Virus record (IMG/VR): IMGVR_UViG_2551306674_000009
DNA length: 11,334 nucleotides
From: a virus
Taxonomy: Duplodnaviria > Heunggongvirae > Uroviricota > Caudoviricetes
Strand: one strand, 5' to 3'
Shown here: positions 1-11,334 of the stretch, piece by piece
Position numbering within the stretch: the first letter of the stretch is position 1
Layout of the letters: each line of letters opens with the position of its first letter
Translations under genes and position numbers: made by a program
Notes under the pieces: model-generated
Databases searched by the model: none
What the model saw: the letters and a program-made list of their open reading frames with translations, nothing else
Told to the model about the DNA's origin: nothing

Positions 1-200
1 TGTCAGTTATCATCTTCGGTTACGGTTATCGGCAGAACGCCCTGCCGCTGACAAGAGCTTATTTGCCTGACCAATCTACTTCACATGATAGATAACTATC
101 ATTTATAACATTTCATTGATTAGCCTTTATTTTTCATTGCGTTACAAATAACAGCCCTGTCAAAAACAGCGAAATTAACTACACCATTAACTACACCGTT

Positions 201-240
201 TCACGAACAATATCGAACAACCACGAACAAAGATCAACAC
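201..240 (+). repeat. Four tandem 10-bp units (tcacgaacaa / tatcgaacaa / ccacgaacaa / agatcaacac), consensus NNACGAACAA
   Basis: Read directly; 10-bp helical phasing; same motif recurs at 9431-9460 and, inverted, at 513-526. Confidence 0.6.
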
Positions 241-330
241 GCTTTAACCGTTATCATTTTCCGGCTATCCGTTATAAAGCTGGTGGATGTTCCCCGATAT
301 GGGGATCCCCACCTACCGGAATTTTTGCCA

Positions 331-580
331 GGTTAAATGTTAACCGCTGCCCTGTTAACATTTTTACCAAAAAGGTAGTTAACATTTTTTGCACGTAACC
401 AGACGAATCATAAAGACAAAATCAACAACAACGCTTCATCAGGCAGTTAACATGTTAACTACTACGAAACGGTAATTTTTTCTCTGCGTGAGAGGGGGCG
501 CGGTGTCCAGCTTGTTCGTTGTTCGTAGCTAACCACTCCCCCCCATACCGGATTTTTTTTCCGGTTAACAGTTAATCAGG
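331..580. promoter_or_regulatory. Cluster of GTTAAC(A)-containing motifs including a perfect 16-bp palindrome AGTTAACATGTTAACT (446-461)
   Basis: At least six TGTTAAC-type motifs within 250 bp (331-345, 352-366, 378-391, 446-461, 561-577) plus hairpins ccccgatatgggg (289-301) and accgga-T8-ccggt (547-565). Confidence 0.35.
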
Positions 581-662
581 CTGGTGGGCTTTACCTGTTC
601 GGTAGGTGTTATGATTATCGTAATACCTTTCCCCCAATGGGGTAAAAGCATCAACCGTAACG

Positions 663-1080
663 GTAATCGTTATGGTTGCCTTGATGATCTGCGTGGTGAT
701 TATCATCACCCAAAATCTGGGTGTTACTCTTACTACCCAAACTACGGGTAGTTTCCGTAGTTTCATAGTCGAGTTGCAGATCTGCAACTCCCCCATCAAC
801 CACAGGCGAATTTCCGCCTTCGGTCATTCCTTAATCATCTGCGTAATCATAATGATTATTCAGCCAGCGCAATTTTGCGCTTTGCTTTAAGTTCAACCAG
901 TTACCGCCAGCTTCCCCCAATGGGGGATTGTGGAATAATCAACGGTTTAGGCCTTAATCATCTGCGTAAACATAAGTAATCATAATGATCATTCAGCCAG
1001 CTCAATTTTGAGCTTTGCTTTAAGTTCAGCGAGTTGCCGCCAGCTTCCTCAAATTGAGGTTTCCGAAAATATCAGCGGGT
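663..1080. repeat. Tandem structured repeat units (~125 bp: 829-952 and 953-1080, plus a diverged copy 663-828), each with three hairpin/palindrome modules
   Basis: Units B and C align end to end; paired substitutions keep the stems intact (agcgcaattttgcgct vs agctcaattttgagct; cccccaatggggg vs cctcaaattgagg). Unit A has its own hairpins (aaactacgg-N7-ccgtagttt; gagttgcagatctgcaactc). Confidence 0.6.
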
Positions 1081-1214
1081 TAGCGATTAAGCTGACCATT
1101 AATTAAACTGCGAAAATTTCGTAGTTTGTGACTGTCTTTCAGGCAGCTTGTTAACAGTCCTCAGAAGCGAGGGATGTAGCCACCCATTTTGGGGCCGTCG
1201 GGAATATCAACCAG

Positions 1215-1496
1215 TTACCGCCGCAACCGCTCCGGCTTCTTCCAGTGGTACGTTATTTTCTCCTTCTCCCGATACATCTCCACGCGGCGACGGTAGGCCA
1301 GCAACTCAAGAACTCTGGTTCGTATGTTGCGCATATCCACGCCATTAAGTTCTATACCATCACGGCGCATCACCTCAGCAACAACACGCGCATAGTTTTC
1401 GGCTGTCACGCTGTCCGGCTGCGTGGCCTGTTCGTCAGCCTGCTGGCTGATTCCGGCGACGCGGCGGATTAATCCCAGTAGTTCGGCTTCTGTCAT
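1215..1496 (-). CDS. Hypothetical protein (93 aa)
   Basis: ORF with GGGGG Shine-Dalgarno 4 nt before the ATG; begins immediately outside the cosQ side of the cos site at 1531. No recognisable family. Confidence 0.45.
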   Translation of the reverse strand: MTEAELLGLIRRVAGISQQADEQATQPDSVTAENYARVVAEVMRRDGIELNGVDMRNIRTRVLELLAYRRRVEMYREKEKITYHWKKPERLRR

Positions 1497-1530
1497 TGTG
1501 CCCCCATCGCTCTGATAGTCTGGTGTCGTC

Positions 1531-1735
1531 GGGTCCTTCCTGGAATTATGGCCCGTTACGGGGCGGCGACCTCGCGGATTTTATCTGTTTATGAAAATTT
1601 TCTGGCAAAAGTCAGATCCGTTCTTCTTCTCTGTAACAGATTGTTTAACAATGAAAACATTAAAAAAAGAAAGGATCTGACACGAGGCATTTTAGCCAGA
1701 AAATGCCATTATCAGATCCTTTCTCATTTTTGTTC
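1531..1735 (+). other. Lambda-type cos site (cosQ-like, cosN 1561-1572, cosB with three R-like elements)
   Basis: Exact lambda cohesive-end 12-mer GGGCGGCGACCT at 1561-1572, followed by cgcggattttatctgtttatgaaaatttt (compare lambda CGCGGGTTTTCGCTATTTATGAAAATTTT); R-like elements at 1614-1626 (+), 1667-1686 (inverted) and 1714-1725 (+), core cAGATCC(g/t)TTCT. Confidence 0.75.
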
Positions 1736-1751
1736 AATAATTGCGCTGCGG

Positions 1752-2294
1752 TTACTCACGTTTCTTCTGTAGCAACTTTTCCGGTACGTTTCCGGTTGTT
1801 TCGGCCAGGTAATCAGCCAGTATCTGCGGAAGGTTGTCGGCAACTCTGGCACTGGCATTACAGGCTTTAACCACTTCCCTTTTAAGCCCATCCAGCATGG
1901 CGGGGGTAATCTGTGGGAAGCTCCTTTGCATCGTAAGCGGTAGGCTGTCCATGATTGAAGAAATCTGACTCGCCAGTTTTGAAAGCGCGTACATGCAAAA
2001 CTCTGTATCAATTACGTCACCGCGATCGCGCTCGTTTTTAAGTTCCTGCGCCTCCGCCTGGGCGGTCAGTAATCTGATCCTGACTCGTAAGAGTTCATCA
2101 TCATCAATCTCGCCTTTGTCGTTTGTAACCTGGTTAATTACATTGCTTACCCGATTGTCTATCACGCTGGCAACATCGTAAAAAGCCTCGCGTCCTTTAC
2201 GTTCAACGGGAGTCACTCCCCACTTGTCGAACGCTGTCGCACTTACACGGCAGCTTTTCGCCATGTTTTTTTTGTTCATCAGGTGCGATTTCAT
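1752..2294 (-). CDS. terS: Terminase small subunit, lambda Nu1-like
   Basis: C-terminal two thirds align closely with lambda Nu1 (LTAQAEAQELKNERDRGDVIDTEFCMYALSKLASQISSIMDSLPLTMQRSFP vs LTRAQADAQELKNARDSAEVVETAFCTFVLSRIAGEIASILDGLPLSVQRRFP); N-terminal DNA-binding region diverged. Start set at the second ATG (MKSHL) because it has a GGGGA SD; the ORF track begins 12 nt upstream at 2306. Confidence 0.85.
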   Translation of the reverse strand: MKSHLMNKKNMAKSCRVSATAFDKWGVTPVERKGREAFYDVASVIDNRVSNVINQVTNDKGEIDDDELLRVRIRLLTAQAEAQELKNERDRGDVIDTEFCMYALSKLASQISSIMDSLPLTMQRSFPQITPAMLDGLKREVVKACNASARVADNLPQILADYLAETTGNVPEKLLQKKRE

Positions 2295-2423
2295 CAATAT
2301 CCCCACTTAAGTAATGTTTCAGGTTGGTGTATTGGTTTTATCTTTCCCTTTTTATTCATAGAGATAGAGCGAACAACAAAACCACCACCAGCACCCGAAA
2401 AAGGCTCATAAATAGTGAAAACG

Positions 2424-2470
2424 CGCGAGGTCGCCGCCCCGTAACGGGTCCATATGCCGGAAAGGACCCG
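2424..2470 (-). other. Second cosN-containing repeat (cosQ-like + cosN + start of cosB), inverted relative to 1531-1577
   Basis: Reverse complement of GGGCGGCGACCT at 2428-2439; on the minus strand reads cgggtcctttccggcatatggacccgttacg|GGGCGGCGACCT|CGCGCGTTTTCACTATTTATGA, closely matching the remembered lambda right-end/left-end junction. No R-like elements between it and terS. Confidence 0.7.
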
Positions 2471-2494
2471 TAAAAAAAGCCGGATTTCTCCGGC
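2471..2494 (-). terminator. Rho-independent terminator after the head operon
   Basis: Minus strand: gccggagaaatccggc followed by TTTTTTT, directly after the stop of the 137-aa gene. Confidence 0.7.
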
Positions 2495-2499
2495 CTGTC

Positions 2500-2913
2500 T
2501 CAGATGGTTTTCAGTATGCGATCGATGTCGCCGTCATCGCCCGGGTTTCTGCCATCGTATGCCATGCCAGCTGATACGGCTTGCGGGCTGTGCATGTCCA
2601 TAAAGTTTTCAAAGGCTGCGGTAAGCTCCGGCGCAACCCTCGGACGTTCCTGCTCTATGGTCATGCTAAGGATGCTTTTAGCCGTACCAACATCGATACA
2701 AGGCACGTTTGCCATTGCACGTAACAGCGGCTGATAGTCGCCAGATTCATCAAGCGCCATAATCGCATCAGCGCGCGGCTTGTCCTGCTCTTCCAGTTTG
2801 TTAAGTTGATATATGGCCTCGTAGGTTGATAACCCTCTGTCAGCCATTGCCCGCGCTTCGGCTTTAAATTTACTCGCCAGCGGTAGCGTCATGATGCTTT
2901 CATTCGTTGCCAT
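2500..2913 (-). CDS. Hypothetical protein (137 aa), last gene of the head operon
   Basis: ORF with AGGGGG SD; sits after the gpD-like gene and before a terminator. No confident family assignment. Confidence 0.55.
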   Translation of the reverse strand: MATNESIMTLPLASKFKAEARAMADRGLSTYEAIYQLNKLEEQDKPRADAIMALDESGDYQPLLRAMANVPCIDVGTAKSILSMTIEQERPRVAPELTAAFENFMDMHSPQAVSAGMAYDGRNPGDDGDIDRILKTI

Positions 2914-2925
2914 CGTTCCCCCTGC

Positions 2926-3261
2926 TTATCGCGCCAGCGGCTGAACGGATACGCCAGAACCAGCAAAGGCGGCGCATTTTTTCGCGTCAGTGTCGGCGCT
3001 TTCAGGCCAGTTTACGGCGGCGATATTAAATATCCCCGTCTTGTAACACTGTGCTGATTTCTGCGTCGACGTGTCCACGGGGTACGAGGTCAGATAAACA
3101 GCCTTGCCAGATTCCTGACCATCCCACGCCTTAAACTCGCCATTGTCCGCCAGCATCAGCGGGGTAAATTCCTGAATAACGCCAGCATCAGCGGCAAAAT
3201 GTACCAGCGTCGTGGATACCTGCTGGCTGCCTGCAAATAACTCAATGTATGGAGTGTCCAT
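2926..3261 (-). CDS. Head decoration protein, lambda gpD-like
   Basis: 111 aa; aligns with lambda gpD (TPLMLADNGEFKAWDG vs TPLMLDTSSRKLVAWDG; KKCAAFAGSGVSV vs KRTAFAGTAISIV); GGGGG SD. Confidence 0.85.
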   Translation of the reverse strand: MDTPYIELFAGSQQVSTTLVHFAADAGVIQEFTPLMLADNGEFKAWDGQESGKAVYLTSYPVDTSTQKSAQCYKTGIFNIAAVNWPESADTDAKKCAAFAGSGVSVQPLAR

Positions 3262-3272
3262 AGAATCCCCCG

Positions 3273-4328
3273 TTAAGCAATTTTGACAGTAACAAATTTG
3301 CGAATATCTGCCGGAACCGGCTGCGGTGCGCTGTGCGTCTGCACGTACTCAATCGCCGGATCGCCGTCCTCAATCCAGTTTTTCGGGTAGTACATGTTTT
3401 GCGTTGCCTTCGTTCTTACTGCGTCCTGATCCATAATCGCACCATAGGCCACCAGCCCTTTATTGTTGGTGTTGCCCAGGACCAGCAAATCAGGTTCAAG
3501 GAAATATTTTTCTGTGCCGTCGCTGTCGGCGTATTTGCCGGAATAGACGATAAGGGCAATATCGCCCAGATAGCCTTTAAAGCTCACCACTTCGCCCAGG
3601 TTTTTACAGGCCAGTTCGGCGGCGGATTCTGAACCACGGGAAAGATCGTACAGCTCACGGAATTTTTTAAAGCTGCGTAACGTGCGCCATACCTCAGCGC
3701 CCATAATCATGACGTTTGCGGGGCAACCAGCCTGATCAGCATAAAGCTCGATGTCATAGATTGGATCGTGCATCTCTTTATCCTGCTCGGACCATTTTTT
3801 ACCCTTGGCCTGCTCTATGATGCAGTTTTCCGGTATTTTCCAGTCTATTTCATAGCGTTCTATGCCTTCGCCCTCAATAATGTTTTTTCCGGTCGTTATC
3901 GCATTCACCGCCAGCCATTCCACGCGCGCTTTAATGGCGTTTACCTGGCGGCGCATGTTGCCAGTAATCAGGCGCATACGTCGGTAGGTAGGGTCGTTAA
4001 GCTGTGCCGGATCTTCTCCAGCCATGCGCATGATGGTTTTTGTTGGATCGATTTCGTGCTTTGGCTTCATGTAGCCAGGTTTAATCGTGCTGGTTTCGTA
4101 TCCTTTATCGCGCTGTACCTGGCTGCCAACCATAGGCGAACAAAACGCCGACATGGTGACTTCTTCAATGTCCAGGGTATCCAGCATGATGTTTTGGGTG
4201 CTGAATGTCGCCACGTTCGGGAAAAACAGCGTGATAAACAGCGGACTGAATTTAAATTCCGCAATATCCCCGCGATTCAGGTACGCAAAAAGCTGGTTAG
4301 TGTTAAGTGCCGTTGCTTTGCCTGCCAT
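3273..4328 (-). CDS. Major capsid protein, lambda gpE-like
   Basis: 351 aa; conserved blocks versus lambda gpE (FKFSPLF, PGYMKPKHEIDP, DPTYRRMRLI, YPKNWIEDGDPAIEY...SAP). Confidence 0.9.
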   Translation of the reverse strand: MAGKATALNTNQLFAYLNRGDIAEFKFSPLFITLFFPNVATFSTQNIMLDTLDIEEVTMSAFCSPMVGSQVQRDKGYETSTIKPGYMKPKHEIDPTKTIMRMAGEDPAQLNDPTYRRMRLITGNMRRQVNAIKARVEWLAVNAITTGKNIIEGEGIERYEIDWKIPENCIIEQAKGKKWSEQDKEMHDPIYDIELYADQAGCPANVMIMGAEVWRTLRSFKKFRELYDLSRGSESAAELACKNLGEVVSFKGYLGDIALIVYSGKYADSDGTEKYFLEPDLLVLGNTNNKGLVAYGAIMDQDAVRTKATQNMYYPKNWIEDGDPAIEYVQTHSAPQPVPADIRKFVTVKIA

Positions 4329-4534
4329 TATTCACCCCCATAATTTTTATGCATCCCAAGCGCCGCAAGTAAATAAGAGCGCACAAGTGAACCTATCGAC
4401 GGCTCCGGCGTCATCAGCGGATCCAGTCCAGCCGCTACGCCAGCCTCATAGTTTTTTTTGTGGCGCTGCTTGAGCACCTCCACGATTTCGGGGCTTATGT
4501 ACACCGAAACACCGCCTTTTTTCTCTTCTGCCAT
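4328..4534 (-). CDS. Small protein (68 aa), first gene of the head operon
   Basis: Stop overlaps the capsid start (TAATG); AGAGGA SD; beta-strand/helix pattern (VSVYISPEIVEVLKQ) could be RHH-like. Function unknown. Confidence 0.5.
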   Translation of the reverse strand: MAEEKKGGVSVYISPEIVEVLKQRHKKNYEAGVAAGLDPLMTPEPSIGSLVRSYLLAALGMHKNYGGE

Positions 4535-4567
4535 AGTCAGAAATTCCTCTTTGACTTAAAAAATCAC

Positions 4568-4618
4568 AACTGGATGTTCATCCAGTTATGATTATAATCA
4601 TGATTGCATTTTGCGCAA
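4568..4618 (-). promoter_or_regulatory. Head-operon promoter with SOS-box-like operator
   Basis: Minus strand -35 TTGCGC (4613-4618), 16-bp spacer, -10 TATAAT (4591-4596); palindrome aACTGGATGAACATCCAGTt (4568-4587) just downstream of the -10 has the CTG-N10-CAG LexA-box geometry. Confidence 0.45.
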
Positions 4619-4696
4619 TAAAATTGAGTTGTGTTGCAAATTATGAAATGGTTTACAGCAACAGTAGTCACCATGCTGTTAACCTCGTAAGCAAAA

Positions 4697-4735
4697 GCCC
4701 GATAAGCTTCCTCCTGTACTTATCGGGCTTTTTTT
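4697..4735 (+). terminator. Rho-independent terminator (plus strand; weak on minus)
   Basis: gcccgataag-N12-cttatcgggc followed by TTTTTTT on the plus strand. Confidence 0.6.
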
Positions 4736-4741
4736 GGGCGC

Positions 4742-4763
4742 AAAAAAGCCGGATTGCTCCGGC
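4742..4763 (-). terminator. Rho-independent terminator after the 74-aa gene
   Basis: Minus strand: gccggagcaatccggc followed by TTTTTT; same sequence family as the terminators at 2471-2494 and 5105-5128. Confidence 0.7.
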
Positions 4764-4783
4764 TATGTGTGCTGTGTGCTGGC

Positions 4784-5008
4784 TCAGTCTCTGATCTCTT
4801 TCAGAAATTCTATCAATGCATCTATCTGTTCAGGATTTACCGCCAGCATTTCACCGGATAGAGCACATCTCACAAAACCATGCTGATCCTTTTCAATCAG
4901 TGCGCCCGTCTCCAGGAATGCGCGGTAATCATTGATGCTCATCGTCTCCATGTTGTCAGCATGGTATTTATCACGCTGTTTTAATATCTCATCAAATTTC
5001 ATCGGCAT
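4784..5008 (-). CDS. Hypothetical protein (74 aa), stand-alone moron-like gene
   Basis: AGGAAA SD; terminator upstream (5105-5128) and downstream (4742-4763), so apparently its own transcription unit between the replication and head modules. Confidence 0.55.
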   Translation of the reverse strand: MPMKFDEILKQRDKYHADNMETMSINDYRAFLETGALIEKDQHGFVRCALSGEMLAVNPEQIDALIEFLKEIRD

Positions 5009-5104
5009 TGTTTTTTTCCTCTGTTGTGTCTGTTTGTTTCAGATAGTAACTATGCCTGACCGTGACGAAAACCCGGTAATGCGCCATACCGTTTCAACTG
5101 GTGC

Positions 5105-5128
5105 AATAAAAGCCGGATTTCTCCGGCT
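5105..5128 (-). terminator. Rho-independent terminator ending the replication/regulatory operon
   Basis: Minus strand: agccggagaaatccggct followed by TTTTATT, directly after the PerC-like gene stop. Confidence 0.65.
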
Positions 5129-5134
5129 GTTTGA

Positions 5135-5407
5135 TTAGCTGTCCTGGTAATTGCGCCATATTTCATCACCAGCACCATCTATACCCATTTCGGCATAAGT
5201 GCGATCGACTGCCTTTTTCAGGTCTCCGAAATTATCCGGCGGCTCCGGTGCCCTCTGTGCCTTCCTTGAACATTCCAGCCGTCGCATCGTGATGTGATGC
5301 CGTTCCTTGTCTGTCTCCACCAGCTGCATGACTTCACCCCATCGCGCCGCCGCCCTCCGGTAAAAGCCTTTCGCCTCCAGTTCCTCCGCTATGCGGTCAT
5401 GTACCAT
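5135..5407 (-). CDS. PerC-family transcriptional regulator-like protein
   Basis: Motif AEELEAKGFYRRAAARWGEVM resembles the PerC/Pch signature as I recall it; start placed at the internal ATG (MVHDRI) with a GAGGGGG SD rather than the longer ORF-track start at 5527. Confidence 0.55.
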   Translation of the reverse strand: MVHDRIAEELEAKGFYRRAAARWGEVMQLVETDKERHHITMRRLECSRKAQRAPEPPDNFGDLKKAVDRTYAEMGIDGAGDEIWRNYQDS

Positions 5408-5417
5408 CGTCACCCCC

Positions 5418-5713
5418 TCAGAACGAAATATCATCACCGTAAGGGTCATCGCCTCCCGCTGGTGGCTGATTACCCTGTGTGCCTGTGGTTTTGCGTCTGT
5501 TCCCGCCAGGACGGGCAGCACGGGCACTGATTACACTGTCTGCGATAACCTGCCAGCCCTGCCGCGTTTCGCCGTTCTGGCCTGTCCGTCCTGTGCCTGG
5601 CTGCATGGCAAAGATACCGCCATACGCGCCAGCGTCATCGGTGTGCCCTTGCTGGTCTGTTTTACCTGCGGGTCGTCCACCAGCCGCCCGTAAGCGGCTA
5701 TCTGTGCTGTCAT
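5418..5713 (-). pseudogene. SSB-like remnant spanning two reading frames
   Basis: Frame from 5713: MTAQIAAYGRLVDDPQVKQTSKGTPMTLARMAVSL (SSB N-terminus-like); a second frame ending at 5418 is Gly/Gln-rich and ends DDPYGDDISF (SSB acidic tail-like). Start overlaps the upstream stop (ATGA) and the second frame ends 10 nt before the next gene. About 98 codons in total, too short for a full OB fold. Confidence 0.35.
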
Positions 5714-5961
5714 GATTCCACCTCTCCGGTTTTAACGTTGATGGTTGTTACCTGTTCCGCTTCGGCAATCTCCCGTTCTGTCAGCGTGGCAAAGTTTGCC
5801 GCCGCCGTGGTCATGAATGCGCTTATCAGGTCGGGATGTTCCTTCGCGTATCCTTCCCGCGTGTGGCGGTCTATCGTTCTGATTGCCACCTTTAAGGTGT
5901 GCTCAGTCATGTCTAACGCTTTATATTTTGGCTCTGTTCTGTCTCTGCGTTTTTGGGTCAT
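5710..5961 (-). CDS. Hypothetical protein (~83 aa)
   Basis: First ATG with GAGAGG SD at 5961 (ORF-track start at 5991 is GTG and lies inside the iterons); stop overlaps the SSB-like start. Confidence 0.45.
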   Translation of the reverse strand: MTQKRRDRTEPKYKALDMTEHTLKVAIRTIDRHTREGYAKEHPDLISAFMTTAAANFATLTEREIAEAEQVTTINVKTGEVES

Positions 5962-5969
5962 TTCTCGCA

Positions 5970-6165
5970 ACCTCTCACTTTTTCGCCTCACTTTTTCAAG
6001 CGTCTCACTTCGTCGCAGTTGGGATTTTCGGTTTTTCTATGTGTGTGTTTCATAAGTATTTTTTTACCCCTCACTTTTGAGGATGTATACAGGTCGAAAA
6101 GTGAGGGAGAGCGGGCTAATTTTGGCCCTCTTTCTATCCCCCTCGCTTTTGCTCCTCACTTTTAT
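5970..6165. repeat. Putative replication origin: CTCACTTTT iterons flanking an AT-rich stretch
   Basis: Copies at 5974-5982, 5987-5995, 6004-6010 (degenerate), 6070-6078, 6097-6105 (inverted), 6142-6150 (degenerate), 6155-6163; AT-rich 6020-6068; immediately 3' of the rep gene. Confidence 0.65.
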
Positions 6166-7562
6166 AGCGGCGCTACATCATCCCCATCGATACGAATAAC
6201 CCCATCTTTTTCCAGCTTGTACAGCCAGCGCCGGAAGTTTTTCATTTCATACCCCAGCTTTTTCATGTCATCACGTAACAGCGGGATCGTGCACTTGTCG
6301 CCGTTCTGTGTGCGTGAACGGATGCACCCCCATAGCGCGGTATGGTTTTCCGTCTTGTTCCCTGCCTCCTCGATGCGCTCCAGTTCAACAGGAGGGCGCG
6401 GATCATCCACCACCACCAGCGACGTGATTAATTCACCGTCAGCGTCGGTAAAAAGCTCCACCACGCGTAAGTCATATGCGGCTTCTTTGAGTTCCTCCGC
6501 GTCCTTCATTTTGGTGCATGAGATAACCAGCGCTTCGCTTCCTGCGTCCTCCCTGCGTATCCGGTATTCAGCATCCAGCGAAGCACGAAATGCACTGGAA
6601 CCGCGCGCGCCTTTCGTCTCATCCTTGCCGGAATGGTGAACCACCAGCACCGTGGCCCCTGTGCGTCGTTTCAGTTCGTCACAACCACGGATAAACGCCC
6701 CCATATCACGGGAATCATTTTCATCATTCCCACCAAAGCAACGCGCCAGCGTATCCAGAATAATCATGCGTACAGGTTTACCCGTTTCCCGCTCCACCTG
6801 ACGGGCAGCGATAACCATTTCATCAACATCAAGCGGGGCAGCCGGAAAGATGGGGCGGTTTACCAGATACAGATTTTTCACCTGCTCATCGTGCACAACC
6901 TCCCAGGCTTTTACACGACGCGGAACACCTATACCGCCTTCACCAACCACATAGAGAACCGCACCATGTGCAACCCTGCGGCCTCCCCACTGGCGACCAG
7001 TGGCAACATGGCACGCCCACGATCCGGCAAGGAATGATTTATAGGACCCGCTAGCCCCGTATATGCTGCATAGCGATACCGCCGGAATAATCCCCTTAAC
7101 CACGTAATCCAGTTGCGTGTCGTATCCGGTAGATCCAACGCTCATCGGTAGCGTGGTTTTTCGCTGGTGGTTTTTTTCTTCCGCCGGCTCTTTCCCGCGC
7201 ACCCGTTCCAGGTATTCGCGCCAGTTCTCCCGCATATGGCTGTGCATCCCTTCGGGGTAATAATTCGCATCAGTTACACCCGCCGCCGCCAGCTTGTGCG
7301 CAATGGCATTAATATTTGATGGCCTGATGTGGCCTGCCTTGTACAGCCGGACACAATAGCGCCCCTCGTCGATGATTCTCAGGTCTGCCAGTTCATCCAG
7401 TTGATCATCAGCCAGCACAACGGGAGGCACATTATCGCCAGCCAGTCGCCCGTCCTGTTCCTGCCACTGTTTCGCATGTGCCCAGGCATCACTACCCGCA
7501 AAAATAATGACTTCGGTCATCTTGTCGTAAGGCTGTTTTTTTAAGTTCGGTGCGCTTTTCAT
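6162..7562 (-). CDS. Replication initiator/helicase, RepA-like (AAA_25-type RecA-fold ATPase)
   Basis: 466 aa; Walker A GASGSYKS, Walker B-like MIILDTLARCF, VLVVHHSGKD; C-terminal winged-helix-like region; ATGA overlap with the upstream ORF. Confidence 0.8.
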   Translation of the reverse strand: MKSAPNLKKQPYDKMTEVIIFAGSDAWAHAKQWQEQDGRLAGDNVPPVVLADDQLDELADLRIIDEGRYCVRLYKAGHIRPSNINAIAHKLAAAGVTDANYYPEGMHSHMRENWREYLERVRGKEPAEEKNHQRKTTLPMSVGSTGYDTQLDYVVKGIIPAVSLCSIYGASGSYKSFLAGSWACHVATGRQWGGRRVAHGAVLYVVGEGGIGVPRRVKAWEVVHDEQVKNLYLVNRPIFPAAPLDVDEMVIAARQVERETGKPVRMIILDTLARCFGGNDENDSRDMGAFIRGCDELKRRTGATVLVVHHSGKDETKGARGSSAFRASLDAEYRIRREDAGSEALVISCTKMKDAEELKEAAYDLRVVELFTDADGELITSLVVVDDPRPPVELERIEEAGNKTENHTALWGCIRSRTQNGDKCTIPLLRDDMKKLGYEMKNFRRWLYKLEKDGVIRIDGDDVAPL

Positions 7563-7858
7563 TTCTTGCCCCTGAATCCGTTAATCATGGTTTTCAGCTT
7601 CTGGATGTTTGCCCGTGCCCTGGCGTTGCTGGTGGGCACGTTATGCGGCGCGGTCTGTACCAGAGAAAAATCACGCCGGAACTGATAAACAGGCATCACG
7701 CAATCATATTCGTAACCTTCACGGCGGTAAGTTACGCACCGTCCCGCCACGCCCTTAATCATTACCGTGCCGCCGTACTGGTCGCGGTAAATATCACCGC
7801 GCGTAAATTTAGGGTTAGTGTTGCCACTGGCAGTTAAGCCAGAATATTTAAGTTTCAT
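7559..7858 (-). CDS. Hypothetical protein (99 aa)
   Basis: ORF with GGAGA SD, translationally coupled to rep. Confidence 0.5.
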   Translation of the reverse strand: MKLKYSGLTASGNTNPKFTRGDIYRDQYGGTVMIKGVAGRCVTYRREGYEYDCVMPVYQFRRDFSLVQTAPHNVPTSNARARANIQKLKTMINGFRGKK

Positions 7859-7863
7859 TATTT

Positions 7864-8097
7864 TTATTCTCCGGTGTGCTGTTCGTTATATCTGTCGTGC
7901 AATAAGTCTATTTCTTGCAGTTCCATTATTACAGGCTCAAGAAGCGTTATTAATGCCGTGGCAATTCTTGATTTTTGTTTGTCGCGTTCATTGTCGCCAA
8001 GTGTTTCAAGCCATATGCGTAATATTTCCATCATGCTTTCACTGTGAGAAAGTGCAAGAAATGCGCGGTCTATTGTTTCGAGGTAAATATCACGCAT
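7864..8097 (-). CDS. Hypothetical protein (77 aa)
   Basis: ATG start with GAGGA SD; operon context. Confidence 0.5.
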   Translation of the reverse strand: MRDIYLETIDRAFLALSHSESMMEILRIWLETLGDNERDKQKSRIATALITLLEPVIMELQEIDLLHDRYNEQHTGE

Positions 8098-8335
8098 GGC
8101 TTACATCCTCAGGAAATTTTCTTCTGTAACGCGCCTCTGCCACATATTCCGCATAATCGGCGGCGATATTCAGTACATCAAGCCCCGTTGATTTATATTC
8201 TCTCGTGGAAAGTAAGAAAAAAGCCGCTCTAATAAGTTCTGGCATTGACGAAAGCGCATCAGCCGCATCATCAGGAACGCCGGAAAATTCCTGTTTCAGG
8301 GAATTAAAACGATCATCACGCATAACCCCCCCCAT
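8090..8335 (-). CDS. Hypothetical protein (~81 aa)
   Basis: First ATG at 8335; a G8 tract lies at the junction with the upstream gene; overlaps the next start by 8 nt. Confidence 0.45.
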   Translation of the reverse strand: MGGVMRDDRFNSLKQEFSGVPDDAADALSSMPELIRAAFFLLSTREYKSTGLDVLNIAADYAEYVAEARYRRKFPEDVSHA

Positions 8336-8555
8336 TTTCACAATCAGCAATCAGGATAGCTTTGGCCTCATTCAGAGCCATATCAGCACTAAGTTGCATA
8401 ACCGCCAGCGAATGAGGAACGAAAGCCCCGGCATATTCTGTTTCACTGGTGGCGTGCTTATGCGCCCTGTCAGCAATAACAGAAATATCAATAAGCGCGT
8501 GCATCAGCGTAGTGAGCGCGGCGGCGGTTGCGTCCGGTGTGGTTTTATTGTGCAT
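8316..8555 (-). CDS. Hypothetical protein (~79 aa)
   Basis: ATG at 8555 with AGGGGGA SD (ORF-track start at 8597 is GTG). Confidence 0.45.
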   Translation of the reverse strand: MHNKTTPDATAAALTTLMHALIDISVIADRAHKHATSETEYAGAFVPHSLAVMQLSADMALNEAKAILIADCENGGGYA

Positions 8556-8745
8556 AGGTTTCCCCCTGGCGAATACGGGCGGCGAATACAGCAACACAAC
8601 CTGACGGGCAACGGTTACGCGCTTCGCGTTCCGTCCAGGCGGTTACGTGGATGATTTGAGATTCTCCGGCACTCAGTGCCAGAAAACGCCACACAAAGGC
8701 CGTTTGTGTGTGTACAAGGTGTGGGGTATGATTTACGGCAACCAT
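8545..8745 (-). CDS. Hypothetical protein (66 aa), first gene of the replication operon
   Basis: ATG with GAGGAG SD at optimal spacing; preceded by a structured leader and the divergent promoter region. Confidence 0.55.
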   Translation of the reverse strand: MVAVNHTPHLVHTQTAFVWRFLALSAGESQIIHVTAWTEREARNRCPSGCVAVFAARIRQGETYAQ

Positions 8746-8819
8746 AACGGCTCCTCGTTTACGTTGTTGGTTAGAAGCCCGTTGGTGTTCATAGCGCCAG
8801 CGGGCTTTGCTTTTGTGGT

Positions 8820-8880
8820 GTCATTGGTATACATTGTCACCGTAAGGCCATTATTATACTCGAGGTATACAATGTCAACC
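8820..8880. promoter_or_regulatory. Divergent promoter/operator region between the RHH gene and the replication operon
   Basis: Two direct copies of GGTATACAWTGTCA(A)CC (8826-8840, 8864-8879), each overlapping a -35-like hexamer; plus strand TTGTCA-N15-TATACT, minus strand TTGACA-N14-TATAAT. Confidence 0.5.
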
Positions 8881-9048
8881 AATGACAACAAAAAGGAAAG
8901 GTTTTCCGTACAGCTTCGTCTTGATGCTGACTTATTCGAACGCTTAAGCATCGCCATGAAAGAAGATGGCGATGATAACCGCTCAGGATGGATAAAAAGG
9001 CTTTTGCGCCGTGAGTTGGATAAACGCGGCATAGAATCAAAAGAATAA
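8872..9048 (+). CDS. Ribbon-helix-helix (Arc/MetJ/CopG-like) DNA-binding protein, candidate repressor
   Basis: 58 aa: KERFSVQLRLDADLFERLSIAMKEDGDDNRSGWIKRLLRREL fits the beta-alphaA-alphaB RHH pattern; GAGGT SD; divergent from the replication operon. Confidence 0.7.
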   Translation: MSTNDNKKERFSVQLRLDADLFERLSIAMKEDGDDNRSGWIKRLLRRELDKRGIESKE

Positions 9049-9105
9049 TTACTATCAGCGCCGTGGCGTGAGGTACTACGGCGCATTGCTTTACAGGGCA
9101 GTATC

Positions 9106-9333
9106 ATGACCAACAACACACTATTACCAATACAAGACACGCAAACCCAAGATGATGAAATCATCCGGCAAAGGCAGTCAGAAGCCTGCGCCAGAGTTGA
9201 GGAAGAACTAACCAGAACAAAAATACCACCACCAGCGCCGCGCTTAATGCCACCAGAAAAATTTGCCCTTGAAGATTTTGTCGAGAAATACCCACGGCGG
9301 TTAAAAGCCACTAAAAACCGACCGCCTGGCTGA
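9106..9333 (+). CDS. Hypothetical protein (75 aa), possible second gene after the RHH gene
   Basis: ORF only; weak SD; no recognisable family. Confidence 0.25.
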   Translation: MTNNTLLPIQDTQTQDDEIIRQRQSEACARVEEELTRTKIPPPAPRLMPPEKFALEDFVEKYPRRLKATKNRPPG

Positions 9334-9430
9334 TAGCCTTGTCCACCAGCTACGGCGGTGCTAAGATTGAAAGCTGCATAAGTCATGAAAATAAACTCCT
9401 TAGCGGTGCATACGCGCCGCTTCTTTTCTT

Positions 9431-9460
9431 CACGAACAACCGCGAACAAGTACAAACAAA
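9431..9460 (+). repeat. Three tandem 10-bp units (tcacgaacaa / ccgcgaacaa / gtacaaacaa)
   Basis: Same NNACGAACAA motif and 10-bp phasing as 201-240; lies just 3' of alpA. Confidence 0.55.
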
Positions 9461-9491
9461 AACACGGACGGAATTTAAAGAATGAATATTC

Positions 9492-9686
9492 TTAATTGAC
9501 GCGTTCGCGGTTTTTGACCCAGGCGACAACCTCAGACTTAACCCAGCCAACCGAACGACCGCCAAGACTGATACGGGAGGGAAAGCGGCCTTGTTTTTCC
9601 ATCTCGTAACGAGTTGTGCGGCAAACGCCTGTTAGCTCTCTGCATTCTTTTTCGCGGATTACACGATCTTCATTTATTTCGCGCAT
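9492..9686 (-). CDS. alpA: AlpA-family phage transcriptional regulator / excisionase-like protein
   Basis: 64 aa with AlpA-type motif (CRTTRYEMEKQGRFPSRISLGGRSVGWVKSEVVAWV); adjacent to and co-oriented with the integrase. Confidence 0.75.
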   Translation of the reverse strand: MREINEDRVIREKECRELTGVCRTTRYEMEKQGRFPSRISLGGRSVGWVKSEVVAWVKNRERVN

Positions 9687-10020
9687 AAAAAGCCCTACAT
9701 AAAATTACGTATAGAAATTTTTGTTTCGCTGTGGATATACGGAAAGAGATTACTTCTTAGCTTTTCTTACCTCTTAAATTGAAGGCGTAACCTTGCCAAA
9801 AGCTATGCTCGCCAAGGTTCGCAAGGGTTCGTTGTTGTTCATAAAATCGTTGCACACCAGGAAAGACAATTCAACATTAAAATTCCCTCTACAGTGAGGA
9901 ATAATTAAAAAAACAAATTAAAACAGTCACATAAAAGCATACACATTGAAATAAAGGAAAATTTTAAAACTCAAGTAGACAATCGCTGTTTTCAAATTTT
10001 TTCAATACTTGACACATATA

Positions 10021-10054
10021 AATCGTCGATATTTGCCGATATTCGACGATTTAT
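10021..10054. promoter_or_regulatory. Inverted repeat AAATCGTCGATAT-N6-ATATTCGACGATTT next to a TTGACA hexamer
   Basis: Near-perfect 13-bp arms in the int-alpA intergenic region; candidate operator. Confidence 0.3.
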
Positions 10055-10095
10055 TTTAGAGGGCCATTTTTCGCAAGAAAAACAGCCGTAATTTG

Positions 10096-11334
10096 TCAAG
10101 AATTTTGAGAGTAAATTCGCGGGGTCATAACAACGATTTTTTCATCATTGTTCTGGAGAAGCTCGAGACGCTCAACCCATAGATTAAGAGCGTCACGTTT
10201 TGCATCGAGATAACGGGAGTGATTATAGACTCGTTGCATTCCTGGCAACTGGTGCGCGGTTAGCTGCTCCACTACATGAGGATCCACGCCTAAATCGTTC
10301 AGCATCGTTGTAAACGTGTGCCGGATGTCGTGCAACGTCCAGGGGGCTTGATTAATACGTCTGTGTGCCGTTCTTCCGTACTCTGATACGGATGATTGCC
10401 CTTTCAGTTCTCCGAGCAATAATCCCGTGTGCCTGTTCTGCTCCACCAGCTTCGTTACGAACGGCAAGATCGCTTCCGGTATTGGCCTGAATATTGCTAC
10501 CTTCGTTTTGCTGTGTTCTTTCGGCACGGTCCAGAGCATTTCTTTAAAATCCCATTCCTGGAGCTCAGAGCGTCTTAGCTCAGTGGTACGACATCCGAAG
10601 ACAATCAGGAGGCGAATCAGGGCGCTGTAGTACGGTGGGTAAATTTTTTCATCCAGGGCGCGGAGTAATTCCCCAAGCTCCTTGTTTGTTAGTACGCGCT
10701 CGCTTATTTCTGCTTTTTTCCCAACATCACCTACAACCATATCATCTAGAACGTTGGTAATTGCGTAGCGTCGTTTGCGGCAGTACTTAAGCGCCTGCTT
10801 GCATACCTGTAACAAAAATCCTGCTGATACCGGATTACGCTTAGCAAGCTGATCAAAACAGGTCAGCCAGTGGCGTAGCTCGCATTTTTCCAGCGGCATA
10901 GCACCAATCTGGCTGATTATGTGTGTATTGATCCGGCTCTTCAGAGATTCGTAGTCTGTGCGCTTTTCCTTCGCGTACGATTCAAGCCAGTAAGTGAGCG
11001 CTTCCTTAACCGTAACAGGTGATAACGCTTCCTGTACGGTGTGATTAAGCTCATGGCGTGGATTTTTCCCCTCAGCAAGCCAGGCGCGACACTGCGCCGC
11101 TTTTTCCCTGGCTGCTTTCAGGCTCAAATCAGGATAATTTCCCAGCCTCAGACGTTCAGGGGATACCTTCCTGCCTGTTCCGGCCCTGTAAGTGAAATAC
11201 CAGGTTAACAGGCCATTGGTTGAATGCCTTACGCTAAGGTTGCCACCATCATTAAAAAAGGTGTTTTTTGTGGTTGGTGATCCGCTTAATTTTCGTAAAA
11301 GAGTGTCGCTAAGTCTATGAATTGCCCTGCTCAT
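10096..11334 (-). CDS. int: Tyrosine integrase, P4-type
   Basis: 412 aa; N-terminal arm-binding-like region, C-terminal catalytic residues (HDIRHTF ... VYNHSRY). Start codon is at the last bases of the window, so the true 5' end could lie beyond the edge. Confidence 0.85.
   Translation of the reverse strand: MSRAIHRLSDTLLRKLSGSPTTKNTFFNDGGNLSVRHSTNGLLTWYFTYRAGTGRKVSPERLRLGNYPDLSLKAAREKAAQCRAWLAEGKNPRHELNHTVQEALSPVTVKEALTYWLESYAKEKRTDYESLKSRINTHIISQIGAMPLEKCELRHWLTCFDQLAKRNPVSAGFLLQVCKQALKYCRKRRYAITNVLDDMVVGDVGKKAEISERVLTNKELGELLRALDEKIYPPYYSALIRLLIVFGCRTTELRRSELQEWDFKEMLWTVPKEHSKTKVAIFRPIPEAILPFVTKLVEQNRHTGLLLGELKGQSSVSEYGRTAHRRINQAPWTLHDIRHTFTTMLNDLGVDPHVVEQLTAHQLPGMQRVYNHSRYLDAKRDALNLWVERLELLQNNDEKIVVMTPRIYSQNS

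Follow-up and report, generated by a model that had tools for sequence, protein, structure and literature searches.

Small winged-helix recombination directionality factors (RDFs) such as lambda Xis (X1-X1.5-X2 filament), P2 Cox, KplE1 TorI and P4 Vis also regulate transcription. Subunits of the excisionase RdfS and of the regulator BldC line up head to tail on DNA, each taking up about one helical turn, and RdfS binds attP beside an integrase (Int) arm site and also its own promoter (PMC11963761). In phage-inducible chromosomal islands (PICIs) of Gram-negative bacteria the master inducer is AlpA, and whether it acts as activator, excisionase or both is still debated. For the island EcCICFT073 it is reported that helper-phage infection raises alpA transcription, that AlpA expression triggers int-dependent excision and replication, and that AlpA activates a PalpA reporter but not Pint (PMC6092414). 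In PICMI, AlpA is necessary and sufficient for excision (PMC10803314). Helper-embedded PICIs (HE-PICIs) carry a doubled attP motif, tgTGTATTGCa x2, described by the Williams laboratory, who did not find it in other PICIs and left its binder among Int arm domains, AlpA and another protein (PMC10111431). It is thus known already that phased repeats are bound by excisionase-type proteins and that AlpA is a PICI inducer. In the searchable literature we found no description of AlpA operators or of the CGAACAA heptamers studied here; the accessible part of PMC6092414 describes no operator or att-arm site for AlpA, and searching the literature for the motif strings and for PDB 8C3T brought up no relevant paper.

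The window analyzed here, meaning the whole 11,334-nucleotide stretch of DNA, is by its gene order and gene types an EcCICFT073-type PICI, inserted between clpS and cspD. Gene order is common to the window and the EcCICFT073 locus, and so are the gene types, except for the primase-type replication protein of EcCICFT073. Nearly all genes lie on the minus strand. A P4-type tyrosine integrase with an N-terminal arm-DNA-binding domain (int, 10096-11334, minus strand; PF00589 and PF13356) is separated by 410 bp from alpA (9492-9686, minus strand). The call of the latter gene in the earlier note holds, its 64-aa product matching Pfam PF05930 (Phage_AlpA) with E = 4.7e-16. The window also encodes a DUF4222 protein, PerC, a RepA-family helicase (rep, 6162-7562), a lambda-E-type major capsid protein (3273-4328), a head decoration protein and a Nu1-like small terminase (1752-2306), and no tail or lysis genes. 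It therefore has what defines a PICI: co-directional int, alpA and rep, a size of ~10-15 kb, its own att site, captured head and packaging genes, and a helper cos. The last is present as two exact copies of lambda cosN, GGGCGGCGACCT, at 1561-1572 (plus strand) and 2428-2439 (minus strand), which are inverted, bracket the Nu1-like gene and lie within a 72-nt inverted repeat (1530-1601/2399-2470) that is 79% complementary. Two cosN sites are reported for EcCICFT073 as well.

The nearest annotated relatives occupy the clpS-cspD site in E. coli SCU-106, 042 and others. Relatives were gathered from an E. coli collection and by exact-protein look-ups; a scan of genome contigs with AlpA yielded two distant loci only. 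We examined 15 related islands from E. coli, Salmonella and Erwinia, situated at six chromosomal sites and including EcCICFT073 (L022). Heptamer tables were made for 14 loci, the window and 13 relatives, while L023 and L024 were read directly instead. Between alpA and the far island end, the genes are mosaic among the relatives.

The exact heptamer CGAACAA occurs nine times on the two strands of the window, against 2.19 expected, and none of 200 shuffles reached nine. The copies start at 204, 214, 224 (plus), 512, 519 (minus), 2370, 4137, 9433 and 9443 (plus), so that seven of the nine fall in three clusters (204/214/224, 512/519 and 9433/9443). Three pairs are spaced at exactly 10 bp, and not even one such pair arose in 1000 dinucleotide-preserving shuffles. 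The density of the heptamer is 0.79 per kb in the window and 0.107 per kb, 7.4 times lower, in 187 kb of E. coli chromosome next to related islands, where no 10-bp-phased pair was found. The phased CGAACAA arrays are therefore real and non-random. The earlier note had described them at 201-240 and 9431-9460, and counts, shuffles and flanks all agree with it; a similar motif density in host DNA, which it had named as grounds for dropping the idea, is not seen in these flanks.

We refer to the heptamer and its variants as motif B. The array at 201-240 (plus strand) consists of three CGAACAA units and a degenerate TCAACAC at 10-bp spacing (204/214/224/234). The array at 9431-9460 (plus strand), 3' of alpA, reads CGAACAA, CGAACAA, CAAACAA (9433/9443/9453). 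Over 32 nt each, 200-231 and 9429-9460 are 81% identical, with the differences mostly in the 3-nt spacers. A third array lies upstream of alpA at 9805-9841 (minus strand) and reads TGAACAA, CGAACCC, CGAACCT, CGAGCAT, again at 10-bp spacing; the copy recorded before as a single one near 9832-9842 is indeed a unit, but one of these four. All three arrays consist of co-oriented repeats about one helical turn apart, as RDF and excisionase sites do. The inverted copies placed by the earlier note at 513-526 exist as a tandem CGAACAA pair at 512-525 (minus strand) but are not helically phased, since their spacing is 7 bp. In most relatives the pair is lost or degraded: L003 has a mutation in one unit, and L008-L012 lack the segment altogether. 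The pair is thus probably incidental. The lone copies at 2370 and 4137 are within chance expectation, and we count neither the pair nor the 2370 copy, both listed earlier, as parts of the system.

Comparison with the empty chromosomal site, the route to the att core that had been proposed, places the core at 92-102. The empty K-12 clpS-cspD spacer matches window positions 1-106 only, the chromosome upstream of clpS ends at 92-102, and island DNA starts immediately to the right. The 11-mer at this position, ATAACTATCAT, is shared with attB and attR and is found at both ends of the clpS-site islands (L002, L003, L008-L011). A G/A difference immediately left of ATAACTATCAT assigns the crossover to this block. 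With the core at 92-102, the 201-240 array lies inside the attL arm, about 110-140 bp from the core, which bears out the suggestion that it marks the recombination arm. The array is kept in all clpS-site relatives. It is directly preceded, 7 bp away, by a doubled 12-bp motif that had escaped notice before (ATTAACTACACC x2, 174-197, plus strand; motif A), which occurs once in the window.

Because attR lies past the right end of the window, the int-side arm was read in relatives whose int and alpA are 98% identical to those of the window. Outward from the int start codon, this arm has ATTAACTACACC ATTGACTACACC, 16 bp of other sequence, the heptamers CGAACTG, CGAACAA and CGAACAA at 10-bp spacing, and an A/T-rich ATCAWnnnnATA element. 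The core-proximal part follows, with CGAACAC, CGAACAC, 6 bp and a conserved TGATA block; the crossover 11-mer starts 12 bp past the last int-side motif B unit. In the reconstructed attP, five motif B centers lie on the int side, at -112, -102, -92, -29 and -19, and three across the core, at +110, +120 and +130; the doubled motif A is centered at about -143 and +88. All 15 related islands have motif A x2 with three or four phased motif B heptamers on both att arms, a further pair or triplet of heptamers close to the core on the int side, and a motif B array upstream of alpA. As is usual for RDF sites, the 201-240 array is thus located on an att arm near proposed Int arm-type sites (motif A), and the same is true of the int-side arm of the relatives.

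Two further observations concern the attachment sites. The ATCAWnnnnATA element, read at L002 25855-25885 and at equivalent positions in L001, L013, L015, L023 and L024, is near the IHF consensus, overlaps a TATAAT-like hexamer and lies 18-19 bp past the last distal int-side heptamer in every island. An IHF bend site is one possible role, an AlpA-dependent outward promoter another. At the bioD-uvrB site (L012 3130-3160 and 18010-18030; L023), the integrase is 95-98% identical to the clpS-site enzyme and the core differs from that at clpS by one or two bases (ACTGTCAT vs ACTATCAT), indicating that one integrase lineage uses two attB sites.

Among type-1 arrays that are homologous but not identical, identity is 94% at heptamer positions 1-5, 74% at positions 6-7 and 44% in the spacers, with the phase always kept. 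This contrast between heptamer and spacer is the pattern expected of protein-binding sites. It also makes it highly improbable that the repeats are non-functional products of slippage or duplication, an explanation that would suit the incidental-looking 512-525 pair and the lone copies but neither the well-conserved units with their fixed phase nor the lack of a phased pair in any of the 1000 shuffles; moreover, the combination of motifs A and B recurs across genera.

Phased direct repeats are also typical of replication-origin iterons, and the left island end is non-coding and rich in repeats, so that iterons or packaging (cosB-type) sites might be considered. We regard this as barely plausible. 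Islands with the same heptamers encode replication proteins of three unrelated types (RepA helicase, primase and DUF927), which makes motif B independent of the replication protein; some of these islands have a small-terminase gene and others lack one, and packaging genes show no link to heptamer type. Iterons would adjoin rep and track the initiator, whereas the arrays are 2-6 kb from rep. The lambda cosN copies at 1561-1572 and 2428-2439 are likewise far from the arrays. The origin of PICIs has been placed downstream of pri/rep (PMC10111431), and the window has a separate repeat set there. This set comprises three copies of TTTTnCnCCTCACTTTT directly downstream of the RepA-family helicase (5979-5995, 6062-6078 and 6147-6163; spacing 83 and 85 bp), which the published origin position makes candidate iterons.

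Natural swaps among the islands bear on which protein reads which motif. Between L011/L012 and L013, AlpA is 93% identical, its DNA-binding part fully so, and Int residues 1-100 are 62% identical; motif A changes from TTAACTACACC to CTGACCACACA, and motif B is kept as CGAACAA/CAAACAA on both arms. The spacers differ, so the arms are not mere copies of each other. With the divergent Int arm domain of L013 and L024, motif A is ACTGACCACACA x2. The AlpA of L024 is a related type-1 allele (81% identity to that of the window), and this island has motifs A and B as in L013. The reverse is seen between the window type and L001/L014/L022, where Int residues 1-100 are 77-80% identical and AlpA 56-61% (58% for EcCICFT073 AlpA against that of the window). 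Here motif A is unchanged and motif B becomes G-n-A-A-C-A-A, the first heptamer position being C in 38 of 43 units of the window type and G in 25 of 31 units of the other. The third contrast is between L013 and L015, which share a chromosomal site: AlpA is 58% and Int residues 1-100 are 68% identical, motif A differs by one base, and motif B becomes T/C-R-A-A-C-n-A. In all three contrasts the heptamer follows the AlpA allele rather than the integrase, although the independent lineages compared are few, with about four types of AlpA and three or four of the Int arm domain. The heptamer types differ modestly, the A-A-C centre being common to all. Type-2 AlpA combined with the divergent Int type was not found, all type-2 alpA hits being linked to one and the same Int lineage. 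Based on these swaps, motif B most likely represents AlpA sites and motif A the sites of the Int arm domain, in line with the AlpA or excisionase reading offered earlier.

Integrase arm sites had been offered before as the other possible reading of the arrays. If the heptamers were arm-type sites bound by the Arm-DNA-bind_3 domain, the copies near alpA would let Int regulate alpA. The heptamers are indeed direct repeats on both attP arms and distinct from core sites, as arm-type sites are; the island Int carries an arm-binding domain; and as this domain is 55-80% identical across the islands, the common A-A-C core could reflect conserved Int recognition. We nevertheless consider this unlikely, because the heptamers do not track the Int arm domain, while the doubled 12-bp motif at 174-197 does. 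The heptamers are unchanged at 62% arm-domain identity (L013 and L024 vs L011), where the predicted beta-strand residues are different, and they change where the arm domain is 77-80% identical but AlpA differs, which arm sites should not do. With four half-sites per attP, the doubled motif A also matches an Int tetramer, and arrays at the alpA promoter fit the published self-activation by AlpA, not a known function of Int.

A further candidate reader is another alpA-linked island protein (PerC-like, RHH/YlcI-like or Icd-like) or a host nucleoid protein, in which case AlpA would act elsewhere. Association was checked for AlpA, Int, Rep and one YlcI protein, so that other small genes near alpA could be linked to it. 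However, gene content beyond alpA is mosaic, yet the heptamer type is constant within an AlpA type; an identical YlcI/YnfO protein (WP_000190587.1) occurs with both motif B types; and allele-specific heptamers in a single species would be left unexplained by a host factor. Such a reader is therefore quite unlikely. AlpA remains the sole protein that is present in every island and has a fold known to bind phased direct repeats.

By sequence, AlpA matches PDB 8C3T, an 'AlpA family' excisionase, with E = 2.7e-7. Its AlphaFold model (pLDDT 83) is a winged helix-turn-helix whose best PDB matches include again 8C3T, the GIsul2 excisionase (TM-score 0.78/0.88), and also RdfS excisionase, DNA-bound BldC (6AMA), Pukovnik Xis and TorI. 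The predicted fold is thus that of a winged-helix excisionase, encoded next to int as expected for an RDF. Our search of the literature on GIsul2 gave no binding-site information.

All 15 related islands have an equivalent of the array upstream of alpA, two to six units long; in EcCICFT073, six phased G-n-A-A-C-A-A units lie in the int-alpA spacer. In the window, the 9805-9841 array ends 5 nt before a candidate -35 element, TTGGCA (9799-9794), which is followed after a 17-nt spacer by a weak -10 element, TAAGAG (9776-9771). A strict consensus promoter scan called no minus-strand alpA promoter, and nothing in 1-700, so the candidate is a weak one that we infer. In L003, L011 and L012 both hexamers are kept while the promoter spacer diverges. 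The segment 9771-9799 (minus strand) looks like a weak, activator-dependent alpA promoter, and we propose 9805-9841 as an operator for AlpA self-activation. The view that the arrays are AlpA-responsive control points is supported by this position, as AlpA reportedly activates the alpA promoter in EcCICFT073 (PMC6092414). Several points speak against the assignment to AlpA. Motif B units overlap the region upstream of int, yet EcCICFT073 AlpA is reported to have left Pint unchanged (PMC6092414), and RDFs usually bind one att arm whereas motif B is on both. The distance between the alpA-upstream array and the start codon in type-2 islands, about 290-350 bp, is also large for a simple activator site.

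The array 3' of alpA begins 32 nt past the alpA stop codon. It is abutted by a terminator-like hairpin with a T run (9402-9431, plus strand; 8-pair stem with 6 GC pairs, tail TCTTTTCTTC), and hairpin and array are conserved together in L002, L008, L024 and L026. L002 and L008 have two units; in L024/L026 the array reads CGAACAA cga CGAACCA cca CAAAAAA, with units kept and spacers changed. It occurs only with alpA alleles ending in ...KNRERVN and is missing from most islands, a further point against the AlpA reading. We propose that 9431-9460 is a real, allele-specific extra AlpA operator. On the other side of the hairpin, two plus-strand genes converge on 9402-9431. One (8872-9048) encodes a 58-aa ribbon-helix-helix-like protein related to proteins annotated YlcI/YnfO in some islands, its conservation reaching Salmonella and Kosakonia at 35-41% identity; the other is a 75-aa ORF (9106-9333) conserved across genera. 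The strand choice for the ORFs of 8650-9390 rests on tblastn conservation, and Pfam and NCBIfam gave nothing decisive there. A minus-strand ORF at 8733-9386 has an odd low-complexity translation with no family match and is probably spurious. As the conserved plus-strand genes lie inside this doubtful ORF, alpA seems to be followed by a convergent gene pair and not by an operon partner.

Taken together, the comparison makes it fairly likely that the phased CGAACAA heptamers are recognition sites of the island's own AlpA, serving both excision and self-activation. AlpA monomers would line up head to tail, one to each helical turn, and build short filaments. Bound to the phased units of the PalpA-upstream array (9805-9841), AlpA would reinforce its own synthesis. 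It would then coat the heptamer arrays that flank the Int arm sites on attL and attR, as well as the units beside the core, and bend or stiffen the arms, so that Int bound at the doubled motif A could bridge to the core and excision would follow; at the att arms AlpA would thus play the role of an RDF. With the alpA allele of the window, AlpA on the 9431-9460 array may block transcription crossing the shared terminator, insulating alpA from convergent transcription. An extended version, in which AlpA filaments reading one heptamer code fire PalpA, remodel both arms, shield alpA as an activator-built insulator and separate co-resident PICIs, appears doubtful to us. If such a code were true, the difference at heptamer position 1 among AlpA alleles would insulate co-resident PICIs from each other's inducer, and it would amount to a reprogrammable specificity code among AlpA alleles.

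Compared with winged-helix RDFs (lambda Xis, P2 Cox, TorI, P4 Vis and RdfS), the arrays share co-oriented att-arm sites about one turn apart, beside proposed Int arm sites, to which a small winged-helix protein would bind; in contrast, the island arrays occupy both arms and the core-proximal position and, with one allele, also the region 3' of alpA. Mesorhizobium RdfS also acts at its own promoter, as we propose for AlpA, while RdfS and lambda Xis use largely indirect readout and the island heptamer is a clear short consensus (PMC11963761). BldC on the Streptomyces smeA-ssfA promoter is likewise a small MerR-like winged helix bound head to tail on direct repeats at one-turn spacing; unlike AlpA, with which its sequence identity is about 22%, it is a developmental regulator with no recombination role. 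EcCICFT073 (Fillol-Salom et al. 2018) belongs to the same island family and has the same layout with G-n-A-A-C-A-A heptamers, differing in AlpA allele and preferred heptamer. The Pseudomonas aeruginosa AlpA (element GGGACG) was discarded as a comparator: it is a much larger, non-homologous Q-like antiterminator with a different mechanism and only the name in common, which contacts DNA through residues 128-142 and loads onto RNA polymerase from one site located between -35 and -10.

HE-PICIs have the same integrase and AlpA family, and their doubled motif corresponds in arrangement to motif A, not to the CGAACAA arrays. Like motif A, it is a tandem pair of 12-bp period with two co-oriented copies placed asymmetrically about the attP centre, at 81 and 132 bp compared with about 88 and 143 for motif A; the sequence differs (PMC10111431). 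Our comparison extends the doubled-motif architecture from HE-PICIs to classical PICIs and suggests readers for both motifs, the natural swaps pointing to Int as the binder of the doubled attP motif. This gives a likely binder for the doubled motif of the integrase clade and a signature of PICI ends for annotation tools, and an allele-specific heptamer code at the att arms and PalpA makes the mode of AlpA directly testable. Should the assignment to AlpA be wrong, the arrays would still be a conserved part of attP architecture.

The E. coli K-12 element CP4-57 (L027), in which alpA is said to have been first named, has a doubled AGGCCCA of 12-bp period ~50 bp upstream of intA and two 10-bp-phased xxAACCA units directly upstream of alpA (792-810 and 3312-3328), which hints that the two-motif layout extends to P4-like cryptic prophages. 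Other repeats of the window were noted as well. GTTAACA/TGTTAAC occurs in 11 copies (1.3 expected), seven of them within the non-coding segment 338-570, which holds several palindromic GTTAAC pairs and is missing from many related islands. A 115-nt direct repeat (843-957/976-1090; 82% identical, 133-bp period) has a third, partial copy of its start at 679-702. Finally, the GC-rich hairpin motif AAAAGCCGGAttnCTCCGGC is present in three intergenic copies in the minus-strand operon (2475-2500, 4744-4769 and 5108-5133), which may be terminators or processing sites.

Follow-up and report, generated by a model that had tools for sequence, protein, structure and literature searches.

The window, by which we mean the whole analyzed stretch of 11,334 nucleotides (IMG/VR record IMGVR_UViG_2551306674_000009), opens at the start codon of clpS and closes at the start codon of an integrase gene. 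Its match to K-12 is confined to positions 1-106, upstream of clpS, and an inserted island begins at 107. The stretch at 331-580, which an earlier note had singled out, is therefore island DNA and not host DNA. The island is an EcCICFT073-type PICI: its length falls within ~10-15 kb, int occupies one end, alpA and a primase/replication gene are present, and the late region, which contains cos and homologues of capsid genes, shares 89-93% DNA identity with that of EcCICFT073. Helper-induced excision, replication and high-frequency transfer would be predicted for an island of this type. Two lambda cosN sites, inverted relative to each other, lie one on either side of a Nu1 homologue (Table 1), and the island seems to carry its own small terminase where EcCICFT073 has Rpp. 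The integrase-distal end of the island is a 1.1-kb non-coding tail (107-1214), and it is here that the element described below is found.

Table 1. Features of the island and of its GTTAAC element; positions are those of the window, and distances from the core follow the phage orientation
Feature	Position	Strand	Remarks
Left flanking direct repeat CTACCGGAATTTTTGCCAGGTTAAATGTTAAC, ~32 bp	313-344	.	With degenerate doublet GTTAAA-T-GTTAAC
GTTAAC site 5	339-344	-	Farthest from cut; +153 from start of conserved core
GTTAAC site 4 and T-tract GTTAACATTTTT	354-365	-	+138/139 from core
GTTAAC site 3 and T-tract GTTAACATTTTT	378-389	-	+115 from core
Perfect 16-bp palindrome AGTTAACATGTTAACT, GTTAAC sites 1 and 2	445-460	-	+39/+47 from core
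Conserved 38-bp cosN block TAATTTTTTCTCTGCGTGAGAGGGGGCGCGGTGTCCAG	473-510	-	0-2 mismatches to phages with 33%-diverged spacers
A/T tract adjoining cut	476-481	-	Within the 473-510 block
Predicted 10-nt 3' cohesive end AGGGGGCGCG (CGCGCCCCCT on phage strand)	493-502	-	By homology to Lys8385Vzw ends
TTGTTCG, two copies	512-525	+	Island-specific replacement of phage flank beside cosN
C7 run (G-run on phage strand)	538-544	-	-46 from core; candidate cosQ-like subsite
Right flanking direct repeat ATACCGGATTTTTTTTCCGGTTAACAGTTAAT	545-576	.	Holds sixth GTTAAC (564-569)
Exact lambda cosN 12-mer GGGCGGCGACCT	1561-1572	+	Lambda-like cosB (CCGTTCTTCTTC) to right
Nu1-type small terminase, full-length, 184 aa	1752-2306	-	36% identity to lambda Nu1, E = 1e-33
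Second exact lambda cosN 12-mer GGGCGGCGACCT	2428-2439	-	Island-specific cosB (GGTTTTGTTGTTCGC) leading into Nu1-like gene
137-aa protein	2500-2913		Weak match to C-terminal part of head maturation protease family
gpD-like decoration protein	2926-3261		Gene annotation
Lambda gpE-like major capsid protein	3273-4328		Gene annotation
PerC	5135-5527		Gene annotation
Primase/AAA_25 protein	6162-7562		Gene annotation
AlpA	9492-9686		Gene annotation
Integrase	10096-11334	-	Gene annotation

Between 331 and 580 the hexamer GTTAAC starts six times (at 339, 354, 378, 446, 454, and 564), and the remaining 11.1 kb of the window holds three more (1150, 4678, and 11204). Local base composition predicts 0.08 copies for this interval and dinucleotide shuffling predicts 0.22, and none of 5,000 shuffles contained at least six. 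Density reaches 24/kb in the cluster versus 0.27-0.55/kb elsewhere in the window and across 79 kb of E. coli comparison DNA. A non-random cluster of at least six TGTTAAC-type motifs, as the earlier note had described, is thus borne out against both base composition and E. coli DNA. The palindrome and direct repeats reported with it are also real, but their positions had been set one base too high, the palindrome beginning at 445. The description of the stretch as non-coding holds as well. None of the open reading frames in 107-1214 and none of six small ones in 272-1348 matched a PHROG family, and a structured RNA or tRNA was discarded as a reading of the stretch because Rfam (at the gathering threshold) and ARAGORN gave no match.

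The tail contains a number of other features. Hairpins of the form CCCC-N-GGGG lie at 292-304, 631-642, and 914-926, where 0.05 would be expected in 107-1214, and those at 631 and 914 are copies of one 14-mer. A fourth that had been listed with them, at 1183-1194, has only CCC/GGGG. These hairpins had been grouped with the GTTAAC cluster, but they are separate features, none of them lying within the element that is shared with phages. The EcCICFT073 counterpart of 631-642 reads CCACCAATGGTGG, in which a compensatory C>A / G>T change keeps the stem, so this hairpin may be under selection; lacking a T-run, the CCCC/GGGG hairpins are not classic terminators. A perfect 20-bp palindrome, GAGTTGCAGATCTGCAACTC, occupies 771-790. 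Farther along, a 133-bp tandem duplication (829-957 and 952-1090, with 92% identity over 73 bp) carries AGCGCAATTTTGCGCT in each copy, a terminator-like hairpin with a T-rich tail behind it (866-881 and 999-1014). The last 16 bp of the gene at 1215-1496 (TCAACCAGTTACCGCC) occur at 893, 1026, and 1207, with one occurrence in each duplication copy. At 1040-1074, a 35-bp segment matches at 91% the 3' part of roi/antirepressor (KilA/Bro-type) genes from many lambdoid phages and is probably a gene remnant. The whole 1.1-kb tail was also considered as an array of cos sites from multiple phages, a reading that was rejected because 575-1220 gave only weak matches of 35-54 bp to phage roi/antirepressor genes.

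Two further repeat families lie near the island end. A tandem pair of ATTAACTACACC at 174-197 is conserved at the extreme end of clpS and phoQ islands, including EcCICFT073, and is a candidate for the arm-type sites of the integrase. CGAACAA repeats phased at 10 bp occur near the island end (204, 214, and 224; region 204-230) and again just downstream of alpA (9433 and 9443, with a degenerate third; 9431-9460). In inverted form, as TTGTTCG, the same heptamer stands twice directly beside the cosN block of the GTTAAC element (512-525), and the 2428 site has one copy within its cosB (2370-2376). CGAACAA may be recognized by a protein of the island, AlpA for example.

A search of a phage collection matched window positions 335-511 to 94 phage records at ~77-80% identity, including BP-4795, YYZ-2008, 2851, 1717, Lys8385Vzw, many Stx1a/Stx2c/Stx2a converting phages, and PPompW prophages. 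In every record whose gene neighborhood was checked, an HNH endonuclease gene lies on one side and terS-terL on the other, with the match filling the space between them, and this is where HK97-like phages classically have their cos. TerS here belongs to the Terminase_2 family and is present in 95 records of the collection, a near 1:1 correspondence with the DNA element. Alignment of the window to these phages is sharply bimodal. Compared with YYZ-2008, mismatches number 0/30 in the GTTAAC sites and 2/39 in the block at 473-511 versus 36/108 (33%) in the spacers (Fisher p = 2e-7). Site 5 is the same in every GTTAAC-type phage and in all 11 island copies, while the sixth GTTAAC, inside the right flanking repeat, is GTTAAC in only 5 of the 11. 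By this homology, the GTTAAC stretch is a copy of the cos site of HK97-like, HNH-dependent E. coli siphophages. A lambda-type cosB was rejected as a reading of the element, since the IHF consensus found in lambda cosB is absent from it and the true lambda-type cos sites are those at 1561 and 2428.

The position of the cut can be predicted from Lys8385Vzw, for which cos packaging with 3' cohesive ends CGCCCCCCCT was reported from PhageTerm (PMC7946995); in the literature we found on these phages, PhageTerm end-mapping is all there is for the cos site. The GenBank record of this phage is broken inside the conserved block, ending in ...GGACACCGCCCCCCCT (...CGCCCCCCCT) and starting with CTCACGCAGAGAAAAAATT (CTCACGCAGAG). 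Window positions 493-502 are identical to the corresponding sequence in YYZ-2008 and have one mismatch to the cohesive end of Lys8385Vzw, and the top-strand nick is predicted between 492 and 493, a placement transferred by homology from one PhageTerm analysis of one phage. Read in phage orientation (minus strand), the island copy has the G-run (538-544), the cut block (510-473), the palindromic doublet (460-445), and then three sites with A/T tracts (389-339). The window contains no HNH or Terminase_2 gene, and the matching TerL is also absent. The cos is therefore naked, which fits a copy borne by a satellite, and it would have to depend wholly on the terminase and HNH protein of a helper.

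These findings bear on the functions that had been proposed for the cluster, namely an operator or a recombination site. That it is a cluster of recognition sites for a DNA-binding protein still stands, but the homology to a phage cos region takes the place of the operator function. An operator cluster for a transcription factor encoded by the island or the host would account for sites that are palindromic, repeated, and accompanied by phased A/T tracts. We nevertheless consider it very unlikely. There is no promoter-like site in 331-580 (within 1-1600 the sole one, on the minus strand, spans 699-727), the cluster contains the mapped cohesive-end sequence, phages without the island regulators have the same sites between their late genes, and EcCICFT073 has the same regulators (AlpA and PerC) without the cassette. 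That the sites are att or arm-type recombination sites for the island integrase or excisionase would agree with the location of the cluster ~230 bp from the host junction, but we regard it as extremely unlikely. EcCICFT073 and most relatives are without the cluster yet have the same island terminus, including relatives that integrate at the same phoQ site, so it is dispensable for integration. Better arm-site candidates are found at 174-230, conserved in all three islands compared, and the homologues of the cluster are located in phage packaging regions and not at phage att sites.

The GTTAAC element forms a cassette of ~235 bp bracketed by 32-bp direct repeats, with a total extent of ~313-576. 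At the matching place, EcCICFT073 has a single hybrid copy of the repeat and no cassette. EcCICFT073 adjoins phoQ without the cassette, whereas the JNEC-KY176 island has it at the same phoQ site. Across complete genomes, full-length island-type copies were found in 51 of 5,426, and these are integrated at clpS, phoQ, and yejO, with the cassette lying ~230-320 bp inward of the host gene annotated at the flank. A marker gene of the island family occurs in ~1,390 genomes, and the cassette is by comparison a minority accessory module. Phage-type copies of the element are present in ~1,200-1,300 genomes, with up to nine per genome, which makes potential helpers common. Among the 50 carrier genomes listed, 30 have no second, phage-type copy (~15 of the 30 being one clone), and the other 20 have further matching places, a number that includes partial matches and clonal genomes and is uninformative on the co-residence of island and helper. 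Viral contigs ending at the island cos would have spoken for packaging; three IMG/VR contigs have the island-specific junction, and none of them starts at it.

Two of the relatives show additional features around the island. JNEC-KY203, the closest relative of the island in a complete genome, is interrupted by IS1 and adjoined by Mu-like transposition genes (19322-20019 and 24945-28518), and its island copy is probably immobile. In JNEC-KY176, type I restriction-modification genes (S subunit and methylase) start ~650 bp past the cassette (3408-5257), so the tail beside the cassette appears to be a cargo slot.

Such a distribution could also be produced by an inert relic, that is, a fragment of a prophage cos that was gained by recombination and is no longer used. 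The cassette is rare in its family, its presence is polymorphic, and the flanking direct repeats could delete it. Some copies also have a changed site or overhang base: site 3 has mutated to GGTAAC in the KY176 island, and a G>T change at 495, inside the predicted overhang, is found in 5 of 11 island copies. Against this, hardly any change is seen in the five sites or the cut block despite the 33% divergence of the spacers from phages, and the island copies at three integration sites have kept them, a pattern not expected of a neutral relic. Among the 11 island copies (clpS, phoQ, and yejO), 4 of 68 constrained positions are variable versus 18 of 109 spacer positions (p = 0.03). Because sites and spacers contrast in this way among phages as well as among islands, a relic is unlikely.

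The same architecture can be followed into other genera. We compared 18 prophage loci of other Enterobacterales (Atlantibacter, Kluyvera, Enterobacter, Citrobacter, Erwinia, Proteus, and others) whose TerS is ~40% identical. The core CCCCCTCTCACGCAGAGAAAAAATT was located in 14 of the 16 loci examined and is conserved in prophages of Atlantibacter, Kluyvera, Enterobacter, Erwinia, and Proteus. A G-run is found at -43 to -48 in every phage with a located core and in both island copies scanned. GTTAAC stands at +47 across genera (+41 in Proteus and +46 in one Erwinia), usually with GTAAAC before it at +39, giving a doublet. In the other genera, about 25 bp downstream of the cut block, this doublet, GTAAACATGTTAACA, overlaps the start of terS (GTAAAC ATG TTA ACA), so that only ~40 bp separate the cut from terS. 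The terS start of the E. coli phages is displaced by a further 200 bp, yet the distance from doublet to cut is unchanged, and further GTTAAC sites follow at +115, +138, and +153. The island copy has the doublet at the cut distance found in phages, and there is no terS there. A short ORF left upstream of the shifted E. coli terS, which some records label 'putative DNase', is probably spurious.

This positional invariance, together with co-variation between the sites and the helix-turn-helix of TerS, leads us to infer that the GTTAAC array is the binding place of the helper TerS. Residues 1-56 of the phage TerS match Pfam Terminase_2, and residues 10-52 align weakly to the DNA-binding domain of the SF6 small terminase, which places the helix-turn-helix at ~18-39. 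In the STEC1587 prophage all five sites have changed, to GTTTAC, GTAAAC, ATAAAC, and ATAAACATGTTTAT (towards TAAACA/GTTTAC). Its TerS has eight substitutions in the first 69 residues, and seven of them fall within 18-34, in the helix-turn-helix (K18R, S21A, I23V, A24E, A29E, T31S, and V34C). Lineages with SEKSAR(S/C)KG, among them distant genera with SEKSARSKG, have GTAAAC at non-coding sites, and lineages with KTAxVKG (the E. coli Stx type, Proteus, and Pantoea) have GTTAAC. The co-variation of motif and helix is suggestive of TerS as the reader, with few independent events behind it. The 80 IMG/VR loci returned for this comparison are all at least 95% identical in TerS and are uninformative in this respect; 47 of 48 unique upstream regions have identical five sites. 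The binding protein, to which the earlier note had given no name, can now be given a likely one: a Terminase_2-type small terminase of the helper phage.

Another assignment of the sites could be made by analogy with HK97, where one A-tract, +15 to +29 from the cut, is the only site bound by the small terminase (PMC11331095). The A-tract at 476-481 is equally conserved, and it could be the real TerS site, with GTTAAC read by something else. The island's own Nu1-like protein was rejected as the binder, since no similarity could be detected between it and the TerS found alongside the element in phages, and EcCICFT073 is without both the protein and the cassette. If TerS is the reader, fixed GTWAAC sites and a co-varying helix-turn-helix make a testable recognition code for a small-terminase family. 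In such a code, residues 31 and 34 of the helix-turn-helix would specify the array, with T and V reading GTTAAC and with S and either S or C reading GTAAAC; we propose this tentatively, as part of the joint reading given below.

Our main reading is that the cassette is a copy of a helper cos carried by an EcCICFT073-type PICI and used by the helper terminase for packaging. We give this a probability of roughly 0.78, on the basis of homology to phage cos, selective conservation of subsites, the mapped ends of one phage, and the PICI context. Under this reading, a helper of the HK97-like, HNH-dependent type would induce excision and replication of the island. The helper small terminase (Terminase_2, with an N-terminal helix-turn-helix) would assemble on the island cos, contacting the GTTAAC sites (339, 354, 378, and 446/454) and/or the A-tract beside the cut, and would position the helper large terminase and HNH protein. 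The conserved block would then be nicked to leave 10-nt 3' overhangs (493-502), and the C/G-run at 538-544 may act as an upstream cosQ-like element. Packaging would run leftwards in window coordinates, with DNA entering the head by way of att and then int and onward along the concatemer, and would stop at a downstream cos once the head is full. The 11-kb island would be packaged as a 4-5-mer, as would be needed to fill a head of 45-60 kb. Counting against the main reading, the head genes of the island are lambda-type and not helper-type, packaging would have to be multimeric, the cassette is rare in its island family, and 30 of the 50 listed carrier genomes have no second, phage-type copy. The altered site 3, the overhang change at 495, and the rival A-tract site count against it as well.

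A helper cos could also be kept mainly as a decoy that titrates or misdirects the helper terminase, lowering phage yield without spreading the island. This would explain the same sequence conservation, and PICIs are known to interfere with helper packaging (PMC6739421). Nothing points specifically to such a role, however, and a concatemer that replicates with a working cos on it would enter particles in any case, so that a decoy overlaps with packaging from the pirated site; as a separate explanation we consider it quite unlikely.

If the pirated cos is used for packaging, the island would have two routes into particles. Lambda-like helpers would act through the two lambda-type cos sites and the island Nu1-type subunit, and Stx1/Stx2c-type siphophages would act through the pirated cos. 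From the signals that it carries, the island can probably be packaged by two unrelated kinds of phage. We extend this to a joint reading, which we put at a little below even odds. The island would be a dual-system satellite that Stx phages can mobilize, having a repeat-flanked HNH/Terminase_2/3'-overhang cos that is gained and lost, in addition to two lambda cos sites, Nu1, and the GTWAAC code.

The GTTAAC cos family is present in about a quarter of complete E. coli genomes. If the site works, islands of this type could travel with lambda-like phages and equally with Stx1/Stx2c-type prophages, which are very common, and satellite traffic, along with any defense or virulence cargo, would be linked to the induction of Shiga-toxin phages. 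It would also be a natural case of a satellite gathering the packaging signals of unrelated terminase systems as swappable cassettes. In the papers searched we found no account of an HNH-type cos in an E. coli PICI, nor of a PICI that combines lambda- and HK97-type cos. Satellite-borne helper cos sites are already known from SaPIbov5 and EcCICFT073, and what is described here would be another instance of cos piracy by a satellite.

The closest likeness is to the cos of Lys8385Vzw, BP-4795, YYZ-2008, 2851, and 1717, which is homologous to the island copy and shares with it five GTTAAC sites, their spacing, and the 38-bp block, with a cohesive end that differs by 0-1 base. The island copy differs in that it is without the HNH and terS flanks, has TTGTTCG twice in place of the HNH-side flank, has spacers that are ~33% diverged, and lies within 32-bp direct repeats. 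The resemblance to HK97 is one of arrangement. HK97 has the same HNH-cos-terS order (HNH gp74 and TerS gp1), a 10-nt 3' overhang, a G9 run ~49 nt before the right end (a G-run precedes the cut by ~46-49 nt in both), and, close to the cut on its other side, an A-tract inside the left end. HK97 has no GTTAAC repeats, however, its cut sequence is unrelated, and its TerS binds one site (+15 to +29; PMC11331095). The cosQ-cosN-cosB of lambda is alike in logic: one element precedes the nick site, and small-terminase sites are repeated from there towards terS. Lambda differs in its 12-nt 5' overhangs, the sequence of its R sites, and its IHF site, and the terminase families are unrelated; the island Nu1 homologue is likewise unrelated to the Terminase_2 TerS of the GTTAAC-cos phages.

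Among satellites, EcCICFT073 is the model Gram-negative PICI, with two lambda-type cos sites (cos1/cos2), Rpp, and the helpers lambda and phi80 (PMC6092414, PMC6739421). It shares with the present island its family, its gene order, and two lambda-type cosN sites flanking one gene, but it is without the GTTAAC cassette and has the unrelated RppA (144 aa) in the slot of the island Nu1 homologue. For cos piracy itself the nearest parallel is SaPIbov5 of Staphylococcus aureus. Its helpers are phi12 and phiSLT, the phage HNH, TerS, and TerL are needed, and a second packaging route is possible for islands of this type (PMC5052747; Quiles-Puchalt 2014, as cited in PMC6092414). Both islands are satellites with a bare HNH-type helper cos and without the matching terminase or HNH. 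They differ in host, sequence, and TerS family. The second route would differ as well, being in this island a lambda-type cos with a Nu1 homologue of its own and not pac.

What the first reader, a model, noticed from the sequence alone, without database searches (positions are those of the whole stretch)
663..1080. Tandem ~125-bp structured repeats with compensatory substitutions in the stems
Between units B (829-952) and C (953-1080), paired changes preserve base pairing in two hairpins (agcGc...gCgct to agcTc...gAgct; ccCcC-aat-GgGgg to ccTcA-aat-TgAgg), and the first palindrome differs between units (ggtgattatcatcacc, aatcataatgatt, atcataatgat) while staying symmetric. Conserved structure with changing sequence argues for selected RNA or ssDNA structure rather than a sequence-specific protein site. 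Candidates include a tandem small-RNA array, a P4-style RNA immunity element, or a structured DNA recognition element.
Basis: seen in the sequence. Interest (0 to 1): 0.8.

Follow-up and report, generated by a model that had tools for sequence, protein, structure and literature searches.

The report
Mosaic hairpin array in phage satellite
The non-coding tail of an E. coli phage satellite (a PICI island) is built from short, reshuffled modules, each a probable IHF-binding site plus a small palindrome whose two arms change together; it resembles the host's REP/BIME repeats more than a small-RNA gene array, and its function is untested.

Summary
Units B (829-951) and C (952-1085) are true tandem copies, and their stems differ by paired, complementarity-preserving changes. 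'Unit A' shares only its roughly 35-nt head.

The 125-bp unit is composite. The whole spacer from the stop codon of the last late gene (ORF93, 1215-1217) to a conserved Chi site (579-586) is a mosaic of 45-65-nt modules. In 49 distinct versions from 106 related islands it is 165-734 nt long, with 3-4 times the expected number of hairpins.

The commonest module is a conserved box plus a 5-11-bp hairpin with strong covariation. The box matches the IHF consensus WATCAANNNNTTR: 108 matches in one orientation, none in the other.

Nothing marks a dedicated RNA:
- both strands fold equally well;
- inner stems almost lack G-U pairs;
- many palindromes are perfect to a single central base;
- there is no Rfam family and no per-unit promoter.

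The island is a known EcCICFT073/CP-933C-type PICI, and the array is confined to such islands.

Best reading (confidence 0.4): a satellite-borne, BIME-like array of palindromes and IHF sites at the 3' end of the packaging operon, next to attP. I found no description of it in the papers searched. P4-style RNA immunity is not supported.

The parts
1201..1222 (-). First module box. The perfect IHF consensus TATCAACCAGTTA (1205-1217, + strand) overlaps the ORF93 stop codon (1215-1217).
   Evidence: sequence
1183..1193 (.). Hairpin of the first (class II) module, CCCAttttGGG. In the O55:H7 relative the same position reads GCGCAATTTTGCG.
1105..1127 (.). 23-nt near-palindrome AAACTGCGAAaatTTCGTAGTTT with one G.T position. 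It is a perfect palindrome in other islands.
1159..1172 (.). Hairpin CCTCagaagcGAGG.
1037..1084 (-). Class I module of unit C. Box TATCAGCGGGTTA at 1070-1082 (one mismatch to the IHF consensus) and hairpin CCTCAaatTGAGG at 1047-1059.
   Evidence: covariance model R1, 67 bits
999..1037 (-). Class II module of unit C. Hairpin AGCTCAatttTGAGCT at 999-1014 and a degenerate box at 1025-1037.
952..991 (.). Head of unit C: CCTTAATCATCTGCGT, a 10-nt insertion, and the palindrome ATCATaATGAT (979-989).
904..951 (-). Class I module of unit B. Perfect IHF consensus AATCAACGGTTTA at 937-949 and hairpin TCCCCCaatGGGGGA at 913-927.
   Evidence: R1, 57 bits
866..903 (-). Class II module of unit B. Hairpin AGCGCAatttTGCGCT at 866-881 and a degenerate box GTTCAACCAGTTA at 891-903.
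829..858 (.). Head of unit B: CCTTAATCATCTGCGT plus the 15-bp perfect palindrome TAATCAtaaTGATTA (844-858). The half-site AATCAT recurs at 833-838.
679..828 (.). 'Unit A': the shared head (679-694) followed by five unrelated hairpins at 695-710, 707-723, 739-763, 771-790 (a 20-bp perfect palindrome) and 804-819. Overlaps an annotated but doubtful 58-aa ORF, 651-827(-).
587..679 (.). Conserved terminal segment of the array. Contains the hairpin CAACCGTAACGgtaatCGTTATGGTTG (651-677; its loop varies between islands while the stem is kept) and TTCCCCCAATGGGG (629-642).
579..586 (+). Chi site GCTGGTGG bounding the array. It lies in the segment conserved in 106 related loci.
1215..1496 (-). ORF93, the last gene before the array. 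It belongs to phrog_1561, of unknown function.

Best explanation
**What it is**
The repeats are one part of a hypervariable, non-coding mosaic. It fills the space between the last gene of the satellite's packaging operon (ORF93) and the attP arm. It is made of short modules that have been tandemly duplicated, diverged and reshuffled between islands.

The commonest module, read on the window's minus strand, is YTAAC-NNN-YTGAT(A/T)TTTYCGRAAA, then a short palindrome, then ARRYCGG. On the plus strand the box reads as an IHF site, WATCAANNNNTTR, flanked by an A/T tract. The palindrome keeps its symmetry while its sequence changes.

**How it most likely works**
I read it as the satellite's own equivalent of the host's BIME-1/RIB-type elements, which combine palindromic units with an IHF site at the 3' end of a transcription unit.
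- IHF would bind and bend the DNA at the boxes.
- Transcribed as the untranslated tail of the terS-ORF93 message, the palindromes would fold into hairpins. These would protect the 3' end and damp read-through across attP towards int. In the excised circle int lies next, on the same strand.

**Shown and inferred**
- Shown: anatomy, covariation, consensus match, copy-number variation, and position relative to ORF93, attP and int.
- Inferred: IHF binding, transcription, and any effect on mRNA or read-through.
For: - **Module anatomy.** It is seen in 49 distinct arrays from 106 loci.
- **Hairpin excess.** Density is 3-4 times shuffled expectation in every array (z 2.2-7.1). In the window it is also well above the rest of the sequence.
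- **Covariation.** 5 of 6 stem pairs show changes on both sides. There are 28 such cells against 8.2 in shuffles, and 43 against 12.7 in the larger set (0 of 500 shuffles each); slid controls are low.
- **IHF consensus.** The arrays hold 64 perfect and 44 one-mismatch matches, all in one orientation and none in the other, in 25 kb. The only two perfect matches in the 11.3-kb window lie in the array.
- **Where the box varies.** Most of the variation in the box falls at the consensus N positions.
- **Positive control.** In phage lambda the same pattern finds 4 sites, and 3 of them are the known attP sites H1, H2 and H'.
- **Specific placement.** Covariance model R1 hits only downstream of ORF93 and only on the ORF93-sense strand. 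It finds nothing comparable elsewhere in 94 kb of E. coli and PICI DNA or in lambda.
- **Position.** The first box overlaps the ORF93 stop codon. In a circular PICI the order is ORF93-like gene, array, attP, int, all on one strand.
- **BIME parallels.** Published BIME properties include an IHF site in the linker, location at 3' ends of operons, copy number varying between strains, and roles in mRNA stability and termination (PMC3333891). Other small repeats with IHF sites and RNA hairpins are reviewed in PMC2229807.
Against: - Nine of 49 arrays have no IHF-like box. They carry other hairpin modules instead, for example four GTGAC repeats at 10-11-bp spacing. IHF therefore cannot be the universal requirement.
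- The palindromes are much shorter than REPs. They lack REP sequence, and all modules point the same way rather than alternating.
- On the sense strand the hairpins lack U-runs, so they are not canonical terminators. The canonical terminator-like hairpin the scan found in this island looks different (2477-2496), and related copies lie at 4744-4769 and 5108-5133.
- There is no expression, binding or deletion data of any kind.
- The extreme turnover between near-identical islands suggests weak constraint on content.
Confidence: 0.4

Rival explanations
1. Dedicated non-coding RNA or RNAs. The array is transcribed from its own promoter, on either strand, into a structured RNA or a string of small RNAs. 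These would act in trans or antisense to the ORF93/terS message.
For: - Very strong folding of the region (z about -6) and covarying stems.
- Three + strand hairpins followed by T-rich runs look like terminators: 707-723, 866-881 and 999-1014.
- A weak -35/-10-like pair, TTTACC-17-GATTAT at 591-619 on the + strand, lies in the conserved terminal segment. This is my own reading of the sequence and falls below the scan's threshold.
- An outer helix around the class I hairpin shows the series G-C, G-U, A-U and never A-C on the ORF93-sense strand.
Against: - No Rfam family at gathering score. The best sub-threshold hit is manA RNA at 20 bits against a cut-off of 55.
- No folding asymmetry between strands.
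- Single-mismatch stems are G.T-type and A.C-type about equally often once duplicates are removed.
- The inner stems are almost free of G-U pairs.
- Palindromes are perfect through the 'loop' more often than expected.
- No promoter-like site passed the scan's threshold on the + strand in the array.
- Content and copy number differ wildly between near-identical islands.
- No complementary target was found elsewhere in the island.
Confidence: 0.12
2. A purely DNA-level architectural element. The multiple IHF-induced bends fold the DNA between cos and attP, helping integrase or excisionase complexes, or terminase, to work. The palindromes would be incidental or would aid DNA deformation.
For: - The IHF consensus evidence.
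- The array lies between attL/attP (core at 85-102, arm repeats at 174-197) and the two cos sites.
- Predicted IHF sites also sit where lambda has them: next to the att core (109-121) and between R3 and R2 of cosB (1634-1662).
- The evidence that the palindromes are symmetric at the DNA level.
Against: - The boxes lie more than 300 bp from the att core and about 350-900 bp from cosN, outside the usual extent of these complexes.
- The number of boxes ranges from 0 to 6 and their spacing is irregular (44 to 144 bp).
- Islands without any box exist.
Confidence: 0.15
3. A non-functional by-product. The region is a tolerated junk spacer that grows and shrinks by unequal recombination between repeated boxes. 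Its palindromes are kept perfect by template-switch (quasipalindrome correction) mutation rather than by selection.
For: - Hypervariable length and module order among islands that are otherwise 88-99% identical.
- Recombinant units exist, for example AGCTCA...TGCGCT in L013 and a hybrid unit in L003.
- An IS element is inserted in the array in one locus, and the array is truncated in another.
- Perfect odd palindromes are over-represented, which one-step template switching would produce.
Against: - All 106 loci that could be anchored retain at least about 165 nt with 4 or more hairpins, despite the general bacterial bias towards deletion.
- The box is conserved exactly at the IHF consensus positions across diverged modules.
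- The high hairpin density is not matched across the rest of the island, although two other 500-nt bins are also raised (8 in 4501-5000, 7 in 8501-9000).
Confidence: 0.2
4. Single-stranded-DNA hairpins that act as priming or initiation signals on the displaced strand during rolling-circle replication of the satellite.
For: A cluster of short hairpins with conserved flanks resembles single-strand initiation sites (from general knowledge). The island encodes its own RepA-type helicase.
Against: - The array is the same in islands with different replication genes: a RepA helicase in the window, and primase-type proteins in L001, L085 and L160.
- PICI origins are placed next to the rep gene (PMC6092414).
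- No array motif recurs near rep.
Confidence: 0.05
5. Small protein genes, for example the annotated 58-aa ORF at 651-827(-) or a short peptide ORF in each unit.
For: RefSeq annotates a hypothetical protein here in related strains. The ORF is open in all 8 alleles seen.
Against: - No family match in Pfam, PHROGs or NCBIfam.
- The variable sites split 4 non-synonymous to 3 synonymous, with no codon-position bias.
- The ORF is absent from most arrays.
- Its sequence is made of back-to-back palindromes.
- Units B and C carry stop codons in all three frames (my reading of the sequence).
Confidence: 0.03

Closest known systems
E. coli BIME-1 / RIB-RIP elements (REP palindromic units with an IHF site in the L linker)
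   Same: - Extragenic mosaic of palindromic units and an IHF consensus site.
- Sits at the 3' end of a transcription unit.
- Copy number varies between strains at the same locus.
- Can form hairpins on either strand (PMC3333891).
   Different: - No sequence similarity to REP y, z1 or z2.
- Palindromes are only 13-25 bp, and their sequence is free to change.
- All modules point the same way instead of alternating.
- Restricted to PICI islands (26% of genomes, 1-6 places each) rather than hundreds of copies per chromosome.
Correia/NEMIS and ERIC small repeats
   Same: Roughly 100-150-bp intergenic elements that combine an IHF site with transcribed stem-loops affecting the stability of neighbouring mRNA (PMC2229807).
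   Different: Those are dispersed, transposon-like units with terminal inverted repeats and a fixed sequence. Here there are no terminal inverted repeats, and the modules form one local tandem array.
IHF sites of lambda attP (H1, H2, H') and cosB (I1)
   Same: The same consensus, and the same family of element (a lambda-dependent cos satellite). The pattern recovers H1, H2 and H' in lambda, and it finds att- and cosB-adjacent sites in the window.
   Different: The array boxes lie outside the expected att and cos footprints, are reiterated 0-6 times, and are each coupled to a palindrome.
P4 satellite CI RNA immunity and P4 crr (120-bp direct repeats needed in cis for replication)
   Same: A satellite of an enterobacterial phage with tandem non-coding repeats of about 120 bp and a P4-type integrase.
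   Different: - No matching RNA family in Rfam.
- No seqA/seqC-like complementary targets.
- The repeats carry no iteron shared with the replication region.
- The array sits after the packaging genes, not in the immunity or replication region.
EcCICFT073 / CP-933C (OI-51, Sakai Sp7) PICI family
   Same: The window is a member. It has an int with a P4-type arm-binding domain, a replication gene, PerC-like and SSB-like genes, gpE- and gpD-like capsid genes, a Nu1-like TerS and two cos sites (PMC6092414; PMC3378721).
   Different: - The papers read describe the genes and the cos sites, not this non-coding array.
- This island is integrated upstream of clpS.
- It has lambda-like R repeats of altered sequence.

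Membership tests
REP/BIME | REP consensus sequence (y, z1 or z2 palindromic unit ending ...CTTATCMGGCCTAC, with a GTAG tag) | tested here: not met
   0 matches with up to 3 mismatches in the window.
REP/BIME | Hundreds of dispersed copies in every E. coli chromosome | tested here: not met
   The array sequence matches only 1431 of 5426 genomes, at 1-6 places each. Every locus inspected was a PICI or a PICI remnant.
REP/BIME | Palindromic units in alternating orientation separated by linkers, one linker type carrying an IHF site | tested here: inconclusive
   Palindromes alternating with IHF-consensus boxes are present. However, all modules are co-oriented (108 to 0), and the palindromes are symmetric, so they have no orientation of their own.
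IHF binding site | Match to WATCAANNNNTTR with an adjacent A/T tract | tested here: met
   Perfect matches at 937-949 and 1205-1217, and a one-mismatch match at 1070-1082. 64 perfect matches across 49 arrays. The pattern recovers lambda H1, H2 and H'.
IHF binding site | Physical binding and bending by IHF | not testable with these tools
   Needs a gel-shift assay, footprinting or ChIP.
P4-type CI RNA immunity | A processed stem-loop RNA whose sequence is complementary to target sites in the leader of the replication operon | tested here: not met
   No Rfam match. The repeat search of the whole window finds no direct or inverted match between the array and any other region.
Tandem small-RNA or type III antitoxin (ToxI-like) array | Near-identical short repeats, a promoter upstream, and an adjacent toxin endoribonuclease gene | tested here: not met
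   Units are 60-82% alike with indels. The scan found no promoter-like site on the + strand in the array and only one on the - strand. The neighbouring ORF93 has no family match beyond a PHROG of unknown function.
Structured RNA under selection (generic) | Covariation that includes G-U intermediates, and stability specific to one strand | tested here: inconclusive
   Covariation is strong, but the inner stems are almost free of G-U pairs. The two strands fold equally well. Only an outer 4-bp helix shows a G-C/G-U/A-U pattern.
Intrinsic terminators | G+C-rich hairpin followed by a U-run on the transcribed strand | tested here: not met
   None on the operon (minus) strand within the array. Three weak ones on the + strand at 707-723, 866-881 and 999-1014. 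The canonical terminator-like hairpin of the island, at 2477-2496, looks different, and related copies lie at 4744-4769 and 5108-5133.
EcCICFT073-type PICI (context) | int, replication gene, lambda-type capsid and TerS homologues, two cos sites, about 11 kb, att-flanked | tested here: met
   compared with PMC6092414 and PMC6739421.

The most novel reading that the evidence does not exclude
The array is a functional, self-diversifying cis element specific to lambda-dependent PICI satellites. In this reading, a string of IHF-bent, hairpin-prone modules sets how efficiently the satellite is transferred. It could do so by shielding the untranslated operon tail from Rho and exonucleases, so that late transcription runs on through attP into int in the excised circle. 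Or it could do so by folding the DNA between cos, Chi and attP. Module number would then act as a tunable dial.
Probability: 0.15. Interest if true: 0.6.

Novelty: new variant of a known kind. Interest (0 to 1): 0.42.

Why it matters
PICI satellites of the EcCICFT073/CP-933C type are present in about a quarter of complete E. coli genomes. They are being engineered as DNA-delivery vehicles. Even so, 0.2-0.7 kb of each island is an undescribed non-coding mosaic with clear signs of constraint: conserved arm complementarity and a conserved protein-site consensus.

If the array affects the stability of the packaging-operon message, read-through into int, or IHF-dependent folding near attP and cos, it would be a new control point in the satellite life cycle. 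It would also be a part to keep, or to tune, in synthetic islands.

It is also a compact natural case for asking how BIME-like mosaics arise and diversify, because dozens of recombinant versions are available in one defined locus. If it is merely tolerated junk, it still marks a recombination-prone spot useful for typing these islands.

Tried and rejected
- **Tandem Repeats Finder.** It did not report the 125-bp repeat.
- **Rfam.** Nothing at gathering score, and only a sub-threshold manA hit.
- **Known host repeat family.** Rejected.
- **Phage origin.** No similarity in 50,697 phage records. The few plasmid hits are misassembled or excised islands.
- **ORF93 as a clue.**
  - No Pfam, NCBIfam or PDB match.
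  - The single-sequence AlphaFold model is a low-confidence three-helix bundle with no fold match.
- **Cargo-gene hotspot idea.** No island had genes inserted between the modules. What was found was an IS element, a truncation, or an adjoining element.
- **crr-like or origin link.** Array motifs, including the GTGAC iterons of other islands, do not recur near rep.
- **Strand test by mismatch type and by folding energy.** No asymmetry.
- **Box pattern in IMG/VR outside ORF93 contexts.** The hits are unrelated sequences, some of them other small IHF-site elements, and not homologues.
- **Literature.** Searches for a description of this array, for IHF in PICIs, and for small RNAs in CP-933C found nothing relevant.

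Full report
**Context**

The window is a phage-inducible chromosomal island (PICI) of the EcCICFT073/CP-933C type.

- Its genes, all on the minus strand:
  - an integrase with a P4-type arm-binding domain (10096-11334);
  - a RepA-type helicase (6162-7562);
  - a lambda gpE-like capsid protein (3273-4328);
  - a gpD-like decoration protein (2926-3261);
  - a Nu1-like small terminase (1752-2306);
  - a 93-aa ORF of unknown function (ORF93, 1215-1496, phrog_1561).
- Two inverted copies of cosQ/cosN flank the terminase gene (1530-1601 and 2399-2470). This is the arrangement published for EcCICFT073 (PMC6092414, PMC6739421).
- Window positions 1-106 match the region upstream of clpS in K-12, so the island's left junction is at about 107.
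- The O55:H7/O157:H7 relative lies between phoQ and roxA. That matches the position (between the ycfD gene and phoQ; printed 'ycdF' in the paper) that PMC3378721 gives for OI-51/CP-933C.
- The finding lies in the roughly 1.1-kb non-coding stretch between ORF93 and the left end of the island.

**The observation**

- Units B (829-951) and C (952-1085) are genuine tandem copies. 115 nt align without gaps at 82% identity, their heads are 96% identical, and C has a 10-nt insertion.
- The head motif CCTTRATSATCTGCGT occurs three times, at 679, 829 and 952. None of 200 shuffles gave three matches.
- 'Unit A' shares only this head and the palindrome after it. The rest of 679-828 is a different run of five hairpins, and it folds far better than shuffles on both strands (z -6.8 and -6.1).
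- A further partial unit lies at 1178-1222. Its box overlaps the ORF93 stop codon.
- Copy number varies between strains: L003 has one hybrid unit and L001 has two.

**Anatomy from related islands**

I anchored on ORF93 and on a conserved Chi-containing segment, and collected 106 loci that give 49 distinct arrays.

- The span from the ORF93 stop to Chi is 165-734 nt.
- Every version has 3-4 times the perfect hairpins expected from dinucleotide shuffles.
- In the window, the 501-1000 bin has 10 such hairpins, against about 2-3 per 500 nt elsewhere.
- Written out, the arrays are mosaics of a few module types.
- The commonest module, on the ORF93-sense (window minus) strand, has three parts in order: YTAAC-NNN-YTGAT(A/T)TTTYCGRAAA, a 5-11-bp stem with a 3-4-nt centre, and ARRYCGG.
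- The next TAAC often follows about 48-54 nt after the previous one, though spacings range from 44 to 144 nt.
It contains a class I module, a class II module (GCGCA-type stem with a 4-nt centre) and a head module. In the head module a palindrome's half-site recurs a few bases away.

**Covariation**

- In a gapless alignment of 22 distinct class I modules, 5 of 6 stem pairs show changes on both sides. I removed one spacer T from one of these sequences to keep the alignment gapless.
- That alignment has 28 double-change cells against 8.2 +/- 1.9 in shuffles (0 of 500). Slid controls give at most 6.
- Stems include CCTCA, CCCCC, CAGCC, CCTGC, TTCGCC and TTCCACA, each with its exact complement.
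- A covariance model built from this alignment finds the module only downstream of ORF93 and only on the ORF93-sense strand. The window hits are 1037-1084 (67 bits) and 904-951 (57 bits). It finds nothing comparable in 94 kb of flanking chromosome and island DNA, or in phage lambda.
- On the 39 distinct matches from 55 loci the result holds: 43 double-change cells against 12.7 +/- 2.3.

**The conserved box is an IHF consensus**

- On the window's plus strand the box reads TTTCCGAAAATATCAACGGGTTA. This is WATCAANNNNTTR with an A/T tract beside it.
- The only two perfect matches in the whole window are in the array, at 937-949 and 1205-1217.
- A one-mismatch match lies at 1070-1082. Other one-mismatch matches sit next to the att core (109-121) and between R3 and R2 of the lambda-like cosB (1634-1662), which is where lambda has IHF sites.
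- Across the 49 arrays there are 64 perfect and 44 one-mismatch matches in one orientation, and none in the other.
- Most of the variation in the box falls at the consensus N positions.
- As a control, the pattern gives four perfect hits in lambda. Three are the known attP sites H1, H2 and H'.
- Binding itself is inferred, not shown.
- Nine arrays lack any box and carry other hairpin modules. One such module has four GTGAC repeats at 10-11-bp spacing, and this motif occurs nowhere else in those islands. Hairpins are therefore the universal feature, and IHF boxes the common one.

**RNA or DNA?**

- Arrays fold equally well as either strand. Mean z is -6.2 against -6.6, and the sense strand is the more stable in 27 of 49.
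- After removing duplicates, single-mismatch stems are G.T-type and A.C-type about equally often.
- The inner stems contain at most 2 G-U cells.
- Of 30 distinct stems with a 3-nt centre, 20 are in fact perfect odd palindromes (11.8 +/- 2.4 expected, P about 0.001). Centres are A/T-rich, while stems are about 49% G+C.
- These features fit symmetry at the DNA level, or one-step template-switch correction, better than selection on one RNA strand.
- The one contrary hint is an outer 4-bp helix, YCGR with YCGG, around the class I hairpin. Its variable pair is A-U 11, G-C 11, G-U 11 and never A-C on the sense strand. This could equally be a TCGG direct repeat.
- No Rfam family reaches its threshold.
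- On the operon strand the hairpins lack U-runs. The canonical terminator-like hairpin the scan found in the island, at 2477-2496, looks different, and related copies lie at 4744-4769 and 5108-5133.

**Position in the life cycle**

A 10,790-bp 'plasmid' record, NZ_CP148328.1, is an excised circular island. It shows the order ORF93-like gene, array, attP, int, all on one strand. The attP has the core ATGATAGTTATTTATCAT and arm repeats GGTGTAGTTAAT x2 on each side. Transcription leaving the packaging operon therefore crosses the array and attP before reaching int.

**Interpretation**

- The closest known kind is the host's BIME-1/RIB element. That is a set of palindromic units with an IHF site, at the 3' ends of operons. 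It varies in copy number and is credited with mRNA stabilisation, attenuation and DNA structuring (PMC3333891).
- Correia and ERIC repeats are looser parallels (PMC2229807).
- The array is not a member of that family. It has no REP sequence and no genome-wide spread, and its modules are short and co-oriented.
- I therefore file it as a satellite-specific variant of that kind and commit, at 0.4, to a dual role: IHF-bent DNA, and a hairpin-rich untranslated operon tail.
- The rivals are:
  - a neutral recombination-prone spacer (0.2);
  - a DNA-only architectural role near attP and cos (0.15);
  - a dedicated RNA (0.12);
  - priming hairpins (0.05);
  - small ORFs (0.03).

**Novelty**

I found no description of the array in the PICI, cos or CP-933C papers I could read.

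Noticed in passing
window 1530-1760 (+) and 2399-2470 (-): Two inverted 72-nt cosQ/cosN copies flank terS. The + copy is collinear with lambda cosQ-cosN-cosB. It has three R-like sequences (1611-1628, 1664-1681 inverted, 1712-1730) that read CAGATCC(G/T)TTCT where lambda has CGTTTCC(G/T)TTCT. Reviews state that PICI cos sites lack R repeats, so this island, with its own full-length Nu1-like TerS, looks different.
   Followed up: partly
window 279-286, 579-586 (+); 10444-10451 (-): Chi sites (GCTGGTGG). The copy at 579-586 bounds the array and lies in a segment conserved in 106 loci. It is oriented to be recognised by RecBCD arriving from the cos side. Some relatives (L160, L037) carry Chi in the other orientation.
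   Followed up: partly
window 85-260: attL anatomy:
- K-12 homology ends at 106.
- Core palindrome ATGATAGATAACTATCAT at 85-102.
- Tandem arm-type repeats ATTAACTACACC x2 at 174-197.
- CGAACAA repeats at 200-241. They recur inverted at 512-526 and again at 9429-9460, near the early regulatory region.
   Followed up: partly
window 327-460: Five GTTAAC-centred repeats (GTTAACATTTTT and similar, direct and inverted). They lie in a roughly 300-bp insert that some relatives lack, and they look like operator-type protein sites.
   Followed up: no
L059, L061, L075, L044 and others, just downstream of ORF93: An alternative array module: four GTGAC repeats at 10-11-bp spacing, followed by ACGT-core palindromes (ACGGTttaACCGT, ATGACGTggccaACGTCAT). 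It is found only in the array, not near the replication genes.
   Followed up: partly
L160 (NZ_CP148328.1, whole record): A 10,790-bp 'plasmid' is an excised circular PICI with a different head module (a protease-capsid fusion and a DUF1441 protein). It has the same ORF93-like gene, array and attP-int junction.
   Followed up: yes
L083 about 4325 onward; L084 about 4480: An IS3-family element is inserted immediately after the first array hairpin in one island. In another, the array is cut off at the phoQ junction.
   Followed up: no
window 651-827 (-): A 58-60-aa ORF annotated as a hypothetical protein in RefSeq relatives. It is open in all 8 alleles but made of back-to-back palindromes, with no family match and no codon-position bias in its variation.
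   Followed up: yes
window 712-881 (-): A sub-threshold Rfam match to manA RNA (20 bits against a cut-off of 55, E = 0.015). I regard it as chance, arising from a multi-hairpin model.
   Followed up: no
window 2475-2500, 4744-4769, 5108-5133: A family of similar hairpins of the form AAAAGCCGGATT.CTCCGGC. The scan, which covered only 1-2600, called 2477-2496 terminator-like on the minus strand; the other two copies were seen only as repeats. They are useful as a contrast to the array hairpins.
   Followed up: no
L169 3600-3720, also L171 and L186: In unrelated viral contigs, a roughly 95-bp element bounded by the inverted repeats TTCAGGCTGC and GCAGCCTGAA. It carries a perfect IHF consensus (TAACTCATTGATT), a T tract and a 14-bp palindrome. 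It appears to be an independent small IHF-site repeat.
   Followed up: no

Follow-up and report, generated by a model that had tools for sequence, protein, structure and literature searches.

Two opposed lambda-type cos sites around a small terminase gene in an EcCICFT073-family island, and a bracketed segment found in both orientations

What use would a chromosomal island have for two packaging sites that face in opposite directions on either side of the gene for its own small terminase subunit? The stretch of DNA analysed here (the window; 11,334 nucleotides, IMG/VR record IMGVR_UViG_2551306674_000009) raises this question because the 12-mer GGGCGGCGACCT occurs in it exactly twice, at 1561-1572 on the plus strand and at 2428-2439 on the minus strand, with terS (1752-2294, minus strand) in between. 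We combined alignments to phage and island cos regions with a survey of complete E. coli genomes and of IMG/VR phage contigs, and we propose that the two sites probably serve different classes of helper phage.

An inverted pair of cos sites around terS

The sequence-only reading had reported two inverted copies of the 12-mer around terS, and we reproduced both positions and strands. None of 200 dinucleotide-preserving shuffles of the window contained an exact match, and a search that allowed up to two mismatches still returned only the same two sites. These shuffle statistics, together with the recovery of the pair from hundreds of complete genomes and with single-piece alignments over both junctions, rule out chance or an assembly artefact. 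Alignment to lambda cos, a check that had been recommended with the initial observation, ran without gaps through cosQ, cosN and I2 for the left and the right copy alike and identified both 12-mers as lambda cosN within a full cos context: cosN is identical to that of lambda at 12/12 positions in both copies, and I2 (+12 to +45) shares 82-85% identity with lambda. The cosQ-side sequence that had been attributed to both arms was confirmed as the heptamer GGGTCCT, which begins 30 nt upstream of cosN in the lambda register at both sites (1531-1537, plus strand, and 2463-2469, minus strand). The imperfect inverted repeat itself is real, but its length had been underestimated: the arms are 72 nt rather than ~47 bp long, the left one (1530-1601) holding cosQ, cosN and the start of I2 and being 79% complementary to the right one (2399-2470). 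An identical core of ~24-26 bp, CCGTTACG-GGGCGGCGACCT-CGCG, is common to both.

Judged by gene order and similarity, the window is a phage-inducible chromosomal island (PICI) of E. coli that belongs to the EcCICFT073 family. It shows the PICI order of int, regulator, replication module and capsid-like genes followed by the cos region, and matches CFT073 gene by gene (int, replication genes, PerC, a gpE-like capsid protein, a gpD-like protein, a 137-aa gene, the cassette and a 93-aa gene); its flanks are 90-97% identical to CFT073, and a 98%-identical relative occupies the same roxA/phoQ attachment site. The conserved 93-aa island gene lies beside the left cos (1215-1496, minus strand; phrog_1561, E 2.6e-57), is syntenic with CFT073 C_RS07030 and in some RefSeq entries bears the name 'phage head-tail connector protein'. 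The conserved 137-aa gene lies beside the right cos (2500-2913, minus strand; phrog_1999, E 7e-65); it also matches phrog_53 (head maturation protease, positions 494-567; E 1.6e-8) and possibly encodes a scaffold resembling the C-terminal part of Nu3/gpC.

An inverted cos pair around a packaging gene is already known from this family: cos1 and cos2 of EcCICFT073, which enclose rppA, were published in 2018 and 2019 and examined by deletion and plasmid-transfer tests (Fillol-Salom et al. 2018, ISME J, PMC6092414; 2019, Mol Cell, PMC6739421). In our CFT073 locus (L003) the 12-mers lie at 15558 (plus strand) and 16297 (minus strand), again with rppA between them. The right copy is the cos1 homologue, its outer arm sharing 93% identity with CFT073 cos1 (as identified in supplementary Fig. 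S1A of PMC6739421), and the left copy is the cos2 homologue, with 98% identity to CFT073 cos2 over the 60 nt on the cosQ side. Transfer of EcCICFT073 is mediated by both sites, of which cos1, beside rppA, is required and Rpp-dependent; Rpp forms a heterodimer with the helper TerS and is devoid of a large-terminase-binding domain (PMC6092414; PMC6739421). Both papers state that no phage cosB is identifiable in the island, and neither deals with the orientation, inversion or phage counterparts of cos2; our literature searches on inversion or orientation of PICI cos sites likewise returned nothing. The published model covers cos1 and Rpp and leaves cos2 unexplained. Three features of the present family go beyond the published layout, namely a TerS in place of Rpp, a left cos that copies a real phage cos, and a segment that is found in both orientations.

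The two cosB regions, the island TerS and a proposal for their roles

The left cos (1531-1724) had been thought to run into a full cosB, and all three R elements were indeed located at near-lambda spacing. Its cosN is followed by an I2-like segment (1573-1611, plus strand; 85% identity to lambda at +12 to +45), then by R3 (CAGATCCGTTCTTCTTCT, 1612-1629, plus strand) in ungapped register with lambda R3, by R2 (AAAAAGAAAGGATCTGAC, 1664-1681, plus strand), which forms an inverted repeat with R3, and by R1 (TCAGATCCTTTCT, 1712-1724, plus strand), a direct repeat of R3 at 92%. The three elements are offset by 0-2 nt from R3, R2 and R1 of lambda, and their core reads CAGATCC, versus CGTTTCC in lambda. 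The R3 18-mer is present in 71 IMG/VR stretches, among them at least 23 phage contigs that join lambda cosN and the same R3 to a phage TerS that starts with MNVNKKKLADIFGVDVRTITAWQSQG. One such phage locus (L107) is 82% identical to the left cos from cosN to R1 and keeps all three R elements, R2 and R1 included. From these matches we conclude that the left cos was copied from phages that exist in nature, of a class with R elements of the form CAGATCC[G/T]TTCT. Phage SerU-LTIIb was considered as its direct source and rejected, as it shares the R elements but differs in the cosN region. Phage counterparts were seen for sister islands as well. EcCICFT073 cos2 is a close match to the cos found in at least 77 phage contigs with another type of TerS, from which it differs, on visual comparison, by scattered substitutions only; L011 cos2 has the N15 R3 sequence within a three-part cosB, and L010 has a phage-21-type cosB.

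The right cos (2295-2469) adjoins terS, and from cosQ to cosN it has the same sequence as phage PhiR5_1. Its interior (2295-2427, minus strand), which comprises I2 and a candidate island-specific cosB, is conserved across TerS cassettes and unrelated beyond +45 to the interior of the Rpp-type cos1. The statement that the right copy has no R elements holds for those of the lambda type, but a G/T-rich element, GGTGGTGGTTTTGTTGTT, occupies the R3 position (2372-2389, minus strand; ~bp 51-68 from cosN) and is accompanied by an inverted partial copy, ACACCAACC, at 2322-2330. Nearly all TerS islands examined conserve GGTGGTGGTTTTGTTGTT, with minor variants in L010, L043, L080 and L090. It loosely resembles R3 of N15, which is GAGGTTGTTGTT at bp 48-59 (PMC4669245), with a shift of several bp, and we infer that the island TerS may bind there. 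The right interior as a whole is highly conserved across the 25 distinct sequences found in 36 TerS cassettes; because this conservation extends over the entire arm and the islands are close relatives, it singles out no binding element. A search inside terS for a remote, rR2-like repeat of the G/T-rich element found none, and neither the left nor the right arm contains an exact IHF consensus. Scanning the right arm for promoters revealed no convincing terS promoter and only one clear signal upstream, a terminator-like hairpin with a T-run (2477-2496, minus strand) that ends the operon of capsid genes immediately ahead of the right cos. On the basis of this terminator, terS may have its own promoter within the cassette.

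The product of terS is a Nu1-family small terminase of 180 aa, counted from the start annotated by RefSeq in relatives, which scores 82.7 bits against Pfam PF07471 (cut-off 30) and matches phrog_57 over its full length (residues 1-176, E 6e-52). Over its N-terminal 55 aa it shares 61% identity with N15 gp1, AFDKWGV motif included, and its putative DNA-binding region is 38% identical to that of lambda Nu1; its C-terminal 120 aa share 60% identity with PhiR5_1 TerS and 41-60% with phage TerS proteins, up to the end of the region. By these alignments the protein is mosaic, with a predicted DNA-binding domain of N15 type at the N-terminus and a C-terminal domain like that of PhiR5_1. A search of PDB sequences with TerS yielded chance matches only, with neither RppC nor the lambda Nu1 DNA-binding domain among them. 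No RppA homologue was detected in the window by tblastn, and TerS, which stands at the Rpp position, aligns to RppA with 16% identity.

The reading that we favour, and consider probable, is that packaging starts at one site or the other depending on the class of the helper, and that the inverted placement keeps each site from terminating packaging begun at the other. Left and right cos would both be complete packaging sites, with cosQ, cosN and I2 in common, different cosB specificities and opposite directions. The right cos would be the primary site, positioned directly upstream of the island TerS as in lambda and N15: the N15-like, predicted winged-helix domain of TerS would bind the G/T-rich element at the right R3 position, the Nu1-type C-terminal domain would recruit the large terminase of the helper, and packaging would run toward lower window coordinates. 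The left cos would be recognised directly by the TerS of a CAGATCC-class helper and would launch packaging the opposite way, acting as a second entry point that widens the helper range. Lambda packaging is polar, and a translocating terminase would probably pass over a cos in inverted orientation, such as the second cos of the island. Since termination in lambda-type packaging is independent of cosB specificity (PMC4669245), a second cos in direct orientation would truncate packaging. In EcCICFT073, deletion of cos2 led to more transfer by lambda and phi80 (PMC6092414), helpers with which the second site is a cost and not a benefit. Helper-specific use of the sites, as suggested in the sequence-only reading, gains indirect support from the match between the left cosB and a real phage class and from cosB types at the left position that vary independently of TerS.

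Orientation and variation of the cassette across islands

Inversion of the terS segment had been offered as a guess, and natural strains do carry the flipped form: the same cassette, with the same TerS protein accession, is inverted in 5 complete E. coli genomes versus at least 483 in which it is forward. Among complete E. coli genomes both orientations occur in at least four cassette types, including the Rpp-type cassette (15 inverted versus 68 forward) and a further type (3 versus 12), and in sister islands the Rpp-type and gene-less cassettes were also seen flipped, the gene-less one with 99-100% identity between its two orientations. Each of the 15 inverted Rpp cassettes shows the same 99.3% identity to the query, and the inverted forms may go back to a few clonal events. 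Two islands (L009 and L010) are clean inversions with breakpoints between about -10 and +17 of cosN; as this interval contains cosN, the breakpoints do not separate cut-and-rejoin from homologous recombination. The cosQ-cosN spacers and the bases just inside cosN, on the other hand, are sometimes chimeric or homogenised between the arms, which places recombination endpoints outside cosN. Both cos sites are intact after the flip, and apart from the att integrase no recombinase is present in the window or in annotated relatives. The ~870-bp segment is probably flipped by homologous recombination or gene conversion between the arms.

The occurrence of two orientations could also mean that the inverted pair forms a programmed inversion switch, or a cassette open to exchange, that changes the expression of terS or rpp, or the direction of packaging, an explanation that we regard as unlikely. 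By one route, terminase would cut both cosN and the released segment, with identical cohesive ends, would be re-ligated either way or swapped between co-resident islands; by another, cos cleavage would stimulate recombination. The multiple cassette types seen in both orientations and the near-identity of the two forms of the gene-less cassette fit such a switch, as do the mosaic structure of the islands, in which similarity breaks within ~45 bp of cosN on each side, the identical overhangs that a double cut would leave on the cassette from its geometry, and the terminator before the right cos, given which terS may be transcribed from inside the cassette. Yet no invertase is encoded on the island, the inverted state is rare among TerS cassettes (5/~488), and the cassette is forward in each of the four CFT073 assemblies. 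Exchange endpoints outside cosN fit ordinary homologous recombination rather than precise cut-and-rejoin, and the cos sites are complete after a flip, so that no obvious change of phenotype would result. With comparably low confidence we entertain a broader version, in which the inverted cos cores delimit a mobile, invertible packaging-specificity cassette whose cosB modules and TerS or Rpp gene are flipped and exchanged among islands and helpers; cleavage of cosN by terminase would stimulate this recombination or even catalyse it by way of the identical cohesive ends. If it were true, the cos copied from a helper class would be an exchangeable second key of a PICI and would determine by which phages the island is mobilised, and EcCICFT073 cos2 would be such a key for another phage class.

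Comparison of islands bears on which of the two sites matters most. It is quite doubtful that the left copy is the working cos, cognate to the island TerS, and the right copy the degenerating relic of a cos-terS junction inherited from a lambda-like ancestor, even though a recognisable three-part cosB at near-lambda spacing is confined to the left copy and the terS-adjacent cosN carries a one-base change in 3 of 36 cassettes (L035, L037 and L038); a variant terS-adjacent 12-mer, GGGCGGCAGACG, is also found in L072-L074. First, the cos upstream of terS is kept in 36/36 TerS cassettes, whereas the left-copy position is without a cos in 10 of them, a result that argues against an emphasis on the left copy as the 'full' cos and, by the same loss, makes the second cos dispensable. 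Second, the predicted DNA-binding domain of the island TerS is N15-like, whereas phages of the CAGATCC class have a lambda/21-like recognition helix, RTIT[A/G]WQSQG. Third, one and the same TerS N-terminus (75 aa, identical) is paired with a second cos of the CAGATCC type in 3 islands, of the phage-21 type in 5 and with none in 6. Moreover, the site required in EcCICFT073 is cos1, the homologue of the right type, and the right cosQ, cosN and I2 are intact and as lambda-like as the left ones. The pattern suggests, at the level of sequence, that the right copy, beside terS, is the obligatory island-specific site.

We consider it very improbable that the second cos is a scar without function, left by recombination with a helper prophage and retained by hitch-hiking in an inverted layout that has no role. 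Its absence from 10/36 TerS cassettes, its reduction in L043 to a remnant truncated inside cosN and the better transfer of EcCICFT073 without cos2 by lambda and phi80 would agree with this. In most islands, however, cosQ, cosN, I2, R3, R2 and R1 are all intact, and in EcCICFT073 a plasmid can be transferred by means of cloned cos2, while transfer of the island is lost only when both sites are deleted (PMC6092414). At least four phage cosB types, which do not co-vary with TerS, have been installed at the same position, a pattern that speaks for selection, more than once, of a site that works.

Significance and comparison with known systems

Virulence and accessory genes are disseminated in E. 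coli by cos-type PICIs, and which phages mobilise such an island depends on its packaging specificity. If the second cos is a helper-class copy of which several interchangeable types exist, the sequence of an island could reveal its helper range. A Nu1-type TerS of the satellite would represent a second route of redirection in the EcCICFT073 family, by which the specificity subunit of the helper is replaced and not modified. The natural flips indicate that short packaging sites also serve as recombination substrates, and they bear on the origin of mosaic cos regions and on engineered PICI or cosmid delivery vehicles with two cos sites.

Mu G, P1 C, Hin and the shufflons are familiar examples of segments that lie between inverted repeats and occur naturally in both orientations. 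The segment described here differs from them in that it has no adjacent serine or tyrosine invertase, its repeats are packaging sites, and its two orientations are known between strains only. Compared by description, SaPIs that use pac packaging and encode their own TerS resemble the window in that a satellite small terminase redirects the large terminase of the helper. These satellites are Gram-positive, package by the headful (pac) mechanism and have proteins unrelated to those of the window, and we know of no SaPI-type satellite in which an inverted cos pair bracketing terS has been described. Two putative cos sites have been noted in SaPIbov4 (PMC6092414).

Lambda cos is matched by both sites in cosN, in the register of cosQ and in I2, and by the left site also in the placement of R3, R2 and R1. 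The layout nonetheless departs from that of lambda, as first noted, in having two opposed sites instead of a single one; in addition, the R core is CAGATCC instead of CGTTTCC, and the full cosB of the window abuts the 3' end of terS whereas that of lambda abuts the start of Nu1. The N15/Monarch group (Feiss et al. 2015, PMC4669245) shares with the window the predicted DNA-binding domain (61% identity, including AFDKWGV) and a short cosB that immediately precedes terS and has a G/T-rich element in the place of R3. It differs in that overall TerS identity is only 45%, the sequence at the R3 position of the window is similar but shifted and not identical, cosN of the window is that of lambda, and the C-terminal domain of TerS is PhiR5_1-like. 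The closest counterpart is EcCICFT073. There the packaging-specificity gene is Rpp, whereas the window has a full Nu1-family TerS; the interiors of both cos sites are unrelated beyond ~+45; and the cosB at the cos2 position is of the CATGTCCGG class, versus the CAGATCC class in the window. Family and gene order are nevertheless the same, and in both islands an inverted pair of exact lambda cosN, with outer arms that are 93-98% identical between them, brackets the gene for packaging specificity.

Inverted cos copies in an EcCICFT073-type island

The lambda cosN 12-mer GGGCGGCGACCT occurs at exactly two sites in the 11,334-bp window, 1561-1572 (+, left copy) and 2428-2439 (-, right copy), and allowing up to two mismatches revealed no further site in the whole window; an exact match was found in 0 of 200 dinucleotide-preserving shuffles. 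Both copies are housed in inverted-repeat arms (1530-1601 and 2399-2470; 72 nt, 79% complementary). When each was aligned without gaps to the lambda cos junction, built from the two ends of the lambda genome, cosN matched lambda at 12 of 12 positions in left and right copies alike, the cosQ heptamer GGGTCCT started 30 nt upstream of cosN in both, and the I2 segment (+12 to +45) was 82-85% identical. The sequence-only reading, that exact lambda cosN copies lie inverted around terS, an arrangement of two oppositely oriented cos sites that differs from lambda's, was therefore accurate as a description. In the left copy, three R-like elements sit 0-2 nt from the lambda positions and in lambda register, namely R3 (1612-1629, +), R2 (1664-1681, inverted) and R1 (1712-1724, +), but their core is CAGATCC rather than the CGTTTCC of lambda. 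The right copy had been read as devoid of R elements, which holds for lambda-type elements (none in the right arm on alignment to lambda cos) but not for the R3 position, where GGTGGTGGTTTTGTTGTT (2372-2389, -) resembles the N15 R3, GAGGTTGTTGTT (bp 48-59 of N15; PMC4669245). A partial inverted copy of GGTGGTGGTTTTGTTGTT lies ~50 bp beyond it, and the right-arm stretch from cosQ to cosN is identical to that of PhiR5_1.

The genes, all on the minus strand, encode an integrase (10096-11334), a RepA-like helicase (6162-7562), a PerC-family regulator (5135-5527), a gpE-like major capsid protein (3273-4328), a gpD-like decoration protein (2926-3261), an adjoining conserved 137-aa protein (2500-2913), the Nu1-family small terminase TerS (1752-2294) and a conserved 93-aa protein (1215-1496). 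Of 5,426 complete E. coli genomes, 483 contain the 1.2-kb region around the cos pair (coverage at least 80%). In the best-matching genome the island lies between roxA and phoQ, the location at which strain CFT073 carries the prototype Gram-negative cos-type PICI, EcCICFT073. EcCICFT073 has the same gene order and the same inverted 12-mers (15558, +, and 16297, -, in the CFT073 locus, L003), flanking the 144-aa gene rppA at the place of terS. DNA identity of the window integrase to those of CFT073 and the closest relative is only ~79%, compared to 90-98% at the packaging end, so the attachment site of the window island is probably different. The 137-aa protein matches the C-terminal part of the head-maturation protease family phrog_53 (E 1.6e-8) and may, judging from this match, act as a scaffold of the Nu3/gpC kind. 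If so, the island would encode a scaffold besides its capsid and decoration proteins, whereas EcCICFT073 is reportedly packaged in full-size capsids. Homologues of the 93-aa protein (85-99% identical) in L012, L015 and ~27 more IMG/VR loci adjoin large-terminase or other capsid-type genes; the elements concerned have neither the 137-aa gene nor lambda cosN, and the 93-aa gene seems common to different satellite types.

The probable cognate cos of TerS and the second cos

EcCICFT073 "carries two cosN sequences", either of which, once cloned, enables plasmid transfer by lambda and phi80; deletion of cos1 lowers island transfer, deletion of cos2 raises it and the double deletion abolishes it (Fillol-Salom et al. 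2018, PMC6092414). Rpp, encoded by the island, binds the helper TerS to form a complex that recognises cos1 by its cosB; cos1 is the copy immediately preceding rppA, and cos2 is located beyond the rppA 3' end (Fillol-Salom et al. 2019 and its supplementary Fig. S1A sequences, PMC6739421). The two-cos layout is thus already known and tested in EcCICFT073. Because the outer arm of the right copy is homologous to that of cos1 (93% identity) and the outer arm of the left copy to that of cos2 (98%), we equate the right copy with cos1 and the left copy with cos2.

We classified 80 related loci, fetched from IMG/VR with the 93-aa protein as anchor, jointly with the E. coli loci. A cos lies directly upstream of terS in 36 of 36 TerS cassettes, its cosN carrying one mismatch in three of them and being a variant 12-mer, GGGCGGCAGACG, in L072-L074, and the left-copy position is without cos in 10 of the 36. 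Second lambda-type cos sites have a CAGATCC-type cosB in 15 TerS cassettes and a phage-21-type one (CATGTCGGTACT) in 7. The same 75 N-terminal TerS residues were found with the CAGATCC type (3), the 21 type (5) or no second cos (6), indicating that the DNA-binding domain of TerS does not co-vary with the second cosB. From this distribution the right copy is predicted to be the obligatory, cognate site of TerS and the left copy accessory, which reverses the earlier emphasis on the "full" cosB of the left copy. In L043 (3925-3975), one of the ten cassettes without a cos at the left-copy position, all that is left of the second site is its cosQ side and the 8-9 initial bases of its cosN, fused straight to the terS stop codon, the deletion endpoint lying inside cosN. 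In the TerS islands L072-L075, the 12-mer upstream of terS (GGGCGGCAGACG, or GGGCGGCTGACG in L075) is accompanied by GGGCGGGAGCAT near the 93-aa gene, so the two sites can differ in cosN and not just in cosB.

The R3 18-mer of the left copy recurs in 71 stretches of the IMG/VR scan, at least 23 of which are phage contigs combining lambda cosN and the same R3 with a phage TerS that begins MNVNKKKLADIFGVDVRTITAWQSQG and has a lambda/21-like recognition helix. Between cosN and R1, one such contig (L107) shares 82% identity with the window and keeps all three R elements. The left cos thus copies a cos that an actual phage class carries. At the cos2 position, the Rpp island L011 carries a three-part cosB with the R3 of N15, and L010 carries a phage-21-type cosB as in the CFT073 prophage; Rpp cassettes pair with CATGTCCGG or N15 types, and TerS cassettes with CAGATCC or 21 types. 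We infer that the cos2 position would hold a module copied from the cos of a helper class, on which the matching helper's own TerS would act directly. Helper-specific use, offered earlier as one option, is accordingly the best reading, the left cosB matching a real phage class.

The cos2 of EcCICFT073 itself (L003 16070-16340; R elements CATGTCCGG / CCGGACATG) closely matches, with scattered substitutions only as judged by eye, a phage cos on at least 77 IMG/VR contigs, in which lambda cosN is combined with a distinct TerS beginning VATQTEVARHLSLTDRQLRRLQ (e.g. the 46.5-kb contig of L168). Its cosB, published as "completely divergent", thus has real-phage counterparts in IMG/VR; according to the 2018 and 2019 papers, no phage cosB was identifiable in the island (PMC6092414, PMC6739421). 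In L011 (NZ_CP123335.1, locus 4479-6117) the island directly adjoins a truncated prophage terminase gpA gene, a layout that resembles the helper-embedded PICIs of PMC10111431. The LT-IIb toxin phage SerU-LTIIb (L006, 640-760) shares its CAGATCC-type R elements with the left cos of the window, yet its cosN region (GGGGTCTGGGGACG) is very different; of 5,426 E. coli genomes, 38-43 contain prophages with this SerU-LTIIb cos.

Cassette orientation in natural strains

The sequence-only reading had also raised inversion of the terS segment, and this occurs in nature: with the post-inversion junction (left flank through cosN plus right-arm interior) as query, the inverted TerS-cassette junction was found at full length in one alignment piece in five complete E. 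coli genomes. Strains 2014C-4587 and PM4-5 have terS on the other strand from every neighbour, and window 1530-2470 maps in reverse (97% and 88% identity, respectively) between collinear flanks; the 2014C-4587 TerS has the same protein accession as that of the non-inverted best match at roxA/phoQ. The RppA/CFT-type cassette is inverted in 15 and forward in 68 cases in complete E. coli genomes, and annotation of WP4-S17-ESBL-08 (phoQ site, RppA accession as in CFT073) confirms an inverted one. Strain JNE181771 carries two TerS islands, one forward and one inverted. A 524-bp gene-less cassette, consisting of two phage-type cosBs back to back and an rppA 3'-end remnant between cos cores, likewise occurs in both orientations (L013, L014 and L025 versus L023 and L031, 3401-3936), 12 versus 3 in complete E. 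coli genomes at 99-100% identity, and strain GF4 holds both at different loci. These cases imply at least four independent flips, each inverted group perhaps being clonal.

In 2014C-4587 and PM4-5, the inversion breakpoints fall at about -10 to +17 of cosN. Some loci (L032, L036, L044, L065, L067, L076, L077, L080, L081, L088 and L090; hybrid GGAATTATGGACCCG) have cosQ-cosN spacers that are identical in both arms or chimeric, which argues for gene conversion from one inverted arm to the other, and homogenised bases are frequent just inside cosN; together these features place some exchange endpoints beyond cosN. Such a pattern fits ordinary homologous recombination or gene conversion better than precise cut-and-rejoin at the cohesive ends, and gene annotation identified no invertase encoded by the island. 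As both cos sites are complete after a flip, it may be neutral.

Packaging by lambda is polar, proceeding from cosN towards cosB and ending at cosQ-cosN. Since termination at the downstream cos is independent of cosB specificity (Feiss and colleagues, PMC4669245), two cos sites 870 bp apart in direct orientation would each terminate the other's packaging. In the inverted pair, each cos would be met from the wrong side by packaging begun at the other, and avoidance of mutual termination could account for the layout.

TerS in place of Rpp

Similarity between the window and CFT073 falls to background ~45 bp inside each cosN, so the entire interior is a different cassette. Its gene product scores 82.7 bits against PF07471 (cut-off 30), matches phrog_57 over residues 1-176 (E 6e-52) and is a full-length, mosaic TerS. 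Over the 55 residues at its N-terminus it shares 61% identity with N15 gp1, the motif AFDKWGV.PVE included, but only 28-38% with the TerS of lambda, 21-type phages or PhiR5_1; over the 120 residues at its C-terminus, identity is 60% with PhiR5_1 TerS and 41-45% with the others. In lambda Nu1, the C-terminal region serves oligomerisation and large terminase binding. Rpp lacks the large-terminase-binding tail and requires the helper's TerS (PMC9026076); a full TerS would have no such requirement.

The relative orientation of the cos sites, inversion and a phage counterpart of cos2 are unmentioned in PMC6092414, PMC6739421 and PMC9026076 (Murialdo and Feiss 2022). As far as the searched literature shows, three features are new: TerS replacing Rpp within the EcCICFT073 family, a second cos (that of EcCICFT073 included) identified as an exchangeable copy from particular classes of phage cos, and the occurrence of the cassette in both orientations in nature. 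The island TerS would replace the helper's specificity subunit rather than modify it, a strategy that the window island would share with the pac-type SaPIs.

Follow-up and report, generated by a model that had tools for sequence, protein, structure and literature searches.

The window analyzed here, a stretch of DNA of 11,334 bp, is an EcCICFT073-like phage-inducible chromosomal island (PICI) of the phoQ locus and a terS-bearing sibling of EcCICFT073. Every island gene in it lies on the minus strand: an integrase (10096-11334), a RepA-type helicase (6162-7562), PerC (5135-5527), a gpE-like major capsid protein (3273-4328), a gpD-like decoration protein (2926-3261), orf137 (2500-2913), the island terS (1752-2294), which encodes a Nu1-family small terminase of 180 aa recognized by Pfam, PHROG and hhalign profile matches, and orf93 (1215-1496), a conserved island gene of unknown function (phrog_1561) whose position is the same in EcCICFT073 and in the O55:H7 island. 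Related islands sit between phoQ and roxA in O55:H7 and O157:H7. The window is also collinear with CFT073 (L089), and both cos sites were located. EcCICFT073 itself, the prototype among Gram-negative PICIs (Fillol-Salom 2018 and 2019), occupies the same locus with the same gene order (PerC, orf68, gpE-like capsid, gpD-like decoration, orf137, cos1, packaging gene, inverted cos2 and orf93), but it has rpp as its packaging gene (annotated at 144 aa, without a TerL-binding tail) where the window has a full-length Nu1-type terS, and its cos2, identical in place and orientation, carries 21-like CATGTCC elements instead of AGATCC.

Two inverted cos sites around the island terS

Two cos sites in inverted orientation flank the Nu1-family terS. 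The first, cos1 (2310-2469, minus strand), lies upstream of the gene in the canonical order cosQ-cosN-cosB-terS. The second, cos2 (1531-1730, plus strand), comprises cosQ, a lambda-type cosN, an I2 spacer and the series R3-I1-R2-R1, in which I1 is putative, with orf93 flanking its cosQ side. Because terS runs on the minus strand, it converges on cos2: its stop codon faces R1, and gene and cosB are adjacent, 21 nt apart. A cognate same-strand terS just 3′ of cos2 R1 was looked for and is not there, the neighboring terS running in the opposite direction.

The cosB of cos2 is built on a repeated AGATCC core. With at most one mismatch allowed, CAGATCCKTTCT has exactly three matches in the whole window (0.04 expected by chance; three matches were reached in 0 of 200 dinucleotide-preserving shuffles), at 1613-1624 (+), 1668-1679 (−) and 1713-1724 (+), so that R2 is inverted relative to R3 and R1. 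The repeat arms extend to 18-19 nt, pairing 1611-1628 with 1664-1681 and 1662-1680 with 1712-1730, each pair being 89% complementary. A sequence-only reading of this DNA had pointed to three AGATCC elements in +, −, + order, which this search bears out; it had named the same elements, at positions that were off by 1-7 nt, and had mentioned neither the minus-strand orientation of terS nor cos1.

From left to right, cos2 begins with cosQ (GGGTCCT, 1531-1537, plus strand), a 7-mer that, together with its distance to cosN, is identical in all aligned lambda-like phage cos regions (cosQ as defined in PMC4669245). The cosN that follows (1561-1572, plus strand) has the lambda-type 12-nt cohesive-end sequence GGGCGGCGACCT, which lines up with position 1 of phi80 records, where the annotation is a 5′ single-stranded extension (12-nt cohesive end), and is identical to cosN of the E. 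coli prophages L005 and L006. An I2-like A+T-rich spacer (1573-1610, plus strand), which includes TTTATGAAAATTTT and is kept in all aligned lambda-like cos regions, separates cosN from the R3-type element (1611-1628, plus strand; repeat search and MAFFT alignment), whose core CAGATCCGTTCT occupies 1613-1624. This core starts 52 bases to the right of cosN, in a register equal to that of lambda-type R3, and a MAFFT alignment of lambda-type, 21-type and Gifsy-1-type phage cos regions contains zero gaps between cosN and R3. Since bp 1 of cosN is fixed both by the phi80 left-end alignment and by the phage cos alignment, the R3 core falls at bp 53-64; and since CAGATCCGTTCT aligns gap-free opposite CGTTTCCGTTCT of a lambda-type phage, the substitution of CAGATCC for CGTTTCC is real, as the earlier reading had held when it proposed a lambda-style R3/R2/R1 layout.

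Beyond R3, an I1-like match to the IHF consensus (AAACAATCTGTTA, 1634-1646, minus strand, one mismatch) falls in the alignment opposite TAACTTAATGTTT, the I1 segment of the lambda-type phage. A scan with the consensus WATCAANNNNTTR gave 10 matches in the window against 12 expected, so AAACAATCTGTTA by itself has no statistical significance and I1 of cos2 is assigned by positional homology only. Repeat and inverted-repeat searches then placed the R2-type element at 1664-1681 (minus strand, core CAGATCCTTTCT at 1668-1679) and the R1-type element at 1712-1730 (plus strand, core CAGATCCTTTCT at 1713-1724), with a small hairpin between them (GGCATTTT/AAAATGCC, 1686-1707; inverted-repeat search). 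The site shares with the lambda cosB/gpNu1 system its three R elements, a putative IHF position and the placement of R3 at bp 50-65; it differs in its core, which is CAGATCC where lambda has CGTTTCC and phage 21 has CATGTCG, and in R1, which lies about 10 bp closer to R2.

The island small terminase and its upstream cos site

Profile comparison identifies the terS product as a genuine, full-length member of the Nu1 family: phrog_57 matches residues 1-176, and hhalign against phage TerS gives a probability of 99.9% over residues 6-166. Pfam Phage_Nu1 (E 3e-23) matches residues 68-152 only, and in the alignment the wing and linker are shortened and other residues take the place of the conserved 'RT' that opens the recognition helix, which upholds the earlier claim that the N-terminal DNA-binding part has diverged. 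Where the AGATCC phage class (see below) has the helix DVRTI[TS]xW, the island protein has SATAFDKW, and it does so equally in islands with a 21-type, an mEp460-type or no cos2. A Gifsy-1-class pairing would therefore need a helper-encoded TerS in trans. An AF2 model built on a 15-sequence alignment gave the N-terminus a beta-alpha-alpha-beta-beta-alpha order (pLDDT 68-80), the single-sequence model being poor (pLDDT 55); a Foldseek search with the TerS model returned as best matches the MerR-type winged helix-turn-helix (wHTH) proteins MerR, SoxR, CueR and RacA, all non-significant at E ≥ 0.1. With moderate confidence, a remodeled wHTH is thus a plausible description of the predicted N-terminus.

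Searched by sequence against the PDB, the island TerS had no meaningful match to RppC or to the DNA-binding domain of gpNu1, and similarity to RppA was undetectable by BLASTP (E = 1.3), RppA matching the TerS profile at residues 7-47 only. An Rpp homologue (135-153 aa, wHTH, without a TerL-binding tail) was considered as the island packaging protein; the island protein instead aligns over its full length to Nu1-type TerS. Its central region is 47-66% identical to phage TerS, and its tail is similar to those that bind TerL in lambda and 21, the closest being the PhiR5_1-type TerS: the middle and C-terminal parts are 66% and 55% identical to the PhiR5_1 type (21-class), compared with 49% and 34% to the S8 type. 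Among TerL N-termini, those of S8, CFT073 prophage 4 and Gifsy-1 form one class, with PhiR5_1 and lambda-type phages outside it, and the AGATCC phages differ from the PhiR5_1 type in both TerS tail and TerL N-terminus class. These affinities hint that cos1 with the island TerS, on the one hand, and cos2, on the other, may serve different helper terminases.

Read as the reverse complement of 2295-2510, the DNA upstream of terS presents in order an intrinsic-terminator-like hairpin, cosQ, cosN, an I2-like spacer, GGTGGTGGTTTTGTTGTT, CAATACACCAACC and the start of terS, all on the minus strand. The hairpin (2477-2496) lies 3′ of orf137, just ahead of cos1; the cosQ region (GGGTCCTTTCCGG) spans 2457-2469; and cosN (GGGCGGCGACCT, 2428-2439, bp 1 = 2439) is the equivalent of that in EcCICFT073 cos1. 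Further in, GGTGGTGGTTTTGTTGTT (2372-2389, bp 51-68 of cos1) stands at the R3 position and is a candidate cognate site of the island TerS, and CAATACACCAACC (2322-2334, about bp 106-118) forms a second conserved block of the cosB, retained as CAATACACC[AC]AC in E. coli, Citrobacter and Enterobacter islands and in L181, although the DNA around it has diverged in the distant islands. An inverted-repeat scan of cos1 did not report GGTGGTGGT and ACACCAACC as a pair; since they match at only 6 of 9 positions, CAATACACCAACC is called a second conserved block and not R2.

The cos1 motif GGTGGTGGTKTTGTT is a single-copy element in all 91 island loci, located in every one upstream of terS and on its strand, and was found in none of 85 phage loci nor in EcCICFT073. 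Citrobacter and Enterobacter islands, whose TerS is 56-58% identical with the N-terminal domain as its best-conserved part, keep GGTGGTGGTKTTGTT within diverged surrounding DNA; no cos2 was found in them. One TerS of 76% identity with changes in the helix region is accompanied by a variant of the motif, GGTGGGCGTGTTGTTGTT, and by a 21-type cos2. Among islands the right half of the cos1 cosN varies while GGTGGTGGTKTTGTT stays fixed, and against EcCICFT073 the two cos1 sites are essentially identical to about bp 33, diverging where cosB and rpp or terS begin. Part of this conservation could reflect promoter or RBS constraint upstream of terS.

AGATCC cosB elements in lambdoid phages and sibling islands

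cos2 is a member of the known Gifsy-1 cosB class and the known second cos of EcCICFT073-type PICIs. Gifsy-1, a Salmonella phage whose R3-I1-R2-R1 layout has been described (PMC9026076), and related E. coli lambdoid prophages share with cos2 the core (C/T)AGATCC(G/T)TTC, the order R3(+)-I1-R2(−)-R1(+) and the cosN-R3 register. In Gifsy-1 itself the R elements are CCAGATCCGTTCT, GAAAGGATCTGC and GCAGATCCTTTC, followed by the phage's own terS and terL; its cosN is GGGCGGCAGCGT, unlike the lambda-type GGGCGGCGACCT of cos2. The prophage remnant SerU-LTIIb of E. coli has core and layout as in Gifsy-1, and in E. coli strain S8 an intact lambdoid prophage (L006) combines them with a lambda-type cosN, its terS and terL lying just downstream of cos; over 173 nt it is 82.9% identical to 1552-1724 of the window, gap-free from cosN to R1. 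The same core also occurs in 40 IMG/VR phage loci. The arrangement around cos2 is different: where phages of this class place a cognate terS and terL after cosB on the same strand, cos2 abuts the 3′ end of an opposite-strand island terS of unrelated specificity, a convergence seen neither in phages nor in the cos-rpp order of Murialdo and Feiss.

An AGATCC-type cosB is present in 652 of 5426 complete E. coli genomes, at ≥90% identity in 383 of the 652 (the island type, for example in O157:H7 and O26:H11) and at 60-90% in 269 (mostly the phage type); the S8-type cos joined to a terS 5′ end occurs in 223 E. coli genomes. These tallies come from a cosB-only search, which replaced a count by coverage of 1540-2310: the 481 genomes that cover at least 80% of that interval were dropped as a measure of AGATCC islands, as 21-type islands could reach 80% as well. 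Each O157:H7 genome with the island has only one AGATCC-type site, so a matching resident helper is often absent.

We examined covariation between small terminase and R core in 80 IMG/VR loci whose TerS is 83-100% identical to that of the S8 phage. A TerS helix of the form DVRTI[TS]xW, including DVRTITAW, accompanies AGATCC elements in 40 of 40 loci (28/28 and 12/12), and the helix DPRTIERW accompanies 21-type elements (CATGTCG or CGTGTCG) in 37 of 37 (33/33 and 4/4); one further phage locus has a single fused R element. The R-core class thus follows the recognition helix of the phage TerS in 77 of 77 loci. Because the DPRTIERW group includes a recombinant that carries the wing of the other class and yet keeps 21-type elements, it is the recognition helix that decides the R-core class. 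This covariation extends to a third class the specificity logic of the lambda/21 paradigm, in which a few R-core bases are likewise matched to the recognition helix of the wHTH (PMC4856287; PMC4669245).

The sibling islands present a different picture. Eighty were fetched, and 79 TerS sequences were parsed, that of the window included. All 79 share the same HTH and wing residues, SCRVSATAFDKWGV.PVERKGRE.FYDVASVI. The region between terS and orf93, by comparison, is of the AGATCC class in 15 islands (the window among them), of the phage-21 class in 15 and of an mEp460 type in 10 (cosN GGGCGGGAGCAT; 85-87% identity to phages mEp460 and phi458), contains no cos in 29, and lies on a contig too short to score in 10. 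Two different full-length TerS sequences each occur both with AGATCC and with 21-type sites. The clearest pair is L015 and L010, whose TerS proteins are 100% identical and whose flanks are identical (cosQ, cosN and TTTATGAAAATTTT on the left, TTTTGTTCAATAATTGCG on the right), the sole difference being a cosB segment of about 120 bp. Judged from these sequences, this segment behaves as an exchangeable cassette, with the I2-like spacer at 1573-1610 as its left boundary. CFT073 prophage 4 is the natural helper of EcCICFT073, and the 21-type cassette of island L017 is close to its cosB. Given that the DNA-binding domain of the island TerS never changes, it is not the specific reader of three unrelated cores, and the cassette follows phage classes rather than the island TerS. 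Some siblings are cos2 deletion variants in which mid-cosN is joined to the terS stop. The absence of cos2 from 29 of the 79 siblings and from the Citrobacter and Enterobacter relatives makes it dispensable.

Probable assignment of the two cos sites to terminases

From the anatomy, homology, distribution and covariation of these sites we infer which protein would bind which site and that both sites would be used. The account that we consider probable as a whole takes cos2 to be a helper-mimicking site of the Gifsy-1 class and places the action of the island TerS rather at cos1. The R elements of cos2 would most likely be read by a helper small terminase with the helix DVRTI[TS]xW, whereupon the helper TerS-TerL holoenzyme would nick cosN at 1561-1572 and package island DNA rightwards through terS; in its cos2 part, the island would be mimicking a helper signal and not using a private code. 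The island TerS, with its conserved wHTH and its lambda/21-like TerL-binding tail, more probably acts at cos1 through GGTGGTGGTKTTGTT. These assignments are drawn from covariation and position; in general terms, a private TerS/cosB pair may exist, but at cos1.

Work on EcCICFT073, the one island of this type whose mobilization and cos function have been demonstrated by experiment, provides the nearest functional reference. There, deletion of both cos sites abolishes transfer, and the cosB of cos1 is used with the island protein (PMC6092414; PMC6739421). Deletion of cos1 alone does not abolish transfer, and the authors' conclusion is that each of the two sites functions. Transfer by lambda and phi80 rose slightly once cos2 was deleted, so that cos2 may be neutral or costly with non-matching helpers. 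The specificity of lambda and phi80 does not match the 21-like cosB of EcCICFT073 cos2.

A fuller version of the same account, possible though short of an even chance, is a two-key design. The private key would be the island TerS together with GGTGGTGGTKTTGTT of cos1, recruiting a helper TerL of the lambda/21 class, and the public key would be the inverted cos2 with its swappable cassette. If so, the same island backbone could be packaged directly by any helper class that is present, with that helper's terminase left unmodified, and a cassette swap would amount to a switch of helper range, the AGATCC version opening the island to Gifsy-1-class lambdoid phages.

Among the alternatives, the one that survives best, although we regard it as unlikely, sees in cos2 a non-functional scar of past recombination with helper cos regions, with cos1 the only site that matters. 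It would account for the siblings that lack cos2, for the deletion variants, for the Citrobacter and Enterobacter islands, and for the unreduced transfer of EcCICFT073 by lambda and phi80 after loss of cos2. Several observations speak against a scar: cos2 still has an intact cosQ, cosN, cosN-R3 spacing, I1 position and set of three R elements, free of indels relative to a live prophage; where a cassette has been replaced, the R3-R1 set is complete and the boundaries are precise; and about 383 complete E. coli genomes retain the site at ≥90% identity. Moreover, EcCICFT073 transfer was lost in the double deletion and not upon deletion of cos1 alone.

Improbable to a further degree is an Rpp-like heteromer, in which the island TerS would join a helper TerS through its conserved central domain at cos2, and possibly also at cos1; the phage subunits would then read AGATCC, and those from the island would provide the contact with TerL or change it. 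The 47-66% identity of the central regions would suit such a partnership, as would the heterodimerization of the sibling island's Rpp with phage TerS (PMC6739421) and the mismatch between the island tail, nearest to the PhiR5_1 type, and the TerS tail and TerL N-terminus class of the AGATCC phages. Against this, the island TerS shows no detectable similarity to RppA (E = 1.3), and the observed covariation is explained without a heteromer.

Least probable, and very much so, is the satellite-specific pair that the sequence-only reading had proposed, in which the N-terminal domain of the island TerS reads AGATCC and brings a helper large terminase to island DNA: the protein's N-terminus is indeed far diverged from the TerS of lambda, 21 and Gifsy-1, its gene lies only 21 nt from cos2 cosB and its tail is like the TerL-binding tails of lambda and 21, but the core is a phage cosB class shared with Gifsy-1, SerU-LTIIb and an intact E. 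coli prophage and tracks the phage TerS helix in 77 of 77 loci, the DNA-binding domain is invariant over four cos2 states with an identical TerS beside either the AGATCC or the 21-type cassette, distant islands keep that domain without any cos2, and terS, on the other strand, converges on cos2 while the canonical cos-terS order, with an island-specific motif, lies upstream, on the gene's other side.

The preferred account, helper mimicry at cos2 with the island TerS at cos1, can be set beside several known systems. Murialdo and Feiss (2022) propose an element R3-PICI, ACCACCACC, at bp 55-63 of EcCICFT073 cos1. The Rpp/R3-PICI arrangement resembles that of the window in having an island wHTH protein just downstream of an island cos, a cosB unlike the helper's and an element within bp 48-65. 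Its description fits the window's cos1 (the triplet repeat GGTGGTGGT, the reverse complement of ACCACCACC, at bp 51-59) and not the AGATCC site; the window protein differs from Rpp in being a full-length TerS with a TerL-binding-type tail. In cos-type SaPIs (SaPIbov5 and SaPIbov4, the latter with two putative cos sites) and in HE-PICIs, one of which matches the cos of its helper over 258 bp at 90% identity (PMC10111431), the satellite carries the helper's cos for the helper terminase, as cos2 would. Those systems involve another phage family and another host, however, and the mimic site of the window coexists with an island terS and an island-specific cos. Fillol-Salom (2018) noted that some E. 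coli PICIs encode TerS, were not mobilized and had no helpers found; GGTGGTGGTKTTGTT in cos1 is a concrete candidate binding site for these so far uncharacterized terS-encoding Gram-negative PICIs.

The AGATCC cosB is thus not a new orthogonal terminase/cosB code, but a known phage signal copied into a PICI. Three points appear to be undescribed in the literature consulted: that islands identical elsewhere exchange cosB cassettes, that helix and core covary perfectly in a third specificity class, and that terS-encoding PICIs have a conserved motif in cos1; all are incremental and testable, and none is surprising. A small exchangeable cosB cassette would offer a way to match E. coli PICIs of the EcCICFT073 family, those of O157:H7 and O26:H11 included, to their helpers, and the covariation provides a clean natural table of which recognition helix of the small terminase goes with which R core, in a class beyond lambda and 21.

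The cassette exchange also bears on annotation. Two plus-strand ORFs that cross cos2 (1548-1772 and 1703-1870) were treated as spurious, because the segment is swapped wholesale between identical islands and its phage equivalent is a non-coding cos, and the CDS annotated as a 'NU1-like protein' over the cos2 region in KU052038 is probably an annotation artifact.

A second cos immediately upstream of terS

Besides the plus-strand cos2, the window carries a complete second cos on the minus strand (2310-2496), lying immediately 5′ of terS in the opposite orientation to cos2 and representing the counterpart of EcCICFT073 cos1. It comprises a cosQ (2457-2469, minus strand), a cosN (2428-2439, minus strand) and a conserved island-specific block, GGTGGTGGTTTTGTTGTT (2372-2389, minus strand). 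Comparison of the window cosN (2428-2439) with other islands (L050, L079, L088, L030 and L174) revealed that its right half, bp 7-12, differs among them, with CGACCT, AAGGCG, CAGACG, CTGACG and AGACCT all represented; Citrobacter has GAGGCGGCAGCGT. The adjoining cosB motif, in contrast, is unchanged across islands whose cosN right half varies, suggesting that the cosN of cos1 adapts to the helper TerL, whereas cosB stays matched to the island TerS.

One triplet repeat is common to the R3 position of three settings: EcCICFT073 cos1 (CFT073 locus L089, 2559-2660), positions 2381-2389 of the window, and locus L061, whose cos2 is of the mEp460 type. The rpp-type island, represented by EcCICFT073 cos1, carries it as ACCACCACC (bp 55-63), terS-type islands carry the reverse complement of that form, GGTGGTGGT (bp 51-59), and the mEp460-type cos carries CACCACCA (bp 51-58).

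Exchange and loss of cosB

Two IMG/VR islands (L015 and L010) encode TerS proteins that are 100% identical and have identical flanks, the sole difference being a cosB cassette of ~120 bp, AGATCC-type versus phage-21-type, in the region corresponding to window 1596-1735. A third island group has an mEp460-type cos at the cassette position. In further IMG/VR islands (L063, L065 and L072-L078), the middle of the cos2 cosN (GGGGCGGCGG) is fused to the terS stop codon and the entire cosB is lost, a deletion variant that apparently arose via GCGG microhomology. One IMG/VR phage (L117) encodes an intact TerS with the DVRTITAW recognition helix yet has just one AGATCC element, which looks like a fusion of R3 and R1 with I1 and R2 deleted; this would be a natural single-R cosB, like that of N15.

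Within the window cos2, a 14-nt inverted repeat (1597-1610 and 1691-1704; ATTTTCTGGCAAAA and TTTAGCCAGAAAAT, 93% complementary) flanks the R3-to-R2 stretch, and a small hairpin (1686-1707) lies between R2 and R1. In the record of phage SerU-LTIIb (KU052038, locus L002, 3895-4113), a CDS annotated as 'NU1-like protein' spans the cosB (R3-R2-R1) of a decayed prophage. This CDS is probably an annotation artefact, as, likewise, are the mechanical ORFs at 1548-1772 and 1703-1870 of the window.

Capsid genes and island settings

The orf137 product (2500-2913, minus strand) matches positions 494-567 of the 583 in phrog_53 (E 1.6e-8), the C-terminal part of this phage head maturation protease family, and is read as scaffold (Nu3)-like. 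The genes for orf137, the gpE-like capsid protein and the gpD-like decoration protein together look like a capsid-remodelling module.

Several sibling islands (L007, L170-L173, L177-L179 and L182) sit within prophage late genes, either beside a truncated portal gene or within a split major capsid gene, and correspond to the helper-embedded PICIs described in PMC10111431. At the left end of the window, positions 1-545 are missing from the islands of O55:H7 and O157:H7, which match the window only from 546 onwards; this stretch, lying between phoQ and the island, is variable. Window 1-1250 is covered to at least 80% in only 11 complete genomes.

Follow-up and report, generated by a model that had tools for sequence, protein, structure and literature searches.

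The stretch of DNA analysed here (the window, 11,334 nucleotides) is almost entirely taken up by a mobile island, extending from about position 546 to position 11334 and preceded by a short flank of host chromosome. The following features were located:

1..545, no strand: host chromosomal DNA directly upstream of clpS (left flank), from genome matches
1215..1496, minus strand: conserved 93-aa protein beyond cos (phrog_1561, E=2.6e-57)
1561-1572, plus strand: exact lambda cosN (GGGCGGCGACCT), followed by a cosB-like region up to 1730
1752..2306, minus strand: Nu1-family small terminase (TerS) of a satellite lineage (Phage_Nu1, E=3e-23, over residues 68-152 only)
2428..2439, minus strand: another exact cosN, lying upstream of terS in the same orientation
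2500..2913, minus strand: shortened Nu3-type scaffolding protein, 137 aa, c1501 homologue (phrog_53, positions 494-567 of 583, E=1.6e-8)
2926..3261, minus strand: lambda gpD-family head decoration (cement) protein, 111 aa, c1500 homologue (HDPD, E=2e-17; phrog_49, E=5.6e-27)
3273..4328, minus strand: lambda gpE-family major capsid protein, full length, 351 aa, c1499 homologue (Phage_cap_E, E=4e-51; phrog_29, E=2.5e-107)
4328..4534, minus strand: 68-aa protein, c1498 homologue, its stop overlapping the capsid start codon (phrog_3255, E=8.5e-46)
5135..5527, minus strand: PerC-family regulator, 130-aa ORF (PerC, E=1.2e-42, domain at residues 41-129)
6162..7562, minus strand: RepA/AAA_25 replication protein, pri-rep (AAA_25, E=2.4e-43; phrog_2850, E=5.7e-267)
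9492..9686, minus strand: AlpA-family regulator (Phage_AlpA, E=4.7e-16)
10096..11334, minus strand: tyrosine integrase at the island end (Phage_integrase, E=1.3e-18; Arm-DNA-bind_3, E=5.7e-17)

The borders of the island were defined by genome comparison. The left end of the window matches 5425 of the 5426 E. coli genomes and begins directly after clpS in strain JNEC-KY203, while the match to the island of strain DEC5A starts at window position 546; the right end of the window coincides with the integrase start codon. Close relatives (93-97% nucleotide identity) have host genes on both sides, either phoQ and roxA or the two parts of a split tqsA. A tRNA search of the window was negative, so there is no tRNA attachment site within it, and the collection contains no complete E. 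coli genome that matches the island at 99% identity or above throughout.

The content of the island is that of a classical phage-inducible chromosomal island (PICI) as defined by Fillol-Salom (2018) and by the SatelliteFinder model (de Sousa, 2023): a tyrosine integrase at one end, an AlpA-type regulator downstream of int, its own primase/replicase module of the RepA type, a capsid-morphogenesis gene at 3273-4328, and TerS together with helper-type cosN sites at 1561 and 2428, within a size of about 10-15 kb and without tail, lysis, terL, portal or connector genes. The PerC gene adds to this set; its homologues in related islands are annotated at about 90 aa (273 nt in DEC5A). Because all of these components were found, because the gene order is that of EcCICFT073 with cassette proteins 95-98% identical, and because relatives border on host genes and the island combines an exact cosN with a cosB of lambda-like R3/R2/R1 layout and its own sequence, we regard the window as almost certainly a complete classical Gram-negative PICI of the EcCICFT073 type, about 10.8 kb long and inserted beside clpS.

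The earlier note had described a satellite with E-like capsid and D-like decoration genes, TerS and cos, and no terL, portal or protease, and the searches bear out each of these points. No window ORF matched terL, portal, protease, head-tail connector, tail or lysis families (Pfam, PHROG), and the island must therefore obtain these functions from a lambdoid helper. TerL, portal, prohead protease and head-tail adaptor or connector, which characterize the capsid-forming PICIs (cf-PICIs), were absent from the window and from eleven related islands. The P4-like markers Sid, Psu, Delta, Ash/epsilon and the alpha primase-helicase likewise had no Pfam or PHROG match among the window ORFs scanned. There is no contiguous Nu1-A-W-B-C/Nu3-D-E-FI-FII block of the kind found in a lambda prophage; the lambda-type genes present are TerS, Nu3-like, D and E only, and along the direction of transcription their order is reversed. 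The E-before-D order, also pointed out in the earlier note as the reverse of lambda, recurs in 11 of the 11 related islands inspected.

The packaging module combines a satellite-lineage terminase subunit with lambda-type recognition sites. TerS, whose translation probably starts at about 2294, shares 36% identity with lambda Nu1 (E=1e-33), with a well-conserved C-terminal half, and its closest phage counterpart is N15 gp1 (45% identity). Alignment to the lambda left end places cosN and the cosB-like region at 1561..1730, with three R-like sites of the form TCAGATCC(G/T)TTCT at 1612, 1664 (inverted) and 1712, and the first base of the mature phi80 genome aligns to window position 1560-1561. The second cosN copy shares its flanks with the first and has a divergent cosB. 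In CFT073 the TerS position is occupied by RppA; TerS itself was ruled out as an Rpp protein, as a PDB search gave no match to 6HLK or 6HN7 and BLASTP no similarity to CFT073 RppA. The 93-aa protein beyond cos is also present in CFT073, DEC5A, JNE181771 and KY203, and its PDB sequence search gave no match to the Rpp entries 6HLK/6HN7.

Upstream of TerS, the late region (2500-4534, minus strand) encodes in succession the 68-aa protein, the gpE-type capsid protein, the gpD-type decoration protein and the shortened Nu3-type scaffold. The capsid protein is 95% identical to the CFT073 protein c1499, whose crystal structure is PDB 3BQW (E=1.7e-229, with substitutions merely scattered along a 350-residue alignment). 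Homology searches, which the earlier note had proposed for tracing its lineage, place it in the lambda gpE family: it is colinear with lambda gpE across residues 20-351 at 43% identity, its closest phage homologue is 46% identical, and it belongs to a satellite-specific clade. We abandoned reading a triangulation number from the sequence, as gpE-type proteins have no established T-number determinant. The decoration protein matches PDB 1TD0 and related gpD/SHP entries (E=1e-13) and is 95% identical to CFT073 c1500, and its gene adjoins the capsid gene in each island inspected.

Two small ORFs had been noted alongside the E and D genes. Both are present, but the 137-aa gene lies outside the interval to which the earlier note had assigned them, and it is a shortened Nu3-type scaffold. 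Residues 49-131 of its product align with residues 115-192 of phage 21 Nu3 (37% identity, E=4e-11), and tblastn against phages recovered Nu3/gpC C-termini (E=3e-5). The protein keeps the Nu3 C-terminal tail, and two phage Nu3 repeat units can be read from the alignment; it measures 137 aa, as does CFT073 c1501 (98% identical), against 200-201 aa for phage Nu3. A PDB sequence search gave no match to 6HLK/6HN7, which ruled out an Rpp identity for this protein too. The 68-aa protein has homologues confined to Escherichia and Salmonella, with no Pfam or NCBIfam match and an empty tblastn search against phages; NCBIfam holds no family for any cassette protein. Its AF2 model consists of two helices (pLDDT 73), and a Foldseek search of PDB returned no match with E below 5. 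An identity as a gpW analogue was ruled out, as it does not align to lambda W, and a ribbon-helix-helix regulator, suggested by the VTVYISPDIVEAL motif, was dropped given the modest confidence of the model and the null Foldseek result.

Like EcCICFT073, which serves as the model for cos-type Gram-negative PICIs, the island has int, alpA, replication genes, PerC, the 68-aa, capsid, decoration and 137-aa genes, cos and the 93-aa gene in the same order, two cos sites and a size of about 11 kb, and among the cassette proteins only the 68-aa protein falls below the 95-98% range (68%). It differs from EcCICFT073 in encoding a Nu1-type TerS rather than RppA, the two having no detectable similarity, in the lambda-like R3/R2/R1 layout of its cosB, in its RepA/AAA_25 replicase, and in its position beside clpS rather than at phoQ. 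Islands of the TerS type in E. coli O55:H7, O157:H7 and others (DEC5A, JNE181771) are 93-97% identical in nucleotide sequence across the island or its packaging module, TerS being part of the match, but occupy phoQ/roxA or tqsA as attachment sites and in some cases carry another replication module.

The arrangement, which the earlier note held to lie outside known satellite strategies, is therefore already known, and the window is an ordinary member of the EcCICFT073-type PICI family described in 2018. EcCICFT073 was reported that year with the capsid gene c1499 and the decoration gene c1500 (PMC6092414), 21 of the 29 reference Gram-negative PICIs have a capsid gene (PMC10111431), and "capsid morphogenesis" belongs to the core components of the PICI model in SatelliteFinder (PMC10085698). 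A parallel outside this family is SaPIbov5, a satellite without terL, portal or protease whose Ccm, an HK97-fold homologue of the helper capsid protein, redirects phi12 head size (PMC8569155). The window island likewise encodes a homologue of a helper capsid protein (43-46% identical to lambda-family gpE). Ccm, however, is only about 23% identical to the helper capsid protein, occupies the pentamers only, does not build shells by itself, and was shown to have a size phenotype (PMC8569155), whereas the island protein is a full-length gpE relative with matched decoration and scaffold proteins, and no phenotype was found for its EcCICFT073-type homologue. The cf-PICIs (EcCIEDL933; Alqurainy et al., bioRxiv 10.1101/2022.09.08.507074) share the int-alpA-rep backbone and an own capsid protein, but they encode TerL, HNH, portal, protease and head-tail connectors, of which the window island has none, and in published trees the capsid and TerS proteins of PICIs and cf-PICIs split almost perfectly (PMC10085698).

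The cassette is widespread and conserved. Among 5426 complete E. coli genomes it occurs in some 600-1000, between about a tenth and a fifth of the total. The E and D pair is retained in islands of Escherichia, Salmonella, Edwardsiella and Serratia, with capsid identities of 51-96%. Satellite capsid proteins form a clade apart from lambda and phage 21 gpE, and the cassette proteins and TerS all belong to satellite-specific lineages, 35-46% identical to their phage counterparts. Estimates of dN/dS are 0.08-0.19 for the capsid gene and 0.06-0.18 for the decoration gene; this strong purifying selection (about 0.1), together with the satellite-only clade, implies that the cassette genes do something.

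Experiments have been published for EcCICFT073, for which alone helper-dependent induction, replication, packaging and high-frequency transfer were demonstrated (PMC6092414); in that study, transfer was poor for the TerS-type islands of IHE3034 and 18098. Deletion of c1499 lowered transfer only about two-fold and deletion of c1500 had no effect, and neither relieved interference with lambda (PMC6092414). Packaged DNA was phage-sized (PMC6092414), a result obtained with the island lacking its capsid gene, and without that gene the island transferred at up to 1e6 per ml in phage-sized heads. The sole island-bearing lambda lysogen in the strain list of the 2018 study is c1499::cat (PMC6092414), and the other marked island of the 2018 and 2019 studies, c1501::tetA, has its scaffold-like gene interrupted (PMC6092414, PMC6739421). 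The whole of c1498-c1501 could be replaced by cas9 or melA cargo with transfer intact, of a c1504-c1507::cat derivative with an intact cassette it is stated only that phage capsids package it, and induction of CFT073 gave no PICI-monomer band. Among cloned island genes expressed singly, only c1503 (rppA) blocked lambda. A literature search on c1499 or Nu3 in PICIs returned no functional study later than 2018-2019; EcCIMP1 is an unrelated PICI without capsid genes.

We propose a packaging route in which TerS would recognise the cosB of its own island and would recruit the helper TerL by means of the C-terminal half that resembles Nu1. Once the DNA has been cut at cosN, helper-sized heads would each be filled with a concatemer of some four island lengths (4 x 10.3-11.3 kb, or 41-45 kb). 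Our best guess is that the cassette supplies shell parts for such helper-sized heads. In its full form, which we hold tentatively and at somewhat less than even chances, E, D and the short Nu3 would be a working shell kit that assembles on the portals of the helper, either by itself or together with helper subunits, to give extra or alternative heads of normal size; the advantage would be modest at most, and the kit dispensable in the laboratory with lambda, phi80 or the native CFT073 helper. Taken together, PICI identity, packaging route and shell role form an explanation that we consider about as apt to be right as wrong.

We take the cassette to be functional because of its low dN/dS, the retention of E and D across four genera and the separate capsid clade, and its role to be structural because the capsid protein is full length, colinear with gpE and crystallised, and because the third gene keeps the Nu3 C-terminal tail. 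In lambda, gpD-type trimers bind expanded shells only; retention of a matched D thus implies that island E ends up in mature heads. Normal head size and dispensability are supported by the phage-sized packaged DNA, the deletions without effect and the replacement of the whole cassette by cargo. An indirect argument for normal head size comes from length: at 10.3-11.3 kb, EcCICFT073-type islands reach about one quarter of the 42-54 kb of a lambdoid genome. P4 and SaPI1, which use small T=4 heads, are about a third (~35%) as long as the helper genome. The about two-fold effect of the c1499 deletion and the absence of any effect for c1500 mean that a supply benefit under laboratory conditions would be small. 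Moreover, terminase docks on the portal, so that the island gains no packaging preference from the identity of the shell alone, and the shell-kit view thereby leaves the selective advantage unexplained.

The earlier note instead offered, as one reading, small capsids made by substituting the shell protein, and this finds no support in the EcCICFT073 deletions, phage-sized DNA or cargo replacement, although those marked islands had a disrupted cassette. On a fuller version, all four genes of an undisrupted cassette (68-aa protein, E, D and short Nu3-type scaffold) would together use helper portals to build heads specific to the satellite and possibly smaller than those of the helper. Such heads would have been missed since the marked islands of 2018/2019 were c1499::cat or c1501::tetA rather than the intact trio. 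Island E and the shorter scaffold would then make small heads holding one or two island units and excluding helper DNA, like SaPIbov5 Ccm or SaPI1 CpmB. We consider both the satellite-specific heads and the size redirection unlikely, though they are the strongest of the alternatives. The 137-aa protein, a shorter relative of the helper-type internal scaffold with the C-terminal tail kept, does follow the design by which SaPI1 CpmB relates to the scaffold of 80alpha, but it has no sequence relationship to CpmB or to the other scaffold-type redirection factor, P4 Sid, and its island also brings its own shell protein. At about 11 kb, however, the island amounts to roughly 23% of a lambdoid genome, against roughly 35% in T=4 satellites (an estimate from P2/P4 and 80alpha/SaPI1). 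A capsid homologue that redirects head size exists in SaPIbov5 (PMC8569155), and the Pasteurella PICI PmCI172, which has a capsid homologue, makes small heads; against this stand the missing PICI-monomer band, the high transfer in phage-sized heads without the capsid gene, and the description of the intact-cassette derivative.

It is less probable still, and we think rather improbable, that the cassette serves in interference or defence, with island E, D and scaffold co-assembling with, or titrating portal and protease from, helper or other lambdoid phages and so spoiling head assembly. PICIs in general interfere with their helpers, defences targeting assembly are known (PMC10884400, PMC11364771), and 37-46% identity to lambda and phage 21 proteins makes cross-interaction plausible. 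Yet lambda interference was unrelieved by c1499 or c1500 deletion, rppA alone among cloned genes blocked lambda, and a poison needs no matched decoration protein under purifying selection.

There is only a slim chance that the capsid genes act as a back-up for a helper-embedded life, an idea proposed in PMC10111431, in which they replace helper head genes interrupted by the integration of relatives and are merely carried along in chromosomal copies. Islands are indeed found within helper head genes, one whose capsid protein is 55% identical to that of the window island in a capsid gene and one at 64% in a portal gene, but the island inserted in the portal gene still has E and D and no portal, the window island and most relatives occupy chromosomal sites, and the chromosomal copies show strong purifying selection. 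Finally, an ordinary prophage head module or decaying remnant with terL, portal and protease just outside the window, the outcome by which the earlier note would have given up its reading, would suit genes of lambda head families but has a negligible probability: it is refuted by host DNA on the left, the integrase end on the right and host genes bounding the relatives, and it fits neither the reversed gene order, the purifying selection on the cassette nor the uniform size and architecture of eleven related islands.

The EcCICFT073-type family already serves as an engineering chassis, and as a discovery the window adds little to it. What it brings into focus is a puzzle, namely a matched set of capsid, cement and scaffold proteins kept under strong purifying selection in several enterobacterial genera without a laboratory phenotype. 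Two points make this puzzle easy to test, that the third gene is a shortened Nu3-type scaffold and that the published marked islands had a broken cassette, and an intact-cassette island with its marker elsewhere already exists. If satellite-specific heads are indeed built, they would represent a third route to satellite capsids, in which shell, cement and scaffold are the satellite's own and portal, protease and motor are borrowed.

All substantial genes in the window lie on the minus strand:

10096-11334, minus strand, tyrosine integrase, at the island end
9492-9686, minus strand, AlpA-family regulator
between alpA and the replication protein in the gene list, minus strand, several small ORFs, a DUF4222 protein among them
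6162-7562, minus strand, RepA/AAA_25 replication protein
5135-5527, minus strand, PerC-family regulator
4328-4534, minus strand, 68-aa ORF
3273-4328, minus strand, capsid protein, 351 aa (Phage_cap_E, E=4e-51)
2926-3261, minus strand, decoration protein, 111 aa (HDPD, E=2e-17)
2500-2913, minus strand, 137-aa protein
1752-2306, minus strand, Nu1-family small terminase (TerS), 184 aa
1215-1496, minus strand, conserved 93-aa protein

Among the window ORFs there were zero matches to large terminase, portal, protease, connector, tail or lysis families. Together with the island flanks, these profile results confirm the gene content given in the earlier note, namely capsid and decoration genes with no terL, portal or protease. 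The SSB gene, 136-140 aa when intact in related islands, is apparently broken here (5531-5713): only 60 residues of its N-terminus are left, and they match SSB weakly. The PerC ORF starts with 40 extra residues, probably encoded by the rest of the SSB gene read out of frame. The accessory region (8545-9455), which separates alpA from the replication genes, has overlapping ORFs on both strands; the C-terminal part of a 133-aa plus-strand ORF (ERFSVQLRLDADLFERLS...) resembles a ribbon-helix-helix regulator, and its Pfam search was empty. Between the island left end and the 93-aa gene, in the non-coding stretch 679-1090, a sequence of 115 nt is directly repeated (843-957 and 976-1090, 82% identical) and a 24-nt motif, CCTTAATCATCTGCGTAATCATAA, occurs three times (at 679, 829 and 952); these repeats may serve as binding sites or belong to an attachment-site arm.

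Positions 1-545 are ordinary E. coli chromosome, which places the left island edge at ~546, where alignment to related islands begins. Of 5426 complete genomes, 5425 contain a match to the window left end, and in JNEC-KY203 the match to this flank begins at the base directly after clpS. The window stops at the integrase start codon, the opposite island end. Two relatives with 93-97% nucleotide identity are bounded by host genes, phoQ and roxA in strain DEC5A (O55:H7) and a split tqsA in JNE181771. With host DNA on the left, the integrase end on the right and relatives enclosed by host genes, no head genes lie just outside, the condition that the earlier note gave as refuting; the satellite reading therefore holds, and the element cannot be a plain prophage remnant.

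Against PDB 3BQW, a 'putative capsid protein of prophage', the capsid protein scores E=1.7e-229 and shows only scattered substitutions in the printed alignment; the sequence of 3BQW matches the capsid protein at the equivalent position in E. coli CFT073. The window capsid and decoration proteins are each 95% identical to their CFT073 counterparts, and the 137-aa protein is 98% identical. In CFT073 these genes belong to EcCICFT073, which serves as the model phage-inducible chromosomal island (PICI) of Gram-negative bacteria. It has the same order of PerC, 68-aa, capsid, decoration, 137-aa, 144-aa and 93-aa genes, and adjoins phoQ. The window element is thus an ordinary member of a known family, whose capsid and decoration genes were described in 2018 as c1499 (putative capsid protein) and c1500 (head decoration protein), with c1501, the 137-aa protein, in the supplement (PMC6092414). 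A capsid gene occurs in 21 of 29 reference Gram-negative PICIs (PMC10111431), 'capsid morphogenesis' is one of five core PICI components, and 97% of fully equipped PICIs are in E. coli (PMC10085698). We found the capsid-decoration pair in 598 of the 5426 complete E. coli genomes and part of the packaging module in 990. The earlier note's premise, with scaffold-like remodelling of helper capsids and a complete head module as the two satellite strategies, overlooked both the EcCICFT073 family and the Ccm protein of SaPIbov5.

The element differs from EcCICFT073 in carrying TerS where the latter has RppA (c1503), and pairwise comparison detected no similarity between the two proteins. Over its length TerS shares 36% identity with lambda Nu1, with the Pfam Nu1 match confined to the C-terminal half, and only 45% with the closest phage TerS; related islands of the TerS type are common, with O55:H7 and O157:H7 among their hosts. 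Positions 1561-1572 (plus strand) are an exact lambda cosN, GGGCGGCGACCT, after which comes a lambda-like cosB containing three R-like sites, and base 1 of the phi80 mature genome aligns at 1560-1561. A second exact cosN (2428-2439, minus strand) stands just upstream of terS and co-oriented with it, as in lambda. The two copies, in inverted relative orientation, flank terS and share flanking sequence on both sides; the lambda-like cosB is found only at the 1561 copy, whereas the cosB of the 2428 copy is divergent, with many GGT/GTT. Two cos sites, cos1 and cos2, are likewise reported for EcCICFT073. The cosB retains the lambda layout (R3, inverted R2, R1) with a sequence of its own, TCAGATCC(G/T)TTCT, consistent with a cognate TerS whose DNA-binding domain is altered. 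Island TerS would bind island cosB and recruit a helper gpA-type TerL through its Nu1-like C-terminal half, and the DNA would be cut at cosN. The 68-aa protein has two alleles, 68% identical to each other (window compared with the related loci L001, L002, L004 and L010). The window's allele is identical in the TerS-type islands of DEC5A and JNE181771, and the other occurs in CFT073 (with RppA) and KY203 (without TerS), which hints that this protein co-varies with the packaging-specificity gene.

Islands of this kind are 10.3-11.3 kb long, so that four units (41-45 kb) fit a lambdoid head well. P4 and SaPI1, satellites that make T=4 heads, are about a third of the helper genome. Both points favour packaging of concatemers into full-size heads, as reported for EcCICFT073.

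In EcCICFT073, lambda still failed to form plaques after deletion of c1499 or c1500, and transfer by the resident helper changed two-fold at most. With phi80, an island in which a cat marker replaced c1499 reached transfer of up to 1e6 per ml, particles made with lambda contained phage-sized DNA, and the authors state that no phenotype was found for c1499 (PMC6092414). In later engineering, c1498-c1501 (the 'adaptable module', comprising the 68-aa, capsid, decoration and 137-aa genes, here the cassette) was swapped whole for cas9 or melA, and the islands were still transduced. The cassette is therefore dispensable for EcCICFT073 transfer, and helper heads suffice, an outcome that the earlier note had named as refuting its reading.

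The cassette is satellite-specific and kept by selection. Five E. coli islands were compared whose synonymous sites are not saturated (dS 0.05-0.24); the dN/dS ranges were 0.08-0.19 (capsid gene), 0.06-0.18 (decoration gene) and 0.16-0.55 (scaffold-like 137-aa gene). Capsid homologues with 51-96% identity were traced to contigs of Escherichia, Salmonella, Edwardsiella and Serratia. Every one lies in a ~10-11-kb island whose genes run in the order int, alpA, replication genes, E (capsid), D (decoration), one small gene and usually TerS or Rpp; none of these islands carries terL, portal or protease. Phage records contained no capsid protein more than 46% identical to the window's, and in a neighbour-joining tree all context-verified satellite capsid proteins group in a single clade, separate from the gpE of lambda and of phage 21, in agreement with the published separation of PICI capsid genes from others (PMC10085698). 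Two traced islands are embedded in a helper capsid or portal gene, a configuration already described (PMC10111431). One Salmonella island (L015, GCA_005980655.1, 3292-13000) sits within the tail-gene region of a P2-like prophage and encodes a capsid protein 51% identical to the window's, a decoration gene and a 534-aa protein in the TerS position. Because the capsid protein of P2 is from another family, co-assembly with this helper's shell protein would be unlikely.

The 137-aa protein is, by homology, a shortened Nu3-type scaffold. It matches the end of the lambda C/Nu3 protease-scaffold PHROG (positions 494-567 of 583, E=1.6e-8), and in 50,697 phage records its tblastn hits are confined to the C-terminal part of Nu3/gpC in lambdoids like phage 21 (E=3e-5, 36-39% identity). 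Pairwise, its residues 49-131 align with residues 115-192 of phage 21 Nu3 (37% identity, E=4e-11), with a second, weaker match to an earlier Nu3 segment. In a multiple alignment both proteins share the tail FE.FM..HSP.AV, preceded by 'IMAL.EA...' repeats, of which we read two in the island protein and three in phage 21 Nu3. By content the cassette is thus a shell kit, with a shell protein, its cement and a scaffold; the PICI papers searched contained no mention of this scaffold assignment. In four more distant islands (L008, L009, L014 and L015), the gene after D encodes a 114-145-aa protein with a Phage_AlpA match that is not Nu3-like, so the third cassette position is variable and the E-D pair constant.

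The strongest clue to cassette function is the retained decoration protein. In lambda, trimers of the gpD type attach only to a lattice that has expanded and matured. The purifying selection on a matched D therefore implies that the island capsid protein ends in mature heads and is not merely a poison or decoy. We tentatively favour a cassette that supplies or co-builds normal-size heads on helper portals, with a benefit that would be too small or too helper-specific for laboratory assays. Size redirection by the island's own shell protein, the mechanism of the earlier note, is a reasonable hypothesis; specialists had already raised it by analogy with Ccm, and their experiments gave it no support. 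EcCICFT073 transfers without the cassette and with phage-sized DNA, but the assayed islands had a disrupted cassette: the sole lambda lysogen with an island in the 2018 strain table carries EcCICFT073-c1499::cat (PMC6092414), the other marked island, c1501::tetA, has its marker inside the scaffold-like gene, and the same two derivatives were used in 2019 (PMC6739421). A derivative marked outside the cassette (c1504-c1507::cat) is described only as packaged in phage capsids, and the EcCICFT073 literature surveyed held no report of particle size from an intact-cassette island. Redirection with an intact cassette is unlikely but keeps some plausibility. Interference by the cassette is less probable again, given the mature-head argument and the cloning of EcCICFT073 late genes singly, in which c1503 (rppA) alone blocked lambda. 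A back-up role tied to the helper-embedded lifestyle, as the two embedded islands might invite, is the most improbable of these. The element's remaining interest thus lies in the unexplained conservation of its cassette, in the scaffold assignment, and in the 2018 and 2019 assays, whose marked islands carried a disrupted cassette.

Follow-up and report, generated by a model that had tools for sequence, protein, structure and literature searches.

Mobile elements of several kinds couple their own expression to DNA damage by means of a host LexA box. Coliphage 186 (tum), the Gifsy antirepressors, CTXphi and the colicin operons are all LexA-controlled in this manner, and the boxes concerned govern induction switches or toxins. 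The motifs that are bound fall into different classes, with the Gram-positive GAAC-N4-GTTC class being distinct from the CTG-N10-CAG arrangement. Satellites offer a further precedent: operon I of the SaPIs has been placed under LexA control (Ubeda et al. 2007, Mol Microbiol 65:41, as cited in PMC6092414 and PMC6739421). This is a capsid-morphogenesis and packaging operon with its own LexA promoter, apart from the helper-sensing master regulator, and it includes the terS and cpm genes needed for packaging.

In EcCICFT073, the prototype of the island type considered here, alpA responds to helper phage and not to SOS, and AlpA activates its own promoter (PMC6092414). The island blocks lambda on infection without SOS through a function, rpp, which corresponds to c1503 and lies outside the capsid unit, while mutants deleted for c1499 or c1500 behaved normally in transfer and interference assays (PMC6092414). 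LexA appears in the EcCICFT073 papers only in the reference lists (PMC6092414, PMC6739421). In the searchable literature, papers naming both EcCICFT073 and LexA do so only by citing Ubeda et al., and the EcCIMP1 paper does not mention LexA. Within the searchable literature, no report of LexA control was found for Gram-negative phage-inducible chromosomal islands (PICIs).

Here we focus on a palindrome at the capsid promoter of one such island, contained in a window of 11,334 nucleotides of viral DNA (the whole stretch that was analysed). As judged from its sequence, the palindrome is a candidate LexA operator that probably places the capsid operon under SOS control. Like the boxes of 186, Gifsy, CTXphi and the colicins, it would tie a mobile element to host DNA damage; unlike them, it precedes the structural capsid unit of a satellite. 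The likeness to SaPI operon I lies in the layout, a satellite capsid operon with a LexA promoter of its own, and not in the genes, which are not homologous to those of the window: the unit described here encodes capsid, decoration and scaffold proteins and leaves a Nu1-like gene outside. The parallel would thus be one of convergence rather than of shared ancestry.

The island and its capsid unit

By gene content and order, the window is an EcCICFT073-type PICI. Integrase, alpA, replication module and capsid module follow one another in an order that agrees with both the PICI definition, under which such islands measure about 10-15 kb and occupy a dedicated att site, and the gene order of CFT073. 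The genes and terminators used below are as follows.

10096-11334, minus strand: tyrosine-recombinase integrase (name from the homologous gene in an annotated relative)
9492-9686, minus strand: alpA (Pfam)
6162-7562, minus strand: RepA-family helicase (name from the annotated relative)
Minus strand: Icd-like gene (name from the annotated relative)
5135-5527, minus strand: PerC-family gene (Pfam)
4784-5008, minus strand: 74-aa gene
4747-4764 and 4693-4732, minus strand: two terminator hairpins closing the upstream replication/PerC operon (terminator scan)
4328-4534, minus strand: first gene of the capsid unit, 68 aa (phrog_3255; c1498 in CFT073; profile match and CFT073 comparison)
3273-4328, minus strand: major capsid protein, lambda gpE family (c1499; Pfam PF03864, E 4e-51)
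2926-3261, minus strand: head decoration protein, lambda gpD family (c1500; Pfam PF02924, E 2e-17)
2500-2913, minus strand: 137-aa protein resembling the Nu3/scaffold-like end of head maturation proteases (c1501; phrog_1999, phrog_53)
2477-2496, minus strand: intrinsic terminator closing the four-gene unit (sequence; fits the CFT073 RNA-seq)
1752-2306: Nu1-like gene, 184 aa, beyond the 2496-2477 terminator

With EcCICFT073 the window shares its att locus, which in annotated relatives lies between phoQ and roxA/pepT, and the capsid unit c1498-c1501. The promoter regions are closely similar, and the stretch from the -10 through the palindrome to the T-run is the same bar one base just after the box. 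The two islands differ in the AlpA allele (59% identical), in the primase that EcCICFT073 has in place of the RepA helicase, and in c1503, which stands where the window has the Nu1-like gene. At the place of the SSB gene of an annotated relative, only a 60-aa ORF is found in the window.

The initial annotation had placed a head operon under the palindrome. This holds for a unit of four genes, and the unit ends at the terminator after the fourth. Since this terminator follows the 137-aa gene cleanly, the Nu1-like gene would be a separate unit. The 137-aa protein aligns with positions 494-567 of the 583 in phrog_53 (E 1.6e-8), that is, with the C-terminal 75 protease residues only, as would a Nu3-like scaffold without the protease. 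On the other side, the terminators at 4693-4764 would insulate the capsid promoter from the replication/PerC operon. The one at 4693-4732 is a 14-bp perfect hairpin flanked by T7 on the plus strand and T4 on the minus strand, which suggests termination in both directions. The window and Salmonella have AGGAGG in the loop of this hairpin (minus strand), and the O157-type relative does not. The 190-nt gap at 2307-2499 is the place where a cos-like site might be expected.

Two further observations concern the island as a whole. The roxA/pepT-phoQ att site holds two satellites with a common left half (int, alpA, Icd, SSB, PerC and the 74-aa gene). The first, found in O157:H7 strains other than EDL933 and in O55:H7 strains (L042/L001), carries the gpE/gpD capsid unit; the second is CP-933C of EDL933 (L309, NZ_CP008957.1 1680329-1694760), with a full capsid-forming module of HK97-type capsid, protease, portal, connectors, HNH, TerS and TerL. 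The arrangement suggests that modules were exchanged at the terminators that follow the 74-aa gene. At the other end of the window, the best E. coli relatives align from position 546 onward and the first ~545 bases are not common to them, so that a boundary of the island or its flank may lie near position ~545. Positions 1-1100 (e.g., 572-890) contain no convincing ORFs and only weak, sub-threshold Rfam matches, the best being a manA RNA at 712-881 with 20 bits against a gathering score of 55.

A candidate LexA operator over the capsid promoter

The intergenic region ahead of the 68-aa gene is densely occupied by repeats and promoter elements.

4629-4650, minus strand: conserved upstream element CATTTCATAATTTGCAACACAA (conserved in E. 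coli and Salmonella; third TGCAA motif)
4603-4619, strandless: inverted repeat ATTGC-N7-GCAAT over the -35 (conservation)
4613-4618, minus strand: -35 TTGCGC (read from the sequence; TTGCAT, TTGCAC or TTGCGA in relatives)
4588-4601, strandless: 14-nt palindrome ATGATTATAATCAT centred on the -10 (sequence)
4591-4596, minus strand: -10 TATAAT (perfect; 16-nt spacer from the -35)
4568-4587, strandless: candidate LexA operator or SOS box (sequence, LexA matrix, comparison of loci)
4562-4593, minus strand: extended inverted repeat, in minus-strand RNA a 14-bp hairpin followed by U6 (T-run 4563-4558; terminator scan, fold)
4563-4558, minus strand: T6 run, preceded by GTGA, 3' of the box
4545-4550, minus strand: Shine-Dalgarno AGAGGA of the first gene (sequence; the block AGTCAAAGAGGAA is conserved in most lineages)

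The box reads AACTGGATGTTCATCCAGTT on the plus strand (4568-4587) and AACTGGATGAACATCCAGTT on the minus strand (4587-4568), the latter exactly as quoted in the initial annotation, and its CTG-N10-CAG core is CTGGATGAACATCCAG (minus strand, 4585-4570). It is a dyad of perfect 9-bp arms around a 2-nt centre, and it sits within a longer inverted repeat with 15-nt arms (4562-4576 and 4579-4593) which contain one mismatch. The minus-strand promoter TTGCGC-N16-TATAAT claimed to lie directly upstream is likewise present in the sequence. Its -35 matches the TTGACA consensus at 3/6 positions, for which reason a consensus promoter scan did not list it. Only 3 nt separate TATAAT from the start of the box, so the predicted transcription start (about 4583-4587) would fall inside the left half of the palindrome, upstream of the first-gene ATG at 4534. 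A box lying over the predicted start site is in the position of a repressor site. In colicin promoters, too, LexA boxes lie just downstream of the -10.

How closely the box resembles a LexA site was measured with a symmetrised matrix built from 30 E. coli LexA sites, most of them taken from compiled site lists; four of these, recA, lexA1, lexA2 and ruvAB, were checked in K-12 and lie exactly at the expected upstream places. The box scores 22.0 bits (21.96) with a heterology index of 5.5. In leave-one-out scoring, proven sites range from 7 to 26 bits, placing the box above most of them and level with the recA operator (21.6 bits). Its fit to the 20-bp consensus TACTG(TA)5CAGTA is also within the range of proven sites, whose heterology index is below about 12-15. 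From the exact matrix tail at the base composition of the window, the probability of a score of at least 21.96 bits is 2.6e-8 per position, or a chance expectation of 2.9e-4 such boxes per window. The second-best site in the window reaches 10.7 bits, and none of the seven other CTG-N10-CAG strings comes anywhere near the score of the box.

Individual E. coli operators show the same features. The ruvAB operator, CGCTGGATATCTATCCAGCA, has the same CTGGAT...ATCCAG half-sites as the box, and the recA operator, TACTGTATGAGCATACAGTA, is the same kind of 20-bp CTG-N10-CAG dyad with an equal score. Overlap with core promoter elements would be a further likeness, the promoter in the window being a predicted one. 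The differences are that the candidate box lies on a mobile satellite and not at a chromosomal repair gene, that its centre, GAAC, is less AT-rich than the consensus, and that it is enclosed in a 32-nt inverted repeat.

The proposed mechanism follows the usual logic of an SOS gene. LexA, the SOS repressor of the host, would have its operator in the box, which spans roughly -1 to +20 relative to a sigma-70 promoter whose -10 is perfect, and the promoter would drive the 68-aa protein, the gpE-like capsid, the gpD-like decoration protein and the Nu3-like scaffold. In an undamaged cell, a LexA dimer bound there would keep the polymerase from forming an open complex or from leaving the promoter. 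Following DNA damage, activated RecA would lead LexA to cleave itself and the capsid unit would be derepressed directly, by the same SOS signal which also induces lambdoid helper prophages. This derepression would be independent of the AlpA-driven programme of excision and replication, with the terminators keeping the two apart. LexA is quite likely to bind the box, and that binding makes the capsid unit SOS-inducible is a reasonably likely further step.

One part of the earlier reading finds no support. The palindrome around the -10 and the TATAAT on the plus strand (4593-4598) are both real, and it had been suggested that a divergent transcript might start there. The plus strand offers neither a usable -35 (CTGGAT is found at the 17-nt position) nor a credible ORF, and positions 4655-4692, which follow downstream, lack conservation when the window is compared with the O157-type relative. 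The outermost pair of the 14-nt palindrome is broken in many relatives (CATGATTATAATCAG). A plus-strand small RNA between the shared -10 and the 4693-4732 hairpin was also considered and rejected, given the missing -35 and the lack of conservation of both 4655-4692 and the hairpin loop in the same comparison; an Rfam search found nothing relevant.

Conservation of the box among related islands

Two anchors lying outside the box, CATTTCATAATTTRCAACACAA and TGCAAYNNTGATTATAATCA, were used to retrieve related promoters and yielded 118 loci with 55 distinct sequences in viral contigs and metagenomes; two scans of genome contigs gave no match. Four Salmonella loci were added via the 68-aa protein (about 55% identical). 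Across this set CTG and CAG are invariant, bar one locus with a 1-nt insertion, whereas 8 of the 14 other box positions vary (P = 0.024 for none of the eight variable columns falling among the six critical ones). The -10 reads TATAAT in all 118 anchored loci, an invariance that is not independent given that a retrieval anchor includes it. Overall, the box is conserved only modestly above its neighbours because the region has diverged only moderately within E. coli.

The substitutions themselves are informative. Those in the inner arms, G9>A and C15>A, each alter one side only and thereby disrupt the dyad, none being compensatory, and C12>A affects the centre, unpaired in the fold. The two variants that were scored, with G9>A or C15>A, reach 23.5 and 23.1 bits compared with 22.0 for the box of the window. 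For the Salmonella box, GACTGGATGAAAATCCAGTA, with further differences at positions 1 and 20, the score is 19.7 bits, and the prototype EcCICFT073 promoter has the identical box, TATAATCATAACTGGATGAACATCCAGTTATGATTTTTT.

More distant lineages were reached through homologues of the capsid protein. In a Lelliottia island (L294, capsid protein 59% identical) a different box is found, CACTGTTTTTTCATACAGTT, with 21.4 bits and a heterology index of 5.9. MAFFT places it in the same columns as the box of the window, from which it differs at 6 of 10 inner positions; the right flank, CAGTT..GATTTT, is common to both, and the Lelliottia box has no hairpin potential. Viral-contig searches for relatives of this lineage returned nothing and E. 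coli genomes gave marginal capsid-gene matches only, so the evidence from this lineage is that of one locus.

Other lineages do not have the box. An E. coli sister lineage (L293, 64% capsid identity) keeps the same promoter frame with TAAAAT as its -10, and its corresponding 20-mer, GACTGACTTTTCGTTATGTT, retains the left half-site and has lost the right, scoring -4.2 bits. The Edwardsiella lineage resembles it, with the same frame, a TAAAAT -10 and no box; both were retrieved independently of the anchor that contains the -10. In five further lineages the upstream region is unrelated and contains no box; the contig L307 has a phage-like context, again without one. With seven related lineages lacking the box in all, LexA control would not be general among these islands. 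Instead, the box appears to be a lineage-specific trait, under selection and accompanied by a consensus -10. The pairing of the consensus -10 with the box, and of TAAAAT with its absence, suggests that the box restrains an otherwise active promoter.

This leaves the LexA-type operator proposed by the initial annotation well supported, by sequence and comparison, in its main part, through a recA-grade score, the invariance of CTG and CAG, the Lelliottia box and the identical box of EcCICFT073; what finds no support is the divergent transcript.

A second input and other readings of the palindrome

Expression data from CFT073 bear on the capsid unit directly. On a shift from 23 to 37 C, RNA-seq shows c1498-c1501 rising about 4-fold with a 5'-to-3' gradient, with log2 fold changes of +2.24 for c1498, +2.05 for c1499, +1.45 for c1500 and +1.17 for c1501 (PMC12890032). 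In the same shift c1503 (+0.33), the upstream SSB gene c1497 (+0.24) and sulA (+0.25) did not change significantly (PMC12890032). As c1498-c1501 move together and c1497 and c1503 do not, these genes form a separate unit running from this intergenic region to before c1503. The rise with sulA unchanged also means that LexA is not the sole control and that repression is not absolute; one or more of the inputs to the capsid unit must be independent of SOS. That temperature controls the capsid operon of a satellite, with neighbouring island genes not significantly changed, is an observation in its own right for EcCICFT073 (PMC12890032). Data from EDL933 were set aside. In ciprofloxacin RNA-seq its CP-933C capsid gene falls 1.8-fold while lexA and sulA rise, and this was rejected as counter-evidence, the module being a different one with a box-less upstream region; the Landstorfer EDL933 data have no bearing on the capsid promoter for the same difference in module.

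A candidate for the second input lies over the -35. The repeat ATTGC-N7-GCAAT is kept in E. coli, in Salmonella and in the box-less E. coli and Edwardsiella lineages, and by this conservation it is likely to be a site for a second regulator, putatively an island-specific one. At one Salmonella locus it reads GTTGC...GCAAC, a two-sided change, and in Edwardsiella the repeat unit is present twice. Further TGCAA motifs occur at 4633-4640, within the upstream element CATTTCATAATTTGCAACACAA, which used as an anchor recovered 36 viral-contig loci. There is probably a second regulator at the capsid promoter, acting via ATTGC-N7-GCAAT and/or by way of temperature-dependent silencing.

These observations also feed a rival reading, namely that LexA binds with little consequence, the promoter being silent or activator-dependent and the box vestigial or a means of fine-tuning. 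With a -35 of only 3/6 matches, the promoter may stay weak even when derepressed unless an activator assists, and the conserved repeat over that -35, the temperature response without SOS, the loss of the box in sister lineages and the absence of a phenotype on deletion of c1499 or c1500 (PMC6092414) would all fit. This rival is nevertheless unlikely: it would not account for the consensus -10 found with the box as opposed to the TAAAAT found without it, which suggests restraint of an active promoter, nor for the strict conservation of CTG and CAG in E. coli, Salmonella and Lelliottia, which points to selection.

The palindrome could alternatively work mainly as RNA, either as a third insulating terminator on read-through from the AlpA operon or, in local transcripts, as an inner 8-bp hairpin at the 5' end that stabilises the mRNA, the likeness to a LexA site being incidental or a second use. 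The terminator scan does find terminator-like geometry, and the read-through hairpin (4593-4562) is stable at -17.7 kcal/mol (z -5.9), and at -13.8 in the O157-type variant, albeit with 4 GC pairs only. Moreover, conservation of the outer arms AATCAK/VTGATT and of the T-run is fairly good across the E. coli/Salmonella family, with two GC-for-UA double changes. However, the 5' arm overlaps the -10, and the full hairpin can therefore form only in RNA read through from upstream; transcripts from the local promoter would contain the inner 8-bp 5' hairpin alone, 4 nt from the U-run. Covariation among 17 distinct variants does not exceed that of shuffled controls (20/500 by pair counting), 9 of the 17 leave pair 10-31 open, and the one-sided, pair-breaking changes of the inner stem argue against an RNA hairpin. 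Lelliottia retains a LexA box and loses the hairpin, while the T-run persists in lineages with neither, as expected of a part of the 5' UTR, and two good terminators already stand upstream. We regard a mainly RNA function as quite improbable. The hairpin may have a secondary insulating role, which leaves the conservation pattern unexplained. Antitermination of the Q type by a lambdoid helper was considered as well and left as speculation, the 5' arm of the hairpin not being transcribed from the local promoter.

The remaining rival accepts the palindrome as a DNA site and assigns it to a regulator of the island or its helper (AlpA, the 68-aa protein, PerC or a helper late-gene factor), with LexA only mimicked. 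AlpA does activate a promoter, its own (PMC6092414), and the capsid promoter has other conserved repeats such as ATTGC-N7-GCAAT. In addition, the int-alpA interval of islands of the CFT073 and EDL933 types contains LexA-like palindromes such as TACTGTTTTTTTATACACTG, which are similar to the Lelliottia box. Against this, the window and CFT073 have the identical box despite AlpA alleles that are 59% identical, unrelated int-alpA regions and alpA promoters and different replication modules, and in the Salmonella islands the replication module is different again; a host factor is thereby favoured over an island factor. The alpA promoter of the window has no LexA-like motif, and members of the 68-aa family occur in lineages that have no palindrome at all. 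Lying over the predicted start site, the box is placed as for a repressor, which fits neither of the activators AlpA and PerC. Substitutions in the box follow the LexA matrix, and no match was found among 50,697 phage records. Such a regulator is very unlikely. An AlpA operator in particular was rejected on account of the box being identical where AlpA and its promoter are not, and autoregulation by the 68-aa protein, which has no Pfam domain, was rejected on the palindrome-less members of its family. FadR, with its site CTGGT-N3-ACCAG, and other E. coli regulators with similar half-sites have the wrong spacing.

The int-alpA palindromes merit a note of their own. Represented by TACTGTTTTTTTATACACTG and TACTGGTTTTTTATACACTA, they score 14-20 bits and lie at 13289-13308 in the CFT073 island (L312) and at 4588-4607 and 4699-4718 in that of EDL933 (L309). 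Depending on the locus, their right half reads CAG (as in AACTGTACAAAAAACCAGTA) or CAC. In the corresponding region of the window (9687-10095) they are absent.

A LexA operator and an RNA element could also coexist. The palindrome would then serve as an operator in DNA and as a third terminator in read-through RNA from the AlpA-driven operon, leaving the capsid, decoration and scaffold unit deliberately uncoupled from helper-phage sensing and answering only to host DNA damage and to a second regulator at ATTGC-N7-GCAAT. We hold this combination to be doubtful. If it were true, c1498-c1501 would act in an SOS-specific role, possibly co-assembly with, or poisoning of, the capsids of co-induced lambdoid prophages.

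Under the preferred reading, that of a LexA operator, DNA damage probably switches on the genes of the capsid unit, much as it does in the satellites of staphylococci. If LexA does gate the unit directly, Gram-negative PICIs would have a second, host-derived input beside the sensing of helpers through AlpA, and this would constitute a convergent parallel to SaPI operon I. The genes c1498-c1501 are conserved in hundreds of E. coli genomes, and the box names the condition under which they would be examined: DNA damage, or a lexA(Def) background.

Follow-up and report, generated by a model that had tools for sequence, protein, structure and literature searches.

The SaPI interference genes (ppi, ptiA/B/M and cpmAB) lie between ori and the packaging operon, and their products bind helper-phage proteins. 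The gene considered here, which encodes a 74-aa protein termed p74, is likewise small and satellite-specific, and it is located past a replication origin and ahead of packaging genes. However, p74 has no sequence or fold similarity to the SaPI proteins, the hosts belong to another phylum, and EcCIEDL933, an island that carries p74, does not block its helper phages (10.1101/2022.09.08.507074). The SaPI layout has been outlined previously (PMC6092414).

In PICIs, the region adjoining pri is an accessory region that holds Tai immune genes (PMC11364771). The p74 slot corresponds to this region in its placement between the replication and packaging modules, and in a content that varies among related islands. 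It departs from the published description in that p74 is unrelated to Tai (~204 aa) and to the antagonist AtiEcA (76 aa), and in that the variable genes of other genera lie just downstream of p74 and do not replace it. A further comparison is offered by the P2/P4 defence hotspots (PMC9122126). The p74 slot is likewise a defined variable satellite locus between conserved genes, but the P2/P4 hotspots hold many unrelated multi-gene systems, whereas just three slot states were encountered among the E. coli islands sampled.

Phage morons, in the concept of Hendrix and Juhala, by definition have their own promoter, and an orthologous position across genera is usually not kept. Like a moron, p74 is an extra gene between conserved genes that is present or absent in collinear relatives, and its cassette has a differing base composition (43% vs 50-55% GC) and a terminator of its own. 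However, the p74 leader contains only a promoter candidate with 7/12 matches, and the gene keeps its orthologous position across genera. Lambdoid phages reportedly carry “boundary” or “linker” sequences between their modules, which are said to figure in the modular theory of Susskind and Botstein and in the work of Clark et al. (2001) on HK620. The island hairpins described below are similarly short, conserved and situated at junctions, they coincide with mosaic breakpoints, and they could support homologous exchange. They differ in that a hairpin of only ~20-30 nt, with the look of a functional terminator, takes the part of the linker, and in that the element is a satellite and not a phage.

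Our analysis leads to an account in which p74 is an optional satellite gene that resides in a terminator-bounded PICI cassette, and in which this cassette would be exchanged at the standard hairpin of the island family. Taken as a whole, we hold this account with moderate confidence.

A PICI of the EcCICFT073 type

The window, by which we mean the entire 11,334-nt stretch of viral DNA analyzed (IMG/VR record IMGVR_UViG_2551306674_000009), is a Gram-negative PICI of the EcCICFT073/O-island 51 (OI-51)/CP-933C type and fits the published descriptions of such islands (PMC6092414, PMC6739421, PMC3378721). It possesses int, alpA, a replicase with an adjacent iteron ori, and packaging-redirection genes (Table 1), and no lysis or tail genes were found in it. 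Positions 4400-5600 of the window share 96% identity with the island that E. coli 042 carries in tqsA. In the capsid operon of the window, the 68-aa gene comes first, followed by the genes for major capsid protein E and decoration protein D and by the 137-aa gene, and lambda-type cos ends are present. Several additional small genes are located on the minus strand between the AlpA-like gene and the DUF4222 gene.

Table 1. Coordinates of the features of the island, numbered from the first letter of the window
Feature	Position	Strand	Description
Tyrosine integrase (int)	10096-11334	-	
AlpA-like HTH gene	9492-9686	-	
RgdR	7559-7858	-	99-aa DUF4222 protein
RepA/AAA_25 helicase	6162-7562	-	
ori iterons	5971-6163		CCTCACTTTT; just past the replicase gene, as described for PICIs
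p93	5710-5991	-	93-aa gene
SSB remnant	between p93 and PerC	-	
PerC-family gene	5135-5407	-	PchE-like; PF06069, E = 1e-42
T1	5111..5128	-	AGCCGGA-GAAA-TCCGGCT; scan: 5128..5111, AGCCGGAGAAATCCGGCT + TTTATTGCAC
p74 leader	5009..5110	-	101 nt
p74	4784-5008	-	74-aa ORF
T2	4747..4764	-	AGCCGGA-GCAA-TCCGGCT; scan: 4764..4747, AGCCGGAGCAATCCGGCT + TTTTTTGCGC
Second longer hairpin	4693..4736		15-bp stem, A7-GCCCGATAAG...CTTATCGGGC-T4
68-aa gene	4328-4534	-	PHROG 3255; first gene of the lambda-like capsid operon
Major capsid protein	3273-4328	-	lambda-E-type
Decoration protein	2926-3261	-	lambda-D-type
p137	2500-2913	-	137-aa gene
T3	2478..2495	-	GGCCGGA-GAAA-TCCGGCT, tail TTTTTTTACGGG; scan: 2496..2477, AGGCCGGAGAAATCCGGCTT + TTTTTACGGG
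Nu1-like Rpp	1752-2306	-	184 aa

Two assignments that involve neighboring genes were considered and discarded. The published LEE regulator RgdR has a length of 99 aa, and its residues 20-22 form an RGD motif (PMC3378721). Identification of p74 as RgdR was rejected; RgdR is the DUF4222 gene of Table 1. In almost all E. coli-type islands examined, the PerC gene lies immediately upstream of p74. We considered whether the two genes are functionally linked and set the idea aside, as the p74 homologues of other genera have no PerC neighbor. A search for sequences that mimic a late promoter of the helper, in which positions 4535-4745 were compared with phage genomes by blastn, produced no match.

Three hairpins of one sequence family

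Three hairpins on the minus strand (T1, T2 and T3) have AGCCGGA-GNAA-TCCGGCT plus a T-run in common. This relationship had been recognized in an earlier note on this DNA, which placed the three sites correctly to within 1-2 nt with the T-runs included; it gave the loop as 3 or 4 nt, whereas the loop always has 4 nt. The stems comprise 7-8 bp with five G-C pairs, and the loops read GAAA in T1, GCAA in T2 and GAAA in T3. Folding of the three RNAs yielded energies of -12.5 to -14.6 kcal/mol (z = -2.9 to -3.7). When the pattern AGCCGGAGNAATCCGGCT was searched with at most two mismatches, three sites were found in the window, all on the minus strand, compared with zero matches in dinucleotide-preserving shuffles (n = 200). 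The mutual similarity of the three sites consists of the hairpin, the T-run and a few extra bases, which amount to ~20-30 nt in total.

Each hairpin begins a short distance past a stop codon: 6 nt past that of PerC for T1, 19 nt past that of p74 for T2, and 4 nt past that of p137 for T3. The same placement, on the coding strand and just past a stop codon, recurs in more than 100 related loci. A run of six or seven T residues (T6-T7) is located 3' of T2 and of T3. The tail of T1, TTTATTGCAC at 5110-5101, carries an interrupted U-run in the window copy, with a T-run of TTTATT vs TTTTTTT in nearly all relatives. By this anatomy of stem-loop, U-run and site past a stop codon, the three hairpins are predicted to be Rho-independent (intrinsic) terminators. 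Terminator-like sites number 29 in the whole window vs 13.1 ± 2.9 in shuffles.

The arrangement agrees with the earlier description of a 74-aa ORF between terminators, as the ORF is present on the minus strand with T1 and T2 on either side. T1 would terminate the PerC gene and forms the upstream boundary of the p74 cassette, and T2 is both the downstream boundary of the cassette and its junction with the capsid module. T3 would terminate the capsid operon past p137, ~40 nt ahead of the cos site. The second, longer hairpin (Table 1) folds at -22.1 kcal/mol (z = -3.8) and is part of the lambda-E-type capsid module, with stems that are conserved and a loop that differs among islands. Because it is flanked by an A-run and a T-run, this structure could terminate transcription in both directions. 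Together with T2 it makes up a predicted tandem terminator, and the pair would be expected to insulate the capsid operon strongly from upstream transcription.

The hairpin in related islands and in phages

To place the three hairpins in a wider collection, 120 IMG/VR loci and five E. coli genome loci were classified, the IMG/VR loci having been recovered by exact match with the stem sequence fixed by the pattern. In ~75 PICI-type loci, the hairpin is located at the end of the replication module, past a p93, SSB, PerC, p74 or ProQ/FinO-like gene. A G-variant of the hairpin lies past p137 in 34 loci, where the capsid operon ends. Four loop types, GAAA, GCAA, GTAA and GGAA, occur among the IMG/VR and E. 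coli loci. These positions suggest that the hairpin serves as the standard terminator of the island family, and that it closes the replication (“early”) operon behind the final gene, whatever that gene may be, and the capsid operon before cos. Because ~45 of the 120 IMG/VR matches lie in unrelated phage contigs, the hairpin sequence is not exclusive to the island family. A p74 homologue of Klebsiella is followed by AGGCCGGG-GAAA-CCCGGTTT and T7, which is a variant of the same stem in which an A-U pair is replaced by G-C. This swap points to selection on the structure.

Mosaic breakpoints and exchange of the cassette

The p74 cassette comprises a hairpin, the 101-nt leader, p74 and a second hairpin, spans 364 bp, and is nearly invariant in E. 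coli islands. Megablast comparison of window positions 4328-5527 with 5426 complete E. coli genomes revealed three classes of partial match, which end or start at query positions 407/416 and 781, corresponding to 4734/4743 and 5108 of the window. The match of islands with an HK97-type capsid module ends at 4743. Direct comparison with p74-less islands revealed that homology to the window stops at 5100-5108 and picks up again at 4764-4776.

In a multiple alignment, the whole cassette is 97-100% identical across islands whose downstream DNA is unrelated, and homology is lost directly past the T-run of T2 in islands where the downstream DNA differs. The most divergent carriers (loci L140 and L141) have a different, truncated PerC upstream, and their homology starts exactly at the first hairpin. 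The cassette of the most divergent allele is 90% identical overall. The same cassette combines with two capsid modules and with at least three replicases. Islands that lack p74 keep one hairpin, the loop of which can be of either parental type, as expected if crossovers fell at different points inside the repeat.

The proposal that a repeated module marks operon boundaries or insertion points is thus borne out, in that the hairpins stand at operon ends and the breakpoints fall on the hairpins, and the reading of this locus as an insulated, exchangeable cassette is supported. The breakpoints are observed directly in the alignments; the mechanism that we infer from them is short-homology recombination inside the repeated hairpin of 20-30 nt, which would add or remove the cassette. 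Recombination at the hairpin could also join the cassette to different replication and capsid modules, and because the same 20-30 nt recur at the module borders, shuffling of modules might take place there.

Two other origins of this pattern deserve consideration. Random illegitimate recombination followed by selection among its products can also leave breakpoints at gene boundaries, in which case the hairpin would not be the substrate. Alternatively, the repeated hairpin might primarily be a DNA element dedicated to cassette capture, such as an attC- or REP/MITE-like recombination site or a protein-binding site, as might be suspected from breakpoints within a few nucleotides of the hairpin, from direct repeats of it that flank the cassette, and from loops of either parental type in p74-less islands. 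However, the copies all lie on the coding strand, ~4-27 nt past a stop codon and with a T-run behind them, as classic intrinsic terminators do, and the variation in the loop is confined to GNAA. No recombinase or transposase is associated with the hairpin, the similarity extends over ~20-30 nt only, with no terminal inverted repeats or target duplications, and the same hairpin is found in unrelated phage contigs. A dedicated DNA element therefore seems to us very unlikely, and we favor the terminator that also serves as a short stretch of homology.

The protein encoded by p74

The p74 gene begins with ATG and encodes a protein of 8.6 kDa with a pI of 4.76 that belongs to PHROG 1957. The protein of E. 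coli 042 (RefSeq WP_001132079.1) is identical to it, and ECs_1589 of O157:H7 Sakai matches it at ~99% identity. The GC content is 42.7% for the gene and 43.4% for the cassette, compared with 54.9% for PerC, 51.2% for the 68-aa gene, and 50-55% for the flanking genes. Nearly invariant residues in the family are Y28, D41, H43, A56, E60, Q61, D63, L65 and L69. An AlphaFold2 model from a single sequence reached a pLDDT of 53, and we instead used the model built with 25 homologues (pLDDT 89, pTM 0.70). This model comprises helices at residues 5-14, 17-22 and 25-34, three short strands that form a three-stranded sheet, and a helix at 59-73.

Searches with p74 yielded few clues. No Pfam or NCBIfam family reached its cut-off and PADLOC returned zero matches, in each case for p74 and its homologues alike. 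The p74 model matched no known fold, and no DNA-binding fold or motif was detected in the protein. A sequence search of the PDB returned nothing below E = 0.3, and tblastn against 50,697 phage genomes found no match.

If the 74-aa ORF had arisen by chance, the cassette would in reality be a non-coding RNA or a regulatory leader. The leader is indeed conserved as much as the ORF, and the start codon differs among database annotations, which list variants of 74, 89, 100 and 105 aa. These points are countered by synonymous changes, which dominate among the E. coli alleles (pN/pS 0.12-0.18), and by homologues in other genera that, although only 28-48% identical, retain the frame, the length, the motifs and an MPI/MPM N-terminus. 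The structural model is confident, a good Shine-Dalgarno sequence is present, and a search of the whole window with all Rfam families at E ≤ 1 identified nothing in 4535-5134 and two weak chance matches elsewhere. A chance ORF is exceedingly improbable, and we conclude that p74 is a genuine protein-coding gene under purifying selection.

An accessory gene in E. coli with a fixed place elsewhere

Representatives of the p74 cassette occur at 592 places in 539 of the 5426 complete E. coli genomes (~10% of genomes). A commoner island gene, p93, occurs at 1971 places in 1479 of the same genomes. Comparison of 592 with 1971 places indicates that p74 is present in roughly 30% of E. coli islands, and thus the gene is not a core component of all related islands; core status in all of them would have counted against the earlier proposal of cargo. 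Within the IMG/VR sample, p74 was present in 15 of the 47 islands for which both modules are visible. Eight of these carriers have an E-type capsid and seven an HK97-type capsid, and their replicase is RepA or a primase.

The content of the slot is variable, as a comparison across islands of the kind proposed in the earlier note revealed. The slot is empty in CFT073, where PerC, one hairpin and the capsid operon follow each other, and in FORC_029, where PerC and one hairpin precede an HK97 capsid. It holds p74 in E. coli 042 and Sakai, and a 194-aa ProQ/FinO-like gene in strain 135; empty, p74 and ProQ-like are the three states noted above. Sakai Sp7 has the order PchE, hairpin, ECs_1589 (the p74 gene), hairpin and HK97 capsid; it and the capsid-forming PICI EcCIEDL933 are one and the same. 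Experimental mobilization has been reported for EcCICFT073, which is without p74 (PMC6092414), and mobilization is likewise reported for EcCIEDL933, which has p74 (10.1101/2022.09.08.507074). Because EcCICFT073 can be mobilized, p74 is dispensable for the basic satellite cycle, and the two islands together identify it as an accessory gene in E. coli.

All close homologues (≥91% identity) are from E. coli. An exhaustive HMMER and profile search added ~40 further proteins of 66-119 aa with 28-48% identity, whose named sources include Citrobacter, Klebsiella, Ewingella and Arsenophonus. A species-level genome scan, conducted with a narrower alignment of the p74 family, added Shigella, Phytobacter, Pectobacterium, Kluyvera, Enterobacter, Serratia, Leclercia, Erwinia and Rahnella. 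Diverged homologues, with 33-47% identity, thus exist in at least 10 other Enterobacterales genera. On this evidence, the family appears to be confined almost entirely to satellites and related small mobile elements within Enterobacterales.

Other genera provided 15 distinct contexts, and in 13 of them the homologue is located between the replicase/ori and the capsid module. The distance from the replicase is 200-400 nt, and up to ~750 nt in one lineage, and in most of these contexts the homologue starts directly behind the ori iterons. The adjacent replicase can be an AAA_25 helicase, DUF927, D5_N or another primase, and the capsid module beyond the homologue is the HK97 set of capsid-forming PICIs or a protease-capsid fusion. 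A GC-rich hairpin usually lies 5-25 nt past the stop codon, and no terminator was found upstream of the homologue in these contexts. Variable genes, such as a reverse-strand 170-aa gene, are located downstream of the homologue. The exceptions to the position rule (L136 and L137) are a 16-kb Arsenophonus element, in which the gene lies past TerL, and a metagenomic integrative element, in which it lies beside the integrase. Overall, p74 has the look of a long-established, optional last gene of the replication module, and not of a recent arrival or typical hypervariable cargo.

Expression of p74

The leader contains a CA-rich 5' UTR with a Shine-Dalgarno sequence, AGAGGA, 8 nt ahead of the ATG. 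A weak, terminator-like hairpin at 5091-5074, CGGTA..TACCG, is followed by GGTTTTCG. No sigma-70 match of ≥9/12 was found in 5009-5110. The best promoter candidate in the leader is TTTTCG-17-TACTAT (7/12), which is located inside a conserved 52-nt block ahead of the Shine-Dalgarno sequence. The most divergent allele, with 90% identity over the cassette as a whole, has one difference in this block, a degree of conservation that is suggestive and not significant.

Transcription that reads through a leaky T1 may drive p74, as may a weak promoter in the leader block, and the two may act together. Read-through would be favored in the window because the U-run of T1 is broken. The gene arrangement in other genera likewise favors co-transcription of p74 with the replication genes. 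The earlier view of p74 as its own transcription unit is not supported by these observations: no promoter of ≥9/12 is present in the leader, and in other genera the homologues have the appearance of a terminal gene in the replication operon.

Possible functions of p74

The earlier note had connected positions of this type with defence or anti-defence cargo, and p74 might accordingly reside in a satellite hotspot and protect the host against competing phages or neutralize host or phage immunity. Several features are consistent with such a role. The slot coincides with the accessory region described for PICIs, where those of Pectobacterium carry their Tai immune genes (PMC11364771), and its content varies in E. 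coli. The cassette is low in GC and polymorphic for presence and absence, small acidic proteins make typical inhibitors, and reverse-strand cargo genes lie directly past the p74 homologue in several genera. However, structure prediction and remote-homology searches gave this idea no footing, with no match among folds, Pfam, NCBIfam, PADLOC or Tai/Ati proteins; p74 has no similarity to AtiEcA or TaiEcA, and no homologue exists among the 50,697 phage genomes. A pairing of p74 with the reverse-strand 170-aa gene on which its homologue converges in several genera, analogous to atiEcA/taiEcA of phi80, was rejected at the sequence level: hhalign gave p74 and AtiEcA a probability of 0.3%, and the 170-aa protein has neither similarity to TaiEcA nor a homologue in phi80. 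In addition, the position is kept by a diverged orthologue across several types of island and at least 10 genera, and it is usual for hotspot cargo, by contrast, to differ in kind from one island to the next. Because the variable genes of other genera lie past p74, the gene looks like the flank of a hotspot and not its content. The positional orthology across genera weakens the case for defence, and a defence or anti-defence role appears somewhat disfavored and, in our estimation, unlikely.

That same constancy of position would suit a life-cycle factor that links replication to packaging, be it through modulation of the replicase or ori, protection of DNA ends, or control of the capsid operon. 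The location between ori iterons and capsid genes in 13 of the 15 contexts from other genera holds whatever the replicase or capsid type. In E. coli, p74 travels with DNA-metabolism genes such as SSB, and its divergence (~45% identity) is comparable to that of neighboring core genes (RepA 61%, MCP 62-72%). Against this possibility, ~70% of related E. coli islands, including the mobilizable EcCICFT073 (PMC6092414), are without p74, and the protein has no DNA-binding fold or motif. A role specific to the capsid is unlikely because p74 works alongside three unrelated capsid modules. We view a function in coupling replication to packaging as rather improbable on present evidence.

Most likely, p74 acts by binding a protein of the helper phage, of the satellite replication or packaging machinery, or of the host, a proposal for which there are three grounds: its size, its charge and the absent DNA-binding fold. 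A more ambitious version, which we regard as doubtful though conceivable, would have the GNAA terminator double as a portable recombination linker of PICIs and p74 serve as an effector with an unseen fold that binds a helper or host protein in interference or counter-defence. Under such a scheme, classical and capsid-forming PICIs would swap cassettes and modules, perhaps by means of helper-phage recombinases.

Implications for satellite biology

PICIs are widespread drivers of gene transfer and of virulence regulation in enterobacteria, and the PICI type represented by the window carries the LEE regulators RgdR and PerC/PchE in EHEC. The present findings refine the map of a known kind of element and do not overturn its current understanding. 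If our account of an optional gene in a terminator-bounded, exchangeable cassette is true, it would provide a concrete and testable route for the shuffling of satellite modules, in which a terminator hairpin stands at the junctions of the replication module, the optional cassette and two capsid modules. It would also flag a small family of satellite proteins, including ECs_1589, that matches no fold and occupies a fixed place between ori and capsid in many genera.

Control and packaging elements

The first gene of the capsid operon has a ribosome-binding site immediately preceded by a palindrome (Table) whose hairpin has a folding energy of -19.8 kcal/mol (z = -5.9) and which overlaps a perfect -10 hexamer, TATAAT (4596-4591). 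Double compensatory changes in related islands (TA..TA to GG..CC) preserve the pairing or symmetry of this element. No match to the palindrome was found in phage genomes. The element controls the capsid operon, acting either as an operator or as an attenuator.

The lambda cohesive-end sequence GGGCGGCGACCT, which had 0 matches in shuffled sequence, occurs in two exact copies, each embedded in about 75 nt of lambda-cos-like sequence. The copies are mutually inverted and stand on either side of the gene for the Nu1-like protein Rpp (1752-2306). Island-to-island homology breakpoints near rpp coincide with these cos-like repeats (~2394-2397 and ~1601-1605) and not with T3, the hairpin that ends the capsid operon.

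The iterons placed between the RepA helicase gene and a 93-aa gene constitute the replication origin expected of a phage-inducible chromosomal island. Close to the left end of the window are two small hairpins separated by 133 nt, in a region that holds short overlapping ORFs only and gives a weak manA-like Rfam match (E = 0.11).

Features of the window and of related island loci (L-numbers)
Feature	Position	Strand	Remarks
Palindrome AATCATAACTGGATG-AACA-TCCAGTTGTGATT	4562-4593	-	14-bp stem, then T6
TTGCGC	4618-4613	-	Accompanies TATAAT and the palindrome
GGGCGGCGACCT, exact copy	1561-1572	+	Within lambda-cos-like stretch 1530-1605
GGGCGGCGACCT, exact copy	2428-2439	-	Within lambda-cos-like stretch 2394-2470
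Iteron CCTCACTTTT	5971-6163	both	At least 5 copies
Hairpins AGCGCAATTTTGCGCT and AGCTCAATTTTGAGCT, near-identical	866-881 and 999-1014	+	TTGCTTTAAG after each
99-aa DUF4222 gene	7559-7858	-	TRGD at residues 19-22
170-aa gene	L006 8294-8806; L135 4427-4939; also L145, L146	- (L006, L135)	Function unassigned
ProQ/FinO-family RNA-chaperone-like gene, 194 aa	L004 2938-3522; also L081, L126	- (L004)	

Gene content and annotation

The reverse-strand 170-aa gene may represent genuine hotspot cargo. It occurs in Citrobacter, Kluyvera, Enterobacter and Ewingella-like islands, where it lies between the homologue of the 74-aa gene p74 and the capsid module, convergent with the former, and homologues of its protein were found in just three phage records. 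Some islands carry the ProQ/FinO-like gene in the p74 slot, or between the SSB and PerC genes.

The SSB gene (region 5408-5713) is disrupted in the window at 5580-5587, where the deletion junction falls at an 8-bp overlap between two alignment segments. The region is ~121 bp shorter than in E. coli 042 and other islands, leaving only a 60-aa N-terminal remnant (5531-5713). The PerC ORF, at 130 aa, appears to be artificially lengthened.

Two RefSeq ORFs look like spurious calls across the terminator and leader region: a 42-aa “hypothetical protein” (5050-5178, minus strand) that covers the p74 leader and T1, the hairpin after the PerC gene, and a 37-aa “trigger factor” in the p74 leader of HK97-type islands (L140, 2782-2895). 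The 99-aa DUF4222 gene is RgdR (ECs1581), the published regulator of type III secretion and motility from O-island 51 (PMC3378721).

Follow-up and report, generated by a model that had tools for sequence, protein, structure and literature searches.

The window analysed here is a stretch of 11,334 nucleotides (IMG/VR record IMGVR_UViG_2551306674_000009). It matches, at 100% identity, positions 380-11713 of a locus (L002) on contig AOUQ01000046.1, which belongs to assembly GCA_000403965.1. The host is E. coli, since 5,058 complete records of this species match the flanking clpS/clpA sequence with 99% identity or more. [quoted passage not shown] The features in and around this remnant are as follows (window coordinates).

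5713..5531, minus strand: ORF A, the 5' remnant of ssb, 60 aa, made up of native codons 1-45 (5713-5579), 15 missense codons and a TAA stop
5606..5418, minus strand: ORF B, the stranded 3' part of ssb, 62 aa, in the -1 frame (from translation)
5580..5587, minus strand: deletion scar, the single kept copy of the 8-bp direct repeat GGACAGGC, where intact alleles have 115 bp more
5710..5961, minus strand: upstream gene of 83 aa (phrog_1231), annotated as hypothetical in relatives, with its stop overlapping the ssb ATG
6162..7858, minus strand: replication module upstream of ssb (Pfam, PHROGs and the RefSeq annotation of relatives)
7562-6162, minus strand: gene for a RepA-like AAA_25 helicase of 466 aa, in the replication module
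7858-7559, minus strand: gene for a DUF4222 protein, in the replication module
5135..5407, minus strand: gene for a perC-family regulator (Pfam PerC, 146 bits)
5111..5128, minus strand: terminator-like hairpin and T-run 3' of perC, one of three repeated copies (family D3)

The native part of ORF A (MTAQIAAYGRLVDDPQVKQTSKGTPMTLARMAVSLPCSQAQDGQ; full translation MTAQIAAYGRLVDDPQVKQTSKGTPMTLARMAVSLPCSQAQDGQARTAKRGRAGRLSQTV) is followed by 15 residues read out of frame, and the ORF shares 76 nt with ORF B, whose frame is -1 relative to it. ORF B (MQPGTGRTGQNGETRQGWQVIADSVISARAARPGGNRRKTTGTQGNQPPAGGDDPYGDDISF) passes through seven missense codons after its ATG into native codons 82-136, which encode the last OB strand, a Gly/Gln/Pro-rich linker and the acidic tip DDPYGDDISF (C-terminus ...GNQPPAGGDDPYGDDISF, also given as …GGDDPYGDDISF), and ends on a TGA. 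An SSB-like N-terminus and a Gly/Gln-rich DDPYGDDISF segment in different frames, as an earlier note had read them from the letters alone, are both present. Searched against Pfam SSB (PF00436), ORF A scores 17.2 bits, below the cut-off of 26, over profile positions 4-40 of 104, and ORF B has zero matches in Pfam, so that neither ORF yields an OB-fold domain above the curated cut-off. Among the PHROGs, ORF A matches the SSB family phrog_44 (E=6.5e-12) and ORF B matches phrog_28350 (E=2.9e-31) and phrog_44 (E=1.6e-06). No single frame runs from OB fold to tip: ORF A stops at 5531 and the tail lies in the -1 frame. The linker and a D-D-I-P-F-type tip are encoded in the window, but in another frame than the N-terminus and with the penultimate Pro replaced by Ser.

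The boundaries of the remnant are those of a gene within an operon. An ATGA at 5713-5710 overlaps the TGA of the upstream gene with the ssb ATG, which is the placement for coupling that had been described. Downstream, the tail-frame TGA at 5420-5418 is followed by GGGGGTGACG and then by the perC ATG at 5407. The earlier note had put this stop 10 nt before the next Shine-Dalgarno sequence, whereas the 10 nt in fact separate it from the perC start codon and the SD-like GGGGGTGA lies inside them. In intact islands perC likewise starts 10 nt after the ssb stop, while in the window it starts 123 nt after the premature stop of ORF A. Terminator-like hairpin copies with the sequence AGCCGGAG(A/C)AATCCGGCTTTT occur on the minus strand at 5108-5133, 4744-4769 and 2475-2500, positioned after perC, after a 74-aa gene and after a 137-aa gene, and resemble reused transcription-unit ends. 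The hairpin after perC probably ends a transcription unit that comprises the replication genes, ssb and perC.

The remnant sits in an island whose gene order is int, alpA, several small genes, the DUF4222 gene, the RepA-like helicase gene, the 83-aa gene, the ssb remnant and perC, then the terminator-like hairpin, small genes, a lambda-E-like capsid gene and a D-like decoration protein gene, and finally the 137-aa gene, a Nu1-like small terminase gene and a 93-aa gene. Its Pfam matches are Phage_integrase, Phage_AlpA, AAA_25, Phage_cap_E, HDPD and Phage_Nu1, and no tail or lysis families were found in the island with Pfam. By this gene content, the island is a PICI-type phage satellite of E. 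coli. It resembles the E. coli PICI and cf-PICI satellites (Fillol-Salom et al. 2018; Alqurainy et al. bioRxiv 10.1101/2022.09.08.507074; de Sousa et al. 2023, PMC10085698) in having int, an AlpA regulator, a replication module, perC, a capsid-like gene and terS within about 11 kb and in carrying no tail or lysis genes. However, unlike cf-PICIs such as EcCIEDL933, it does not have their defining portal, terL and head-tail adaptor genes. The terms SSB and single-strand are absent from the satellite papers checked.

The island is inserted between cspD/yljB and clpS, where Rfam and tRNA scans revealed no RNA element and no tRNA attachment site. An imperfect direct repeat of 73 nt (73% identity) lies at both island ends (L002 291-363 and 11475-11547) and includes an identical block of 18 nt, GGTGTAGTTAATGGTGTAG plus TTAATTT; judged from sequence, these end repeats are the probable attL/attR region. 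GGTGTAGTTAATGGTGTAGTTAATTT is contained in the repeat at both ends; one copy lies at window 167-239, and its partner at L002 291-363 falls just outside the window, beyond int. We also observed a cluster of direct repeats at window 679-1222, in the stretch from the last island ORF to the end of the island, composed of a 115-nt unit present twice (82% identity; 1090-976 and 957-843), a 24-nt unit present three times and a 16-nt unit present three times. Lying downstream of the Nu1-like terS, these repeats could be a cos/pac or origin region. A further region that differs between islands is an Icd-like one downstream of alpA (window 8733-9455, minus strand), which is an annotated pseudogene in the islands of O157 and of strain Z1323CEC0015 (L001 2108-2701; L004 1938-2530). 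The Z1323CEC0015 island has a frameshifted terS as well (L004 9455-9998). Given these Icd-like pseudogenes and the frameshifted terS, gene decay appears to be scattered over the resident copies of this island family.

Our megablast search with window positions 5300-5800 against 5,426 complete E. coli genomes returned matches in 1,645 of them. The best matches cover the 501-base query fully at 98% identity, in two pieces over 616 bases, and the gene beneath them is annotated 'single-stranded DNA-binding protein'. This island family has an intact ssb of 136 aa in hundreds of complete E. coli genomes, for instance that of O157:H7 strain PV15-279 (411 nt, 136 aa, WP_000126695.1). This intact relative matches PF00436 with 58.2 bits over profile positions 4-101 of 104, phrog_44 with E=4.5e-39, solved SSB structures in the PDB with E-values down to 2.4e-10 and E. 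coli SSB at 26% identity (E=4e-09); on these homology matches, the intact island protein is a bona fide SSB. It is built of an OB fold, a Gly/Gln/Pro-rich linker and an acidic C-terminal tip with the consensus DDPYGDDIPF. Compared with the chromosomal SSB of E. coli (PF00436; 1EYG, 1KAW, 1EQQ), it has the same OB-fold core, aromatic residues aligned with W54, F60 and W88, a Gly/Gln/Pro-rich linker and an acidic I-P/S-F tip, but it is shorter (136 versus 178 aa) and its linker is much shorter.

The intact gene is common and conserved. The exact O157 protein belongs to a cluster of 1,200 members and is found on at least 1,000 contigs, and a homology search retrieved 554 clusters, mostly of 136-149 aa, from E. 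coli, E. albertii and Shigella. The C-terminal tips of the retrieved proteins of at least 125 aa read DDPYGDDIPF in 64 cases, DDPYGDNIPF in 26, DDPYGDDISF in five and DDPYGDGIPF in two. Pairwise dN/dS among three intact ssb alleles is 0.09-0.31; by this measure the intact ssb is kept by purifying selection and the window allele represents a rare loss. In the deposited phage genomes we found no phage SSB with more than 35% identity to the island SSB, which rules out a known sequenced phage as its origin. The family includes a variant tip: the window allele shares the ending …DDISF with the abundant O157 allele, the family consensus being …DDIPF. In the E. coli mutant SSB-113 (P176S), the penultimate Pro is likewise changed to Ser and binding to chi is impaired (PMC3045619). 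The DDISF tip of the window allele, as opposed to the DDDIPF of E. coli SSB, corresponds to this SSB-113-like state, suggesting that a naturally weakened SSB tip is common in O157-type islands.

Alignment with intact island ssb genes, which the earlier note had proposed as a check, upheld the SSB relationship and placed the lesion exactly. Both halves of the remnant have about 98% DNA identity to the annotated intact ssb (E=1e-134), and against the WP_000126695.1-type gene the 5' part has one mismatch in 134 and the 3' part six in 162. The surroundings agree too, with the 83-aa gene upstream, perC downstream and the same island architecture. Unlike these genes, the window allele is missing 115 bp, is frameshifted and cannot encode the OB fold. 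In pairwise and multiple DNA alignments, the window is without exactly 115 consecutive bp in the middle of the gene and is otherwise colinear, so that intact genes align on both flanks and the suggestion of a decayed ssb holds. The earlier note had the two segments joined only by a frameshift. The two frames are real, but what joins them is this internal deletion and not an indel of 1-2 nt. The frame is shifted because 115 = 3x38+1.

The deleted stretch equals one copy of GGACAGGC plus the sequence between the two copies, and the junction now reads GGACGGACAGGCCAGAACGG. In the intact allele of strain Z1323CEC0015 (L004), GGACAGGC occurs twice, at nt 127 and, 115 nt further on, at nt 242. When we simulated the loss of one repeat copy and the spacer from this allele, the length and junction of the window were reproduced exactly, and the 11 allelic differences between the simulated product and the window all lay away from the junction. 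Repeats of 8 bp are not rare in the intact gene, whose 411 nt hold five pairs. We found no intact allele that equals the window flanks, the best reaching 98% over the 501-base query and 99.1% over the junction query, and we infer the parental allele with both repeat copies from the related allele in L004. Loss of one direct-repeat copy together with the spacer is the typical pattern of replication slippage or microhomology-mediated deletion. Given this repeat geometry, one of these processes acting between the GGACAGGC copies would have removed the 115 bp, and a slippage-type mechanism is plausible.

The deletion takes out residues 46-81 of the intact protein, TLWLSVIAFGKQAGFLAKHQKGDVASVSGTMQVSQW (codons 46-81 plus one base), which bears out the claim that the total is too short for a complete OB fold. 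The lost residues include W48, F54 and W81, which the alignment pairs with E. coli SSB W54, F60 and W88 (mature numbering), so the equivalents of these three OB-core aromatics all fall inside the 115 bp. In E. coli SSB, we take W54, F60 and W88 to be the residues that stack on ssDNA (1EYG structure). Translation from the native start would yield a 60-aa fragment of 45 native and 15 missense residues, and the linker and tip would stay untranslated in another frame. From their predicted products, neither ORF A nor ORF B can form an OB fold, and the 45-residue native fragment of ORF A would not be expected to fold.

The deletion allele is rare. Its exact 60-aa ORF A product is encoded on three contigs. 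The junction is absent from the 5,426 complete E. coli genomes, where every top match falls in two pieces spanning 216 bases, and the exact junction has no match among GTDB species representatives. Strain SCU-106 carries, at this cspD-clpS site, an island whose ssb is intact. The junction recurs unchanged in a Logan assembly made independently from run SRR36641694 (L003), in an island with the same integrase and insertion site as the window. There, a D5_N/DUF5906 primase of 584 aa (L003 3683-5437) replaces the AAA_25 RepA-like helicase of 466 aa found at window 6162-7562. The integrase, attachment site and packaging genes are common to both islands, which shows that replication modules are swapped between islands. 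The two remnants differ at six positions, all in the 3' part, and have an identical 5' half with private synonymous variants in common. Given these shared features, a single ancestral deletion followed by mosaic recombination would be the simplest history of the 115-bp allele, recurrent slippage being a possible alternative. The tail changes of the SRR36641694 remnant relative to the window (N>S, K>T, D>G, S>P) are also seen in intact alleles (GDGIPF, DDIPF), and we therefore rejected them as a sign of decay or relaxed selection. We also identified a second, independent ssb lesion, a 1-nt deletion (the C of CAGGCGACG) at codon 45, within the position of the left repeat. It leaves a 77-aa product and occurs on 12 contigs, in islands of this family at the phoQ site (L005 6001-6234; also L006-L008).

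Could the deletion be an assembly or sequencing artefact over a gene that is really intact? The source is a draft short-read assembly (a 22-kb contig), and none of the 5,426 complete genomes has the deletion. However, the identical junction in the SRR36641694 island disfavours an artefact, as the six nearby differences and the other replicase mark that island as another strain from other data, and an 8-bp repeat should be far too short to collapse a short-read assembly. We find an artefact hardly credible. Even less credible, to the point of being next to impossible, is a programmed -1 ribosomal frameshift that fuses ORF A and ORF B into one SSB-like protein of 98 aa, a reading the earlier note had offered. 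The -1 frame of ORF B and the 76-nt overlap would suit it, but ORF A has no X XXY YYZ slippery heptamer anywhere, the overlap included. The homologues are single ORFs of 136-149 aa, continuous across 115 more bases, so the two-frame layout reflects a recent lesion and no conserved design; it is not conserved, the split form being on three contigs only. The fused product would also lack 36-37 residues of the OB core (46-81), including the three ssDNA-stacking aromatics. We accordingly rejected the programmed frameshift.

Another suggestion was a tail-only SSB mimic, with ORF B translated alone from the ATG at 5606 and its product competing for host proteins that bind the SSB tip. ORF B keeps the whole linker and tip, and a weak SD-like GGCGG lies about 8 nt upstream of this ATG with a predicted dG of -6.1 kcal/mol, which is among the strongest 16% or so of ATGs on the strand and similar to the values for the RepA and 83-aa genes. 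Further, PHROGs has a 71-aa family labelled 'unknown function', phrog_28350, whose match to the island SSB (E=8.8e-39) falls on the C-terminal half. However, the ATG and its surroundings are identical in the aligned intact alleles, so the start is a chance feature, an out-of-frame ATG whose frame in the intact sequence presumably terminates after about 26 codons (read by eye). Neither assembly has a gene call for ORF B, a collection of 15 billion proteins lacks the exact ORF B sequence, and the allele that could encode it is very rare. The simplest account of the family phrog_28350 is gene calling on genes split in a similar way; it was probably built from split or truncated ssb genes, and its label can probably be resolved in this way. 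In addition, the window tip is ISF and not the consensus IPF, the same Pro-to-Ser change as in SSB-113, which is impaired in partner binding (PMC3045619). With nothing positive gained for it, we regard the mimic as very improbable. Alternatively, the loss of ssb could be adaptive, for instance by relieving the cost of a second SSB or by avoiding a host defence that senses foreign SSB. Two independent inactivating lesions in the same gene, the 115-bp and the 1-nt deletion, would fit such selection, and the presence of the 115-bp allele in two islands with different replication modules is compatible with its spread by recombination. However, few contigs carry the lesions (3 and 12, compared with 1,000 or more for one intact allele alone), the intact alleles are under purifying selection, and the two carriers of the 115-bp allele have integrase, attachment site and 5' half in common, for which common descent suffices. 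Adaptive loss thus seems unlikely to us. We would give very little credence to the wider proposal that ORF B, translated from its chance ATG, is a free and disordered linker-tip peptide titrating SSB-docking host proteins or that the loss was selected to evade foreign-SSB sensing. If this were true, the allele would be functional and not debris, and a tail-only peptide that is made and active would be a natural SSB-tip decoy.

We are therefore confident that the locus is a rare deletion pseudogene of an island-borne ssb, as far as sequence can tell, and the 115-bp deletion is probably recent and of slippage type. The proper annotation is an ssb pseudogene with an internal 115-bp deletion and not two small hypothetical genes. 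Beyond annotation its importance is slight; the underlying island ssb is already known and annotated. In the deletion carrier, translation no longer covers the 123 nt ahead of perC, and lost coupling or polarity may lower the expression of that gene.

More relevant to the biology of the family, these satellites carry their own short SSB, which is conserved and under purifying selection. The position of ssb directly behind the replication genes and its translational coupling on both sides make a role of the intact SSB in island replication after induction most likely. It would coat single-stranded DNA and recruit host replication proteins while the island replicates upon induction by a helper phage. 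In the deletion carrier, the host's own SSB presumably supports island replication instead. The two independent lesions indicate that the island can persist without an intact ssb, which suggests that the host SSB substitutes at least for island maintenance.

Follow-up and report, generated by a model that had tools for sequence, protein, structure and literature searches.

Positions 5964-6163 of the DNA analysed here (11,334 nucleotides of the IMG/VR virus record IMGVR_UViG_2551306674_000009, hereafter the window) very probably serve a Gram-negative phage-inducible chromosomal island (PICI) as its Rep-dependent replication origin, a reading to which we give a probability of about 0.85. A first-pass annotation had proposed an iteron-type origin just 3' of the rep helicase gene, and this proposal was supported by the PICI context, by the published position of such origins (PMC6092414), by a layout shared across genera and by covariation between Rep and the repeats. 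For a Rep of the type encoded here, origin function is inferred.

Repeat array downstream of rep

The repeats read as AAAAGTGAG in the sense of rep, with iterons of 9 bp spaced about 12-13 bp apart. The features of the region, in window coordinates and in the direction of transcription, are as follows.

6162-7562, minus strand: rep, encoding a 466-aa initiator-helicase, stop codon TAA at 6162-6164
6237-6239, minus strand: codon AAC of Asn442, the residue just before the predicted recognition helix
6165-6365, minus strand: region coding for the C-terminal winged helix (aa 400-466) of the AlphaFold2 models
6155-6163, minus strand: iteron 1, AAAAGTGAG, overlapping the rep stop TAA by 2 nt
6142-6150, minus strand: iteron 2, AAAAGCGAG, one mismatch
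6097-6105, plus strand: iteron 3, the sole inverted copy, AAAAGTGAG on the plus strand
6084-6091: TGTATACA palindrome separating iterons 3 and 4, which are head to head
6070-6078, minus strand: iteron 4, AAAAGTGAG
6013-6069: AT-rich spacer of 57 nt between iterons 4 and 5
6004-6012, minus strand: iteron 5, CGAAGTGAG, core GTGAG intact
5987-5995, minus strand: iteron 6, AAAAGTGAG
5974-5982, minus strand: iteron 7, AAAAGTGAG
5964-5972, minus strand: degenerate last copy, GGTTGCGAG, within the ribosome-binding region of the next gene
5710-5961, minus strand: 83-aa ORF (PHROG match phrog_1231), start codon ATG at 5961

Allowing at most one mismatch, CTCACTTTT was found 11 times in the window compared with 2.79 expected, a count reached in 0 of 200 shuffles. 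Six of the 11 copies fall in 5974-6163, on the plus strand at 5974, 5987, 6070, 6142 (as CTCGCTTTT) and 6155 and on the minus strand at 6097-6105; the seventh, CTCACTTCG, has two mismatches and lies at 6004-6012. The core GTGAG/CTCAC was similarly concentrated, with 6 of the 17 window copies inside the 196 nt of positions 5970-6165 (binomial P = 2.8e-7). No second iteron cluster was detected anywhere in the window in a search allowing at most one mismatch.

These results agree with the first-pass annotation in the count of seven AAAAGTGAG-type 9-mers at 5974-6163, in the overlap of the end copy with the rep stop codon (6155-6163 shares two bases with the TAA) and in the AT-rich stretch that the copies flank. 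Copies do occur in both orientations, as it had stated, but the array is lopsided, with six direct copies and one inverted copy in the rep sense. Four sites (6070-6163) lie on one side of the spacer and three (5974-6012) on the other; the direct copies on both sides share one orientation, and the inverted copy is rep-proximal. Iterons of opposite orientation on the two sides of the AT-rich region, a rule stated for the SaPIs only (PMC9371898), were therefore not found in this array. As judged by comparison with E. coli variants, origins of this type have about 11 positions for sites, and the window allele is degenerate at four of them (versus, for example, locus L083).

Iterons 3 and 4 together form an 11-bp inverted repeat, for which a single-strand hairpin of -9.6 kcal/mol was calculated (z = -5.6), and the palindrome between them is kept as TGTATACA or TATATA in relatives. 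The spacer at 6013-6069, presumed to be the unwinding element, is 65% A+T compared with 51% for the whole window, and its single strand has no more predicted structure than shuffled sequences (z = +1.8). No DnaA-box or IHF consensus was seen in the spacer when it was read by eye, an informal look rather than a formal test. GC-skew displayed no inflection at the repeat site and is uninformative here, as all genes lie on one strand. A search of the whole window against Rfam (E <= 1) returned only two chance-level matches, both far from the repeats.

The copies had also been described as overlapping the 5' end of the next ORF, and this was not borne out. The mechanical longest ORF begins at GTG 5991 and overlaps the repeats; in RefSeq, the identical gene is given an ATG start that corresponds to window 5961, and homologues begin directly after the last repeat. 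On these comparisons GTG 5991 is unlikely to be the real start. With ATG 5961 as the start, the seven clear iterons end 13 nt upstream of it. Neither NCBIfam nor Pfam gave any match for the 83-aa ORF.

Domain structure of Rep

Rep can be divided into three parts: an N-terminal domain (aa 1-122), a helicase core of RecA fold and AAA_25/RepA type (aa 148-315) and, at the C-terminus, a confidently predicted winged helix (aa ~400-466). The core matched Pfam AAA_25 (E = 2.4e-43), RefSeq names the product 'helicase RepA family protein', and a PDB sequence search returned a single weak match, to RSF1010 RepA (1g8y, E = 0.005). AAA_25 was the only Pfam match, and an SF3 core (D5_N/DUF5906/Pox_D5 or AAA+) was not found. 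As judged from these matches and from the models, Rep is a RecA-fold RepA/DnaB-like (SF4-like) helicase and not of the SF3 type of the SaPIs and of EcCICFT073.

When the full-length AlphaFold2 model (pTM 0.44) was searched with Foldseek, only RecA-fold matches (RadA/Rad51) and noise were obtained, and the C-terminal domain was therefore modelled separately. Its predicted elements are helices at 405-419 and 426-435, a recognition helix at 443-452 and a beta wing at 456-465, with pLDDT values of 74-93 in the full-length model and a mean of 84 when the domain was modelled alone. Foldseek matches to this domain were almost exclusively winged helices, including PcaR/IclR, IdeR/DtxR, MexR and MCM C-terminal domains, at probabilities of 0.9-0.99, TM-scores of about 0.6-0.7 and rmsd values of 2.3-2.6 Å. 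The E-values were weak (0.04-0.2) for this small domain, but every top match was a winged helix. The third helix, FRRWLYKLEK (443-452), is the predicted recognition helix, and residue 442 is predicted to cap its N-terminal end. NCBIfam and Pfam searches yielded nothing for Rep aa 1-131 or for the isolated C-terminal domain.

The N-terminal domain (aa 1-122, window 7197-7562) was predicted as an alpha/beta domain with pLDDT 70-89. The SF3-type Pri-Rep of EcCICFT073, unrelated in its other parts, has this domain too, with 81% nucleotide identity over a block that includes the upstream DUF4222 gene, and the domain may connect helicases of either type with one partner, for instance the DUF4222 protein or a host primase.

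Conservation of the layout across genera

A scan of one genome per species identified 80 Enterobacterales loci whose Rep is 50-72% identical to the window Rep, in genera that include Xenorhabdus, Citrobacter, Kosakonia, Pantoea, Serratia, Pectobacterium and Morganella. The survey also took in seven diverged alleles from E. coli and a circular record from Klebsiella. Counted from the rep stop, rep-proximal sites in the survey loci lie at about -2, +10, (+22), +50 to +58 (inverted) and +82, and sites past the AT-rich gap at +142 to +150, +166 to +170, +178 to +182 and (+190). The first iteron overlaps the rep stop in about 70 relatives as well, placing the repeats immediately 3' of the initiator gene, and its offset (-1/-2) is the same in Xenorhabdus and E. 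coli relatives. Two iteron sets with an AT-rich stretch between them are likewise a shared property: averaged over 83 distinct loci, A+T peaks at 0.67-0.72 between +100 and +130 past the rep stop and is about 0.5 on either side.

The layout is kept and the iteron word varies by lineage, as GTGAG, GTGGG(G) or GTGCGGC. The form AAAAGTGAG(G) was found in the window and Xenorhabdus, AAAAGTGGG(G) in other E. coli alleles and many genera, and AAGTGCGGC in Kosakonia, Phytobacter, Enterobacter, Kluyvera and Klebsiella. In lineages with Lys442 (L049, L053, L058, L065 and others) the first iteron, AAAGTGGGGGAT, lies within the last four rep codons, so that the Rep tails K-V-G-D, K-M-G-D and K-A-G-E are dictated by the iteron.

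At three loci (L079, L080 and L071) a frameshift, truncation or read-through affects the C-terminal domain of Rep, and only 1-2 iteron-like cores are left downstream, which suggests joint decay of initiator and origin. We also considered whether iteron classes diversify to avoid incompatibility of co-resident islands. This idea was rejected, as several genomes hold two elements of the same class (L006/L009, L007/L012 and L053/L054), which argues against strict exclusion.

The circular record, pKp_Goe_795-4 of Klebsiella pneumoniae (L090, CP018459.1), is 16,971 bp long and carries int, capsid, head-tail adaptor and terminase genes. Its Rep is of the window type, with Ser442, and its GTGCGGC iterons keep the layout described above. 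The gene table of the record, which is incomplete, lists 18 CDS, none of them annotated as a second replication gene. The record resembles a capsid-forming satellite that has excised, rather than a plasmid, and would be a natural hint that the module can exist autonomously.

Covariation of Rep residue 442 with iteron base 8

Covariation was assessed in 73 non-redundant Rep-origin pairs, each with at least four sites, where base 8 is the N of GTG-N-G. Residue 442 and base 8 agreed in 73 of 73 pairs, without exception, as follows.

Asn442, base 8 A: 24 pairs
His442, base 8 G: 12 pairs
Lys442, base 8 G: 29 pairs
Ser442, base 8 C: 8 pairs

None of 10,000 label permutations matched this agreement, and base 8 changes at least nine times on the tree of the helicase domain. 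In E. coli, two C-terminal backgrounds, GYEMK-x-FRRWLYKLE and GYD(V/T)K-x-(M/L)(R/K)RWLAKLE, each exist in an Asn/GTGAG and a His/GTGGG version, and all 8-11 sites of one origin switch base together. Textbook side-chain preferences pair Asn with adenine and His or Lys with guanine.

The covariation is strong indirect evidence, drawn from sequence comparison, that the Rep C-terminal domain reads these repeats. Together with the predicted fold, it points to a cognate winged-helix Rep specific for its own iterons. What it describes is a relationship between Rep and iterons, not proof of origin firing.

The island carrying the origin

From its gene content and att core, the element in the window is a Gram-negative PICI, a phage satellite of E. 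coli. The gene order, all on the minus strand, is int - alpA - DUF4222 - rep - repeats - 83-aa ORF - ssb - perC - capsid - decoration - terS, and the products include a tyrosine integrase, AlpA, SSB, PerC, a lambda-E-like capsid protein, a head-decoration protein and a small terminase. Small ORFs lie between alpA and DUF4222, where the near-identical O103:H2 island has an Icd-like and other small ORFs. Taken with the att core given below, this gene order agrees with that of E. coli PICIs. The element thus has the int and alpA genes, unidirectional transcription, specific att site and size (~11 kb) of a PICI. The att site is marked by the following feature.

92-102: att core ATGATAGTTAT, at the left end of the window beside yljB flank sequence

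This core is the cspD-clpS site listed for EcCIIHE3034, and window positions 1-106 are the yljB (cspD-clpS) flank. Despite this att site, the rep-origin allele is of the type found in ycfD-phoQ islands of O157, O103 and O55, and the window int is only ~80% identical to the int of those islands. The island is a mosaic, and no complete E. coli genome matched 80% or more of the window in one place. A survey of 5,426 complete genomes of E. coli found the rep-repeat segment at 99% identity or higher in 369, with O157:H7, O145 and O55:H7 strains among them. EcCIRM12579, among the islands listed in PMC6092414, matches the segment at 99.8% identity inside that island's published coordinates. The feature thus belongs to a published class, and its sequence lies in a listed island.

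Other observations on the island were as follows. A tandem repeat, AATTAACTACACCATTAACTACACCG, at window 173-198 corresponds in reverse complement to what is listed as the 'att core' of EcCIDI14 and also occurs just upstream of int in EcCICFT073 (L002 884-909); the integrase may use these repeats as arm-type sites. The window contains nine GTTAAC palindromes, a total reached by 0 of 200 shuffles, and six of them are packed into 339-569, near the element end; this cluster could be a packaging or regulator site. The ssb gene (window 5531-5713) is truncated: it lacks ~100 nt that the O103:H2 island has (L001 8874-8980), at a junction at 5580-5587 with 8 nt of microhomology, resulting in a frameshift and a stop at 5531-5533. 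A mechanical ORF at 5135-5527, after the ssb stop, continues into perC.

Comparison with known replicons

Fillol-Salom et al. 2018 (PMC6092414) place the origin of Gram-negative PICIs directly 3' of rep and describe it as two sets of iterons with an AT-rich region between them, and the rep-then-origin organization is common to all PICIs identified in that study. There, a rep-ori fragment of EcCICFT073 kept a temperature-sensitive plasmid in a rep- and ori-dependent manner. EcCICFT073 resembles the window in its synteny (DUF4222 - rep - origin - small ORF - ssb - perC). Its initiator, however, is a 584-aa SF3, P4-alpha-like Pri-Rep (D5_N/DUF5906/Pox_D5), in contrast to the AAA_25/RepA protein of the window, and its iterons are TGTCTACC, in both orientations and packed in a 289-nt intergenic region, as opposed to AAAAGTGAG. 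One genomic slot is thus occupied by unlike initiators, each with an iteron of its own. The two islands cease to be homologous at Rep aa ~122 and become so again 24 codons into the ORF that follows (window 5889), indicating that helicase, C-terminal domain and iterons move as one cassette, with which the first ~24 codons of the 83-aa ORF travel.

The SaPI rep-ori (Ubeda et al. 2007, as presented in PMC6092414 and PMC9371898) is a self-contained replicon of a Staphylococcus aureus phage satellite (Qiao et al. 2022, PMC9371898). As in the window, a C-terminal winged helix is combined with short iterons just 3' of the initiator's own gene and an AT-rich region between them. SaPI Reps are SF3/AAA+ 3'-5' helicases, whereas the window Rep has a RecA-fold SF4-like core, and SaPI iterons are 5-6 nt long and face each other across the AT-rich region, whereas those of the window are 9 nt and run nearly all in one direction. 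The first-pass annotation had matched the array to the rep-then-ori layout of satellite replication modules. That match holds for the PICI context, the published origin position and the conserved layout; it does not extend to descent of the initiator, as the window Rep is not homologous to the SF3 initiators of SaPIs and EcCICFT073 and the resemblance is one of architecture only.

IncQ plasmid RSF1010 provides the closest solved relative of the helicase core (RepA, 1g8y) and also has iterons and an AT-rich origin. In RSF1010 a separate RepC binds 20-bp iterons and RepB' primes at the ssi hairpins (ssiA/ssiB), whereas the window protein combines a DNA-binding domain and the helicase in one chain; none of the window ORFs gave a match to a RepC or RepB' family. 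Rep_3-type plasmids (F, R6K, pPS10, RK2) have initiators with tandem winged helices and no helicase, which act on ~17-22 bp iterons and recruit host DnaB; the window initiator, in contrast, is itself a helicase. No Pfam match to Rep_3 was obtained in the ten ORFs scanned, which cover the int-proximal replication/regulation half. The P4 alpha protein is a primase and SF3 helicase whose sites form two clusters kilobases apart (ori/crr), unlike the single cluster next to rep in the window. P4, discussed in PMC6092414, otherwise resembles the window as an E. coli satellite with a multifunctional initiator-helicase acting on short repeated sites. A literature search found no paper on a RepA-type PICI origin beyond PMC6092414.

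Other roles for the repeats

We considered whether the repeats might be Rep-binding sites with a mainly regulatory role, in autoregulation or as a roadblock or gate to read-through into ssb-perC-capsid, with the origin elsewhere. The cluster does lie between rep and the ORF that follows, in a run of genes that all point the same way, its last degenerate copy overlaps a ribosome-binding region, and the covariation speaks for binding rather than firing. We nevertheless regard this explanation as improbable. A consensus scan found no sigma-70-like promoter in 5600-6500, and the gene strand has no terminator in that interval, where the only terminator-like stems are on the plus strand, antisense to the genes. 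An operator has no need of a conserved AT-rich, structure-free spacer between two clusters, the window holds no second iteron cluster, and the syntenic region of EcCICFT073 was required for plasmid maintenance (PMC6092414). The region may have a dual role, as both origin and regulatory site.

Sites for another protein of the island or helper phage are a distinctly more remote prospect. The island encodes terS, AlpA and PerC, and repeat arrays can act as pac sites, so the small terminase, AlpA and PerC were the candidates weighed. Recognition by any of them is unlikely because iteron class tracks the Rep C-terminal domain while downstream packaging modules vary (ClpP-capsid fusion, HK97-like and lambda E-like capsid modules), and the swapped cassette consists of rep and repeats, without terS, alpA or perC. 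Clustering by chance of a purine-rich and A-rich word between genes, conceivable for a motif of 9 nt in A/T-skewed sequence, has a negligible probability given the shuffle and binomial results and is excluded by the comparative data, in which positions are kept across genera with concerted base changes.

Proposed initiation scheme and its implications

With the repeats taken as a Rep-dependent origin, initiation would proceed as follows. Induction of the island by a helper phage would lead to excision and to production of the 466-aa Rep, whose C-terminal winged helix would read the 9-bp iterons AAAAGTGAG, with residue 442 reading base 8. Rep bound to the two iteron clusters would assemble into oligomers on either side of the 57-nt spacer, distort it and melt it, and the RecA-fold RepA/DnaB-like ATPase core would then load as the replicative helicase. 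The island's own SSB, with priming and polymerase functions of the host, would complete initiation. This would be the SaPI scheme run by a helicase of another superfamily.

Some observations count against this reading. SF4-type helicases usually need a loader, and neither a loader nor a primase partner was identified for the window Rep. The only Gram-negative PICI origin tested, that of EcCICFT073, has a non-homologous SF3 initiator. Furthermore, as four of the ~11 site positions are degenerate and ssb is truncated, the window copy could be impaired and may replicate less well than its relatives. We hold at even odds the joint proposal that the fusion of a RecA-fold (SF4-like) helicase to an origin-reading winged helix makes a self-loading initiator-helicase and that residue 442 sets base 8.

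As the rep-then-origin layout of PICIs is already published, the finding itself changes little for the field, to which it adds a precise site map for this origin type. The new points are small: the residue-442/base-8 rule, and an initiator that is SF4-like rather than SF3. Gram-negative PICIs hold at least two unrelated initiator-helicase classes in the same genomic slot. If residue 442 sets base 8, one amino-acid change with a concerted iteron change could switch replicon specificity, and if residue 442 contacts base 8, the specificity of satellite replicons would be re-programmable by design. A testable rule of one residue and one base could guide work on the specificity of satellite replicons and on cross-talk among them.

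Follow-up and report, generated by a model that had tools for sequence, protein, structure and literature searches.

Organization of the locus

Judged by gene content and order, the window (the whole stretch of 11,334 nucleotides analysed here, to which all positions refer) belongs to the EcCICFT073 type of Gram-negative PICIs: int, alpA and the modules for replication and for late, capsid-related functions keep the conserved order, the element is inserted in a chromosome, and the gene order is that of the related islands L001 and L002 and of the CFT073 island (roxA/phoQ interval). Next to the replication genes lies a short gene for a 58-aa RHH-like protein, which is divergent from the leftward operon that runs from an Icd-like gene to a RepA-like helicase, and convergent with alpA (Table 1). 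Both relations had been noted in a preliminary description of this DNA and agree with the ORF layout, the divergent one being conserved in relatives as well.

Table 1. Features of the regulatory region and the neighbouring genes
Feature	Position	Strand	Details
Leftward operon	6162–8745	-	Icd-like gene, three small ORFs, DUF4222 gene, RepA-like AAA_25 helicase; tightly packed
RepA-like helicase, 466 aa	6162–7562	-	AAA_25
Icd-like protein, 66 aa, first gene of leftward operon	8545–8745	-	NCBIfam NF033153, E 7e-18
Antisense-RNA promoter -10 (predicted), TATGAT	8727–8732	+	Within codons 5–7 of Icd-like gene
Predicted cis-antisense RNA, ~78 nt	about 8739–8816	+	Conserved structure, covariance model
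Hairpin, read as intrinsic terminator of antisense RNA	8774–8808, T-tract 8806–8816	+	16 pairs, then GCTTTTGTGG
Left operator-like element, TGTCATTGGTATACATTGTCACC	8819–8841		Repeat copy 1 (8826–8839), CATTG at 8822 and 8832
P_R, candidate RHH-gene promoter	8828–8857	+	TATACA-18-TATTAT, 9/12; -10 overlaps P_L -10
P_L, promoter of Icd-like-to-helicase operon	8850–8878	-	TTGACA (8878–8873), 17-nt spacer, AATAAT (8855–8850); 11/12 consensus
Shine-Dalgarno GAGG	8862–8865	+	6 nt upstream of RHH ATG; read from sequence
Right operator-like element, GGTATACAATGTCAACCAATGACA	8864–8887		Repeat copy 2 (8864–8877), CAATG at 8870 and 8880
RHH-like protein gene, 58 aa	8872–9048, stop codon included	+	ORF scan
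Conserved small ORF, 75 aa, second gene of rightward unit	9106–9333	+	Homologues in relatives
Terminator-like hairpin between rightward unit and alpA	9402–9421	+ only	8 pairs, then TCTTTTCTTC
alpA	9492–9686	-	Pfam Phage_AlpA, E 4.7e-16; convergent with RHH unit

In the leftward operon, whose gene order is also found in L001, L002 and EcCICFT073, the Icd-like gene is followed by minus-strand ORFs of 93, 86 and 77 aa and then by the DUF4222 gene. The Icd-like family is annotated as a host cell-division inhibitor, and the PHROGs families matched by the protein either bear the label 'transcriptional repressor' or have no known function. In L001, L002 and EcCICFT073, the RHH/YlcI gene is followed downstream by a homologue of the 75-aa ORF irrespective of the RHH allele; the ORF itself matches no family in Pfam, NCBIfam or PHROGs. 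The CFT073 counterparts carry the late-added RefSeq locus tags C_RS30120, C_RS30125 and C_RS30800, and we found no mention of these tiny genes in the satellite papers searched.

We also considered a minus-strand ORF at 8733–9455 (240 aa) as the real gene in place of the RHH gene, and rejected it: cross-genus substitutions favour the plus frame, the antisense frame has its wobble positions in common with the RHH frame, and a stop codon interrupts it in the related locus L017. This ORF apparently also gave rise, as an artefact, to a 540-aa 'Icd-like' protein that PGAP calls in L027.

The 58-aa RHH-like protein

The RHH-like nature of the small protein, proposed in the preliminary description, is supported by weak sequence-profile matches and by structure prediction. 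The Pfam RHH_1 profile matches over its full length (2–39 of 39) with 15.2 bits (E 0.021; cut-off 20.5), the NikR N-terminal domain matches at E 0.0012, far below its cut-off, and the YlcI/YnfO family NF041551 (YlcI_YnfO_N) gives 17.2 bits (E 0.0039) where membership requires 30. No RHH superfamily profile in Pfam or NCBIfam is reached at the curated threshold, and no Pfam match of any kind lies above cut-off; PHROGs holds no match, and profile and sequence searches of the PDB gave nothing significant (NikR, E 0.92). In the AlphaFold2 monomer model (pLDDT 78), residues 19–32 and 37–51 form helices, while the N-terminal segment forms no strand. The named matches of this model in a Foldseek search of the PDB are mostly RHH proteins (NikR, MazE9, Arc, CopG, ORF56 and TacA), all with E of at least 0.26; the NikR match has 39% identity over 38 residues and an rmsd of 1.1 Å.

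The gene is conserved. Homologues form about 96 clusters in Enterobacterales, NCBI PGAP calls the gene in related E. coli islands (WP_157774576.1), and the relatives have GAG or GGAG at the place that matches the Shine-Dalgarno sequence. Two residues of the putative strand, Gln14 and Arg16, do not vary across the family and, as read from an alignment by eye, are kept in a Pasteurella homologue. All 23 nucleotide differences between the window and L027 within the gene are synonymous and cross-genus comparisons favour the plus frame, which argues for strong purifying selection. A profile search of a representative library returned only 15 clusters at E ≤ 0.001, so the family is narrow, and linked it to no characterized family. 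Together, these data support a conserved RHH-like protein, as judged by profile, model and comparative evidence.

Promoters and operator-like repeats

P_L is the only near-consensus promoter between 8500 and 9800, and is found at a constant position in 18 of 18 family loci with 9–11 of 12 consensus matches. Its -35 hexamer overlaps the RHH start codon, and its predicted start near 8843 gives the operon a leader of ~98 nt. The rightward candidate P_R, with 7–9 of 12 matches in relatives, would start at about 8864; an alternative candidate for the RHH gene lies further upstream, with a -10 TACATT at 8830–8835. The predicted starts (~8843 leftward, ~8864 rightward) therefore make the two promoters divergent, with overlapping -10 regions, and not face to face as had been described; the description of both as near-consensus holds for the leftward promoter (11/12), and the rightward one reaches only 9/12. 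In L001, a promoter scan returned no leftward promoter at 9/12 or better, and a candidate found by eye (TTGACC-17-TAATTT), having only 8/12, was set aside as evidence.

P_L is bracketed by a 14-nt direct repeat, GGTATACATTGTCA (8826–8839) and GGTATACAATGTCA (8864–8877), with 13 of 14 positions identical. None of 1000 dinucleotide shuffles gave as good a repeat, so it is non-random, and a scan of the window with up to two mismatches found these two copies only. The copies lie within a 31-nt inverted repeat (8807–8837/8869–8899, 81% complementary) and include four CAWTG pentamers at 8822, 8832, 8870 and 8880, arranged as two pairs with 10-bp phasing, close to the one helical turn expected between the operator subsites of an RHH dimer. 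As first described, each copy overlaps one -35 element: copy 2 that of P_L, and copy 1 that of the P_R candidate.

The two operator-like elements built around these copies differ in conservation. The left element, located at about +4 to +24 of P_L and over the candidate P_R -35, keeps all of its 23 nt unchanged in L027 and L028, where the spacer next to it diverges, and 14 loci, drawn from many genera, conserve its core TGGTGTACATTG; it could also be simply a core part of the promoter of the RHH gene. The right element extends over the RHH start codon and over the -35 and spacer of P_L. Its non-coding half (GGTATACA) persists in L028, is similar to an element of the Pasteurella Pmp8 island, and is lost in L027 and most relatives; the conserved remainder of the right repeat also encodes Met-Ser-Thr and the -35 hexamer. 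Scans of the window with the repeat and with CAWTG revealed no operator-like copy near alpA or int, so that any control would be local and confined to the RHH gene and the replication operon. The initial suggestion of a master-repressor layout is not supported in its 'master' part, and such a status of the RHH protein is unproven.

A conserved, predicted antisense RNA

The hairpin in the leader region of the replication operon has arms at 8775–8785 and 8797–8807, and extends to 16 pairs over 8774–8808 when G-T pairs are allowed; six of its pairs show compensatory changes among relatives. The preliminary description had placed a hairpin in this leader, and the hairpin is real and lies there, but it is terminator-like on the plus strand only and is best explained as the terminator of an antisense RNA rather than as a leader element. 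This predicted plus-strand RNA would be complementary to the Icd-like gene in its 5' UTR, Shine-Dalgarno sequence and first codons, the start included, with an anti-Shine-Dalgarno CUCCUC (8751–8756) placed in a loop.

The prediction rests on structure, covariation and strand asymmetry. The plus-strand RNA folds with -35 kcal/mol (z -4.3); the consensus structure has 21 pairs, 10 of them with compensatory changes and 95% of cells paired, and on four of five measures the observed value was reached by none of 500 shuffles. Because of strand-specific G-U pairs, pairing is better on the plus than on the minus strand in the outer helix P1 (81/84 vs 54/84 cells) and in the terminator (131/140 vs 106/140), the small stem-loop being equal on both (67/69 each). 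A covariance model matches 8733–8820 and every related island, on the plus strand only. Rfam yielded no family at E ≤ 1 for the whole window or at E ≤ 10 for 8500–9500, which excludes C4 and isrK.

A sequence of the form TAnnnT occupies the position of the antisense -10 in 21 of 21 loci, with a TGn extension in 10, and the codon positions that hold its invariant T and A encode residues that vary. This -10 lies in coding sequence and the encoded N-terminal residues are related among the loci, which counts against its conservation as a promoter signal. The RNA is present in every island regardless of the RHH allele, and a second copy in L003 is not followed by an RHH gene; in most loci RNA and RHH gene are co-oriented and adjacent, with intervening genes in L016 and L018. 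By promoter, structure and terminator, the predicted RNA thus has in silico the properties of a cis-antisense countertranscript.

Regulator alleles in related islands

The layout recurs with other regulators and other repeats. In the Pasteurella Pmp8 island, a 15-kb satellite called a Pasteurella 'phage' and the sole match in a protein search of a phage collection (a DNA search of this collection with 8545–9048 found nothing), the RHH protein is 44% identical, a promoter TTGACA-17-TATAGT (11/12) stands at the corresponding position, and two 17-nt direct repeats 31 bp apart cover its -35 and spacer and the early transcribed region. EcCICFT073 encodes a 59-aa YlcI/YnfO-family protein (C_RS30120) at the RHH position; here two copies of GTGGGCCACACC 23 bp apart lie on either side of the -10 of TTGACG-18-TATAGT. 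L001, in turn, encodes a YlcI allele of 101 aa; its repeat ACTGAATCACA is present twice, with inverted copies in addition.

Natural recombinants separate the two genes. The window and L001 have identical (100%) AlpA proteins, and different regulators and repeats; conversely, the window shares regulator and repeats with L002 and L028, and the AlpA proteins are only 32% identical. The repeats thus travel with the RHH allele and not with the AlpA allele, which supports a cognate regulator/operator cassette, although an operator adjacent to its gene would be expected to be co-inherited even without function. The three unrelated repeat sets, each specific to a regulator allele, share a position around the core of the leftward promoter. 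The recurrence of this layout among Enterobacterales and in the Pasteurella island, and the allele specificity of the repeats, are consistent with a repressor/operator pair, and fit the earlier suggestion that a repressor is added to the AlpA-activator logic.

A proposed two-layer quiescence module

We propose, with slightly more confidence than doubt, that the region between alpA and the replication operon is a two-layer quiescence module composed of an RHH repressor and an antisense RNA. In the first layer, RHH dimers, or a dimer of dimers, would bind 8819–8841 and 8864–8887 and bracket the overlapping -10 regions. Occupation of the right element would cover the -35 and spacer of P_L, and that of the left element the first ~20 transcribed bases of P_L as well as the -35 of the weak promoter of the RHH gene; with both occupied, the Icd-like-to-helicase operon would consequently be off and the RHH gene autoregulated. 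The second layer, suggested by conservation, would be the constitutive ~78-nt antisense RNA, starting from the -10 in the Icd-like gene and ending at 8774–8808. By pairing with the Icd-like mRNA over its leader, Shine-Dalgarno sequence and start codon, this RNA would block translation of leaky transcripts, and would probably destabilize them or cause polarity.

For induction we can only speculate that helper-induced AlpA must override both layers, either through transcription from the alpA promoter across the convergent RHH cassette into the operon, or through direct activation. Read-through from alpA and transcriptional interference, as raised in the preliminary description, are pure speculation. 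The sole fact that bears on read-through is that the 9402–9421 hairpin is terminator-like on the plus strand only.

Published work on EcCICFT073 reports that an early-gene reporter fusion requires AlpA (PMC6092414); a 10/12 promoter that is silent without AlpA is, we infer, consistent with cis-encoded repression. EcCICFT073 is also reported there to be induced when AlpA alone is over-expressed (PMC6092414), so a repressor, if there is one, does not dominate AlpA.

Alternative explanations

A first alternative concerns the effect of the RHH protein on the replication operon. The antisense RNA and AlpA might make up all of the regulation, the repeats reflecting promoter and coding constraints of two overlapping promoters, and the RHH gene being an autoregulated accessory gene that acts with the conserved downstream ORF and leaves the replication operon unaffected. 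The most conserved bases are indeed those of the TTGACA -35/ATG-TCA-ACC coding sequence and of a candidate RHH promoter hexamer, -35 or -10, the right repeat lacks conservation in its non-coding half, the antisense RNA accompanies every RHH allele and even occurs without an RHH gene, and in E. coli the RHH gene always has the second small ORF beside it. However, promoter hexamers alone offer no explanation for three unrelated, allele-specific repeat sets at one position, and the 23 nt of the left element stay invariant where the flanks diverge; we consider this account unlikely, if worth keeping in mind.

Two other readings concern the RNA. The 8774–8808 hairpin might act in the minus-strand leader, as an mRNA stabilizer, a processing site or a protein-binding site, with no separate antisense RNA; it does lie within the leader predicted from P_L, the small stem-loop shows no strand preference in its pairing, and the conserved plus-strand -10 sits in coding sequence. 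We hold this to be decidedly unlikely, given that the minus-strand leader fold is unexceptional (z -1.65) compared with the plus-strand RNA, that the G-U asymmetry of the outer helix and terminator and the T-tract after the stem both point to the plus strand, and that the TAnnnT motif is universal among the loci and often extended. Alternatively, the plus-strand transcript from ~8739 might be an attenuated leader of the RHH mRNA, with RHH expression supplied by read-through of the terminator, which would suit the weak candidate RHH promoters and the orientation and adjacency of RNA and gene in most loci. Against this stand the strength of the terminator (16 pairs and a T-tract), the L003 copy, the genes that intervene in L016 and L018, and the retention of the RNA module beside unrelated regulator alleles, and such a leader appears very improbable. 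The reading of an RHH repressor combined with a separate antisense RNA is the one that we carry forward.

Comparison with known systems

In copy control of pMV158 (work of del Solar and Espinosa), the RHH repressor CopG and antisense RNA II reportedly act together on repB. The predicted module resembles this system in having an RHH transcriptional repressor of ~45–60 aa at the promoter of a replication-initiator operon, and a short countertranscript with an intrinsic terminator that covers the translation start region. It differs in that CopG is co-transcribed with repB whereas the RHH gene of the window is divergent, and in that the antisense target is the Icd-like gene heading a long operon; beyond the fold there is no sequence similarity to CopG, which ranks 34th in Foldseek (E 3.1).

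P22 immI combines the RHH repressors Mnt and Arc, the divergent, overlapping promoters P_ant and P_mnt, and the antisense RNA sar. Shared features would be a small divergent RHH repressor, an operator that overlaps a strong promoter and the repressor's own weak one, and an antisense RNA of ~70 nt that targets a ribosome-binding site of the operon under repression; the structural matches also include Arc. Unlike immI, the repressed operon of the window contains neither an antirepressor gene nor a second RHH protein, the controlled genes are satellite replication genes, and no sequence homology of the RHH protein to Mnt or Arc was detected.

Like Stl/Rpr of SaPIs and Gram-positive PICIs, as these are characterized in PMC6092414, the RHH protein is encoded divergently from the excision/replication operon and would keep the island quiescent. 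Stl/Rpr are there larger helix-turn-helix proteins, co-oriented with int, that control the whole island and are inactivated by binding of a helper protein (PMC6092414). By contrast, the window protein is a 58-aa RHH protein on the strand opposite to int and alpA, it has no predicted sites beyond the intergenic region of its own gene, and induction is known to need the activator AlpA.

Immunity RNAs of the P4 CI/P1 C4 type (Rfam C4, isrK) have been reported in some Gram-negative PICIs (PMC10111431). As with these, a small structured RNA heads the early operon of an Enterobacterales satellite and has a proposed immunity role. The first target of P1 C4 is an Icd-type gene. CI and C4, however, arise by processing of the sense transcript and act at sites of partial complementarity, whereas the window RNA is a predicted cis-antisense countertranscript, and it has no covariance-model match to C4 or isrK even at E ≤ 10.

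With the YlcI/YnfO family (NF041551, including EcCICFT073 C_RS30120), the window protein shares small size, an RHH-like N-terminal domain and an identical position in sister islands, and it is the positional analogue of the true members in L001 and EcCICFT073. Unlike a member, it has no significant pairwise BLASTP similarity to the CFT073 protein (E 0.097), and the associated repeats differ. We found no functional study of this family in the literature searched.

Implications for Gram-negative PICIs

PMC6092414, the founding paper on this group of islands, describes the presence of a global repressor in Gram-negative PICIs as unclear, and the contrast with the repressor-based Gram-positive islands as a mystery. 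Together, the RHH protein and the antisense RNA look like this "missing repressor" layer. Literature searches for RHH regulators, antisense RNAs and proteins of the YlcI/YnfO or Icd-like kind in PICIs gave nothing relevant; most subscription papers lay outside them, and a prior description is possible.

More broadly, Gram-negative AlpA-type PICIs, including EcCICFT073 and the Pasteurella capsid-forming islands, may combine their activator with an unannotated modular immunity cassette: a repressor of the RHH/YlcI type with allele-specific operators on the promoter of the replication operon, and a universal cis-antisense RNA against the Icd-like first gene. We offer this generalization tentatively, our doubts somewhat outweighing our confidence. 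If it is true, the cassette is the functional counterpart of Gram-positive Stl, and its allelic diversity defines immunity or incompatibility groups among co-resident satellites. It would also explain the silence of a near-consensus promoter placed before a cell-division inhibitor and replication genes, and would make the repressor question directly testable in EcCICFT073. Finally, it would add an RNA family without an Rfam match, present in about one fifth of complete E. coli genomes as judged from matches to the region surrounding the antisense RNA.

Island context and gene content

The leftward operon runs from an Icd-like gene through a DUF4222 gene to a RepA-like AAA_25 helicase, and beyond it lie SSB/PerC-like genes and those for the major capsid protein, the head decoration protein and the small terminase subunit. 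This gene order is shared with two E. coli islands (L001 and L002) and with EcCICFT073, the prototype Gram-negative PICI, which lies between roxA and phoQ in strain CFT073. The region 8500-9750 is mosaic: among 5426 complete E. coli genomes, 1060 match parts of it and no record reaches 80% coverage.

Annotation of these small genes is uneven. The Icd-like gene matches PHROGs phrog_1743 and phrog_6196, whose label "transcriptional repressor" is at odds with "host cell division inhibitor", the name given by NCBI; the 187-aa gene in first position in the Pasteurella island Pmp8 (L029 4313-4876) is annotated as a repressor. In EcCICFT073 (L026 10243-11053), late-series RefSeq tags (C_RS30120, C_RS30125, C_RS30800) are carried by three small genes: those for the YlcI/YnfO and Icd-like proteins and a small ORF downstream. 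The tags suggest that the original annotation lacked these genes, a possible reason why the searchable PICI literature does not discuss them.

Coordinates of genes, promoters and predicted RNA in the window
Feature	Position	Strand	Basis or remark
int	10096-11334	-	ORF calls and profile searches
alpA	9492-9686	-	ORF calls and profile searches
small ORF, 75 aa	9106-9333	+	3' of RHH gene
leftward promoter, TTGACA-17-AATAAT	8878-8850	-	11/12 consensus positions
rightward candidate promoter, TATACA-18-TATTAT	8828-8857	+	9/12 consensus positions
predicted antisense RNA, ~78 nt	~8739-8816	+	fold -35 kcal/mol, z -4.3
icd-like gene, 66 aa, operon head	8545-8745	-	ORF calls and profile searches
RepA-like AAA_25 helicase, operon end	6162-7562	-	ORF calls and profile searches

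The RHH-like protein and its gene

All elements listed in the preliminary description (a 58-aa ORF, direct repeats, two promoters and a hairpin) were found in the sequence. The ORF (8872-9048, plus strand) has a GAGG Shine-Dalgarno 6 nt upstream, and in sister islands PGAP annotates it as "hypothetical protein" WP_157774576.1. Its matches to Pfam RHH_1 (E 0.021, whole model length), the NikR N-terminal domain (E 0.0012) and YlcI_YnfO_N (E 0.0039) are weak but consistent, and all lie under the curated cut-offs. By curated score the protein falls outside YlcI/YnfO, true members of which fill the same slot in sister islands. An AlphaFold2 model from 26 homologues (pLDDT 78) places helices 19-32 and 37-51 behind an extended N-terminus. 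Named Foldseek matches in the PDB are mostly RHH proteins, with NikR (39% identity, rmsd 1.1 Å) followed by MazE9, Arc, CopG, ORF56 and TacA; individually, none of the matches is significant. The family is narrow: a search of 1.84 billion representatives gave just 15 clusters at 50% identity, and at 90% identity there are ~96 clusters, all unnamed; its genera include Escherichia, Salmonella, Klebsiella, Yersinia, Serratia, Morganella, Pectobacterium and Xenorhabdus.

Compared with an E. coli copy of 85% identity, the RHH gene differs at 23 nucleotides, every one of them a third-position change that is synonymous, and cross-genus substitutions fit the plus frame better than the open antisense frame; as judged by these patterns, the plus frame is under selection. 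A 240-aa minus-strand ORF (8733-9455) lies opposite both the RHH gene and the 75-aa ORF, and in E. coli strain LH50-c (L027 1208-2830) PGAP merges its equivalent and the Icd-like gene into one 540-aa protein and does not annotate the RHH gene. The pattern of substitutions indicates that this ORF is no real gene but arises as an artefact from wobble positions shared by the two frames. The 75-aa ORF itself matched no family; L002 and EcCICFT073, which differ in RHH/YlcI allele, both have homologues (32-35% identity) after the RHH/YlcI gene, with the pattern MT...SE..A...P..F.L..F..Y in common. In Tenebrionibacter and Kosakonia arachidis (L016 5801-6177, L018 5713-6180), two tandem paralogous RHH-family genes sit between the antisense-RNA element described below and the remaining cassette.

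Regulator-specific repeats over a conserved leftward promoter

The direct repeats reported beside the RHH gene are confirmed as 14-nt copies at 8826-8839 and 8864-8877, identical at 13 of 14 positions. None of 1000 dinucleotide shuffles of the intergenic region gave an equal, and the window holds no further copy at ≤2 mismatches. The repeats comprise four CAWTG pentamers in two pairs with 10-bp spacing, and are nested in a 31-nt inverted repeat. The two promoters had been described as near-consensus and face-to-face; the former holds for the leftward promoter only, and the start sites predicted at ~8843 (leftward) and ~8864 (rightward) make the pair divergent. The two -10 regions share 8850-8857, which leaves room for RNA polymerase at one promoter at a time. 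Across 18 family loci the leftward promoter is constant in position, with a perfect TTGACA over the RHH start codon and 9-11/12 matches overall, and rightward candidates are weak (7-9/12).

The left operator-like element (8819-8841, 23 nt) is unchanged in 92%- and 85%-identical copies in which the adjoining spacer diverges, and its core, TGGTGTACATTG, is kept across genera. The non-coding half of the right repeat copy is not kept in most relatives, which weakens the picture of two equal operators. Pasteurella "phage" Pmp8, a 15-kb capsid-forming island whose RHH protein is 44% identical to that of the window, has a promoter (TTGACA-17-TATAGT, 11/12) over the RHH start codon and two 17-nt direct repeats, GGTAATTACCATATAAA and GGTATATACCATGTCAA, 31 bp apart, one in the -35/spacer region and the other just past the predicted start site. 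The EcCICFT073 regulator in this slot is a 59-aa YlcI/YnfO protein (C_RS30120), and two copies of GTGGGCCACACC, 23 bp apart, lie on either side of the -10 of a TTGACG-18-TATAGT promoter directed at its Icd-like gene. In L001, a 101-aa YlcI allele is accompanied by ACTGAATCACA twice and two inverted copies.

AlpA is 100% identical between the window and L001, whereas regulators and repeats differ; against L002 and L028, regulator and repeats are the same, whereas AlpA is merely 32% identical. In these natural recombinants the repeats thus follow the RHH gene and not AlpA; since they adjoin that gene, linkage alone could yield this co-inheritance. No operator-like sequence was found near alpA or int in the window, and the term "master repressor", used earlier for the layout, therefore says more than the sequence supports.

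A predicted cis-antisense RNA

The hairpin assigned earlier to the leader of the replication operon is a real stem (8774-8808), but the T-tract lies behind it on the plus strand only, which favors a different role. Most likely, as judged from sequence and structure, it is the terminator of a ~78-nt cis-antisense RNA against the icd-like leader, Shine-Dalgarno and gene start. The predicted RNA carries an anti-Shine-Dalgarno CUCCUC in its apical loop; the fold of the leader on the minus strand does not stand out (z -1.65).

Fourteen aligned loci share a fold of three parts: an outer helix (AGCCAU/GUGGUU) containing the sequence complementary to the icd-like start codon, a stem-loop of 5 bp and a GC-rich terminator stem. 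The consensus has 21 pairs, 10 with compensatory changes, and 95% of cells are paired, against 27-51% when the pairing partners are slid; on four of five measures, 0/500 shuffles reached the observed value. Pairing on the plus versus the minus strand is 81/84 versus 54/84 cells in the outer helix and 131/140 versus 106/140 in the terminator, a strand specificity that stems from G-U pairs. Directly upstream, a TAnnnT -10 hexamer is present in 21/21 loci (TGn extension in 10/21), its invariant T and A falling at icd-like codon positions where the residue varies (His/Gly/Ser, then Thr/Ile/Asn).

A covariance model trained on these 14 loci and searched against 324 kb detects the element on the plus strand in every island outside the building set. 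The islands concerned are L001, L002, L003 (twice), L016, L018, L021, L024, L027, L028, EcCICFT073 and Pmp8. Elsewhere in the search space there was no match at E ≤1, and with filters off only weak matches appeared (≤12.4 bits, E ≥0.21). No Rfam family covers the predicted RNA; C4 and isrK do not match.

The two L003 copies (E. coli ST130; 9594-9681 and 10295-10383) front different leftward gene heads: one is the Icd-like gene, the other a gene of 246 aa accompanied by an ash-family pseudogene. This arrangement suggests that satellites have recombined at the element. A minus-strand terminator-like hairpin (CACACAAACGGCCTTTGTGTG then GCGTTTTCTG, 8690-8710) lies within icd-like codons 12-19; it is also present in L001 (9128-9148) and, by eye, not kept in more distant loci. 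It could act as a translation-coupled attenuator, should the antisense RNA block ribosomes.

Proposed regulation

Three features emerge from the comparisons. The leftward promoter is strong and conserved and overlaps a weak rightward one; repeats specific to the regulator cover the core of the leftward promoter; and a conserved antisense element is structured and has a -10 and a terminator of its own. Based on these, we propose a scheme, computational throughout, in which: (i) the RHH protein would bind the repeats, repress the operon and autoregulate; and (ii) the antisense RNA would stop translation of leaky transcripts, and probably destabilize them or render them polar. More speculatively, AlpA might overcome the two layers, one conceivable route being transcription that starts at the alpA promoter and continues through the convergent RHH cassette; the 9402-9421 hairpin resembles a terminator on the plus strand only.

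Closest in logic is pMV158 CopG/RNA II, in which an RHH repressor and a countertranscript act on a replication gene. P22 immI, where the sar antisense RNA accompanies an RHH repressor that is divergent and acts at overlapping promoters, offers a comparable arrangement, whereas Stl/Rpr is set apart by fold, orientation, scope and AlpA requirement. AlpA is an activator required for early-gene reporter expression, and the same study leaves open whether a repressor exists (PMC6092414); these data are compatible with the need for a repressive layer. Some Gram-negative PICIs have C4/isrK-type immunity RNAs (PMC10111431), a different RNA solution from the one predicted here.

Other repeats in the window

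The heptamer CGAACAA occurs nine times in the window against 2.2 expected (0/200 shuffles reached nine). Clusters lie near the left end (204-230, three copies with 10-bp phasing), at 512-525 (two inverted copies) and just past the alpA stop beside the 9402-9421 hairpin (9433-9449, two copies 10 bp apart); they are candidate sites for the binding of AlpA or, as arm-type sites, of Int. In the stretch that separates the int stop from the AT-rich region upstream of alpA, 10023-10050 holds an imperfect palindrome and a 10-bp tandem repeat, TCGACGATAT, in 2.8 copies.
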